DNA of 64,000 nt from Chrysomallon squamiferum (Eukaryota > Animalia > Mollusca). Each line of letters opens with the position of its first letter. Positions within the stretch are counted from its first letter, which is position 1. Shown in pieces: positions 1 through 64,000 of this stretch. The DNA lies in contig CM022672.1 in NCBI GenBank assembly GCA_012295275.1, positions 26,598,001-26,662,000 on the forward strand, in the 5' to 3' direction. The notes below the pieces were generated by a model that made no database searches, had not been told where the DNA came from, and worked only from the letters and a program-made list of their open reading frames with translations. The position numbers and the translations under genes are program-made.

Positions 1-51
1 TGTTTAACATTTTAGAATTACTGCATATTTATTAAAATATATCTTACAGGA

Positions 52-121
<70 letters not shown>

Positions 122-197
122 ATTATTATTGTTGTTGTTGTTGTTGTTTTCATTATTATTATTATAGAAAAGAAAAGAATTCTTTTTTTCGTTTCAG

Positions 198-1636
198 AGG
201 TACAGAATTTGAAAGTGTGTTTGGAAGTGGGTGAGTATTATGTGAAAATTACATCTTAATTATATCTAGTTCCTGCAGGTCCTTTTCAAAGTATTAGTAG
301 TTAATGTAATTGTGCTTAAACATTTTGTCAGACCCTCTCCTTGGCTGATTGATCCCTCTGTGCTTGTACAGTAAAGTTTTGTTTTCCATGTGAACACTTG
401 GGTAAAGGTAGTTCAAAGACCCTATTTAAAAATCCCATTTTTAAGATACTTTAAATGCGGTATTGAGAATTTCCATTTGAAAGGTAATTAATATATGTGA
501 TTAAATTTTTTTAATAACGTCATTGAAAAACAAACCCTGTTTTAAGATAGTTTTAATATGCTATTATAAAATGCCTGTTTTAAAATAGTTAAATACGGTT
601 TTAAATAAATCCTATTATAAAGGTTTTTGAATATATTGCTTTAAAAAACAAACAAAGTAATTAAATTTTTATTTTTGTTTATTTTAAAATCCCTGATAAA
701 ATCAAATAAAAACTAAAATGCAGGTAAAAGAGAAATGATTTTTTTATTAAAGTATCAGTAACATGGTTCTTTAAATATATATTTTATAAGCATAACTACA
801 GTATTATAAAGACAAATGAGGCGCCTCTCTAATAAAGATGAAAAAACTATGACTAAAAGTCATAATTCAAGACTTGAACTCCTGTATTGTTTTCTTTCAC
901 GTAATTAAAACTGACCATCAACAGTCCTAATAAATGTGTCATGTTTATTGTTGAAACGATTATTTCTGGCTATAAACTTTGGGTTATATACTAAATTAGA
1001 AAATAATATAACAATCATGAATATTCTACTGCATTTGCTCAAACCGTAAACGAAAACTTCTTGTGACGTCAAATCGTTGATTATCAATCGCGAACTAATG
1101 TGATAGATATGAGAATCATTTACTCTTGCATGTTCTATTTTACATGTATCCTTCCAAAAATTGATGGCGGAATGGTAATACTTTAGGGGGAAAAAGCACA
1201 AAAAGCCCTTCCCCCACAAAACTTCATTTGTGTAGCTTTAAAATAAAGCAGTTGCATCAGTTTAAAACTGTTAGCAAACTATATATGTTTCTGTCGTAGT
1301 ATTGTGGCGTTACTGTTGTTATGTGGTCTTGTATAGAATATTCAAAAACTGTGATGTTAGTTTCAGTGTAGTTTTTGTGCGCCTCGTCACGCAGGCTATT
1401 AATTAGTGTGCCACCGCAAGAGAATTTAGTTCCAAGTGTTCACGGATAAGTCATATTTACTCCATCATTTTGGTTGTCGCCCCAAACTATGTTAATAAAG
1501 TCTGAAAATTAGTCTTCTTAAAAATACCATTAATTTAAGTTTTCAATTCTCTTAGTTCACTTTTGTTTTATATGTCACTATATTTATTTCAGTACCCCGC
1601 CAGAAGGCTTTCTAAAAAAGGCTGTTTACAAGTAAC

Positions 1637-1672
<36 letters not shown>

Positions 1673-2097
1673 GGCTTTGGTATACACTATTCCAACAATT
1701 TTTTTTTTTTTTTTTATTAATAATCACAGTTTCACTTTTGGTATTTACACTAAGCACTTTGAAATATTTTAGCAATAACATTACTGTTATTTCTTTTCAC
1801 AACGTCTTTATACAAACCTTCCAAATTTAATTTCTCAATACTTCACTCACTTGATTTTCTGTCATTTATCAACAACACGGTTTGTTATTGTTATTTTGGT
1901 TTTCTTTTAAGAAAAATCGTTATTATTTTAATAGAAATCAGTATTAATAATTTTATTAATAATAATCAGTATTGAAGACATATTATTTTATCACAATTGT
2001 CATGAAGATGGGGATTTTTGTGTGTGTGTGGGTGGGTGGGTAGGTTTTTTTTGGGGGTTATTGAATGAATTTTTTTGGTTTTCATTGAATATATATT

Positions 2098-2142
<45 letters not shown>

Positions 2143-3037
2143 ATATGTATGTATGTCAGACCAAACATCTTCATTGGCACAGAACTTCAGGAAAATTAAA
2201 ACAATTAATGTTACTATTATTAAAAAGGACAAATTTTAAATTACTCATTTATTATTATTACTATTACCATTACTGTTATTATTATTATTATTATTATTAT
2301 TTAACTATTATTTTTAATTTATTATTTTTTTTATTTTGATTTTTTTTTTTTTTTAAATATGAAGATACTAATATTCTCTTTCGTTGTTATTATTTTAAAT
2401 AACATTTCTTGCAGATTTAAACATATAAATACTAAAATTTTCCTTCGCATGTTGCTTTTGCTGCATGTTTCCTTAGCTTTTCATGTTTTCCACCGTTTGT
2501 CTTTTTGTCAGTTGTAACTGGCTAGAGTTTAGTTACCAAACCCGAAATACTCGTCAGTTTTAATATACAGTTGACATCTGTCACGATGGTGATAATAACG
2601 ACAGTGTGTAGCAGGCTCTGTTATCAAAAAACAACAACATTATAACGTAACCTCAATACACACAACACACATAAAGTGCCTGCCGGAATGTGCAAGAAAG
2701 CGTTTTTATCTTTGTTCTCTTTTTTTTTTATATAATTGTACATGTACGTAATTTTAATTGCAAGTTTTATTATCTTGGCTAATCTTTACAATTTCAAAAA
2801 ATGTATTTCTTCGATTTCATTTTTCTTACAGCATTAATGCATTAATCTTTAGCTTTTTTTCTTTACATAAATATATATATTTACTTCCTGTTATTATTGT
2901 TATTATAAAAAATAAGTATGATTATTCTGAATACAACAAAAAGCTTTCAAAATTATTTCTTGAAAGTTCAGGCATTAATAACATGCATTATCTTTGACTT
3001 TTTTCTTTTTTTTCGTTTTCAATTTTCTTCTTCTTCT

Positions 3038-3073
<36 letters not shown>

Positions 3074-3458
3074 GATGACAGTAGTAATATTTATATAATA
3101 AAAATACATTTATTCTAAAGTAAGGTTAATTGTTATCGATCTTCTGTTTGATTAACGATGTTTATTAAATTTATCAGTTAATTAAGTATAATGTTATACA
3201 TTATAAAATGTTCCTTGTAGCATTTATTAATTACTGCCGTAGTCAATATAATATGTATATTTAATTGAAAATTACTGTATGTAAATGTTATTGTAATGTT
3301 ACTCATAATAGTTAATTACTGTTTTTGTACTAATACCATTGCTGCTGCTGATACTACTACTGCTACTACTGTTATAACAACCACAACTACTACTACTACT
3401 ACTATTGTTATTGCTATCACTATTACTACTACTACAGCTAATACTAATACTGTTAATA

Positions 3459-3500
<42 letters not shown>

Positions 3501-4022
3501 CAGCAGTAAATGGAAATGATGTTGAAAACAATTTATTTTACTTGTTGCAGAGTTAAAAGGGTTTTTCAACCTCCCAGTGTGAGACGAAAATCAAACAAGA
3601 CAACCAGCACTTTGGAGTCTGATAACCTCACCAATAACGGAAATACGTCGACAATAGCGGACCCAGACGCCCTGGAGCTGAAAATGCTGCAAAATGGCGA
3701 GAACGTGCACAGCGAAAGCTTTCACAACGAAAGCAGATGTGCATCAAAATCTACAGTTGACAACCTAAGCCAAAGTTCGGCGGCGTCGTTGTCTTGTAAA
3801 GTGATAACGGTGAAGCCACAAATTAGCAGAGACGCAAGTGTCGGGTCACTGAAAAACTCCGAATCGAACGGTAAAATGTCTTCCAGTACGAAAAGTACAG
3901 CGTCACATTCAACGCGACCCGTTAGTAGCGTCAGCAGACAGAACAGTTCGGGAAAGATCGGAACTATTGTGGTTTCCGAAGTTCACCCGCAGCCAAACAT
4001 GGCTGATTGGGCAGATATTTAA
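198..4022 (+). CDS. 3' end (last two coding exons) of an unidentified protein; Ser/Thr-rich, probably disordered C-terminal tail
   Basis: Exon 198-230 (tttcag| ... |gtgagt, 33 nt, phase 2-2) splices in frame to terminal exon 3551-4022 (ttgcag|, stop TAA). The join reads GTEFESVFGSGVKRVFQPPSVRRKSNKTTSTLESD...VVSEVHPQPNMADWADI*. The terminal exon is clearly more GC-rich and more complex than its flanks. No domain was recognised; upstream exons lie outside the window. Confidence 0.75.
425..645. repeat. degenerate ~36-bp AT-rich minisatellite in an intron
   Basis: Recurring units such as aaaatcccatttttaagatactttaaatgcggtattg, aaaccctgttttaagatagttttaatatgctattat and aaaatgcctgttttaaaatagttaaatacggtttt. 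Confidence 0.5.
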
Positions 4023-4033
4023 TTTAGTTTAAA

Positions 4034-4091
<58 letters not shown>

Positions 4092-5586
4092 TTAATTCTG
4101 GATTTTTATTATTTTCAAAACTATTGGCATGAATGTTCAGCTGTCTTTGATGCATAATTTTATAAATATTTCATTTTTCTTTTTTCCTTTATTATTATTA
4201 TTAGTATTTTTTTTTCTTTCTTTTTTTAACCTAATTTGAATGTTGAAAGTATCTGATATTTGTAATTTGTTTACGCATTTATTTATTTATTTATTTTAAT
4301 ATAACTGTTTTGTTTCCAATTATTTTATGTTCTGATGTAAGACTTTTTAAAATAATAATAATAATAATAATTATTATTATTATTACTTTTTTAATATCTC
4401 CAGAAAATAAGGTTCAGGACAATTTGCATTAACGCCAGCTGTACAGCGTTTGTCATTGAGTATCAGCGAAAATCCACCAGAATAAATATCGGTTTACTTC
4501 ATGTCGTCCATCACATTCAGTTTATAAATATCTGTCAGTACGAGCACCAGTCCAGCTGGCTATTAACAGACAGAACAAAACGATAAACTAACATAAAAAT
4601 ATATCGTACTTTTTTTTTTTTAATTTCAACCAAAATGGATGTTACTGTTTAATATCTTAAAAGACTACGTTTTAGAAGACTGTATATTACGTTTTAGAAG
4701 ACTGTATATTGTTTATAATTCGTTGGGTTGACGATTCAAGGGAAAATTCTCTGGTGGTTTAAAAGAACAAAACAACAGTTTCAACTTCGATAAAAATAAC
4801 ATTAAAGAAAATTATGCTGATGTCACAATAAAACATATTTAATTGTATCTTTGATGGTGAGATCCAACAGTCTAAATGCATTTTCTTTTTCAGATCTCTA
4901 TTTATTAATTATGTTTATTATTGTTTTTTCACTCCAACGAATTTACTAGAAATAAGTATAACACTAATAAGTTACCTATAGAGCTAAATGGAGTATTCGC
5001 TACTCGTGACGTAACATCGTTGATAGAAAAATAAGAAGATCTGGAAAAATGATAAATATAACAAATGCATTTAGGCTGTTAATTCGTTATATAATTTTCA
5101 ATTTTGACATTTTAAAAGTGTAATATAACTTAATAATAAATCTCTTATCTTTTGTACACACTAGCACCAGTTTAAATTAATCACATTAAATCTTCAGTTA
5201 TAGTTATTAATATTACAATTAAGATATATTTTAGTTTTTGGCTTAACAGTCATATTATATATTCAGTTACTATTATTAATATTAAGATACATTTTTGTTT
5301 TCGATTTAAGTTAATACAAAAATGGTGCTCCTGAATGTTTGTCTCGTTTACTTGTGTTCATGTTAGAAAATCATAAGTATTTGTTTATTATTTCTTTCTT
5401 TCTTTCTTTCTTTATTTTACTGTATAATATTAAAATGAAAATTGCTCATTCAATCAAATATTTTATTCATGTTAATTAATTAATTTGTTTTATTCTATTT
5501 ATTCTATTTATGATATTCATTTGTAGTTTCTTTTTCCATTTTTTTTTCTTTATAAACCCACCTTATTTTGCACAATTTTATAATAA

Positions 5587-5749
<163 letters not shown>

Positions 5750-6869
5750 ACGTTACATCATTAGCGCTTTATTCCTGTCGTGTTTTCTACAGGAAGCTTG
5801 ATCCATTTTATTTCCTCTTCTTTTTTTTTGTTTTAGTTTTCCTTTTTTTAAATATATATTTGTTTATAAAACCAAAAATGTAAGTAAATGTTATTATCAA
5901 ACATCATCCTGTTATGCAAAATTGTGAAAATTATTTCATCTTTTCATTTGTATATATTTCTATTTTATTGTGTAAACAAATGCAACTAATCATCTAATGT
6001 TTTACATATTTCACTGTTTAATAATTACGTTCATTTCACGGTGAAGAAATTTAAGGTTGTAAATAATGGCAAGATCTGTGAGGCATGATTTGTGTTTACC
6101 TTTCTAAGTCTCCCCTAATTCCTTGAAAGTCTTTCTGGATAGGCTACGCATATGACTGCTAATTTGGTATCCGACATTTCAAGAAGATTATTTTCAATTA
6201 AGTGCACCAAATCAATAGATTAAACAGTTCGGCTGTAGACCATAATTATCTAGATCAGAGGGGAGAAAACCCCAAAGATTAAAAGCTGATTCCCCCCCCA
6301 CCGCCACTATTATAAATAAACGCATTTTATCTTAGCAAGTTATTTCACTATAAATTACGCAACCCTTTTTTTTGAAATCCTTGATCCTCCTCTGTTAGTT
6401 AAGTTGGAGACTATGCAAAGACCCACACCTGCATGGGTCTTCTGGTGAATTCTGAATTTTGAACTTTTGTATAGAGCGACTCCCAGTTAAATAATACAAT
6501 GAAAATGATACTTTCGCAATATCAGTGAATATGTATCTATCAAAATTATCTATAGCAACTTTTGTGAACGGTGAACCAGATTATGCAGATGAAATGAAGA
6601 AAAGAATCTGTATATATTTATTATGGATATTCCACATATTTTTTCGATTTAAATTCATATTTTGATATTTATATTTTATCACTGTTTCGTTTTTTCGTTT
6701 TTTTTCTCTCCCTTGTTGTTATTATCTTGTGCACTTGTTCTTACACTTTTTTACGATTATCTATGTTGTTATTTCTTCCACATTTTAATCTTATCTTTAA
6801 CTAAGTATTGTAGTATTCTGTTTTAATTATTTTTACGAGAACTTTCTAGTAACACGTTAGTGACACACA

Positions 6870-7030
6870 TTGTAGATTTACGTAACGTTCAAGAAGCGAA
6901 AACGTCTATGTAGGCTGCACTGTATTCCCCCCGCCCCATGCTCCCGATGACAGATTAGAGACAGTCAAGGTCAAGGTCACATGTCAACGTTTCAGACGAG
7001 ACGTGTCGACTATTGCACTCGCTTCTGGAC
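6870..7030. promoter_or_regulatory. CpG-rich candidate cis-regulatory module
   Basis: Within ~110 bp of otherwise AT-rich DNA: TTACGTAA (bZIP-type palindrome, ~6878), GC box CCCCGCCCC (~6929-6937), and overlapping TCAAGGTCAAGGTCA (NR5A/ERR-type half sites, 6965-6979) running into CACATG. Motif-based only. Confidence 0.35.
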
Positions 7031-7268
7031 ATTTTCTTTAGAGATCGATTTAAAAAAATAATTATTCTTATTCACGTTTTATTTTAAATCTCCCTTTTCA
7101 GCTGAAATTAAATTAAATTTCAAGTGTCGTGCTTCTGCCTGGTATATATATATAACGGGATTGACGTTTACTGAACTTAAAAGATTTGTAGCTGCCTACT
7201 GCTACACAAATTAAATTAAAATAATAATAATAAAAATAAAAATAAATAAATAAATAAATATTTAATAC

Positions 7269-7299
<31 letters not shown>

Positions 7300-7980
7300 T
7301 TTTTTTTTCAGCAAAAAAAAGAGCTAAATAAATACATAAATGATTGTTCCGTCTTCTATAAAATTACAGTAGGCATATTTGTATTCGAAATATTTGTGGA
7401 TAATTATTTTCCACTTGTCTTTCTTTTTTTGAACCTATAAAACGAAAAGAGGCATAAATCAAAATAGCCTCTATATGTTGATACATATACCAGGCAGAAA
7501 TGGTTACCCTAATAGATGCTGGATTCCCTAAAAACCGGAACGAGTTTCCATTCTAGCACTTAAACGTATTCTAAATAAAATGTCATTTCGTTTTAACTGT
7601 GCTATCTGCTGAACAGATTGGGAAATTTAAAAATGTGAATGACAAATCTTCCAAAGCTGTGATATTGCCTTTTTGCTATTTATGCACGTTTTTACACTTA
7701 TATCAAATAAAGTGGGAAATATTCCTATACAATTAAAATGGTGTTCGTATTGTTATTATTATTTCGTCCAGTGTTGCTAATATATATTTATCCGGCAATC
7801 ACTGAACGTAGTGTCAAGATATGATGACTAGATAAATGTTTTTATAGGTACCGACCAAAAATATAACTTCTTGGACGGAACAACTTCGTCTGCTAAATAA
7901 TTTATTTACGTACTGATCAAAGTTACATGTTTAGTGTTTAATTGCTGGTTTATATCTTAGTAGACAATTTTGAAAACGAT

Positions 7981-7983
<3 letters not shown>

Positions 7984-8025
<42 letters not shown>
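7984..8025. repeat. (CA)n microsatellite
   Basis: Direct reading. Confidence 0.95.
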
Positions 8026-8028
<3 letters not shown>

Positions 8029-8263
8029 TGTTTAAAAAATAAAGCAATTTCGTTTAAAATTTATATTATTTAGGATTGCAGGATAAAAGAAATAACGGGT
8101 TAATATCCTTAGCTTTATTCTGCGGAGATTAAAAGGCGATTGCAGAAAATAAGATGATAACCAGTTATATCCCATATAAAAGGTAAAGCAGTAAATGAAG
8201 ATAAACTGGCTCCTAAATCTCTAGTTCTATCTTCTGTCTATCTATCTATCTATCTATCTAGTT

Positions 8264-8773
8264 CAGTGCTGCCCAACCTTTTCCGAACATGGGCCGGATT
8301 TAAGAAAAAACGATGCTAGTGGGCCGGACTCACATTTCTAGCCTTTCATTTTTTAATACAACTACTTGAAATGGTTTGAAAATGTATTCAGAACTGAAAA
8401 AATTGATTCTATTATTCTATTTATAGAAATTATCCATTATACAATTATAATTCATAACTCAGTTTAAACATAGGGGTCGTACATATGATACTATTTCTAT
8501 TACTTCTTCATTGCTATCAAAAAATGATAGTCTCCAGATATTACATGAATACGAAAAATGACCACTAAAAATTTTGATTTAGAACCTTACATTCTATAAA
8601 ACAAATTTACCAGTTGATCAAGATTAAAAAAACATTTGTTCAAATAAATGGCTTTGTATTTCAGTAATAAAAATAACAGTAGTAAGCGTCTGCGTTAATG
8701 TTAAGGAATAAATTGAAGACTGACTAGCGGGCCGGATTTTAAGGCTTCGTGGGCCGGACGTTGGGCAGCACTG
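8264..8773. mobile_element. non-autonomous hAT (Charlie/Buster-like) MITE, 510 bp
   Basis: Perfect 14-bp TIRs CAGTGCTGCCCAAC (8264-8277) and GTTGGGCAGCACTG (8760-8773). Identical 8-bp TSD ATCTAGTT (8256-8263 and 8774-8781) with a central TA. Four subterminal GGGCCGGA motifs. No ORF. Confidence 0.93.
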
Positions 8774-9357
8774 ATCTAGTTATTTAATTTTGTTCTTGTT
8801 AACAGACATAGATAGATATACGAACCCATGTAATTCTCAGGACCTGCTTGAAACAGATACATATAATGTAGTAGTAGTAGTAGTAATGTAAACTGTCGAT
8901 TTCGTTGATTATTTAAAAAGCAAAACAACAACGGAAAATTCCAGTTTACACTTTAACATAGATTTTTTATTTTTTTTATTTTACATATATATATTTACAT
9001 ATATATGTCTTGAAATAGCAGTTGTAGGACAAAAACGAAGATCTTTAAAGACGTCCAGTACGAAGTTCAAAGTGACAATTTTACTGGCAGACGACAATTT
9101 CAGAACTAATTACTGATCAGACTACTTGATTTCTTCCTGCTAGCGTCTAAAATTAGCAACAGAAACCAGAATGATTACCACATCTATATATTTTGTGTCT
9201 ACTTAAAAAGTAATTAAATGAATAACAGAAGTAAATGAAGACGAAATAAATAAATAATAAAATAACAATAATAATATATATTTGTTTAACTGCAGACAAC
9301 CACAACAGTACTATCAGCAGTAGCTATAAAAACAATGATAAAATTCTTATTACTAAA

Positions 9358-9415
<58 letters not shown>

Positions 9416-9636
9416 CAGCACGTTATTAAACTAAATTAAATATTTTATTGATACAAAAGCATGTCGAAAATGTAGGTACCCTCACCAAAAAACCCTCAAC
9501 AAAACAAATATCTTTCTTTATTCCAACAAACGTTATGGCTGATAACGTTCTCCAATTATTCAGTAAAAAAACAATATTTAGCCTACATATGCGTCAATAT
9601 ATTATAGGTTAATAATTAAATAAACAAACAAAATAA

Positions 9637-9700
<64 letters not shown>

Positions 9701-9749
9701 TTGTTCAAAACGTCGATGGTCCATGGGAGAGAACTGATCGTTTTGGTGT

Positions 9750-9853
9750 TTTAGATTGGTTTTAGGTAAAACAGCGTATGAATGTTGTCGTGCAGTTACG
9801 GAAGTCTGGCAATCTAGAACTGTGTACACCCCCAGTCATCCAAGATGGATAAG
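9750..9853 (+). promoter_or_regulatory. EXOC4 housekeeping-type proximal promoter and first exon
   Basis: Reverse CCAAT (ATTGG, 9755-9759), ETS-type CGGAAGT (9799-9805), start context CAAGATGG (YY1/Kozak-like) at ATG 9845. Locally CpG-rich, no TATA box. Confidence 0.55.
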
Positions 9854-12800
9854 GTATTATCATTTTTATCTTTTGCTTTTAATCGTTTCGTATATTAATG
9901 TTTTACAACATGTTACTGATATTCATTACTGTAGATAAATAGATCTGGGTTCCCAAGTAAGAAAATGTTACCGGTAACGCAGTTACGTAATCAGTCTGCT
10001 GCCTTAGATTCCAAAATTAATATCGTCTGCTCGAGGAATTAACTTAAATTTAGTCGCCAATTTATTCTGTTCATTACATATCAAACGTATTTAATTAACG
10101 TAGAACGCAATGTTGTATGCAAAACTGGCTATTAATATGATAAATTACATAACATTTTTTTTTTCTTGTTAGTTTTTAAATTTGATCTTTTATTGGTATA
10201 TATTTAAAACTTTTTAAAATTTATACCAGTCAAGTTATAAGTAATGTTGCCTTCACTTGAATATGCTCGTGAATACTGAACACCTAGCTTGAATATAAAA
10301 TTTTATGTCACAAATAAATAAGAAAGAACAAAAACTACTTAATTTGAGAAAAGTTAATTAGTGGTATTTGTAACTTAATATTATGTATATTTGTTCTGTG
10401 TAACAAATAAGCCCTTCCCATTCTGAAAAATAAATAAATAAAACATCCAACAGTAAAGCAAAATAAAAATACTGACAAAATTTCCAATTAATTTTTAATC
10501 ATGTTTATTTATCTCTAAATCATGAAAATCATATTTTTCATATATGGTGTATTCCCATGAATTCTTACATAACTGCAGCTACTGTTTTATTAAGCAGTGT
10601 TAAAATAACAACTTTGTTTTCTGAAAAGTAGTTTGAATTTAATTGTTGATTATTACTGTTACTTTTTTTTCAGTCATGGAGTTTAATGTCCACTATTAGA
10701 ACATTGTCTTCAAGGTAGGTTATTTCTATTGATCAGTCCTAAAACAAACTTAATATCAGCTGAGTATTACTACCACTGGACCAGATTTTTTGCCAATTGT
10801 CATTAAAGCACATAAATTTAAATATTCTTTAACTGTGACTAGTTTTATTAGCAGGTTTTTTAGTATTATTGTTTTATCAATATTCTTTGCTCAGCCAGAC
10901 TTTAGAATGCAAATGTGTAAATAATATATATAATGTTTTAATGTATAGTGTTCAGCCATATTAATACTGTTGAATACATAATACTTATTTTTCAGTGCTG
11001 ATTTTGAACAACGTGAAAAAGAAAAAACTAGAAATGAGAAAGCTTTCAGTGAAAGTAATAAAAAGCTTGGAGAACTTGTTTCAAGTAAGTTTGATGAATT
11101 CCATACTTGTTCTGATCTAAATAATACTCAGACTCATGATAAAGTGGAAAAATAGAAAAGAAAATATAGTATTGCATCTGAAATACCTGGAATGACGATC
11201 CCTTATAAAATCATCATTGATAGATACTTTTCATGAAATAAAACGTTTTCTTTCTTTAAAAGGAAAAAACTAAATATTTTGTCTTATTAACATGTCCCAG
11301 AATCTGCCTAAACAATTTATTGTGTGACTGTAGGCATAATTATTATAAAGTTATACTGCTTAATTAGTTTTTGGTTGGATTGTTCTTATTGCAGATGTTA
11401 TTTAATAATAAACAAAAAGCCAAACTTTGTTGAAACTGGTATACATTAGTTTTGATTAAATGGTTGCATGTTAAAAGCTGAAAGCCAAGTATGGAATGTC
11501 ATAGCTTTTCTGTAATTTTCTTATCCAAAAATTATTTGATTTGTTTATAACAGAAACAGGAAGTAACAATTATCTGATACATTTATTTATTTATTTTGTC
11601 AGTTTATCATGAGGATATAAACAAAATTCTGCAAGCCTTTGGAACAATGACTGGAAGTATAAATGGTGAGTTTTAATTTAACAGCCATATATTTAAAATC
11701 TTTAAACGGATTTTGTAGTTTTAAACCTCTCTTCATATTTGATGGTTTCTAAAACATGAAGTGGTATTACAATAGGTTTTAATTTATTTAACATTAAAGA
11801 AACCGTATAGTGTAATAATCATATAACAGTAATATGTATTATTATTATTATTATTTATTTATTACTTTTATTTTTGTTTTTCTCAGAATCAAGAAAGAAA
11901 ATTCTAAAAATTAAACAGGACTTAAACTCCTGTAAATCACTGCTCCACTTCAAACGAGATGAGTTGAGAAAGCTATGGAGAGATGGTGTTGAACATAAGA
12001 CAGTTCTAGCCATGTTTGATCAGATGTAAGAGACTAAAGTCCATATAAGTTTTGTTCAGTAAATTTGATAAAATTGTTTAGTCAAAATTTTACACACCCA
12101 CACACACACGCACACACACGCACACCACACGCACACGCACACACACACACACACACAGTAGAATAGTTACTGATGGAAATGGTTATTAATGATGAGATTT
12201 GTTATTGTGGCTAGTGGAAGTTTGTTTCATTATCAATCCAAAAATTATTTAAGACTATTATGTAATGATATAAACATTTTAAACTTACACATGGCTCTTG
12301 GGAAGCATAATCCATAATACTTTATAGTTCATTAGCTGTTTTCAAAGGAAGTAATTTTTTTTTTTTTATACCTTATTATTATTATTATTATTATTTAATT
12401 TTATTTATTTATTTATTTATTTATTTATTAGTATTTTTTTTCACAGTGAACAGATTAAAGAAGTACCAGACAAAATGGATGAATTGGAGTCACAAAAATA
12501 TTATCTTCATGCTACCGAACTGGTTGTAAATTCTGGTATGGATCTTTTTAGTTTTAATAGAATGCATCTACACTCTTAGAGAACCCTGATACTATGTTAG
12601 CATAATGTCTGCATAAACATATATATTTTAATGTTCCAAACTAATGATAGAATTAATTTTGATAGGCATGATTTCTGTTTAAATTTATTATTTCTGTAAA
12701 TACTTCATATATACATAATCTTAATTTCTATTATGAATGACCTATCCAATAAATAAATAACTGAAATATCAGTTAATGCATTTTTTCTTAATTTTGTGTT

Positions 12801-15614
12801 ATTTAGTTGCCAGGCTGGAAGGATCACTGTCCAATGTTGAAGCTCTTCGTGATCTTCGAGCTGAGCTGATTTCAAGAAAAGAGGTAACACTTGTTGTGTC
12901 CTTCAGTTAGTTACAATATCGCTTAGTCCAATGTTTCTTTTTTCATTTTTTTTTTTAGGTTTGAGAAGTTTTAATTTAATTTTTTATTTTAAAATATTGT
13001 TTTTCAGAGATTACATGAAATTATCATTGAAGAACTAAATAGACAGATCTATGAGAAATCTATCCTACGCCTCAGTCTTCGCAGAGGTTCCCTTAAAAAA
13101 GCAGGTAAATATTAAACACTAAATTTCTTATGTGAGATCAGTATAGGTTTTTCAAATGCAAGACATCATTTAATTATTATTTTTATTCTAATTTTTAAAA
13201 ATCTTTTTAATTGATATGCCCTTTGTTTTGTTACTGAAAGATACGACTGAGCATAACAATTATTCTAAGCACATATATCCTCAGTTTCTTAATATGACAA
13301 TACATGTTTCTTAACTCTGCTAAAGACACATTATTATTGTTCATTTAATTAAATAACCCATTCAGTTTCCTTTCTTCTCCTTTTAAGATGTCTCATATTT
13401 TGGCATCTATGAATTGCACCGGAACATCCAAAATAATCAGTATTGGCTAAAATAGTGTTTATTGCTGTTGAAATGTAAAGGTATTAGTGGTTCATGATTT
13501 GGTAAAAAAGCTTTATTTCAAAGTAAATCTGTATTGTAATATATTTTACAGGTATTAACTTTGGCCGAGACAGTCCAACATCTTTGTTTGACGATGACAC
13601 TGACATTGATGTGAAGGAAGTGAAAGAAGAGATTAATGTTAATCCTGAAGAGAACCATCCTAATTTCATTGCAGTCCTTATTGAGTCCCTTTCAGCTCTT
13701 AAGAAATTACCTGATGCTGTGGAGGTATTATTCCTGTATGGATGCATGGATGGGTGGATGGAGTATGGATAACTTCTTGAAAGAATGATAATGGATGGGG
13801 TTGGATAAATGTATCAGATAAAAGAATACATTTTAAAGGATGGTTAGAATGTTAGAATAAAGAGATGGGTTTTATATTAAAATGCATGAACTAATGCAGA
13901 GAGAAAAAGAATAAAAGAATATATGTTTAACAGAACCACAGCATTTGTTTTTAAATTACAGCTTTTAGGTATCAGTTTTACTGATACCTTCTGAAATATG
14001 AAACAAATTACCACACCTATTCTTACCTGTTTGAAGTAAGGAATCTTTTATGAGTGTTCTGAAATACTAGAAAACTTATTTGTGGAGGATATGTTGAATT
14101 CAAGCCAAATGGCAACCTATTTTATCTCAGAATAGATATTTAACATGTTAGCAGTTTGATAAATATTTTTTGTTTTGAAGTAAAAATTTATAATTTGCTG
14201 ATTTATTTCAGACTAATATTTAACTAAGATTCATTATGGGAAATGAAAATCTTTTTTCAAATATAAATATTAATACCCAGTTTTAATTCTAAATCTTATT
14301 TATTTATTTTATAGGCTGTGAAGATGAAAATTCATCCAGAACTGCTTTCCCTTGTTGCAAAATCATCACTTCAGATAGTTGATAGGTAAGTCATAACTTC
14401 AGTTTGTATAATCCTTAAGTATTACTTATTTGAATATGTCTTTAACTCTCTTGAATGAAGTTATTCTACTCACTAGCCATTTCTTTAACCACTGAAATCC
14501 AGAACTACTTGAATATTATTTTCAGAAATAAAATTATCAAACAAGATTTTTTAAATGTGGTCATTGTGTTATGTTACTAACTGTATGTCAAAATACTCAG
14601 TCTCTACTACTGTTGATTTTTAAATGCCATAACACCAAAAAACAATAATTCTTGAATTTTTTTTAAGGATTTTATTTTGTTTTCTTAATAAGAAAACATG
14701 TAGAAATTTGAGAAACGTACCCCTACCCACCCAGAGAAACTTTAATAACATATTTATTTTCCATTAACTCTATTACTGCTTGGTATTACTGTATTTCTCT
14801 GTTTCAGTGCTGGAGAAAACCTGGCCATTCATAACCAGCCTCGTTATCTTCTTGAATTGTTAGAGATCATTTTCCAGCAGTTTAGAAATGTGGCCTCAAT
14901 GCATGCACTTGTATTGAGAAATGTGCACAGAGCAATGGTGAGTTTACTTATTGCTGTAATGCATTTTAATAATTAGAATAAAGTTATTATTTTAATAAAC
15001 AGTAACTTGAGGGGGATCATTGCTTGATAAACATAGCATTTATTTGGCATCCTATGTTAAAGTTTTAACTTTGGTGAGATAGATAAACTGTACAATTATC
15101 TGTTTCTGATTTAAGCATTTAAAAATATTAATTCAGAATTCATAATTTTGTAGCAAGATTGTCATTTTGTTTTTCTCATGATAGAAAAAAAAAGTTTAAA
15201 TATTTAATCAAAGTTAAATAATTTTTTAAAACAATTTTTATTGATAGATGCAGTTTTAATGCTTTAGGATGGGGTTTTATTTATTGTTTCTTCCTCTCTC
15301 CCTTTTTAAATTAAAAATTATATTGATACCACATTCTATTTCATTTTTTTTTATATGTATTAGTTTTATTATAGAATGAGTTTTCTTTTTAAAAAAATCT
15401 AAAAACATTGTTATTATTGTCTTTCGAATTTTTTCTTTTTTTCTTTTCTTTATGTATAGATTTTTATTATAGAATTATTTTGATTTTGATATATCCAAAA
15501 TTTGCCCTATTTTTAATGGTGGTGAATAGACTTTCATTTATTTATTTAAAAAAAATATATTAATATAATTATTATTTTATTTTTTATTATTATTACTATT
15601 ACTATTACTATTAC

Positions 15615-15666
<52 letters not shown>

Positions 15667-16874
15667 TATGATATAATTTTTAAAATAATCATTGTACAAA
15701 ATCTAAGTTAAAATAAACATACTTTGTTAGAATTTAATTTCCTTTAAAAGCTTACTGTAAAGCTGCAGTCACCAGGGGAGGTAATTATAAATTACAATGT
15801 GTTTGGTTGAAAAGAAGGTTTTAAATTAATATTGCCTTTGTTCTCCCATTTCTTTTATTTATTATTATTTTTTTTTAATTGAAAAAGTATATTTGTATAT
15901 TGCAATATTATTTTAGTTCAGCATGTGAATAAATTGTTCTATAATGCACGAAGAAATAAATAAAACATGCATGGCTATATATACACATATATATAAAATA
16001 AAGTTAAGTGTTAGAAATAAAAAGGATAAAGATAAAATTGGTGAATTTGAAAGTATTTAAATGATTCTATTGAGGAGAACTGATCTTTACATCATTCAGA
16101 TTTAGCCAAAAGCTCTAACCAATTCAAAGATTGATGACAAATTTCCTAAAAATGTTATTATAGTGTTGAGCACTATCTGACAATTACTGAAGTTATGTTG
16201 AATTTCTCAAGCCAAACTTTAGTCACTTAAATGTTCTTAGCTTTATGTGAAAATTTTAGAAACTGAGAGAACAAAATAAAAATTTTGTTTGTCAGGAAAA
16301 TGGAGCCATTTCCATTACAGCTGCAAAAGCACTAATACAGTTAGTTAAATGGATCAAAAGAAAAGTAAAAATACAGCAGCTATGTTTTGATATTTAATGT
16401 AGAAATATATTGAGAGAAAAAGAAAAAAAAGAAAGATATATGCATGATATAATTATTTTGTTTGGAATCGTTTGTTTTGTCATTTTTCTTGCACTTTCCT
16501 TTTCTTTTTCAAACATGTTAGTTTACTTTTAATTTGCCAAATGTGTTAGTTTTTGGTGTTGTTTAATAGATGAGTTTAATTTAGTTTTATGCAAAAAAAT
16601 TGAACATTGTTGCATTTTCCATTTTATGTGTATGTCATGTTTGAAAGACAGGAATTTATCTGAAGCATTGTGAGCCATAATTATTAATGATTGTTGAATG
16701 AACAGTTAACATATTATACCTAATGGCAGATTTCATCAATAAGAATTTACAAAATTGATAAACATTTACTAGTATCTTCCTCTTTGGCAATGATATACTT
16801 GCCTGTCTCTTTTTTGTCTATTTTTCTTTTTTAAATCTTAAATTTTTTATTAATTTATTTATTTATTTTATATA

Positions 16875-16911
<37 letters not shown>

Positions 16912-19900
16912 GGGTGAAATTTAGAATGATGTAAAATATTTCATTAATATTAGAATTCATCAGAATTCTTACTTCATTTGCAAAAACAAACACCCAACAT
17001 CTATATGTGCACACATCTCTGTGTAATATTATTGTGCATCTGCATTTATTTTTTGTTTTTAATTTATTCTATGCACCAGTATTTTTGTAATAAATTAAAA
17101 ATAAATTTTAGACACAATGTCTAAGACCCTAATAATACTGTTTAAAACAATATTTAAAATGATTACTTTTTGTTATTATTTTTATTTGTTTAATTATTAT
17201 TATTATTATTATTTTTTTTTTTTCCTATTTTAAACTGTATATGAAATTTTAGGAAATATTGTATTTTGTATTAAAATATTTTGATATTTTTCAGACTTCT
17301 GGAATGCCAATGAAATCTGATTTGATGTATGACATGAAAGATGTATGGTTTGAAATACAGGCAGTGGTAAGAAAATGACATGCTTTTACTTAATTGGAAA
17401 AAAAAATAATAATCTATTTGAAATCCTTAAGAGATTTTGGTGTGTCTGGTAGGGTATGTATAGATGTCTGTTTCATGTATGTTTTCATTTATTTTTGTGA
17501 ATTCTTGGATGTGTTCAAAGTAAAACAATTTTTTTAAATATTTGTTACTGACATTGTTTCCATTAAGAAAAATCATCAATTTGAATTACTTTATAGAAAG
17601 TGTCTGATTTAAATTTTATATAGGATTATTTTAATAATTTACAGAGTTTTTTCTTGTGTCTGGTAGGGTGTGTTTGTTTCACGTGTGTATTCATTTATTT
17701 TTGTGAATTCTTGGATGTGTTGTTGGCATGCATATTTGAATGAATATTTATGACTGTGTAAATAATCATTATTAATATGTAAACTTTTTGTTTGGATTAG
17801 TAACACATTTTTATAATTTACTAAATAAAATTAGACAAATTCATCTCAGTAATTTCTAAAGCTATCTATCATATTAAACATATTATTACATTTGTTTTAC
17901 ACAGCTACAAGTACTGCTGGGTGAATACCTGGATGTGAAAAATATGCTGCATTCTCGACAGCAGGCTCCTAGTGGTTTTGATGAGCCAAGTATGGACATT
18001 GGATTGTACTTCAGCAAGAAACGTCCAACAAAACCCAAAAAGGTATGCATTCGTGTCAAATCATGAGGATTATTTAAGGGGTTTATATTAAATATTCTGG
18101 TTTTAATTATTCAGGTAAAACCTAGTAGAGCATGTAAAGGTATAAAAAGCAGCAATGCAAATACAAATTGCATCATTTTAAGGATTATTTTAGATGTTAA
18201 ATAGTCTGGTTTAATTTTTTGAGATAAAACCTGCAAAACACATAAAGCTTTGAAATGAAAACACAATAACAAAACATTGTTGATCAGTCTTTTTTGGTTT
18301 TTAAACTTCATTGTTTTAGGATTTTCTTCTTCTGTTTTGTTCCAATGATTTTGGAATATCAAAGGTTTAATAGCAAAAGATACAATATTGAATTTGTTAC
18401 TTTATATTATATGCATTTATATTGTTAAAAGTGTGATAGAACCCTCCATAATTTTGGTTCAGTTAAAGATAAGATTTAAAGGCAAGGTGAACACTGGGGT
18501 ATCATGAATTTTGATTCCTGTATGTATATTGAAATATTTTGTAAGTGTTTAATATATGTCTGTAATGTGATAGATTATATATCATCTCAGTTTTGATTAA
18601 AGCATATTTTATCATGTTCATTTTTTTTGATTTATTGTCATTGTTTTGTTTTAATTTGGTTATGATATTTGAAACAATTTAAAATGTAATGTTTTAATAT
18701 TTTCAGGTGTCTTTGTTTCGATTTGATGCCTCACTCCATGCACTGAGCACAAACAGTTACCATGATGACAGTAGAAGATTTGACAGAGTAAGTCTTTAAA
18801 ATATTTGTTATAAATGTAGTGTTTTTCTATATTCCTCCTTCTTCTTTTTCTTCATAACATTATTATTTTATTTTTAGAATTATTTCATGCAGTTTTTATG
18901 CTAATTGAAAATAAAAGTTAAAAATGTAAATGGTTAATTGATGTATGAAAATATTTCTTTAATTTTTGTTCCTATTTCATTGTAAATATTTTATTGAAAC
19001 ATTACTTGTAAATGCCTAAGTTATGGTTTTCATTTTGCTAAAATGTGATAGAAATCAACAATATATTTCATTTGAAATCAATAAACCTACATGAATTAAC
19101 CTGAGAATTCAGTTTTTAATGAGGTTTAACTGAGTGCATTTTACCATAGTTTTATAATTAATAAGTATATATATAAAATTTTCATATGATAAACTGGTTC
19201 TGGTTTTCTTGGTTCCCAGTTTTCTTCTTTTTACAGTTTTAGTAGAGTGTCAAGAACATTTTCTTAAAATTTCTTTTCTTTGTTCATTTCAGACTGAGTT
19301 ATTTGGTGATAAAGGTTTACTGGCTGGATTGGGAAAACACCAGTTAGTCTGCAGGCCAGATGCCAACAACATTACTAGTGAGAGTTTAATTTTCTTTCTT
19401 ATGTAATGGTCCACATATGTGTATATATATTTAAGTTATATGAAATAAAAAATAAAAACAGTTAATGAAGATGGAACAATAATTATTTAAATAAAATAAA
19501 ATCTCTCTGATTATTGACACTGTAATACTATTCAAATTAATACTCATTATTTTATGATATTAATTCTTTTATCACTTTATCAGTTTCCTGAAATAGACTG
19601 AAAATTTTACCTTTATATCAGTTTAGAAAACAAAAAAGTGTCTCTGTAACAACTGAGTGTCAAATAATATATATTTTTTATGTCAAATATGCTTTGTTGA
19701 AAACAGTCTCAGTAAATAATACATGTATGTTCAAATAGCTAGTTACGGTTACTGTTTTAATCTATTTATTTGTAGTAATTATTTCAGTCAGAATATCATC
19801 AAGTCATTGTGATATTGTAAAACACTTAACAAATGCGTAGTTATTATTTTTTTTTTCCTTCAACAGTCATATATAAACCTTTGAGAAATTTTATAAGAGA

Positions 19901-21072
19901 AATTGAAGCTGCAATGGAAACTCCTCCAATGTAAGTATTAATATCATTTCTTTCTTCCTATATTCTTCTTAATAATTATAATTGTTATTTTATTTTGAGT
20001 AAATATTTTTTAGAATGTAACAGTTTAATTTTGTTCTTATAATTTGTTCATCATACATAATAGTTATCTAATTACTTTTTCTACTATGGATTTTATAATA
20101 AAACAAACCTTTAAATCAGAAAATATTCCAAACAGACCTCTTTACATTCTGTCATTTTAATAATATTCTATTTTTTTAATTGCCACCAAACATGATGTTA
20201 CATTTTACGCATCCAGTTAGCATTTAAGGAAATATAATAATTCTGATTGTATTTATTATTATTTTTATTCTTTCCTTATTTAGATTCTGAGAATTATTTA
20301 TTTATTTCAGCCTGCAGGAATATATCACTGAATTTGTGGAGAATGCTTTTCTGGGACAGGTGCATCAGAAAGTTTCTCAAAGTATTGACGCAGCCACCAG
20401 AGGTAAGGGATTTATTAATTCATTTCTTATGTATTTCTTACAACAAGAGGCCTTGTCGTTTTAATGTGATAACTTGAGTTTTTCACTTCTTATTAATTAT
20501 CCCCAACTAATGTGATTAAATGTTTTTTCGACCTTATTTATTGTGTTTTAATAGGATCCATAAATCATAACATTGATAATATTTATTTAAACAAAAAAAC
20601 TGAATTTTAATTCAGCGGTAGTTAAAAACATTTAAATTTTGCTTTGTTACAAAATTAAAGATAGTAATAAGATACATAGACATTGTTTTATTCGTGATAA
20701 TTCTGCTTGAAAATTACCACAATACTACTAATGCTAATTCATGCTTGCAAATGCATAATAATTTTTACAATTTCATTACACATACACTGTGTTATAGTAA
20801 CATGATTTTTCTCACCATGTCACACACACAGACATACACATACACAGAAAGTCTTTTTGAAAGACAGAGTAAATAAATTAAATTAAATTTATAGATACAG
20901 CTTAATACGAACGAACCAGTTTCATAAATAAATAATATATTTTCTGAATTTACTTATAAACTGTGTCATTAGTGTGTACATAGAATAAATAAATATATTT
21001 CCAAAACTTTTGTAAATGCAACTGATCCTATTCTTTTTATTCCCATCCCATCATTTGCATCGTTGCTTTGGG

Positions 21073-21108
<36 letters not shown>

Positions 21109-22731
21109 GTGCACTTTTTGTTTTTTTGAGGTTTGTGGTTTTTTAATGTCTAGCTGCAATCTGGGATTATATTGTTACTGTTATTATTTACCATGTTTCT
21201 AATAAAATTTCAGTAGATGAATATTTGTAAGTTATTGTTTGTCTTTTACTAATGTCAGTCATTGAGGAAGAAGATGGCCAACACAAATGTGAGTCAGCAG
21301 ATGTTGTGAAATGAGTTTCCAAAAATATTTTGTGTTCAGCATTCCTTTTTCAGATTTATTTTCAGACTAAAATTATCAAGTTTTGTCTTTCAGTTTTTCT
21401 TTGCTGATTTATTGAAATGTTTATTGTTTAGTTATTATTATATTTTCTGTCTGTCTGTGACTCTGTCTGTTTGTTTCTGTTTGTTTGTGAGTCTGTCTCT
21501 GTTTCTGTTTCTGTCTCCATATTTTATCTCACATAAATATATTTATCATTTTAATTCTCTATTGTGTTATATATTTATATCTAATTTTGTTTGAGAAAGA
21601 AAATAGAAAGAATTAGTTTGTTTAGATATTTTCTATTACTTGGTACATTATATGATTTCTGAAATCATGTGCCAGTACTAAAAAAAAAATAAAAAAAAAA
21701 AGAAAGGAAAAAGGTGTGTGTGTGTTATAAATAAATCTCAAGATGTTTGTTTTTCTATTTATAATAATACTTGATTAATTATAGAAGCTTAGTCTGACTT
21801 GTTATTGTTTTAAGTGCATTTCTGTTTATTATTTTATTTCTCAATTTGTATTAATACCTATCTTTGCACCTATGTAAAATATATTAGTCTCATATTATAT
21901 ATCTAATTATTTTACTAATTTCAAACTTTTTTAAATGTTTGTTTTTTCTATTTGTTTAACAGTTTAATCATTATTTGGTTCACTAATTATATGTTTATTA
22001 AAAGTATATTTCTCTTTTTCTTAAATGATTGCTTGTGTTTGAAAGGTGTCTTTCATTATTTTGTCATCTTTCAAGCAAGATGTGTTTATTTTCAGATACT
22101 AACAATTTAATAAATGTTGTTAATCTTTGTGATTTTATCATGGTTCAAATCCTGTCCATTTTTAAAATGAAATAACCATTAAAATAAAAGTATTAAACTG
22201 ATATGTTTACTTTATAAACAACTAATAATGCAGACAGAAATATTTAGTTAGAATGGGAAATCTTATGAGATACTAACAACAAATTAAATTTTTTTGAAAC
22301 AGTTTATATTGCTTTTTTTTTGTGTGTGTGTGTTTTTTATAACCAAGCACAGTATATGGATTTAATATGTTGCAGGTTTTGATGCTTTGAGGAATGTTAT
22401 TGATGAAAAAACCAGAAGAGAATTGGGGGTCCCCAGGCCACTGTTGCAGGTATAACTTTCACCTTTATAATTTTAAGATGTACTATGAAATACCTATTAA
22501 GAAATAAAACTAATGTTTTATAGGAAACATTTTTCATTTAAATAAAACTAATATGATTAATAAGAATTCACTATTAATAAAAAAAAAACATGCATTTAAA
22601 AAATAAAATTAGCGTACTGTATGTGTTCCAGATTCTATTTGTGAACTTGTAATATGTATCAGTGTCACACATATTATGATTATTGTTGTTGTTGTTGTTG
22701 TTGTTGTTTTTATTTTCATTATTTAGCACTG

Positions 22732-22765
<34 letters not shown>

Positions 22766-25700
22766 TTTATTATCATCATTATTATGTAATTGAAAATTAC
22801 TTCAGAGCACAGTGACAGTTGACAAGAACATTGATGATCTGCAAGGACTGATGCATGACCTGCCTGACTACGCAGATCAGTTTCTCAACATGATTTGTAA
22901 TGTGCTGCGTGACTACAGAGACAAATGTCACTCTGCTTACAGAGGTAGCACTCTAAATGTATTTGTTATAATTGTCCAAACATAGAGTTAGAACAGTCTG
23001 AAGTTAACTATCATAACGCTCTGAAAACTTTGTTGTTGTAATACCTTTAATCAGTATATCACTCCAAAAATAGGTTTAGGATATTAAACTAGTTATGATA
23101 ACACTCTAAACTAGTCATCATAACACTCAAAAGTTAGTTATTGTAATACCCTTAGTCATAACACTGTAATCATGATTGTTATAATATCCTGAACCTAGTC
23201 ATCATAACACACTTAACATTTTAATCTAAGTCATTATAACACTTAAAATTTAGACATAATAATTGTTAAAATGTAGTTTTCATAACATCTTATTCATCTT
23301 CTTCTTTGTCAAATGCTAACATCTTAATCTAAGTCACTGTGGCATTCAAAATTTAGTTATCATAATTGTCTGAACATAGTAATTTGTAATACCTCAGTTT
23401 TATTTCTTGTAATATTAAAAGTTTAGTCATCATAACTTTCAGAAATCAGTTACTCTTAGTTTTATCATAATCTTCTACAACTTAATTTCCTAATTATGTT
23501 TCATCATTATATGTAATTTTTTTAATGATGATAGTTAATAAATGAAATATGATATTTGTATTAATTTGTATTTTACACTATTTATACCACATGGTTCAGT
23601 TGAGAAATGTGTTATCAGTATATGTAAAAATAGGTTTAATGATAATAGTTAATAAATAAAATATGATGTTCATATTAATTTGTACTTTACAGACATTGTA
23701 CAGCATGGTTCAGATGAGAAACGAGTTATCAGTGCTCTGTGGGCTAAAGATGAAGATATAAGCAGATTTCTCAGGTTTCTTTTATTATTCATTATTTTTA
23801 ATGATTAAAACTGTATGTTAAATGTTTTGTCAGAGTAGATCACTGATTAGTTTTTTTTTATAACTATAATACACTCTTTTCTTTAGTAGACATTCACCAC
23901 TTCATACTATCTCTTACACCATCTGTTTCATTTAAATATTTTTTTTAAAATGTTAAAAATGTATCCAGATTAGTAAACTGTTTCAGGAAAAGACTGCAGC
24001 CCATTTTACTTGTGAGAAAAATGTAGCTACCATTCATTAACAAGTTGAACAAATTCAGTAAAGAATTTAAAATAATTTAATCATTGTAACAACAAATAGT
24101 ATTGTATTATATTTTCATGGTTTATAGAAGGCATTGAAAGCAACATGATAAGACATTGTTTATTTATTTACTTGTTTCAGTATTCATATTTCAAAACAAA
24201 AAAATTATTTGCATAAAAATCTGTTTTTTAGCTTATTAATAAATAATTTTACCTCTTTTTGTCCTTTTGTAATTTCAGCCAGAAATTTATTTTTAAAAAA
24301 CCCACCAAGGAAACTGCTATCCTGAGATTAGGAGAGTGTAACAAATGTCTGTTTACAATGTTTCAGATCACTTCCCAGCTGGCGAGCTCTTCGACATCAA
24401 GGTAAAGAAATGAACCAGGCCATCTGCTCCGAGGAGGAGATGCGGATGTTGAGTGTCAAAGAAGTAACCATCCTCATCAGCAACCTGTCATCTGATGATT
24501 CACTCATACCCCAGCATGAGATCATCACTGACATCACACAGATGAGAACAATAGCCAATGTCCACGAGAGTTTAGTGAGAACATTTTCTCTCTTTTTATT
24601 GTAGCCTGGCGTGTTGTGTATGTTGATTCTGAAAATGATAATCATTCTACTTTCAATTTATTTGACATGTAAATAAAACTGTTAGGTTATTGGATTCTCA
24701 TTTTTTCTAAAACCATTGTTTATTTTCTTTAATAACAGCTGTTCCAGACTGTTCATAATTCATAATAATAACATTTTAAAATATAAGTGAACCTCAGACT
24801 TAAATAGCAATAGAATTCTTTAAAAAGTTGAGTTCTATTTTAGTCTAATACATTATATATATATTTCAAGAAGGTTGTTTTATTTCTTTAATGTTTGTTA
24901 ATAATAAATAGTGACAATACAGTTAATGGCCATATGGGCAGCCATTTTATCTTCTTTTTGTTATGGATTCATGATGTCATATCTAATATCTAATAGATTT
25001 AAAAAAAGACAACAACAAATTCATAGATGTGACTAACAATGAAGGCAAATAAGCAAAGTATTAGAATATTTAACAAGTAGTCATAGTTTATAATTAAGCT
25101 GAGGCAAAATGTTTTTCTATACTAATGTGACTACATTAGTTGTTTTCATTCAGTTTATATTAGTAGCAAATCACGTTATTTGTGTAAAGATAGTTACTTA
25201 AGTGTTTATTTTTCATTTTTAGGAATGGTTTGCAGGAAGACTGCAGAATTTTGCTGACAGTCTGTCATCAAAAACTACCACTGTCAGTGGCAAAGAAGGT
25301 TCCAGTTCCAGACCCTTTCATAGTATCAGTTAGTGTTCATAATTCATTATTTTCTTAAAATTCAGTCTTTGTGCATAGTTCTGGCTTAATAAAGTTGTCC
25401 TAAAAGTTGTTATGTACACAGTTTGAGGAAGATTATTGGTAGTACAAAAACAAAGAATGTTTGTCTCATGATAACAAATTTAAGCATTCTTATTTACCTA
25501 AGTTTTATATCTCTTGGTGTAACTAGAGCTCATAATTTTTTTTAATTTTTTTTTGTTTTTATTTTTTATGTAAATGGATTGAAGGTACTGAACACAATAA
25601 CCGAATTAACTATTTTTATAATTCATTAAGGCTTTTAATGTATTATCTTTTTCAGGAAATTCCACCAGTATCAGACAATGCATTGCAGTAAGTATAGATA

Positions 25701-28176
25701 CCAAATTTTTTCATTTTTGATTTTTAAAAATATTACATGGTATTATCTATTTATTTATCTATCTAGTTGGTCTGATTATCTGCCTACCTATTTTTTACTA
25801 TCTAATTATTTATCTGTTGATATTCTTGATAAATTGTGTTAACTGCAGATCATCTGATGCTGCTTTGATTTTATGATGCTCTATAACATGAAACTTAAGA
25901 AAGTTTTATAACTGATTTATTATCATTATTTTTGTTGTTATTGGTTTATTGATTTATTTATTTATTATTTTAGATCACTGTGTGCAATGGTTCAAGATTT
26001 TCGAGATTTGGCTGAGATCTGTTTGCTGTTACTACATCTAGAAATCAGAGTTCACTGTTTCTATTACCTGCTTCCAGTAGCCAAACAGGTAAAATAAAGA
26101 ACTTAGGCTTTCATCATGGCAAGTGAATGAATGAATAGTGGTTTAGTAGCAACTAAACACACACACATGCACACGCACACATGCACAGGCTCAGGCTCAG
26201 ACAAACCTTTTTATTTATTTATTTATTTAACATATTTTTAAATTATGTTTTCAGTCAAATTATGCTGGTCCTATAGATGACCTTGACCCTGACTCTAATG
26301 TGCTGAAGCTGAACAAAGATCTGTCTGGAATGGAAGAAGTTTTATCTCAAAGTCTTCAGCCCAAAAAATTCAGGTAAAACAAAGAAAGATGGAAAAGTTA
26401 GTAATTTACTTCTGAGTGTAAGTGAGCCAAGTTGTGAGAAAAGGAGATGGCTATTGATACATGCTGAGGTAGAAAGAGATAAATCAAAAATCAAAAGACA
26501 AAGAGATGAAAAAGAGTAATATCAAAGGAGGTTGATAAAAAGAGGAATGAAAGAAATAAAGAGGGAAAGAGGTAGACCTTAAGAACGTGTATGAGTTAGA
26601 ACTATGTAGGTATTTTTGGAAGTTTTATTATAAGAACAAATATGTAAAATATGTTGCTTGATGAAATGGAATTTTTTAATATGCATACATTCATTCAGTA
26701 AGGCTGTTACTGGAATATTAACATTTTATTGTTTATTTTTCAGATACATCTTTGAAAGTCTTGGATATCTTGTTTCATCCATAATCATCACCAGTATTCA
26801 GTTTCTGAAGAAGATCAATGAAAATGGAATAAAAAAGATGTATGTTTTGATTTAATTTAAATTCTCCACACTGCTGTAAGTCATTGTGACATAATTTGAC
26901 ATAATTTCATATAAAATATATAATGACATCCTCATGAAAAAGTAAACTGTTCCTGCATCCTTATATGTGTGGGGTTTTTTTTGTCATACTTTATTATGAG
27001 TTACAACTGGTCTGAAGAAACTAACAGAACAAAACCAGTAACATAGAAGTGTACAAAAAGTGTATTCTATATATAACAGTAACAGTTACTGTATTATTAA
27101 GTATCCCATTGTTTTTAAAACACAGATTAACTGCTGCTTACAATCTGTATTATTCTGCAGGTGTCGTAACATTCTAGCTATCCAGCAGAATCTCACAAAC
27201 ATCACACTGACACGAGAGGCAGATCTCGACAGAGCCAGACAGTTTTATGAACTTCTCTATCTAACTCCAGAGGTGAGATGTACTTTGATTCACTTCTTGA
27301 TTGCCAAGATGGCTATCATAATTTCAGAATAAAAATTTGACCTATGGCAGAAGTTAACAGACAGGTATCATGCTCAGCCAGTAAGATATATCAGAGATTA
27401 TGTTAACTCAGTTTATTGTTACTACTAAGTGGGAACTACAGGTTCAGGATGTCAAAGTCTTTCCCACAATAGCAAGTACTAAAGAAGTTAAGACAAAGAT
27501 GAACTCAGATTATTTAAATTTTAGATGTGAGTATTGTCACCATGAAATAACAAAACTCTTTATTTCAATAGAAATCAAAGTAGACATCCACCAAGTCATT
27601 CTTTCTGTCACACCATCTCTTTCACCTGATCTATCATTGTCATTAACAGATGACTATTCCTTCCATGTCTGTGTCCAAAGCAAATTTCTCCTAAAAGGTT
27701 ACACAGAATGCCTATTTATAGTGATCAAAACATATTATCATAATTAAAATAATCATCACAAAAGTCTCGAGTTTCATTAAAATTTATTATGGGAAAATGT
27801 TCTTGATCAATTCATTTTTCATAAAATAGGACTGTTTTCAGAACATTGAAGTTTTTATTACATTACCGAGGGTAAGACAAAAACTTGGACTTACTCTGTA
27901 TTTTGATTTTCTCTTCAGTAATTTACTGACATCATTAAATAGATAATTTAAAAAGTAATAAAAGTCATTATGTTTAAATGTTTTGTTGATTTATTTCAGG
28001 ATATTCTAAACACAATAGCAGAGAAAGGTGTTCAGTTTTCTTTTGTTGAGTACAGTCACTTGTTACAGCTGTATCATCGAAGTCACACAGGTTTCAGTGA
28101 AGAGGCTCAGAATTCTCATTTAGAAAGACTCAGAAAAATCCTGGATAAAGGACAGGATCAAAATACTGAATCTTAA
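9845..28176 (+). CDS. EXOC4: exocyst complex component 4 (Sec8), 28 coding exons, ~907 aa
   Basis: Phase-consistent GT-AG exons: 9845-9853, 10674-10714, 10996-11084, 11603-11665, 11887-12025, 12447-12535, 12807-12883, 13008-13104, 13552-13724, 14315-14385, 14808-14937, 17295-17366, 17905-18042, 18707-18787, 19293-19377, 19867-19930, 20311-20402, 22376-22449, 22806-22944, 23693-23774, 24367-24574, 25223-25282, 25656-25687, 25974-26088, 26255-26373, 26744-26839, 27161-27272, 28000-28176 (sum 2724 nt). Recognisable Sec8 motifs: [114 protein letters not shown]. The 9-nt first exon (MDK) and the donor at 25282 are the least certain boundaries. Confidence 0.96.
17441..17721 (+). repeat. diverged ~70-bp direct duplication within an EXOC4 intron
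   Basis: tgtgtctggtagggt...ttcatttatttttgtgaattcttggatgtgtt occurs at ~17441-17515 and ~17655-17721. Confidence 0.8.
23001..23470. repeat. degenerate ~22-25-bp minisatellite (core tagtcatcataacact) in an EXOC4 intron
   Basis: Repeated variants include agttatgataacactctaaact, agtcatcataacactcaaaagtt, agtcataacactg, agtcatcataacacactt, agtcattataacactt and agtcatcataactttc. Confidence 0.7.
23521..23620 (+). pseudogene. decayed tandem duplicate of the EXOC4 exon-20 acceptor and 5' part of the exon (pseudoexon)
   Basis: 23521-23620 aligns to 23635-23733. The exon-like part catggttcagttgagaaatgtgttatcagt matches catggttcagatgagaaacgagttatcagt. The acceptor AG is mutated (ttttacac versus ctttacag). 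Confidence 0.85.
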
Positions 28177-29134
28177 AGTTTGAAATCTTTATGGTTATGA
28201 ACAAATTGAGAATGCAGTATACTTGAGATTAGACTGTTAAACAAATCAGAAAGAACTTCTACGAAGAGCTGCATAAACTGTAAACTCAACAGAATGCCAC
28301 CAAACTGAAGGAGAGTTGTGGTTTCATAAGACAATACCTTGAGGATTAGAGCTGCTAGTGAAGTACTGAGTGGTGATAAAATTAATGTGGAGAGTGCACA
28401 GACAATCTGATTGATTTTGACAGCTGATTACTTTTCTTGCTGCTACAAAACAATTTTCAAGACAACACTGTGACAGTGGACTTTGAACTACATGAAACGT
28501 AAATGGTTATCCAGCTTAGTGATTGATCAGTGACTAGAAAGGATGTTAGTGATTTATAAAGTGGCAAATTGTCTTTCCTTGACTGGCTGCCATTACTCTT
28601 TTTACTGAAATAAAAATATTTTTCAGTATCTAGTCAAAAACAGAACAATTAAAAAATAACTAAAACATTTTGTGTCCTCCAACATCATTGTTATATTTGA
28701 GGAAACATACCTGTCTTTTCTAATAATAAAGTATAATAAAGTGATATATAGGTAATGGCTGTAGCAGAATTATGAAATCTACCATTTTACCAACTTTATC
28801 TGAAACTTTGTCACCACATCTTTATAAAAGAGTGATGAAACTGACGTTGACTGAATAGCAATTTCACTACTTTATTTTATTTATTGTTGCTTACTTAAGA
28901 TTATCATTAGCAAAGAGTGGTATTCAAAATAAATTTGTTTAATTGCTTGTTGATGTGTACATTTAGGCTGTTTGATCACACATCAGTTAAATAACTAATA
29001 TAATAAACTAAATTTATATTCACATTAAATTATTAAAACTGACATAAAATAACAGTTATTTTCTGTTAATTTTATATTATTCGTGTTATTTCATTATTAT
29101 TTTTAATTTTAAAATTTTTTTAAAAATTTTAATA

Positions 29135-29185
<51 letters not shown>

Positions 29186-29361
29186 TATTACAATGGTATT
29201 TTTTGTTTATTTTGTTTTGGTTGGGGAAAAAAGTAAAATCTGATTGTAAGTACAAAAGATATACGTAGAAATGCTAGTTTTAATCAGAGCAAAAAGTGAT
29301 AATATTAACACTGTACTGACAGAATGGCTAAAACAATGTTGTGAAATTAAAGTAATCATGT

Positions 29362-29364
<3 letters not shown>

Positions 29365-29432
<68 letters not shown>
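29365..29432. repeat. (AG)n microsatellite
   Basis: Direct reading; source of the RERE/SLSL ORFs. Confidence 0.95.
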
Positions 29433-29439
<7 letters not shown>

Positions 29440-30198
29440 TCATATCTTTATTAAGTTTGTATAGAGGAGTCTTGTGGTCTTTTCTTTCGGTAATGAAAGT
29501 ACTTTTTTTTTCTATACAAAAAGCGACAATCAAAATGTCATAGTAATAAAATATAAATGATTTAATAATCCAGAGACCTAATAATACATATCCCACGAAA
29601 TCGAGAAAAAAAAAGTCACTGACTGGAACGGGAAATAGGCCAACAACAAATAACATTCATTCATATCCCAAACATCTTTATCCTTTTATTCAGAAGCCAA
29701 ACGAAGATGTTATTTATAAAGTTAAAGTGCTTTACATCCGTGATGGAATTAACAAACGGCTTACGTTTTAAAAAACGTAAAACCACACAAGTTAAATATT
29801 ATTTCTAAAAATATTCCCTTGAAGTAAATCTTAGCCTTTTGAACATTCTATTGAATTTCAGAAATATGAACAATATCACAAATCACTAAACGCTAAGGTA
29901 TCCGGCCGTCACAAGCGTTTTGTTACCAGGAAATGTAGAAAAAGAAGATTTAAAACACGTGTAGCAGCACTTTAAAAATAAATTAAAAATAAACATAATA
30001 AATAAATTTAAAAAAAGTGATACGGATATCTCCTTATCCATGCAATTTATTGTTGATTTGTTTTTACTTTAATAACAAATAAATAAATAATAAAAAGTGA
30101 GAGATTTATTGGTGACGCTAATGGTTTTAAGATCAATTCTATATAGTATTATAACATTCTGAGGATATTTTTATACTTAAAATCGTGACCATGAGCAC

Positions 30199-30803
30199 GG
30201 TAGCTTGAAAAAAGTCACAGGAAAAAACGTCACAATTTTTATATAACAAAATGTATGGGCTTGTAGAATACTGAATGTGGCATCACAGTATGCATGGGGT
30301 AATTGTTAAGCTTATTGATTCGGTCAATTAGGCTAGATTAAAGAAAGAGTCTTCATACTGTGCAGGGGTGATGCTTGGGTCTAGCTTACTGACTAGGATA
30401 GATTTAAACTAAGGGCTTCCTTAAGCAAATGATTTATAAAATGTCCCAGGTTAAAATATGTTTCACTATATATTCTAAAGCTTGCTCTAGTATCAGAATT
30501 ATGTTTAATATTTAAGTTATTCATAGCAATAAGGGTGGTAATAAAATCTGTTATGATATACATGAACTGCCAAACATGCAATTCGTGCGTCGATCGCCTT
30601 GAGGACCCAAGACTGTAAGCAGAATTTCTTCATGTTATTGGATGGAACATCCGCCTAAACCACCAACATTAATAATATAAAAAAAAAATCTGACAAAATG
30701 TGTTTAATCTTTCTTTCATTCCTAATATATCTCTTAATTAAATATTGTGACTTTTATCCTGGGGTTTTTTTTTCCCTGCCACTTTTTCCCCCCCCTAGAT
30801 TCC
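30199..30803 (+). mobile_element. internally deleted Mutator-like (MULE) element with a transposase C-terminal relic
   Basis: Degenerate TIRs with repeated GAAAAAAGTCAC(AG) units on the left (30199-30236) and GTGACTTTT...CCTG...TTTTTCC on the right (30745-30803). Flanked by a 9-bp near-identical TSD, CATGAGCAC (30190-30198) and CACGCGCAC (30804-30812). Internal 30586-30660 reads, with compensating frameshifts, CVDRLEGPKTVAEFLHVIGWNIRL, which resembles invertebrate MULE transposase C-termini as I recall them. Confidence 0.6.
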
Positions 30804-31533
30804 CACGCGCACACATCGTGACTATTTCTAATGGTTGTTCGACCGACAGATACGTTGTCACGTACTAATTAGTTCTGTAAAACCTCTTACTACTCATGTT
30901 CAGTAACTATGCACGTACTTCAGCTTTGAAACCATTTTCAGCTGTTTAATAATGCAATAACGAAGATTGTATTTTTGACTGGTGTAACTGTCGAAGGAGG
31001 GCGCCACCAATACAACCAGATTTATTATCATTGTTAGCTCCTCGATTCCTCAGCGGTATCTTGGTGGTGCAGTCTGTTAAATAATATGCACGCAGTGATC
31101 GACAAAACGACCCAGCCAAACAGCACAATGTTATCTCACTTTTACTGTATGCACGTATATGTAATAGTATTTAGATGTGTAACACACACAGAGAAAATGT
31201 GGAAAGGTTAATCCGATACTGTAATATCACGCGCTATTACCGTGAGAAAGACAGCGTTAAGAATGATCTAAATCATGTCTTTTGTTTTACCGTAATATTT
31301 TTCGAAACCTGATTATGTTTTTCTTTGACACTAACAAAACATTGTTTGCGTTTTAAATTCTCAATTTCAGGATGTTAACGGAAATTGTCTGACTCGAATT
31401 ATTAGCCTTGAACTTTTTAAACTCCTTACTCATGAAAAATGGGGATAATGTTTGCGTGCACGAGTTCTTTTCTCAGAAAAGAATCAACTGTTTTCAAGTT
31501 CTGGTTAAATATGCAGTTAGAATATGTCTATAC

Positions 31534-31606
<73 letters not shown>

Positions 31607-32246
31607 ATTTGGTTTTTCCTCAAGTGATAATTTTCTTCAGAAATACCTCCTAACTTCCAAAAGAACTAATCTGTATTCATTTATTTCTAAACTATGATAA
31701 ACATCTTTAATTTATCCGCAGTTGATTTTATTTATTAAAATAACAAAATTAAAAAATTAAAATACTGAATGATTTAATCGTCAAACAAAACAGACTATTT
31801 GTAGTTAGTGATTATTTATTTATTTGTTTGTTTGTTTGTTTGTTTGTTTGTTTTATTTTCCAGAGGTTAGAAGCTGTTTAATAATAATTATATATATACT
31901 TTCCAAACACATTTCACAGCCGTTAAAAAAAAAAAAAAAATAAAAATAATAATAATAAACGACCCTGCCTTTTGAGAAATAGTGCAAGGATTACCCGTTA
32001 AGGTTAGGTTCTGTTCTCTAAATCACTGAAGTGGAATGAGATTACCACCCTAGCTGAGATAATGACATCGTCTTGTAGAGATCTATGTGCCTTACCTAAT
32101 GGCTGTTTATTAAATAATGCTTTCTGTGAGTTGTTTGCTTAATTTCCTTTCATCTGTAATGACTGCACATAATTGGTGGTCTGCTAAATCAATTACAAAA
32201 CTAAGTTTATTTTCACTCGATTCCTTACTTCAAGTACATGATTTTT

Positions 32247-32345
32247 CTAACATGAATACAATAGTTTGTTTGTTGCCGATAGCTGCAGGATTATTACTGA
32301 ATTAATAATTTATTTATCAATGAAGCATGTTGTTATTATTATTAT

Positions 32346-32418
<73 letters not shown>
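32247..32418 (+). repeat. repeat copy A (unique body plus (CT)n tail), inverted relative to 34596-34780
   Basis: ctaacatgaatacaatagtttgtttgttgccgatagctgcaggattatt...actgaattaataatttatttatc...(CT)n matches the reverse complement of 34596-34780, with one ~21-nt indel. Confidence 0.85.
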
Positions 32419-32421
<3 letters not shown>

Positions 32422-34083
32422 CACATAATATACATTTCTTCTCTCTTTAAAAAAAAAGAAGTAATTTATTTAGAAAATGACTAATATCTGATAATTGGTG
32501 TAAGTATGTTTAAGAGTTCTGTGAGCCGTCGGTACTTGACAATTGCAATCAGTAGAAGGGTGAACGAACTTTAAACTCATCAAATAAAGCGAAAACAGCA
32601 AGTACTTCCTTCTCTTTCTTTCGAAACTGGCATTGGGTAAAGGTTACGAGGTCTTGGGTACAAAAACAGCATAGGTGGAAACAAAAGTAATAAAGAGAAG
32701 AAAAGAAAGAAAGAAAGAAAGATGGAAAAAAACCCAGTAAAAGTTTGCGAACAAATATCAGTACAGTTTCTTAACCATTAAGAAGTAACAAAGAGAAATG
32801 GCTGATTGTTAACTCAAAAACATATCACGATTATGCCCCTTTGATGACGCAGACCCAAACACGTGCATTCTATTTGCCTTTTTGAAAATGACTTGTTTAT
32901 GCTCGTGCTGATTTTTTTTTTTTTTTTTTTTTTTTGTTGTTGCAAAATTAATTTAGACTGAATTAAATAAATAAAAAAGGGAAATTAACAAACATTTATC
33001 AGCGAGTTATTTTTTTTATTTTTTTTTTTTTGCCATATGGCATTTCTGACGTCATAGCTGTCATTTTCAATAAAAGCCTGTAAAAATGTCAACCTTTATC
33101 TTCTCTGAGATTACGTCGCAGTACGAAACTGGAGCACATGACCTTTCAAAAATAATAATAATAAATACATAAATAATTATACACAAAAACAAGATATCAA
33201 GATATAAATACTGAACCAAGTTTTATGCTTCAACAAGTACAATGTTTTATCGCCTAAGATTTCTAGCAACCAGTTGTAATCCTTTGCAACATTTACTGCA
33301 CAACCGGCTGAGGCAAAACAATATGTCAGGGGCGGATTATGGGGTGTTTCCAAATTGCACAGATCCGTCCAGCTAAAATAATAATAATAATAATAATAAT
33401 AAAAATAATAAAAAATAATAAATAAATTTGATGCCTAGACGTGTATACCCACTACGAATGATTTTCGAGCTAAACTGGATGTCAGCTTGAAAGTTTGGAT
33501 TGCTGATGCGACGGGAAGCAACGGCGGAAAGAGAGCTACAACAAGTTGTACAGCTACCAGGCTTCGTGAACACCGGCTTTAGAAGTGTGTACATTTGTAT
33601 CTTTTAAATATAGTTTTTGTCTACACTTTTCATTGTTTATTTTATAGTTTAGATATAGATTATGCCTCGATCTAGAAATCCGGAATGTTCGGAAATTAGG
33701 GTCACCTTCGGATCCATGTTTGCCGGATAAATAATTTAGTATACCTGTACCGTGAGTTTATGCTGTATTCTTGCCCTATTCCGAACTGAACCCATCACCT
33801 TTACTTAAACTGCTATTGTTTTACTACTTTATTATCTTCACTTCTGTAGCTGTTTCCACTTCCTAAACTACTATTTCTATCATTAATCATGCTGGGTCGG
33901 ATTATGCTTTAAGTTATGCGAGGGTCCCGAAGCAATGTATGCGAAATTGTTGTTTATGGAAGCAAAATTAATTACAGCAGCCCGATATTTCAACCAGTAG
34001 CTTTAGTATCAGCAGAAGTTAAAGCACGAGTGATCGGACAAGAAGTAATCCCGTTAAGAAAAATAATTTTGTTTCTTTGTTTC

Positions 34084-34119
<36 letters not shown>

Positions 34120-34254
34120 AAAATGCGTAAGCGTTTATGATCGGTGCTAAAAGAAAATAGTCTTAATTCGGCACATTTTAATGTTTTAAATGTCAGAAGT
34201 AGACAAACATCACTAAGCAATTCTGGTCAAGAATTAAAAAAAAAAGAATGAGAG

Positions 34255-34296
<42 letters not shown>

Positions 34297-34590
34297 TTAT
34301 CCAGAGTTGCAACACATCTGTATTAGACCCAAACCCCACTAAAGCAGACGTTATTTGTACGTGTTTTAGGATACAAATTCTGTAACGGAGAAAGATTAAC
34401 ACTAATGTCATAGACCCAGGTCTTTGTCGTCTGCTAAAACCACGTAAGACGTTCACGAATCAACAAGAGGGAGGAAGACCACCCAAACTGTCCTCTGAGA
34501 GGGACTGACGTACACATGTCAAAATGACTTGTACAAGGATTCGCCGGTGTAAGCGAAAACGTTCTAACAAATCGAGACTCGATTACAACA

Positions 34591-34595
<5 letters not shown>

Positions 34596-34668
<73 letters not shown>

Positions 34669-34780
34669 AAAATAATGCGTTTCGAAGATAAATAAATAAT
34701 TAATTCAGTTTTATTTTGGGCATATGTTGGGAATAATCCTGTAGCGATCTGCAACAAATACACTATTGTACTCATGTCAG
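34596..34780 (-). repeat. repeat copy B (inverted partner of 32247-32418)
   Basis: The reverse complement reads ctgacatgagtacaatagtgtatttgttgcagatcgctacaggattatt...actgaattaattatttatttatc...(CT)n. Confidence 0.85.
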
Positions 34781-35686
34781 TATTTGTAAAGAAAATTAAT
34801 CTCTGCACATTTACAGTATTTCTAATGCATCATTTCCTCTGTTTCAGTTAAAAACAATCCTGATTACAAACTGGCGTGACTGCATTTTAGTAGTCAACTG
34901 ATTGCCATGATAAATATTACGCATTTGAAAAAATATAATTTGATTCAGTATCCAAATCTTCTTTTTATTGATAATTATTTAATTTTATATGTTATTTCAC
35001 CTGTTTTTAAAATTCTTTTCTTTTTTTCTTTTGTGTGTGGGGGGGGGAAGAAATATGGAATCATTTCGAAAAGTCGCAGATATCTGACCCATTTCCTCTC
35101 ATCAAACAAAATCGTATTCAAACAAAATCGTCATCTATAATTTACACAATCGTATTGCATGAGCGAATTAAACAAACATATATATAAATGTATTAACAAA
35201 CGAGACAGACAGGCTCAGAGAGGTTCTTTCTATCTAACATTTTTTTTCTTCTTCTCCTTTTAACTCTTGAACAAAAATGCAGACTGCACATCTGCACAAT
35301 GTGCACTGGCGGGGAATTTCTGAAGGTGTCGAAATCTGCAGAGTGTTGTTGAGTCTCTCACGTGAAATAACACATTGAACACTTGTTTTCAGTTAAACAA
35401 ACTGCGATGGGTGGTAACGTCTTGAAACAACCACTACGGCTACAACATGCACAGCTTAACAAGACAACCTGTTTGATTTTGTTTTTCTTTTGGCTTAAAT
35501 CGGAGAAGAAAAATTGCCAATGACTGAAACTTAAGATGCAATGGCGACTTCAGTCATACACAGACACACACACACACACTTACGCATGACCTACGCACGG
35601 ACGTATAAAAATATAATCAAAATGTTTTGAGCGAGTCTTTAAATAAAACACTTTGTCACCTTCGGTATTATTATTATTATTATTAA

Positions 35687-35726
<40 letters not shown>

Positions 35727-36120
35727 TCTTTTCCATTTTTTTTTTTTTTTTTTTTTTAAAGAGAGAGTGAGAGAGAGAGTGTGTGTGTTCTCACAAAATC
35801 AATAGACCAATTGAAATACCAACATAACATCTAAAATATAACGTAGACCATCAAAATGATTAATAACGTCTAGTCAATGTAGGTATGAATATATGTGTGT
35901 ATGTATTACTGTACCTTATTTATACAGCACCTTTTCAGTATTAAATAAATTTATGGTTGCTTTAAAATGTAAACTAATAAACTAAAATAAAAAACGACAT
36001 GGACATAAACATATTAAAATCGTGGTAAAAAATAAATGAGACACATTTATAAGATAATTAATAGACTAGTTTGGAGATTTGAAAATTAGAAAAACATAAC
36101 TATATATTTACAAAAAAAAA

Positions 36121-36896
36121 CACAACCACAAACACGACAACAACAGGAAGAAGAAAGAAGAATGATATAACGACGATGGTCAAAACGAGATAAACGTACT
36201 TGACTCATCTGATTGGCTGTTAGCCAGTATGAACCAAAAACCTATCAGTATAATATCTATACATTTAACAGCTACGCCACTGATCTCTGAACCTTTAATC
36301 ACCTCAAAATCTGACGTCTGAATCCTTAACCAGTCCACGGCTGAACCCTTATCTAATGCACAACCCTAGTTAGTGCAATGGAAATACAGTAATAGAAAAA
36401 GAAGAAGAAGAAAACAAGCCGGTACTGCTGACTGTTTTTTTTTTCGCAGTTCACCGCTTGTATTATAATTAAACTAACCTCTGTTTATTGATATAGGTGG
36501 TTTGCGGTTCCAGCTAAAAAACGTAAAGGGCAAGCTGACCCCAAAACTTCCGAGATGCAGATGTTATTGTATGAAGACGGAAACCACCGTGGCTGTATTT
36601 TACATGGGATCAAGACAAATGAAATAAGATAGTACAAACAGGTGATGAGCAGACGACAAAACTAGAAGAAACACATTATACAAATGGCGGCCAACTGCTT
36701 TTAGTATATTTTCATTTCGTTTTGTTACTGTTATACTGGATGACATCAAAGCACCTAGAACAGTTATGAAATGAACTGGCTAACATCCCATACGATCAAT
36801 TCAGTACGTTTATCTTGTTTTGATAATCGTCTTTATCTTCTTCTTCTTCTTCTTTCCTTTTCTTCCTCTTTTTGCGATGTTGGTTGTTGTGTTTGT
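36121..36896. repeat. diverged ~110-120-bp inverted repeat pair around a ~540-bp spacer
   Basis: 36121-36230 (gacgatggtcaaaacgagataaacgtacttgactcatctgattggctgttagccagt) matches the reverse complement of 36773-36896 (gacgattatcaaaacaagataaacgtactgaattgatcgtatgggatgttagccagt), including the adjacent GAA-rich tract. Confidence 0.8.
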
Positions 36897-37534
36897 ATAA
36901 CAGTTGGCGATTGTGTTGGGTTTTTTTTGCTGGATGTGATTATGACAGTTTTAATGTTGAAGTTGTTGTGGTTGTGATTGTGTAAGTGTTGGTATTGTCG
37001 TGGTGTTTGTTGTTCTTCTTTTTGTCAATATCATTTTCTTCTTCTTCTAATTATTATTGTTGTTTATTATTATTATTGTTGTATCTGGTATATTGTTTTT
37101 GTTATTATCATCATTATCATTCAGTTCTTTATCCTTTTTCTACCAGAAGATTTTATCAGTAGTTAAAAGTAAGTCTGAATGACAACACTGGGTTTTCTTT
37201 GTCAGTGAAATATTAAAATTATACAGAATCCAAATGCTTGACATATAAACAATGGGTCCGACAGAAATGTACTAAAATTTCACAAAATAAATATTAAATC
37301 ATTAATTCTTATCCTTCTTCATTTTAATACTGGCTATGTCTTGATGTTATTTTTGTACACCTTTTCCTTTCAGCTAAGATCTTGCTTTGTTTTGTATTAT
37401 TTTTAATTATTAAGAACCTACCTTAGCTCATAATTCTTTCATAATTAATTAAAATTAAAATAGTCAATGTTTTGTTTGTTTGTTTGTTTGTTTCCTAGTA
37501 CGTTTTTGACTTCAGTTACTTTTATTTATTTTTG

Positions 37535-37578
37535 TCTAGTTTTCTCAATATTGGTAAAACAATATTGAGAAAACTAGA
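37535..37578. repeat. perfect 19-bp inverted repeat with a 6-nt loop (hairpin/cruciform)
   Basis: TCTAGTTTTCTCAATATTG-gtaaaa-CAATATTGAGAAAACTAGA. Confidence 0.9.
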
Positions 37579-39856
37579 AAAAACAATGCAATTTTCATAA
37601 ATACATGTCGTTTTACGATTCTGTGTTTACAAAACCGATATTTCTGTCTATCAGCCGTTTCTCTCCTCCTCTTTTCTTTGTATATATGTATTTACGTATA
37701 TATATATACGTATGCATGCGTGCGTATATATGTATATATGTATGTGTATGTATGCATGTAAGTATGTATGCACATATATATGTATGTATATATGTATACA
37801 TGTATGTATGTTTAATATGTATATACGTTTGTATGTTGTAAGTAGGCGCTCTGCCAATTTTAATACTTCTGCAAATCTATCTGTTTTTCTGTCTATGGAT
37901 CACTGCTGCGATCTTTTCTGTATTTTGAACCTCTGTTTGTTTTCAGGGCTTGTTATGGTTAGAATCTTGGCTACCATCTGAACTCAGAAAATGCCACCAC
38001 TGGGCAATTTAATTAACGTATATATTTTGATTTGTTTGTGCTACCTTTTTTTTTTTTTTTTTTTTATAATACTTTAATTCTTCGAATGAGACAAATCCAG
38101 GACAACAATCTTGAACCTTCAGTGACATTTCTCAACAAATTATAGACTGCAGTTTGTTGCTTTTAACGGTGAAGAGTTCAGTCAGGTATTCAGGGGAAAA
38201 AAAAAGAAAAAGAAAAAGTAAAAAAAAAAAAAAAAAAAGACAATCGGTCTGCATGTACGTCAAATGGCCGGTGATTTGGCAGAGTTCCCACTGTAACACT
38301 CGTTTTAACAAAACATCGGAACACTAAAACATACTGACTGTCTAGAACGTACACACTCATTAGCGCTGATTAGTCTCCAGACTTCGCCACGACCCTTCCT
38401 TTGACGTCAAAGCAGATAACTCGACTGTTTTCTTGATAAGAGTGTGTACGTTGTGTGATCGTGAAATAAAACAACTGCAACAATAACAAAACAAAAACAA
38501 CTTTCCTTCGACCACTCCTGATAATACTACTACTACTACGAGCGATACTACTACTACTACTACTACTACTACTACGACTACTACGACTACTACTACTACT
38601 AATGTTAATGCTGCGGTTACTTCTACCACTAATACTGTACTGCTACTACTGCTCTTATTAATACTGTTCCTGCTACTGACTTCTGTTACAGACGCCATTA
38701 AGACAACACAACAACAACAAACATTAGTACTACTGCTACTACTACTACCACCACCACCACCAATAATAATACAATGCGTAGCCAGAAACATTTAAGCATT
38801 ACGCCTGCCAAAGGCATGTCCAAAATTTGGGTCGCCTATAAATGCGTTCAGTCTTTTCAGGATAATTTTTTTCTATATTTATTATATTCAAATTTTTTTT
38901 TTGTGGAACAGTTTTACATGAATAGATACTTTAAACCCCACCTCAATCCACACCATCAAATACAAATGAAAATCGCTCCAAAACAACACATATTTTTCGA
39001 AAGGCACAAACGAAATAATTAAACTGAAGATGCGTTGTTAACGGTTCTCCGTCACTGAGTCTTTGCCTAAGAATCGTGGACATTCTGTGTCGTTCTATTC
39101 CCAAGTCGACTAAACGAGATGACAAACTGTACACACGCGTTAATTCGGTTTTCAAAAGTGAAGTTTTTGAAATCCGTGTCTGCTGAGACTAGATTGAGCT
39201 TAAATACAGGGCTTAGAACTGACAGGTAAGAACGTCAGATGCGGTTGTAAAGATGCGACATTCTAAAAGCTGAGATAATTAGGTATTTTAATCTTCTCTT
39301 AAATTAATGGACAAAGTACTTATTATAAATGAAATCCTCATCAACGACAATTACTGATTTATTTATATTGTTGTCATACGTATTTTAAAATCAAGACATG
39401 TAACTAATATTGCTGATGCTGCTGCTTTCTTGTTTTTTTTTGTTTTTGTTTGTTGTTTTTTTTTTTTTTTTTTTTTTTTGATGACTTTTTTTTCACCGCG
39501 GGAAAAGTAATGCTGATTAATAACAAAAAATAAATAAAGCAACAAAAAAAAAAAAAGAAAAAAAAAAAAAGAACAAAAACAACATTATATGTAATAGCAG
39601 TTGTTAAAAACACCTGATGAAATAAACTGTCCGTTCTTTTACCATGTACTAAATACATAATTATTCGGAAATAAAATCATGGATTTGCTCCTGAAAAAAA
39701 CAATTACGGATTCGTCCCTGAAATGGCATCATATGTAACCCACTGTCTGGAACCGAGTCAAACAAAAGTAAGTTATCGCCATCTGGCGAAAGAAAAAAAG
39801 TGAAAAATATCAGTCCAATGAAATCGTGTCTTCTGCACGCGGGACTGTATCCACAG

Positions 39857-39863
39857 TATAAAT
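39857..39863 (+). promoter_or_regulatory. candidate TATA box of the spondin-like gene
   Basis: TATAAAT about 125 nt upstream of the first in-frame ATG (39986), in a CpG-rich region. Confidence 0.45.
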
Positions 39864-39985
39864 ATACATCCATGATGCAGACGACACAATCTTGTTTACA
39901 TTAACCCGGCGGAACGCGCGTGTCTAAGTAACACCGACGTTACTACCTTACAAACCTTACAAACTGGTAGATTTTGAACTGGGTT

Positions 39986-41131
39986 ATGACATTTTTATTC
40001 GTAATGGATTACACGAAATTAATTTTCCTAATTTTTCTCACGCTCTGCATGGTGGACGGCCGGGGTAGAAGACGATCAAAACGAGGAAACGGAAAGTGCA
40101 ACGAGTATTCTTTCGCCGAGTACAACCTGACTTTCTACGGGGACTGGTCAAAAGAACGTTTCCCGCGGATGTACCCCAGATACAGACCCAAAGCTCAGTG
40201 GTCTCAGCTCATAGGTATAATTACATTTTTCTTCATTTCTTTCTCTTACGATTTTAGTATTTAAAATGCAGCTGAAACTGAAAAATACGTTAAATATTAT
40301 ACGGATAATTAAATATATATATTTTTTTTATTATTTTTTTCTTGACTTCAGTAGTCGCTATAACCTTTTCGATGCACTATGTATAATTTTGTAGCTCAGT
40401 GGCTAACATGCATGTCTTATATTGATAAACTGCATTGTCTTTCCTTTTTGTTTTAACTGCTAGCATGGTCGTAAAAGTCAGTCCTCCACATATAGTTGTT
40501 AAAAAGCTATTTTATTTTAGAATATTTTATTTCATTTTCATTATTTAATATTATTTTGCAATATAGCCTATATCTATAAACTACGTGTCACACGCTGAAT
40601 AATAAAGTATCGTTTAAAAATATTACATTCGGCAACAATACGATTAATTAAATCCCTATATTATACATGTATTTGATAACCTATTATTACACATCTAGTT
40701 CTGACAAATAAAGATACCGGATCGACTAGAAACGCGTAATACTGAGAAATTATGACGTAAGTGAGATTGTGGAATTGTGTTATCTGGTGTATTAGAATTA
40801 CGTAGTCTATGCTATTTTTATAGTTAAATTTGAATATGTGGTCCTTTAGATAGGAAAATATCTATTACCTCCAGATAAATCATTATTCTTCTTGTTTGTT
40901 TTTGTTTGTTTATTTTATTTATTTATTTATTTATTTAATTATTTATTTTAACTTTATTTATATTACTTGTTTATCTTGCTTACCCTTATGATATGATAAT
41001 ATTTATAAAATTTATATTTTCATAAATATTTGTCTCTCAGCATCTTAACAGCCTGTGTCTCTCGAGCATCTTAACAGCCTGTGTCTTTAGCGCATCCTAG
41101 GATCAGTTTATATATATATATATATATTATA

Positions 41132-41175
<44 letters not shown>

Positions 41176-42260
41176 TTAAATAAATGTTGAGACTATAAAT
41201 CAAGTACCGCCTCTGTTTTAATGAACACACTATCACTACCTAGCAAGCATGCTTTCAGCTTTTATATGTCCATAACTTACGTACTTGGGGTTTCTTGCAG
41301 ACTTAATTGGGGTTTCATGAGAGAGATACGCTTTTCACAACAAAAAATAAAAAATAAAAAGACGAAGAAGAAGAACAAGCGAAAAAGAAACCAAGAAAAT
41401 GCATGATATTGAATGCAAGGTCTTCGTGAGGGTTGTGGGAGTTTTCTCGTGGTACTCATTCACCCAGTTCGATGGTTATTCAAAGTAGACTAATTGTGCA
41501 AGGGCTACTGACATAGACTTCACTGGCCACTATAACCTTTCTGAAACACTATGTATATTGACTTATTCCTAATTCAAAGAAAAAATCTACATTCGTATGC
41601 ATATCATTTACGAATGAATCATCTGTTGCTAAAATTGTAACTCTTTTCTCGTAGTTTTAGTTGTGAATGTACCATCTACAAATACTCTACTCTGATGAGA
41701 CACATACATCAATACAAACGTGCGTACGCACACACATATCCATGCACGCAGTCGTACAAATACATACAAACGTACGTACGTACATCTACATACACATTAT
41801 ACATACATACATACAAATCTACACATACACACACACAAACACACACAGATACACAGACACATAAACATTTACATATACATATACACATACACATATATAC
41901 GTATACAGATACATATATACACATACACATATATACATATACACATACACATATACATATCCTTGAACTTTTGTAATGTAGTTTGATCAAACATTTATTC
42001 TGGTAAACTGCATGGCTCAGTGTAAAGGTCGATGGGTGATAAACATGAGCCCGGCAAGCGAATGTTAACAAATTCCGAACTTCCGAAGTCATCCGAAGAC
42101 AATACTAAAACGGATACAGCACATGCAGACACCAGCACACCTTGATACCAAATGTTGTATAACTCAGCGCGTACCTTTCGTACTGAATTTTGCGCAAACC
42201 ACCAATTATACTAAAACGAAACCTTAACTGGAAGCCGTTCAGTGCTTCTTGAGAGATACG

Positions 42261-42356
<96 letters not shown>

Positions 42357-45043
42357 AATAGCTTGTCTGCAATCGGTTAGATCTCTCATCAGTTTGTGAT
42401 GATCTATAAGCATATGTATATAGCCATAAAACTATAGCTTTGTGTGTTGTTTTTAAAAACAAAAACAAAAAAAGCATTTGTTCTTTCTAAATCATAGATT
42501 TCGATACACAATAACATAGTAACATACCACATGACTTATGATATGATCTAAAAGCATAACCTTTTCTAACTTTAGAAGTGTACGTGTGTTCACAAATGTT
42601 TTTATAAACGTGGGATACGCCTTGGACACGATTGTTTTGTGAAAAAAACTCTTTGCTCTTTTAATAAGCTAAAACAATAAGAGCTACAATATTGAGAATT
42701 AATTTCTTTTACCGGAATGTCACACTACACCCAAAATTGAAAAATAAACTGTCGAATTTTATTTATAGAAATCAGCGTTCCCAGTTCTTTTCCGTTTATT
42801 TCACATTTCTTGTTTATTCATAACAGACTGAATATAAATAAAGCAACAACCGCACACAAAATGGTCACGACTGCAGGAAATTGCTACATATGGGATATAT
42901 ATTTATTATGTTCATAATCCACTAGTAATACTACCATATGACCTAATGTATAAATAAATACGAATATCTGTGGGATTATACAGTTTAGTTATATAATCTA
43001 TGTATACTGTTAGTATTTTATTGATGTCAGTATATACCAATCAGTTTATGCCTTTCATTATGTCTGAAATTAAAGCATCCTTCGATCTTTTGTCCTAACT
43101 GTTCAAAGAACTGTGTGTCTTCGAAGCTTGTATCAGGCTTTTTGCTTATAACTTACGTTTTCTCTGAATACTCCTTCAATTTTCATTATGTATATATTTC
43201 ATTCGCTTGAGACGCTAATACACTAAAACACACAAGCACACTGAATATGTCAATAGTTCCTGGCAATAATTAAATATAAATCAACGGCAATGACATCTTA
43301 AAAGGCATTTGTGGAAGAAATAGTGACTGAACGCTGCACGTTATTTATGTAACACTTTAGAAATAATTTCAGTTTATTACGAAAGTTCAGATCTAGGTGA
43401 TTTTAGTCGTGCGGTTACACAGGCAAATTGAACGCATAAACAAATGAAGATGCGACATTGCATCGTCTCATCAGTACTGTAATTACAAACTGAAACAAGA
43501 GTGTGAAAGTTCTGTTATTCATTTCCTTAGTGTTAAGAGTGGAAGACTTCTTATAGTTTTCATTGCATTAAAGTGGAAGTTCTTTTATTGTTTTGATCGC
43601 ACATTTGATCATTTTCAGTGCATTTCTCGTACAGTATCATTGTATTTACTTTTGGTTATTAGTTCTTTTTTTTTTTTTTGTCTATTTATGAAATGGATAA
43701 TTTTATTTATTATTATTTTTTTATTATTATTATTTTTTTTTTATACAAGGCAGTAACATTATATTTGCACATTATTTATTTGAGTCTGAAACCCGGTTAT
43801 TAGTTCTTTCTTTTTTTTGTCTATTTATGAAATGGATAATTTTATTTATTATTATTTTTTTATTATTATTATTTTTTTTTTATACAAGGCAGTAACATTA
43901 TATTTGCACATTATTTATTTGAGTCTGAAACCCGGTAAGTTAACCATAAGAATACCCGCAATACAGACTGCAATACAGACTAATTTTTCGAAATGAGACA
44001 GGTCACCAGGCAAACTATGAATACTCTTCATTGTGCAGTTCGCATAAAAGGTGGACCCACACGAATCATGGCTCCTCTTTGACTCAATTATCACAGAGGG
44101 TTTCTATGTGATTATTGTCACAGGACCCACCAGCTTGCTGTTTTATGTAATAAGATGGTGGAGATCTCAAGACGTCCGTGTTCAAACTGAGAGTGGATAC
44201 GAGAAAGTGAAGATCAAACAGAAGAAATGCATGCTCACGACAGAACGTGTTTACACTTGTAGCCAGCCGCCAGATACCGCAAAGGTCTTACTCGGAAACA
44301 CGTAAAATGTCAGTTTCCGCAGCGATTTAGACGATAAATTGCTTTCACATTGGGCTTAAAAAGAAGTAACTTATTCTACAAAATGAACAACAAATGTTTC
44401 TTTTAGTTAGGAACACCTGTCGTCTGGAGAATATACCTACCTGTCCTTTGTAAACCTAGAAAAAGATGGCTTTAATAGTACTGCTACAGTTACGCGGTTA
44501 ATATTTATTATATATATTAATACATTTACAAAACAAATGTTTGTTTTTTTTTTTTTGGAGGGGGTTTCTGACCCAATCTTCCTACAACCTAGATATATTT
44601 ATATGACGTATATGCATTTCTTAATCTTATAGATATAGATATAGTTCTGTGGTTAGAGTAGCAGGGTCAGAGCTCTTCTGCGCTTGCAATACGTCAGTTG
44701 TTCATCTTCGTAATCGAGTATCATCTTCACTGATTTAAAACAAGTCAAGATAAAAGATAGCAGACGACTACGTTATTATGCAAATCATTAAACAGAAGTT
44801 TAAAATGTAAATTTTAGAATGAAAAGTTTTTTCCTTATACATCTGGTAGCTGAAAGCATAAGCACATTTGCCCATGCATAGAAAAAGTAATCTGAATTGT
44901 ATGCCTATTTGTGTTTTAATCTGCTGTGATGGATTCGATACCAAATCCTGCTAGTTTGATAACAAACAACTTAATCAGAGCACAACTGAGGCTGGTATTT
45001 CAAATAAAAATAAAAATGAACGGTATACTACTACTACTACTAC

Positions 45044-45074
<31 letters not shown>

Positions 45075-47804
45075 TTTTTATTATTATTATTAGGTCGGAC
45101 TCACGGACGGACGTACCACATGTGGTCTGAAGGGCAGCATGCATCGTTCGCGCTCCAGAAGTTTGTAGAAGAAAGGAATACCATGCTGTTCGAAAGAGAG
45201 GCGCAAGGATACAACGATACCCGGGACATTTTCACTGCCGCACCAATCACAGGAGGTGTAGGAAGAACGTCTCTCAGAATATTTGCAGACGGCACACATT
45301 CCAAAGTAATTAGCTCTAGCTAACCAATGACAAAATCATTAAATTAAAATTGAACTGTGTTTGTTAAAAAAAGAAAAAAGCCATATGAACAATTCATTTA
45401 ACAATATATCTTCTATTAACATAACTACCACTTCTCATACTAGTAGTAGTAGTGCTGCTACTATTACTGTACTACTAACATGACTATATTATTATACTAC
45501 TACTACTACTATTACTACTTTTGCTGCTATTGTTGCTGATAATACTACTAAATAATATCGCAGGATCACGTCATTATTATCTTTATCATTATCGTAATAA
45601 AATTGTTGAAAACTCTGTTTATATTTGGTTTATCATCTTCATCGAATTCTTCTTTTTCGTCATCATCAGTAGTAGTAGTTTGGAAGCAGTAGGAATGCAT
45701 TGTTAACATCCAAAAAAGGTTGTCTTGCGTTACTTAATATTTACTAAGATTATTTATATTATTTCATAAAATATCGGTATTTCTACTTCTTCTTTTTCAA
45801 GCTTTCATTCGTCGTAAAGCTGATACCCAGTCCAGACTGGTTCGTTGGCGTGGACAGTCTTGATCTTTGTAAAAACGGACACTGGCGACGAAAGATCTAC
45901 GCTCATTTGCGACCAATGGACGCCGGAACAGACAGAGGATTCACCTATACGTCTCCAAACTGGCCTGCATATCCGAGAGAAAAAATATTTCAGATAACTC
46001 CGAGATTCCCTAATCACCCGGCGAGTTCTTTTTATGACGAGACAGCTGAAAGAGTGCCAAGGATTGCGCATGCTATAATAGAAAAAGTGGTGGAATATCG
46101 AAGGAAAGGGAATCCTAGTATGGGACTGGACTCGAGTCCAAATGTTGTCGTTTATGAACAAGAACACGAACGCCAAGAACGTCTTCGATTAATGACAAAA
46201 CCAACTGTTGCAGGGACAACAAATAATGTGGGTCCTGATTACTTGACGAAATACAATTCTGCTGAACAGCAACGCAGCCTGCAGATGCGACCTATAACCA
46301 GTTCAAATGCGTTATTAATGGGAAGACTAACGTCAACTTACAACGGACATCAGACGGATAGCAAATCATCAGCCAGTTCGTCATCTGTCTTGAGAAGACA
46401 ATCGATATTCAAAAATACTTTGTTTGATTCGCCTGCACATTTATCTTTAATGCCAACAACAGATGCCGGGAATCAAATATCAGAGAAGACAGAGAAAAAC
46501 AATATTATAACACAGAAAACTGTAGATTCAAGTTCCTTGGAAATACCAGATCCAGAACCAACTTCAGAAGGTGCTGAAATCATGTTATCAGAAACGTCAC
46601 TTCCGGTTAAAGGTGTCTCACAGGAACTAAACAGTCTAGATCTTGACGATGAAGATGTAAACAGAATCAAACCTAAACTGGTTCTTCAGAAAGATTTCAT
46701 TATGTCAACTGGAGATGATCAAGAAAAACATTTGTTGGACATATCGCAAACCGAAGTGTATTCTAACTCTAAGCAGCAGAGACTGCCTGATATCAGAGAT
46801 TACAGAAACCCAACAGACGTTCACGTAACCACTGCCTTGCAGCCCGAAATCGTCCCAACCCTTTCCACTACGGAAACCGATGAAAACGAACGGACGATCT
46901 ACAGCGAAGCTTATCGCACAGACTATATAGAAAGCTTTGCCAATCGCGATAAAATGGATTCCTTATTTGGAATTCTAAGCGATACGCCATCTAAAGAGTC
47001 TGATCTGACAGAAACTAAAACAACGGACGACGAGAAAAAAGCTGAACCTACAGAGAGTCTTGCTACAGACACTCAGCTTTACGTGGAAGAAGACTCAAAT
47101 CAGAAAGAATTACACGTGATTCCTCTTCATACGGCAAGCAGGGATAACACTCGAGGAGACGACAGTGAGAAAGGAAATGAACTGGAATTCAGAGACAACC
47201 ATGATGAGTTTAAAGGTGATAACACTCTCAACAGTGAAATGACAACGAATCAAGGAGCACGATTCCATAACAATTTATATGAAGGTCGGTCTACGAATCC
47301 CATCATTCGTTCTTTCTTCCTTTTCTTTGTTTCGTTCTTTTTTTCTTTTTTTTTCTTCAGTTTATTGAGAGAATATTGAAAGTAATACTGAATTCAAAAT
47401 ATTTTACTCTTTTAAGATTATCATCATTTTTCTTGAGTTCTAATTTATTCAACTATGGGTTTAATCCACAATTACTAAAATTTCATAAGTTTACCACTTG
47501 CTTGCAGCATTTATACATTTATTCTTAATTTATTCTAGAAAACATGAAAGACCTTGACTGCATTGTCGGCGAATGGTCTGACTGGAGCCCTTGCAGCAAA
47601 ACCTGTGGGTTTGGGGTGAAAAAGAGGTCAAGGCCGGTGACACAGTATGCACAGAATGGCGGTCTTCCTTGCCCGAGACTGGATCAAGAAGCTTTGTGTG
47701 GCAGCATGCGAAACTGCCGCTGGAACTATTTCAGTAATATTTTTTCCACTGATGCTAAACGACGACGTCGACGAAGGAAACGACGGCATCATCAGCACGG
47801 TTGA
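39986..47804 (+). CDS. spondin-2/mindin (M-spondin)-like secreted matrix protein: signal peptide, Spondin_N, long low-complexity linker, TSP1, basic tail; ~729 aa
   Basis: Exons 39986-40214, 45094-45305, 45802-47284, 47539-47804 (intron phases 1, 0, 1; sum 2190 nt; alternative start ATG 40004). Spondin_N hallmarks: YNLTFYGDWSKERFPRMYPRYRPKAQWSQLIGRTH, KLIPSPDWFVGVDSLDLC, PMDAGTDRGFTYTSPN, FPNHPASSFY. TSP1 repeat: DCIVGEWSDWSPCSKTCGFGVKKRSR...GGLPCP. No reeler domain, so it is mindin-like rather than F-spondin. Confidence 0.93.
41031..41098. repeat. ~26-bp tandem repeat, about 2.5 copies
   Basis: tgtctctc(g)agcatcttaacagcctg is repeated. Confidence 0.8.
41700..41960. repeat. compound (CA)/(TACA)/(TA) low-complexity microsatellite
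   Basis: Direct reading; it explains the HIHT/THTY ORFs. Similar tracts lie at 37680-37830 and 62820-63025. Confidence 0.9.
42264..42354. repeat. (GA)n microsatellite
   Basis: Direct reading. Confidence 0.95.
43654..43936 (+). repeat. near-perfect ~141-bp tandem duplication in spondin intron 1
   Basis: ggttattagttc...gagtctgaaaccc occurs at 43654-43794 and again from 43795; the copies differ only in a poly-T tract. Confidence 0.92.
44922..44996 (-). mobile_element. possible decayed tRNA-derived SINE head
   Basis: The reverse complement ccagcctcagttgtgctctgattaag...ggtatcgaatccc has A-box-like and B-box-like elements at tRNA spacing but no intact cloverleaf. A similar decayed head may lie at ~36225-36290 (-). 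Confidence 0.35.
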
Positions 47805-48999
47805 AAACACTGTCATAAACTGGTTCACTGTGCCAAAATAATAAAATAAAAATGTATATAACGTCACACCATTACAGTTTAGGTCAACTTAATCCATCAT
47901 TTTGATATTCTTTGGTGGTGTACGATTGACAGTGGCGTAAGTAAATTTTCCAAGCCGACGTAAAATTTTGACATTGAATTTTAATGTCTAAGAAACCAAC
48001 GTTTATTGATTACAGTTCTAAAAATGAAAATGAAACAACAAAAAAAAAAAAAAAAAAAAGAGAGAATTAAATAAAATCTGCAACAAAACAATACATCACT
48101 TTTTCAAAATTTATAATAATAACCAAAAACGTAATTTACCAACAGGGAAACAGTCAAAATTAATTCATATTATTATTATTATTATTATTATTATGTTTTA
48201 GTATTCTTTTGTATATATTGCAATTTGTACTAATTATTTGGAACAAATAAATGTAGATAAACATTACATTTATTGTTGGTACATATGAAATATCGGGTGA
48301 AATATTTGTACCTCACTTTAACACTGCATATCCAAACATGGTCACATTTTTCTCTTATCTAATAATATATCTACACCATATGTTTGGTTATTATTATTAA
48401 TTTATTTATTTAAAAAAATAAAAAATAAAAAATAAAAAAATTATTATTTTTATTCTATATATTTTAAAAATTAATTATTTATTTAGTTTTTATATGTAAA
48501 AAAACAACAACAAACGAACGTTGACTAAACATATTTTTGGCAAGAAAAAAATAATCATTAAATTAAGATAATTTGTTTTATATACACTTTTGTTTTCACG
48601 ATAAAATTTATTCTTCATAACCTTAATAAGTTAGTAGTATTACTGAAATTATTTACCAAATAATCCATTTGACTGCTATTTAGTCCATTGTTGACATCAT
48701 AATTAACATCCAGCGTAGCTCCTTCGGTTATATATATATATATTTTATTATTATTATTTATTTATTCTATTATTGTATTATTAATTTTCTGAATACGAGT
48801 CCCTTAATCCAAGAAAAAACAGATTTTGTTTAAATTTATATGACTGGCACCAAGAAAGAGAGAAAAAAATTAAAAGTTTATAATTTCTGTCGAAGTGTCG
48901 TCTGCTGTTAATTTTTGTCGCATGACGAAAACCAGTCTATTTCTTTGACCGGAAAAAGACTGACGGAAATATACGAATTTTTCCGAATGATTTATTTGT

Positions 49000-49060
<61 letters not shown>

Positions 49061-49506
49061 ACCTGGATGGTCTGTATTCGCTGTATAAATATGCTGTTAA
49101 TGCTAAAAATTACAATATGAACTTTAACTGTAGTGTAGTTGGGGTTTTTTGTTTGTTTTTTGTGTTTTGTTTTTAACTTGCGTAATTTCTTATTTTTATA
49201 CGATTGTTTGTGCCTTTATTTGCAATAAAGTTGTTTGACTTAATAAGTTTTATTTGTTAGATAGTTGTTATTTATTTATTTATTTATTTATTATTATTAT
49301 TATTATTATGATTATTATTATTATTATTACTATCAATTCTTTTATTCTATCATCATCTTTTTTCTCTTCTTCTTCTTCTGCATATCATAATAATTATTAT
49401 CAATGAAACATGCTAAAAATTGGAAACACTGCGGCACTTTATATGATACTGTGATAGAACACAACAACGAGGGACAAATACCATAATAGACAAAAGATGA
49501 TATACA

Positions 49507-49558
<52 letters not shown>

Positions 49559-49706
49559 AACAACATCAACAACAATAACCCACAAAATCACTAAGAATTA
49601 CTTTATTTTTTAAAAGGATATATAATAGATTCATTTTTACATACATTTAAATTAAAGACAGTTATTAAGAAATTTTAATAATAATAATACTAATAATAAT
49701 AAATTT

Positions 49707-49767
<61 letters not shown>

Positions 49768-50427
49768 ATGATTTCCAATGCACCACAAACGTTTATCTTG
49801 AAGAATACATTATTTTTTAACAAATAGTGTGAAATGGAAGACTCCGCTGTCTAAAATAGTTTAATTTACTATGGATTTGCGAACAATTCACGTTACCTTT
49901 ATTTAACAAAGGTCAGACTATTTAGTTCACGTAACAGTAATATGTGAGTGAACACATAGCAGGGTTGGCTCCAAATGAAAGTGAGGTAACTTCTAAACGA
50001 TACGACAAAAAAAATAACATATTGTGAATGCCAAACATTTTATCAAACTCGCCCGTACCAGCCAACACGTAAGTTTGGCTCGCGTATCTGTGTGGTAACA
50101 GTGAAAAGAACCCTCAATTCCAGTAGATGTTTGTTTGTTTTTAATTTTCAAAAGAAAATTGGGAAGAGCGGGAGTTAATGGTAAAATGTCGTTTCCAGAT
50201 TGTTTAGCATGATGGTCGTATGGGGATTCTTCGATTAATTGGAGCAGAGGTGCTGATTTGCCCGAAATGTTTACATACATAAAAATAAAAATATCACGTT
50301 CTTCTTGCTTTGCCTAAATGTTGCCATTGTTTTGCCAATGACTCCTGAAAAGTTACACGTCCATGCTATTCTGGTATAGATCGTTGTCTTTAATTATTTT
50401 AAGAACTGTCGCATCATAATGTAGTAC

Positions 50428-50551
<124 letters not shown>

Positions 50552-51791
50552 GACGATTGATTCTTCACAGCTAACCAATACTGGAAAGCACCCAAATTAC
50601 GTCGGTAAAGGAGTTTCCCTTACCATAATCAAAACAGAAGCATTATTTTTAATATTTTGATATTAATTTACATTTGTAACGGTGATTACACATCATATAG
50701 CAATAATGTAGGCAGACAGGTGTATAACACAGACTCAGCAAGAGCTTCTTCCTTCAGTAACATGATGTTTGATAAATTGTTGTTCAGGCTGTAATACGCA
50801 ATAGCTCAGTTAACTATCTAATGAGGTCGGAACCTGCTTCCAACAGCCAGGCGCGTTGAAAAATAAAAAGAGTAGCAAAATAACAAATAATTTAAAAGAG
50901 CATCTTCACCAACATAATCTGTAACGAGATGAACTCATAGGCTCGTCCAGTGCTGGTAATGCAATTCATTGCAGACCACGTAAAATTATATAATTATGAA
51001 AGATATTAATATTTAAGGTTAAATCCAGTCAGTGTACTGGTTTCAGTTTATTTATTCAACTGTCTACACCGTGATGCGTCTGTGACTAATTTATCATCTT
51101 ATACTATTAATTTCGAACTCAGCTTCAAAATAGCCACACACGATAGCACGAATATAGAGTCTGACATTTCTACATTGCGCAATCAACACGTGACATTTCC
51201 GATCTGTGACCAGTCAGCATGAAAGGCACATAAAGTCGCTAGGCACCATAGACTCCATGATTATGCTTAAAACGAAATGCGACTTTGCTGGAAGTAAACA
51301 AGAATTGTTCTACAGGATTTAACTTTAAAAATATATATATTTTAAAAATCTTGATTTTTTGAATATTTTTGTATATCATATTTTATTAAATATCTGATTG
51401 CATGGCGTCGAAAAGAGATGATGATAGAGGAATTACCCTACTCTAATATGTCTGCATATGCTTTTTAGATTAGCAGAACGAAATACTTCATATGCACCTT
51501 CGTAAACATAGCTCCCTGCCTCTAAGTCTCAGCCTGTCACATATAAACTAAGCATTTAGAAATTTAGTAATTTAAAAAAGTAACAACAGTAGCAGGAGTA
51601 ATCCACTCAGTGACGGTAGTTTGTTTCCTGTCATTTCATTAACATATAAAAACTGCTTGATTAAGGTGTGATAACAATTAATACTTAAATGCGTTCTGGT
51701 CTTGACACAAATTTGAAACAATAAAAAGGTTATTAAACTATAATCATGAACCTGAACAGCAAGATTATAAAATAATAATAATAATAATAAC

Positions 51792-51841
<50 letters not shown>

Positions 51842-51877
51842 TAATAATAATAATAATAATTGTAATAATAATAATAA

Positions 51878-51916
<39 letters not shown>

Positions 51917-52209
51917 GAGGATAACGAATGAGGAGGACATAAAACAGCAGAAAACATTATAATGCTTTATACACGTTTCGTGGGAAGGGGTCACATGTGT
52001 AAATACAATTATCTTAGAGACAGTAAGAACTATAACGTCTGGCCACCTGTTATTGTACATACAGGTAAAGTTGTAAAGAGAAGGTGAAGGTTACAGAAAT
52101 AAATGAAACAGGTTAAATTATTTTTTTTTTAAAAGAAAGAAAAAAGATGATCTAACTTTGAAAAGCATTTACTTCTGTTTTTAAGTATCATTATTTTCAA
52201 ACATATCAG

Positions 52210-52270
52210 TGGAAAATAATTATTACTTTGTCCATATATGGAAAATAATTATTACTTTGTCCTTATATGC
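52210..52270 (+). repeat. ~30-bp tandem duplication
   Basis: tggaaaataattattactttgtcc(a/t)tata occurs twice. Confidence 0.85.
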
Positions 52271-52878
52271 ACAAGCATATACAAGTAATAAAATATATAC
52301 AAGTTACAAAAGAACAACAAAAAAACTGAAACTGCAGTAAATGTAAAGAACAATACTCAAGTATATTACACAAAAATCCATAACATTTCCTGACATTTCT
52401 AGTAATATGAGAAGTGTTAAAAATAAATAAATAAATAAAACATTAATACATAAATACACCGACTGTATCTGATCTGGTAACTTTTTACTCTTTTTTTTTT
52501 TTTCTATTTGTTATACCGTCGTTAGTTTTATGTTTATTTTTTTTTATTTTATTCTTTTTGTCTCTCTTTCTCTTTTTTTTTTTTTTTTTCAGATTTTGTA
52601 TCTCTTTCTGGTGTTTTTTTTGTTTTTTTTTTACATACATTCATACACACATACATGTATATATTCTTACAGATCACCTTGTATTTCACCTTTATCTTCA
52701 CCTTGTTATACCTGAGCGTGTGAAACAGCAGATTTTAATATCATCATTGTTGAAGCATAAAAAAGAAAAAAAAAAGAAAAAAAAATGATTATAATGGTAA
52801 ACATTTACAAAATTATTCTTAATAATGTTTTTTTAATAATATGTTGTGATTAATTAAGTAATTAATTTTAATTATCTA

Positions 52879-52913
<35 letters not shown>

Positions 52914-52983
52914 GTCTGTCTGTCTATCTGTCAATCTATCATCATAATCGTCATCATCATTATCATCATCATCATCATCATCA

Positions 52984-53055
<72 letters not shown>

Positions 53056-53480
53056 GTTTCTGACACCAAGCTATAGTATACGCAGATTACATGACATCAA
53101 GATGGGTGAAGCTACCGGACAATTATTCAGTATAGTCTAGCCTAAGGACGGCCTAACGAGCAATGTCTTCTTGTATCCATACAAGTGAATCCTAACTGTA
53201 AGTTCACACCAATGAAGCACTGAGCAGTTATCCACAGCAAGCATGCTTGGACATCAGTAATATCTGTCTTTCTTTCAAACCAAAATGTGTACGTGACTCC
53301 ATGTCATGATTTTGGTAAATATATTTAGATCAGTTTTATCTTATCTTGTTTCTTGCTGCCCAAAGATATATAAATTCATATTTCACCTTAGAATCATTTT
53401 TAGTTTAAAGTTGACACACAATATTTAGCTCAACTATTAACGATCAAAGAATCGGTAAATATGATGACATTTCTTTATTT

Positions 53481-53538
<58 letters not shown>

Positions 53539-54008
53539 TAATAATGATAATGATGATGAATATTATTATTATGATGATAATGATGATGACGGCAATAATC
53601 ACAATGATGATTGTGATGATGGTGATAACACCTGTTTTGAATTATCGACAGTGGATAAATTAAAACAAATTACTAATTTTTAATTAATACTTAGGATAAA
53701 AATGTATCTTTAAAACTCAGTTTGAAATTTAAAGAAAAAAAATGAGTATTTATTATTGACTGATCTGATACTGAGATTGAAGAATATAAATGAATTTATT
53801 GATTTTGATACTTCATTAATATACTTCATTTTATTTAATCATTCATTATATTTATTTATTTATTTATTTATTTATTTTAACTGTCCTACTTTAAAGACAA
53901 ATTCTTTTTACTATAAATACCATCATCGTCATCATTTTCGAAATAATCATTATCATATCCTTCATTTTAAAATACCACAATTATAATTATTATCAATTAC
54001 AGGTAAAA

Positions 54009-55866
54009 ATGGCTAATTCTGCTCTCTGTGGACTTCTGGTTGTCTTGATAATTGGCAGTTGTACTGGATGTAAGTTTTAGAAATCTTCACTCGAACTAAG
54101 ATGTATTTTTTATTATTATGATTTTGTGTTGGGAATAATGGTAATGGTTGCTGATAGCTGAATGGGTGTTATTACTGATTCGCATTTGGGAATTGCTGTT
54201 GATGAGTGCATGAGAATTATCGTTGATACTTGTACATAAAAGTTGCTACTGATTCGTGTACCTAGGACTGAAGTATGCATTAAGCTAAATAAGCATGTGC
54301 TTAGCGCATCAACAAAAGGGAGCACCACAGATATTTTCAGTTCCTGGATTTACTACGGACCATATGGTTCAAAATGTTGCAGCTTCACCAGATTCCATAA
54401 AAAGGAAATAAACACACACACAAATAATTAATAATAATAATACAATAATACAATATAATAATAATAATAATGGTTATACAAATAATTAAAAATAATAATA
54501 ATAAAATAGTAATTATAGGGGTTAATGATATACATACATCTTGCATTTACCATAAAGTTGGAATAAATTACAATGTAATGAGGCATCAAAATATTTTGAA
54601 TACTTAGGTCTTCTGAAGACGTTAATCCGGCCCTATCTGCTCTGTAGTTAGTGTTGTAGGTACGTGGACTGAGAGGGTGTGTTTTTTTGTTTTTTAATTC
54701 CTGTGTTGTAGTTTTAGGTGACTCAGAATTACATACGTTACTAGAAAAATACTCTTTATCACATATTCCACGTACCCGACCCTCAAAAGCCGATGAAGTT
54801 TATCATTATAATCTTGACAATGATTTCAACGACAACAGTTTGCAGTAGTCTCAATCTATTGTTGCAGTCAACGCCGACGAACGACGTCATGAGAAACGGT
54901 TCTTCCTGCACAGCATCGCGAAGGGGATGAAGGACATGATAACGGGCATGGCGAGCGGGGCAGCTGGAATGATGAGCGGGGCCGCACATGGCATGGACGG
55001 CGTGCTTGAAGCCGTCACAGGAAAATGCGTTCTTTGCGACAAAAACAAAGACGTACCCTTAATGTTTAACTTCGACGGTAATACGTTCAATTCTTACGAC
55101 CGTTTGGTATTTTATTGTTTGTATAATGTCAGCAGCGGTGAAATTGTTCAGAGCCGTATAACAAGCGTCAAGATTTTAATTTTATATTTTTATTTATCAA
55201 TACGTCTGTTAGTGAGTAATGTTTTTCTTTTTGGTCATCTTGAATTTCATAATCTAAATGCAAGTAAAAAAAAAACAAAAAAAAACATCAGTTACAATAA
55301 AAAAAAAAAAAAAAATAAAAGACAGTTAATAACACAACCTAAACCAATAAACAAGCTCAAAAAGAAACAAACAACATCGATGAATCAACCAGTATGTCTC
55401 GTTATTTATTTATTTATTGCAGGCCTTCAGAACTTGAATCATCAAAAAGCCACACGTAAGTACTTAACTGTTGAGATAAGAAATATTTGAAAGAAATATT
55501 TCTTAACACTTGCAAGTTATTTAATTTTGAAATAATAATAATAATAATAATAATAATGAATTTAAGAGATCTTTCTGGTTTATTTACTTTAATTTCATTT
55601 TTTCTAAATGTGAGGGTAAATATATTATAAATAAAACTTGTCTAGTATGATTTACTCTGTTAACTAATATACGCATTTGTAGAGGAAAAAATACAGCGCT
55701 TGTCAACACTCCTAAAAGATAAACTTTGTACACATTATTAAGCATCGACACAAGCTATCCAACAGTTCTGAGTTGTTTGTTTGTTTACTCTTTTGACTTT
55801 TCCGTGACATTAATTTTACAAGTTTTATGTTTTACTGCTGGTACTACTACCGTTACGACCATTAGG

Positions 55867-55923
<57 letters not shown>

Positions 55924-56412
55924 GTAGTACTACTACGACTACTACCATCACTATTTTTTTTCCATTACTACTACTGTTACTCCCACTACTGCTATTGTTT
56001 CTTCTACTACTACTACTGCTGCTGCTGCTGTACTGATAATAATAATAATAATCTCAACAATAATAACAATAACAACAACAACAACAACAATAATAATACA
56101 TGTACGAATCTATTTTCAGCTAAACCTGCTGCACCGGTTGCCGCCAAAACAGGTATATCATTTTAATCATCATCATCATCATCGCCACCACCACTAGCAC
56201 AGCCAATATCATCATTACCATAATCATCGTCATCAATCACCATCAGAATCATCATTGTCGCCATAATCATCATCAATATATCCATCATCATCATCGTAAT
56301 CATCAATCACCATCATGACCATCATCATCATCATAACCATCATTATCGCCATAATTATCATCATCATCTTTATTGCCTTCATCGTCGTCATTATCATTAA
56401 ATATATATAAAA

Positions 56413-56479
<67 letters not shown>

Positions 56480-56576
56480 GATAGATATAAAATGGTACAT
56501 AATTACGGGAACCAGTATATGCTATTTTATGTCGGCAAGTAAATGTATATTATATCCGCGTTTGTGTTTTGTTTCT

Positions 56577-56616
<40 letters not shown>

Positions 56617-56810
56617 AATTTTAAAAGACGATTTTCGTAAAAAAAAAAAAAAAAAATATTTATTTTATTTATTTTATTAAATTTTATTATATTTTTTCAG
56701 AATGTATGGACAGACCAGGAATTGACTGCAGTATCATGATTTCCTCAGTTCAGATCTGCAAACAGCCAATTGCTTCAAAATACTGTCCAAAAACATGCAA
56801 ATTCTGCTAA
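54009..56810 (+). CDS. small secreted ShKT-domain precursor protein, 148 aa (signal peptide, propeptide ending KR, amphipathic Gly/Met helix, CxxC, linker, ShKT)
   Basis: Exons 54009-54069, 54868-55077, 55423-55455, 56120-56152, 56701-56810; all GT-AG, all introns phase 1, sum 447 nt. Translation: MANSALCGLLVVLIIGSCTGFNADERRHEKRFFLHSIAKGMKDMITGMASGAAGMMSGAAHGMDGVLEAVTGKCVLCDKNKDVPLMFNFDGLQNLNHQKATPKPAAPVAAKTECMDRPGIDCSIMISSVQICKQPIASKYCPKTCKFC*. The last exon has the six-Cys ShKT pattern CxD...C...C...CxKTCxxC. An acceptor at 54001-54002 implies an upstream non-coding exon (candidate ending 52064, cag|gtaaag). Confidence 0.88.
56413..56486. repeat. (AGAT)n tetranucleotide microsatellite
   Basis: Direct reading. 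Confidence 0.95.
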
Positions 56811-57477
56811 TAAATATGAGTTAAACAACTAGTGATATTATATTATATATAAGATTAACAAATAGAAAGACAGTTGATGGACATGCATATTTAAGCACAG
56901 AGAGAGAGAGAGAGAGAGAGAGAATAATAAATGAATCAATCAGTATACATATTTACGAAGAAGTTATATCTAGGAAAGTAAATAAAATAAATATTTTAAG
57001 TATTTCGTCTTAAGGAGGTTAGACCACACCTTTGCAGATTATAACAGAAATCCAAACAATCGAATTATTGTAAACACTTCAGTTTTTGTAGCACTTATAC
57101 TCAAAAACAGTTGATTATTCAAACAACACTCATCCAGACATAAGTCCTGATGAAAAGCCTATTTCATGTTAAGTCCTGGCTCGGACAATAAATCAAGCAA
57201 GAAATGTCTCTGACAACCGTGCTTGGATGGTTCATAATGGAAGCTTGCCAAAAATGTACCCACTCCCACTTACCTGAAAGAAGTACATAGATATGGAAAC
57301 AGTACCCAATTTCTAAAGATATAATTTCTATGTTCATTCTCGTTTGATTATTATTATTTTTTTTTTTTCACAGTTACTCTAATTATCGGCAGTTGCTGCA
57401 TTGTTTGGGTTATGAAGTGGATTCTGCTTTGTATACTTTCCGTGTGATGGCTAATAAACTGGAAATCAATCTTTATT

Positions 57478-57513
<36 letters not shown>

Positions 57514-57532
57514 CATAATTAATTATAAATTA

Positions 57533-57579
<47 letters not shown>

Positions 57580-58160
57580 AAGACATATTGCGTACTTTCT
57601 AATTAAGTTTGGTTTAGTTAAGGCTGGCTGTCAAATGTTTACTTACAATAAAGTACGACAACTATATACAGAATCAAGGGTACTAATGACATCATGTCTT
57701 ACTTGATAAATAGGTTATAATCAATTTCTCAACTACTCGGACAAGAAAATATTTCTCTGCCATAATAGTGTACAAGTGTGATGCAATAATATTCGTAATA
57801 AATGAATTAGTCACTGTGGGACTATAGACACCAGTGAATATTTTTTTGCCCTAGTAATTCTGTATTGTATTATACACTGATTACTGGGAAAGGAAACTAA
57901 ATTTGCTAATCAGAATTAGTCGATGAATTAAACGTAGACTTTTCGAAGATTTAGTTTCTCTTGTAACAGTGACCTCTTTACTTAATCGTCTATCAGAGTT
58001 ACGGGCCCTTATAATACCTTAAACAAAATAATACTGAGCACTTTGTTTTCTCAGAGGTATGTAGGATAGTCATAAGTCGCTAGACGCAAACATTAATGAG
58101 TAAATATTAGTCGCTACCAACGGAAAATGACTTTGGTTTTTGTGACCACTTCTTTTAAAG

Positions 58161-58467
58161 ATGGGGTGCATGTCTAGCAGAATTTCACCTGGTAAGTAAA
58201 ATAAATTACGTAGTGGCATAAATACTTACGATGTTTATTGTATTGGTATTATTAACATATAAAATGATATATATATATGTAATTAGTATATTACGATAAA
58301 CTCGGGTTGTTTTTTGTTTTTGTTTTTTTCTTTTCCTCTATCGGTAACTCGAGTAATAAATGAAGTTTATTGTTTTGTCCAACCATTAGTGGTTTTCGTT
58401 TGTTGACGTTTAACATTACAGTATATAATTTTGTTTGGGTTTTTGAATGGAAGTAATTTTTCTAACA

Positions 58468-58526
<59 letters not shown>

Positions 58527-61500
58527 GTGTTCAGTATTTACAAAAGTAAAAGCAAGGAAAAAAATTAATATTCACAAAAATTATAAACAATAATAATACA
58601 ATAATAACTTAAAGAAAACATACAATAATAATAAAATTTGAAAATAAAAATAACAACACCTAAATAAGAAACAAAAAAATATCAACTATTCTTTGATGTG
58701 TTTATCAGTAGGAAATGAAATAGGTGAGCTTAATTTTGATGTCAAACAACTTTTCAAGATAAGGATCTTGACATAGTTTATTGTAAACTTGATCACCAAG
58801 TTGAATGGATCTGTCATAGTTAATATCTTTAGCCTTATTGCAGATTATTCCCATGATAAATTGTTTTTTGTATCCATAAAAGTAAAAAGAAAACTCAAAA
58901 ACTCCCTCCCCATCAAAAAAAAAAAACAAAAAAAAAAAAAAAAAAAAACCCCAAACAAACAACAAAATGATAAGAAAACAAAATCAGAGTAGGTCAGAAA
59001 ATAAAGTGTATGTAGATATGGGACACATGCATGAATATAATAAATATAATTGCAACTTTGTGAATAAAAACATCAATATCTTTTTCAAAATATTTTTACA
59101 TTTATTCTTTATACATCTTAGGTTACATGTGTGTGTGTGTGTGTGTGTGCAACAGTACATGGTCCTAGATCTGTTTCTTCATACAGACTTCAATTTTATG
59201 AATGAATGCATTTTTATAATCTAAAAATTCATTCAGCCATGTTGAAGATGGTTTGACAAGATAATTGCGTAATGTTTGGTTCAGGAAAGAAAAAAAAAAA
59301 AAAAGAAAATAAAAAAAACAACAAAAAAAAACATCATCCACTCTTGACAGTTTTGAACTTGTTGAACTGTAATAACAATTTCTGTTATGCAAATCCAATA
59401 ATTTATTTACTATATTTGTATCCATAAATTATTTAAATAAAAAATACCTTTACCTATATTTACTTTGTATGTACGTATGTGTGTGTATGCATGGAAAGAT
59501 AAAACAGAGAGACAAAGTAAAAGTGAAGAAAACTGAGAACAGAGAGAGAGAAAAAAGAGAAGGGATTAAAGAAACAGGAAAGAGAAAAGGGGATAGACAG
59601 ACACACAACTGGGATTATAATTAACACACACTAATTATGTAAATTCCTGGATACTTCTCTAGATAGTTTTATAAATAATCACCATCTGGGTAGTGTATTG
59701 TTTAATACCTGATTTCAGATTCAGAAAACAAGCCAAAGGAAGATAAACAAGGATTACTTCTGCGAGGAGATGTAGCTACCAAGTATGAGTCACGGAGTGA
59801 GAGAGAGAGAAAAATGAAAGAAAAACAGCTTCGGATAACGTCTGCAGCTGAAGTGAGTATCCCATTCTAACAGTTGTTCTAAGGCATGGTATACAGTTTG
59901 ATTAAAAAGTATAAGTTACACATGAGTTGTTGGTGATGGCACACTTTCAAGTATTGTTGTTTTTTGTTTTTGATTACTTTTGGACACCAACCTTTGCTAA
60001 AAATAAATAGACACTAAAACTATCAAGTTTATTGTGTAGCCACTTTGTTTTGTTTTTTTAAATTAACAAGATAAATCTGTTTCATTGTCTATAGTTACTC
60101 TTATTAATAGTAGTAGAATTAGTAGTAGTGGTAGTAGAAGTGGAATTAATAGTAATAATAATGGTAGAAGTAACACCAGTTTATAGATATGTCTTCTTAG
60201 TTTTCTGTCTGATATTTTTTGTTCTTCAGTTTCGTCTTCTTAAAATTAAAAGCATGATAAAAATAATCTGTGGGGGGCTTATTTCTTTTTTTTGATTTTT
60301 ATTGTTCCTGTCATAATAGTGACTAATTAGTTCACCTTTCATGTGCTAACCAGTGATCTGTGTCAGGACAAGTCTTATTACAATTCATGAACTGTCAACA
60401 GCTAAAACTTATCATTAAACAGACGCCTTTATCTACCTTTAACAGGTGTGATCACGATTCTTAGCTGAAGGCGATTTTGATTTATGTCATTTTTGATATT
60501 ATATTTCTTCTAAACTCTAAGTCATTGTGCTGCTTTGTTCTCATAGCAGACTAATTTCCACATAAAAATTAAACTTAGTTTTTTCTCCTTTTATTTCTGA
60601 TACTGATTGCCATTGCCCATTGATAATTTTTAATATATTATTATATATTAACATTCAGATAGATTATTTTATTTGTTTTTAATCACAAAAATGTTACTGT
60701 ATTTTTATCTTGCTATTTTCATCTGGTTGTATTTATGCTCCAGTGAAGAACCATACATATTATATGTATTATATAACGACTCTTTGTATTGGCAGTTTGG
60801 TATGATTCTTTGTGGTAAAGACAAAACTTGTGACCTGGACAGACCCAGGGAAGGGGAGGGGTTAGTTGTTCCCTCACGACATGCAACTTGAACAGTTATC
60901 TGACATGATCACACACAAAAAAGATTACACACCCATGTTGCATTTTCTGTTTTATTATCTAACTCTGTGGCTTTTTCATTATTTTTAATGTATTATTATT
61001 GTTGTTGTTGTTGTTGTTAGCAAGTATCATCCTCTTTAAGTTATCTTTTGTCATAACAGTTTTTCTCCCACATTGTTGTCTATAACTAAACCACATTCTA
61101 CAGCTAGTATGTTTCCAGTCTTCAATTTTGTTAATTTTAAATGTTATCTTTTTTTCAAAAGACAGTTTTTTATAAACCATCAAACTATGCCCCAACAAAC
61201 AAGCTAGCAAACCAACAAAAATAAAATTAAAAAATATAAAATACTATTGTTATTATTAAAAAAAATTGTTTGTTTGTTTGTTTGTTGTCTTTTTTGTTTG
61301 GTTTTGTTCTTTTTTTTTTTTTTTGCATTACAGAATTTGGAGTGCTTGTTGTTGTTACTTGTTAATTCATTTACTTATTTTTTCAGTTATGTATATTTTT
61401 TGTTAACATTAACAATTTATTACCTTTTTTTTTTGTTTTGGTGCTACCTAAACAAAACATTCTGTGAAAAAGTCCTGAATATTTTAAAACTTTTTTCTTT

Positions 61501-62818
61501 AAGAAAGAAAGAAAGTAAGAAGGTACACATCATGAATGGTGACATGAAAGAGTTAACTGTCACAAATTTCAATATTTATATTTTGTTTATATAGAACAAC
61601 GAAATAAAACATCTAACAAAAGAGAATAATATATTAGTTAATAGATTAAAACAGATCTTTAAAATCATCCTGTGCAACTTTGATCTCCAGACTAATTAAC
61701 TTGCATGTATGTATATAAATTCGTTACAAGAATACATAAATAAATCATAATGTACAGATTAAATATGTGTATTTTTATGTTATATTTATTATCCTTTGAC
61801 TATCTATTTGTAATATAATAATATAATACAGAAACATAACTGCCATAATATTGAAATTCAGTAACAATCACTTTGGCTCATTTGCTAACATTAGAAAGTA
61901 AGTAATATATCTCATAAATTTAAGCTATATTATATTTATATCCACATGCATGCCATCATGGAGTATATAATATTATTTCTGAAATTGTATAATTTGTATA
62001 TTTAATGCTGTTTATCAGAATGTGTAATTTTATGAAATGTGTCATGCCTTATACCAGCTGAGTTATGTGATAACAACAACAGAATGACTTGTAAATACTT
62101 TTCTGTAATTAAAGTTTCACTTTCTGCCAGAATACTGCTAAGTCTATAAGCCTGAAATAAGGGGGTGGTAATTTAATCTGTTTATCATGCTTCTGTGGAA
62201 TAATCAGATTTAGAGGATTAAGAATTAAGAAAAAAAGAAAGAATTTTGGCAGACATTTTTGTTGTGGCTCGGTTTTGGGTGACTTTGGCATGTAAAACTC
62301 TTCAGAAATTCTGGTTTTGCTGTTAGTCAGCAATAACTGTGGAATATTAAGAACTCTATCCTACTTTTCTTTTCTTTTCTTTTTCTTTAATTTCTTTTAC
62401 ATAGGTGAAATACACATTTTCTACATAGGCTTTCATACATGGAGTATTGTTTGGATATCTTTCTTTTTTTCATTCTTTCTTTCTTTCTTTCTTTCTTACT
62501 TTAAACTATGGTGATTTTGTCTGGCACTGGCTGTACCTACCACTGTAATATAATCATAAATTTGGTAGATGTCATTAAATAAATTATATATCATTATTCT
62601 AAGCAAAGGTTTTATGCAGCAGATGCAGTAGTGGTTATCATGTTCCTCATAACATTCCCTGTCAGTATTTAATAATGTCTACACATGAAATGTTGTTATT
62701 AAATTGTCTTAACCATGTTTTACTCAGCATGTTAAAAAGTTTTCAAATACAGAGCTGTATGCCTCCATCCAAAATTAGCTTTTATTTCAGTTTATGTGCA
62801 TATCTCACTTTCAATTAT

Positions 62819-62867
<49 letters not shown>

Positions 62868-62923
62868 AAACACACACACACACACACACACATATGTATA
62901 TAGATGTACATAGATACATACCA

Positions 62924-62955
<32 letters not shown>

Positions 62956-63981
62956 TCATATATCTATATATACACAGATACATGCTCTTAGATGTTTACA
63001 CACACATACACACGTGCACGCATATGATTAAAAGAGAACTTTAGCTGATAATCTGAAAAATCTATATATCAGCAGGTTTTGTTGTTATTTTACACACAGT
63101 AATAATAGGTTTGACATCCTGTGACCATTTCTGATAAAATATTCATTAACTGTGTTGTGCAGTCAGTAAAGTAAGAACTTACAGAATGATAAACACTTCA
63201 GAACATGTTTTTTATGTCTTCACAGCTGACTTAAATTTATCTCACACTTTTTGGTATTATAAAGTGACATTTTATACACTTCTCGTGTTACACCAGTCAG
63301 TATAGCTAGACATCACTGTTGACTGAACTGATTTTCAGGTGTTTTTCACAAATGTTAATACACAGAATGGGAAAAAAAGATATAGTGATAATGAAGTTTT
63401 GTTGTAGAGAAGACAGAATTTGTTACAGGGTGCAGAGAACACAGTGGTTAAATCTCTGTTCAGTTTCTCTGCTTATTGTTGCTTAAAAGAACCTAAAAAT
63501 CTTTAAATGATTATTTCCATAAAATAAGAGAGAGAGTGAGTGTATGCAAAGGAGAGTATTACCTAGGTATATGTATTACTTTATTTCAGTGATATTTTAG
63601 TGAATAGAAAAGGGATAACATTAATGGTAATAATTATAACAAAACATAAATTTTGTTTTACAGAAAAGACAATGGTTTGTCCTACTGTACAATTTAACCT
63701 TGAAATTCAGTTTACTTAAATCATTATTTTGAGAGATGAAGGAAGAGAGAAAGATTGACAGACAGACAAATTTACGAATAATTATGTATATACCTGTATG
63801 TATTATTTAAGTTTATTTCAGCAACGAATACATTTATTTACACAATGTGTTTGTCATTTTATTTTACAGGAGTTGTCAGGAAGAATTCTTGAAGAAAAGG
63901 AGAGACTGTCTCTGAATTCAAAGTCAAGAGAAACTTCAGTCAGTACTTCCAGAGTGGCATCACCATCTGTGGAAAAGAAAA
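58161..63981 (+). CDS. 5' part (first three coding exons) of an unidentified protein with an N-terminal MGCxxS acylation motif; continues beyond the window
   Basis: Exons 58161-58191 (|gtaagt), 59719-59852 (ttcag| ... |gtgagt) and 63870-63981 (ttacag| ... |gtaag) join in frame: MGCMSSRISPDSENKPKEDKQGLLLRGDVATKYESRSERERKMKEKQLRITSAAEELSGRILEEKERLSLNSKSRETSVSTSRVASPSVEKK. A CpG-rich promoter-like zone at ~57900-58400 is followed by a CpG-poor gene body. Confidence 0.75.
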
Positions 63982-64000
63982 GTAAGATTCCTGTTTTTAT

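Follow-up and report, generated by a model that had tools for sequence, protein, structure and literature searches.

What kind of secreted protein is encoded by a small split gene on the forward strand of the window (the whole 64,000-nucleotide stretch of DNA analysed here), and what might it do? The sequence-only reading of this locus proposed a 148-residue protein spliced from five small exons, in which a helix released at a Lys-Arg (KR) site is joined to an ShKT domain. RNA contigs show that the gene is expressed and spliced, and its exons agree with this proposal: five coding exons of 447 nt in total, encoding 148 amino acids and a stop codon without internal stop, are found in order and without gaps in one 505-nt contig of RNA run X1 and one 475-nt contig of X2, which extend 3' to position 56823. 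Because the RNA contigs carry all five exons in order, the gene model survives the transcript test on which it hinged, the joining of 54868-55077 to 56701-56810, which is seen in both X1 and X2. Introns 1 to 4 are each of the GT..AG type and of phase 1. Three exon joints are tabulated, and the joint between exons 4 and 5 follows from the coordinates of the gapless record, where CAG fits on either side. The RNA runs compared were X1, X2 and X4, all from one study, with support coming from two of the three. The five exons are without cover in X4, and in run X3 (kind not recorded) intron sequence is covered without any exon joint. The X1 and X2 libraries are labelled 'metatranscriptomic', and their contigs bear no tissue labels. 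Contig depth, which is a poor measure, is low (7.8 in X1 and 4.9 in X2). All four coding differences in the runs are third-position and synonymous, one of them lying in the codon for the KR arginine.

The original gene model holds for the coding exons and lacked a 5' non-coding exon, the 3' part of which is placed at 53424..53454. This exon is traced by 30 loose letters in a single X1 contig, which equal 53424-53453, and its end is set at 53454 since these letters are matched and a GT follows at 53455; the intron that separates it from the first coding exon runs from this GT to the AG at 54001-54002. A candidate TATA box, TATATAAA, is read from the sequence at 53367-53374 (+) and may serve the non-coding exon as a promoter element. 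A second motif, TATAAATA at 53912-53919 (+), is located inside the 5' intron, 90 nt 5' of the ATG, and could be an alternative promoter. At the other end of the gene, two candidate AATAAA polyadenylation signals are found in the sequence at 56926 and 56981 (56926..56986).

Coding exon 1 (54003..54069, ATG at 54009), covered by the RNA contigs, encodes a 20-residue hydrophobic stretch that, judged by eye, resembles a signal peptide. The start of exon 2 (54868..54899) encodes a short charged stretch with two dibasic pairs, ending in Lys-Arg, which is the predicted propeptide. Dibasic pairs are confined to this propeptide, with none in the helix, CxxC, linker and ShKT parts when the exons are read singly, and we infer that the precursor is cut at KR by a prohormone-convertase-type enzyme. 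No exon contains a downstream dibasic pair from which a short peptide could be freed, monobasic cuts being possible. The amphipathic segment, the middle of exon 2 (54900..55025), is followed at the exon's end by CxxC and 13 more residues (55026..55077), a possible small beta-sheet. Exons 3 (55423..55455) and 4 (56120..56152), both taken from the RNA contigs, are 33-nt linker exons, the latter rich in Pro, Ala and Lys. The order of CxxC and Pro/Ala/Lys linker is thus as proposed, with the part between them about 22 residues longer than had been sketched. Introns 3 and 4 are crowded with TAC, AAC, CAT, GATA and GT microsatellites (55860-56620), and the 33-nt exon amid these is still spliced in both RNA contigs. 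Exon 5 (56701..56810) encodes the six-Cys ShKT domain and the stop codon.

The 42 residues after KR comprise 8 Gly, 7 Ala, 6 Met and 2 His, with a basic start and an acidic end. Their net charge is 0, in line with the caveat raised earlier that the helix is nearly neutral; the first 22 residues carry +1, and a charge of +1 is reached in just the first three of nine 18-residue windows. The hydrophobic positions listed in the sequence-only reading are correct on the exon 2 translation, and the hydrophobic moment of mature residues 1-42 peaks at 97-98 degrees. This moment is equalled by 2 of 20000 shuffles on the Fauchere-Pliska scale and by 27 of 20000 on the Eisenberg scale, for a stretch that was picked after looking. 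The self-similarity of the segment peaks at lags 7 and 11. The one-sided hydrophobic pattern of the 42-residue segment is non-random. In the AlphaFold model of exon 2 made without an alignment (overall pLDDT 65), a helix extends through mature residue 21 (pLDDT 71-83), followed by disorder at residues 22-30 and then three strands round the CxxC (pLDDT ~60). Since the model helix ends at residue 21, an unbroken helix of 39 residues is not borne out, and of the proposed one-faced helix to position 39 the periodicity stands while the predicted helix covers just its first half. These first ~21 mature residues have a Phe-Phe start, a net charge of +1 and one His.

Peptides processed at KR in frog skin and fish, of the temporin, brevinin, plasticin and piscidin types, combine a cut at a basic pair with Phe and an amphipathic, Gly-rich cationic helix, and scorpine joins a helix to a Cys-rich domain. 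The helices of all these are cationic, whereas the snail segment has a net charge of 0; the likeness is one of pattern only, and no sequence similarity to frog, fish or scorpine helical peptides was found in the Pfam, HMMER and PDB searches. Compared with linear cationic alpha-helical antimicrobial peptides, the segment has the amphipathic pattern after a basic site but not the clear positive charge, and by its charge the protein is not a classical cationic helical peptide.

Exon 5 matches the Pfam family ShK (PF01549) over profile positions 2-37 of 37 with an E-value of 8.7e-6 and 26.6 bits (cut-off 20.9), which bears out the claim of a complete six-Cys ShKT domain, and it matches no other Pfam family at E up to 1. 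The Cys residues are found at positions 1, 9, 19, 28, 32 and 35 (spacing 7-9-8-3-2), ending in CxxxCxxC, and the exon has a net charge of +3. By profile match and Cys spacing, the protein belongs to the ShKT superfamily. As to the ShK fold, with its C1-C6, C2-C4 and C3-C5 bonds, a single-sequence model of the ShKT exon alone is of low confidence (pLDDT 47.8), and a comparison with PDB sequences gave one weak match (E 0.6). With sea anemone ShK the domain shares the six-Cys pattern, but the distance from Cys3 to Cys5 is 13 against 15, and the snail protein has a long N-terminal extension. In ShK, the Lys22-Tyr23 dyad sits between Cys17 and Cys32 (PMC6917819; PMC6409789). The equivalent position (Cys3+5/+6 = Cys5-10/-9) holds Ala-Ser or Pro-Ile here, and the Lys-Tyr pair that is present sits at Cys5-6/-5, directly before Cys4. 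These residue positions confirm the earlier caveat that the pair is off the dyad position, and judged by the dyad the protein is not a type 1 anemone K+ channel toxin (ShK/BgK).

Relatives were sought in protein, PDB and fold searches with single exons as queries, which lowers the sensitivity. A word-indexed search of 5.8 billion proteins with exon 2 gave two candidates, none at E up to 0.1 (proteins of 117-373 aa), and the same type of search with the ShKT exon frame gave no candidates among proteins of 73-2000 aa, a result of little weight. HMMER search of 1.84 billion representatives with exon 2 returned four matches. Three of these (P0029, P0030 and P0032) are repeat proteins of 967-1675 aa, two with a SPOR domain, and were rejected as their scores are summed over repeats. 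The fourth, P0031 (JGI/IMG), is a 173-aa fragment made of three 57-residue repeats, each with a basic pair, Phe-Phe and then an acidic Gly/Ala amphipathic stretch. It resembles a protease-processed repeat precursor, and its 'MlaD' label seems automatic and is doubtful. P0031 and exon 2 agree at 27-30% in alignment, with a score that no full shuffle and 7 pattern-keeping shuffles equalled, out of 2000 of each kind. It was rejected as a homologue and is regarded as a look-alike, because such shuffle results are insufficient for the best match out of 1.8 billion. In metagenome contigs, 365 pattern matches yielded none that was confirmed. Both PDB matches of exon 2 are repeat entries (Ika8 and Ika4), of which no single stretch passes alone, and they were discarded. 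Exon 2 matches no Pfam family, and its model found no match in Foldseek at E up to 0.001 and none at a Z of 5 or more in VIA-align (best Z 3.5). The separate search for paralogues of the helix and ShKT parts that had been suggested was run within the 64-kb window, where tblastn, blastn and a Cys-pattern scan all found none. Taken together, no orthologue or paralogue was found with single-exon queries in the searched proteins, metagenome contigs, PDB and window, nor, in keeping with the sequence-only reading, any match to a characterised family. Because proteins of Gigantopelta aegis were within the searched collection, the gene would be either lineage-restricted, fast-evolving or unannotated in that species.

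The window is AT-rich (GC 0.22-0.40 in 2-kb bins) with many microsatellites. Upstream of the gene, Pfam and protein comparison identify a four-exon spondin gene (39986-47795, +; Spondin_N and TSP1 exons at 39971-47801). Its best named relative is that of G. aegis (89% identity over the searched region), followed by Haliotis rubra (71%). By exon, the three conserved exons are 86-88% identical between the snail and G. aegis, and the long exon 46%. These values make a peltospirid vent snail distinct from G. aegis the likely host. The third spondin exon bears a low-complexity insert of ~400 residues; long relatives occur in G. aegis (764 aa) and Haliotis (740 aa), whereas spondin-2 proteins elsewhere are mostly ~380 aa long. 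Two open frames, at 3510-4022 (+) and 13484-13813, have a protein-like composition (Ser-rich, 170 aa, and ~80-110 aa, respectively) and no Pfam match, and are probably exons of a gene in the first part of the window. A Pfam Bee_toxin match at 32473-32643 (-), found in 1 of 70 frames with an E-value of 8.5e-4 and 19.5 bits against a cut-off of 25, is likely due to chance.

Among known systems, scorpine had been offered as a parallel, but of the two, big defensins are the closer molluscan analogue. Big defensins of horseshoe crab, bivalves and lancelet have a signal and a propeptide with a basic cleavage site. The N-terminal domain of big defensins is hydrophobic, weakly basic and helical in lipid, and the two domains lie on separate exons (PMC10608444); the likeness would thus consist in a hydrophobic, weakly charged, lipid-helical N-terminal part and a three-disulfide C-terminal domain, each on its own exon. 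However, the C-terminal domain of the snail protein is ShKT instead of beta-defensin, and an extra CxxC segment and a flexible linker of two exons are present; judged by its C-terminal domain the protein is not a big defensin. The cnidarian peptides aurelin, damicornin, AmAMP1 and digitiferin are secreted, as is predicted for the snail protein, and have a cationic domain of the ShKT fold, but the mature peptides of these antimicrobials, as far as the consulted accounts describe them, are 40-81 residues long and consist of ShKT only, whereas the snail ShKT is preceded by ~80 residues with the amphipathic segment and CxxC. The gastropod Cumia reticulata has CreShKL proteins with a signal peptide, a Pro-rich low-complexity spacer and a single ShKT in which the dyad is mostly absent (PMC6409789). 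These precursors of 64-99 aa form an expanded venom family with a spacer of 8-30 residues, and are not described as having an amphipathic module or CxxC (PMC6409789). In the snail protein the distance from signal to ShKT is ~90 residues, and by its spacer it is not a Cumia-type ShKL.

By analogy, a defence-peptide role is plausible, and we tentatively favour a secreted, KR-activated defence protein of big-defensin-like build in which ShKT replaces the beta-defensin, a reading that may well be right while falling somewhat short of probable. The 148-residue precursor would be secreted with removal of the signal peptide, and a prohormone-convertase-type enzyme would cut after KR to free the Phe-Phe start. 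The first ~21 mature residues may then fold up on contact with a lipid surface and so hold the protein there. The cationic ShKT (+3) would remain tethered via the 20-odd-residue linker, since no further dibasic site follows KR, and could bind to negatively charged cell surfaces or to a surface protein, by analogy with dyad-less aurelin on anionic lipid. Helix and ShKT would act together in the manner of big defensins, with the CxxC forming its own disulfide or linking dimers, and the target would be microbes at the body surface or in symbiont-bearing tissue. For a defence role speak the four synonymous variants out of four, the expression in X1 and X2, the one-sided hydrophobic pattern, the confinement of dibasic pairs to the propeptide and the bacterial symbionts of the host's relatives, and for the big-defensin-like build the location of helix and ShKT on separate phase-1 exons. 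Against it stand the neutral segment, the model helix that reaches only residue 21, the single copy in the 64-kb window and the low depth; helical antimicrobial peptides of the classical kind have a clear positive charge, and invertebrate defence peptides often occur as families. Coral ShKT peptides are antibacterial and secreted into mucus (PMC12496222), and aurelin binds anionic vesicles without a dyad (PMC10608444).

It also counts against a defence role that ShKT is widely used as an accessory module outside defence, mollusc digestive proteases being one case (PMC6409789; PMC5549309). Such use is in line with a secreted lipid-binding or self-assembling matrix protein of mucus, egg or sperm coat, periostracum or scale matrix, in which the neutral, 11-residue-periodic Gly/Ala/Met segment would coat lipid or pack against itself after loss of the propeptide, with ShKT as a docking accessory. 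The net charge of 0, the 97-98 degree period and the self-similarity at lags 7 and 11 fit such a protein. Comparable features are shown by the 11-mer lipid-surface helices of perilipin or apolipoproteins, and Gly/Met-rich matrix proteins occur in molluscs. However, no ShK term or motif occurs in the searchable supplements of the scaly-foot shell and sclerite proteome, the annotation of which may omit the domain name, and a short segment beginning exactly at KR with Phe-Phe is a peptide-precursor pattern, so that a matrix role is possible but on the doubtful side. The protein could instead be the precursor of a neuropeptide, hormone or pheromone, with a KR-freed ligand for one of the snail's own receptors or channels. 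Its single copy in the window and purely synonymous variation point that way. Neuropeptides are usually conserved, though, and the single-exon searches found no relative in other molluscs; with no second dibasic site for freeing a short peptide, a signalling role is unlikely. In its favour, Nematostella has ShK-like neuropeptides, and AmAMP1 may be a neuropeptide too (PMC12496222).

The likely vent habitat of the host brings in a metal- or redox-buffering secreted protein, whose Met, His and CxxC would bind soft metals or scavenge oxidants. The CxxC and the content of the 42-residue segment in Met (6) and His (2) accord with this, but the Met residues occupy hydrophobic-face positions and are accounted for by the helix pattern without metal binding, making this role very unlikely. 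The probability is also very small for a venom or anti-predator toxin in which ShKT blocks potassium channels and the helix lyses cells, in spite of the ShKT domain and the toxin-like precursor layout. As a probable peltospirid that grazes or lives with symbionts, the host would not be a venomous neogastropod, and peltospirid vent snails are not known to be venomous. Neither gene expansion in the window nor amino-acid variation is seen, unlike in a diversifying toxin family, and the dyad-equivalent positions hold Ala-Ser or Pro-Ile. The missing dyad alone does not exclude channel block, because gastropod venom ShK-like peptides with Pro-rich spacers mostly do without it (PMC6409789). A venom role is unlikely overall; of the two-module defence or venom effector first proposed, the layout of signal, propeptide, amphipathic segment, CxxC, linker and ShKT is upheld, while its venom half is weakened.

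A narrower form of the defence reading is a lineage-restricted, two-module host peptide that holds or controls the bacterial symbionts of a chemosymbiotic vent snail, in effect a 'ShKT big defensin' arrived at by convergence, its near-neutral helix adapted for binding and not for lysis. Legume nodule cysteine-rich peptides offer a comparison of role. Peltospirid relatives of the host keep sulfur-oxidising bacteria in the oesophageal gland (PMC7142155; PMC7895826), but this form is distinctly improbable, and no literature linking ShKT, symbionts and bacteriocytes was found. If true, the literature searched would contain no earlier effector that joins an amphipathic helix to ShKT, and no earlier named host control peptide of a vent gastropod.

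Very little is known about the small secreted ShKT proteins of molluscs; in 2019, single-domain ones were reported from the vampire snail only (PMC6409789). In the literature searched, with subscription journals largely outside, neither this gene nor a precursor that pairs an amphipathic helix with ShKT was found to be described, and the searchable supplements of vent-snail papers (PMC7895826, PMC11871041, PMC7142155) have no ShK-domain entry by term, with an unnamed listing being possible. The architecture is therefore apparently undescribed. With a confirmed transcript and a predicted KR-released amphipathic module before ShKT, on separate phase-1 exons, the gene suggests that exon shuffling may have led to a big-defensin-like design on a different scaffold. 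If inactive on bacteria, the protein would be another orphan secreted ShKT protein. If active, it would provide a short, synthesisable candidate for the control of surface microbes or symbionts by vent snails, and a scaffold relevant to salt-tolerant antimicrobials.
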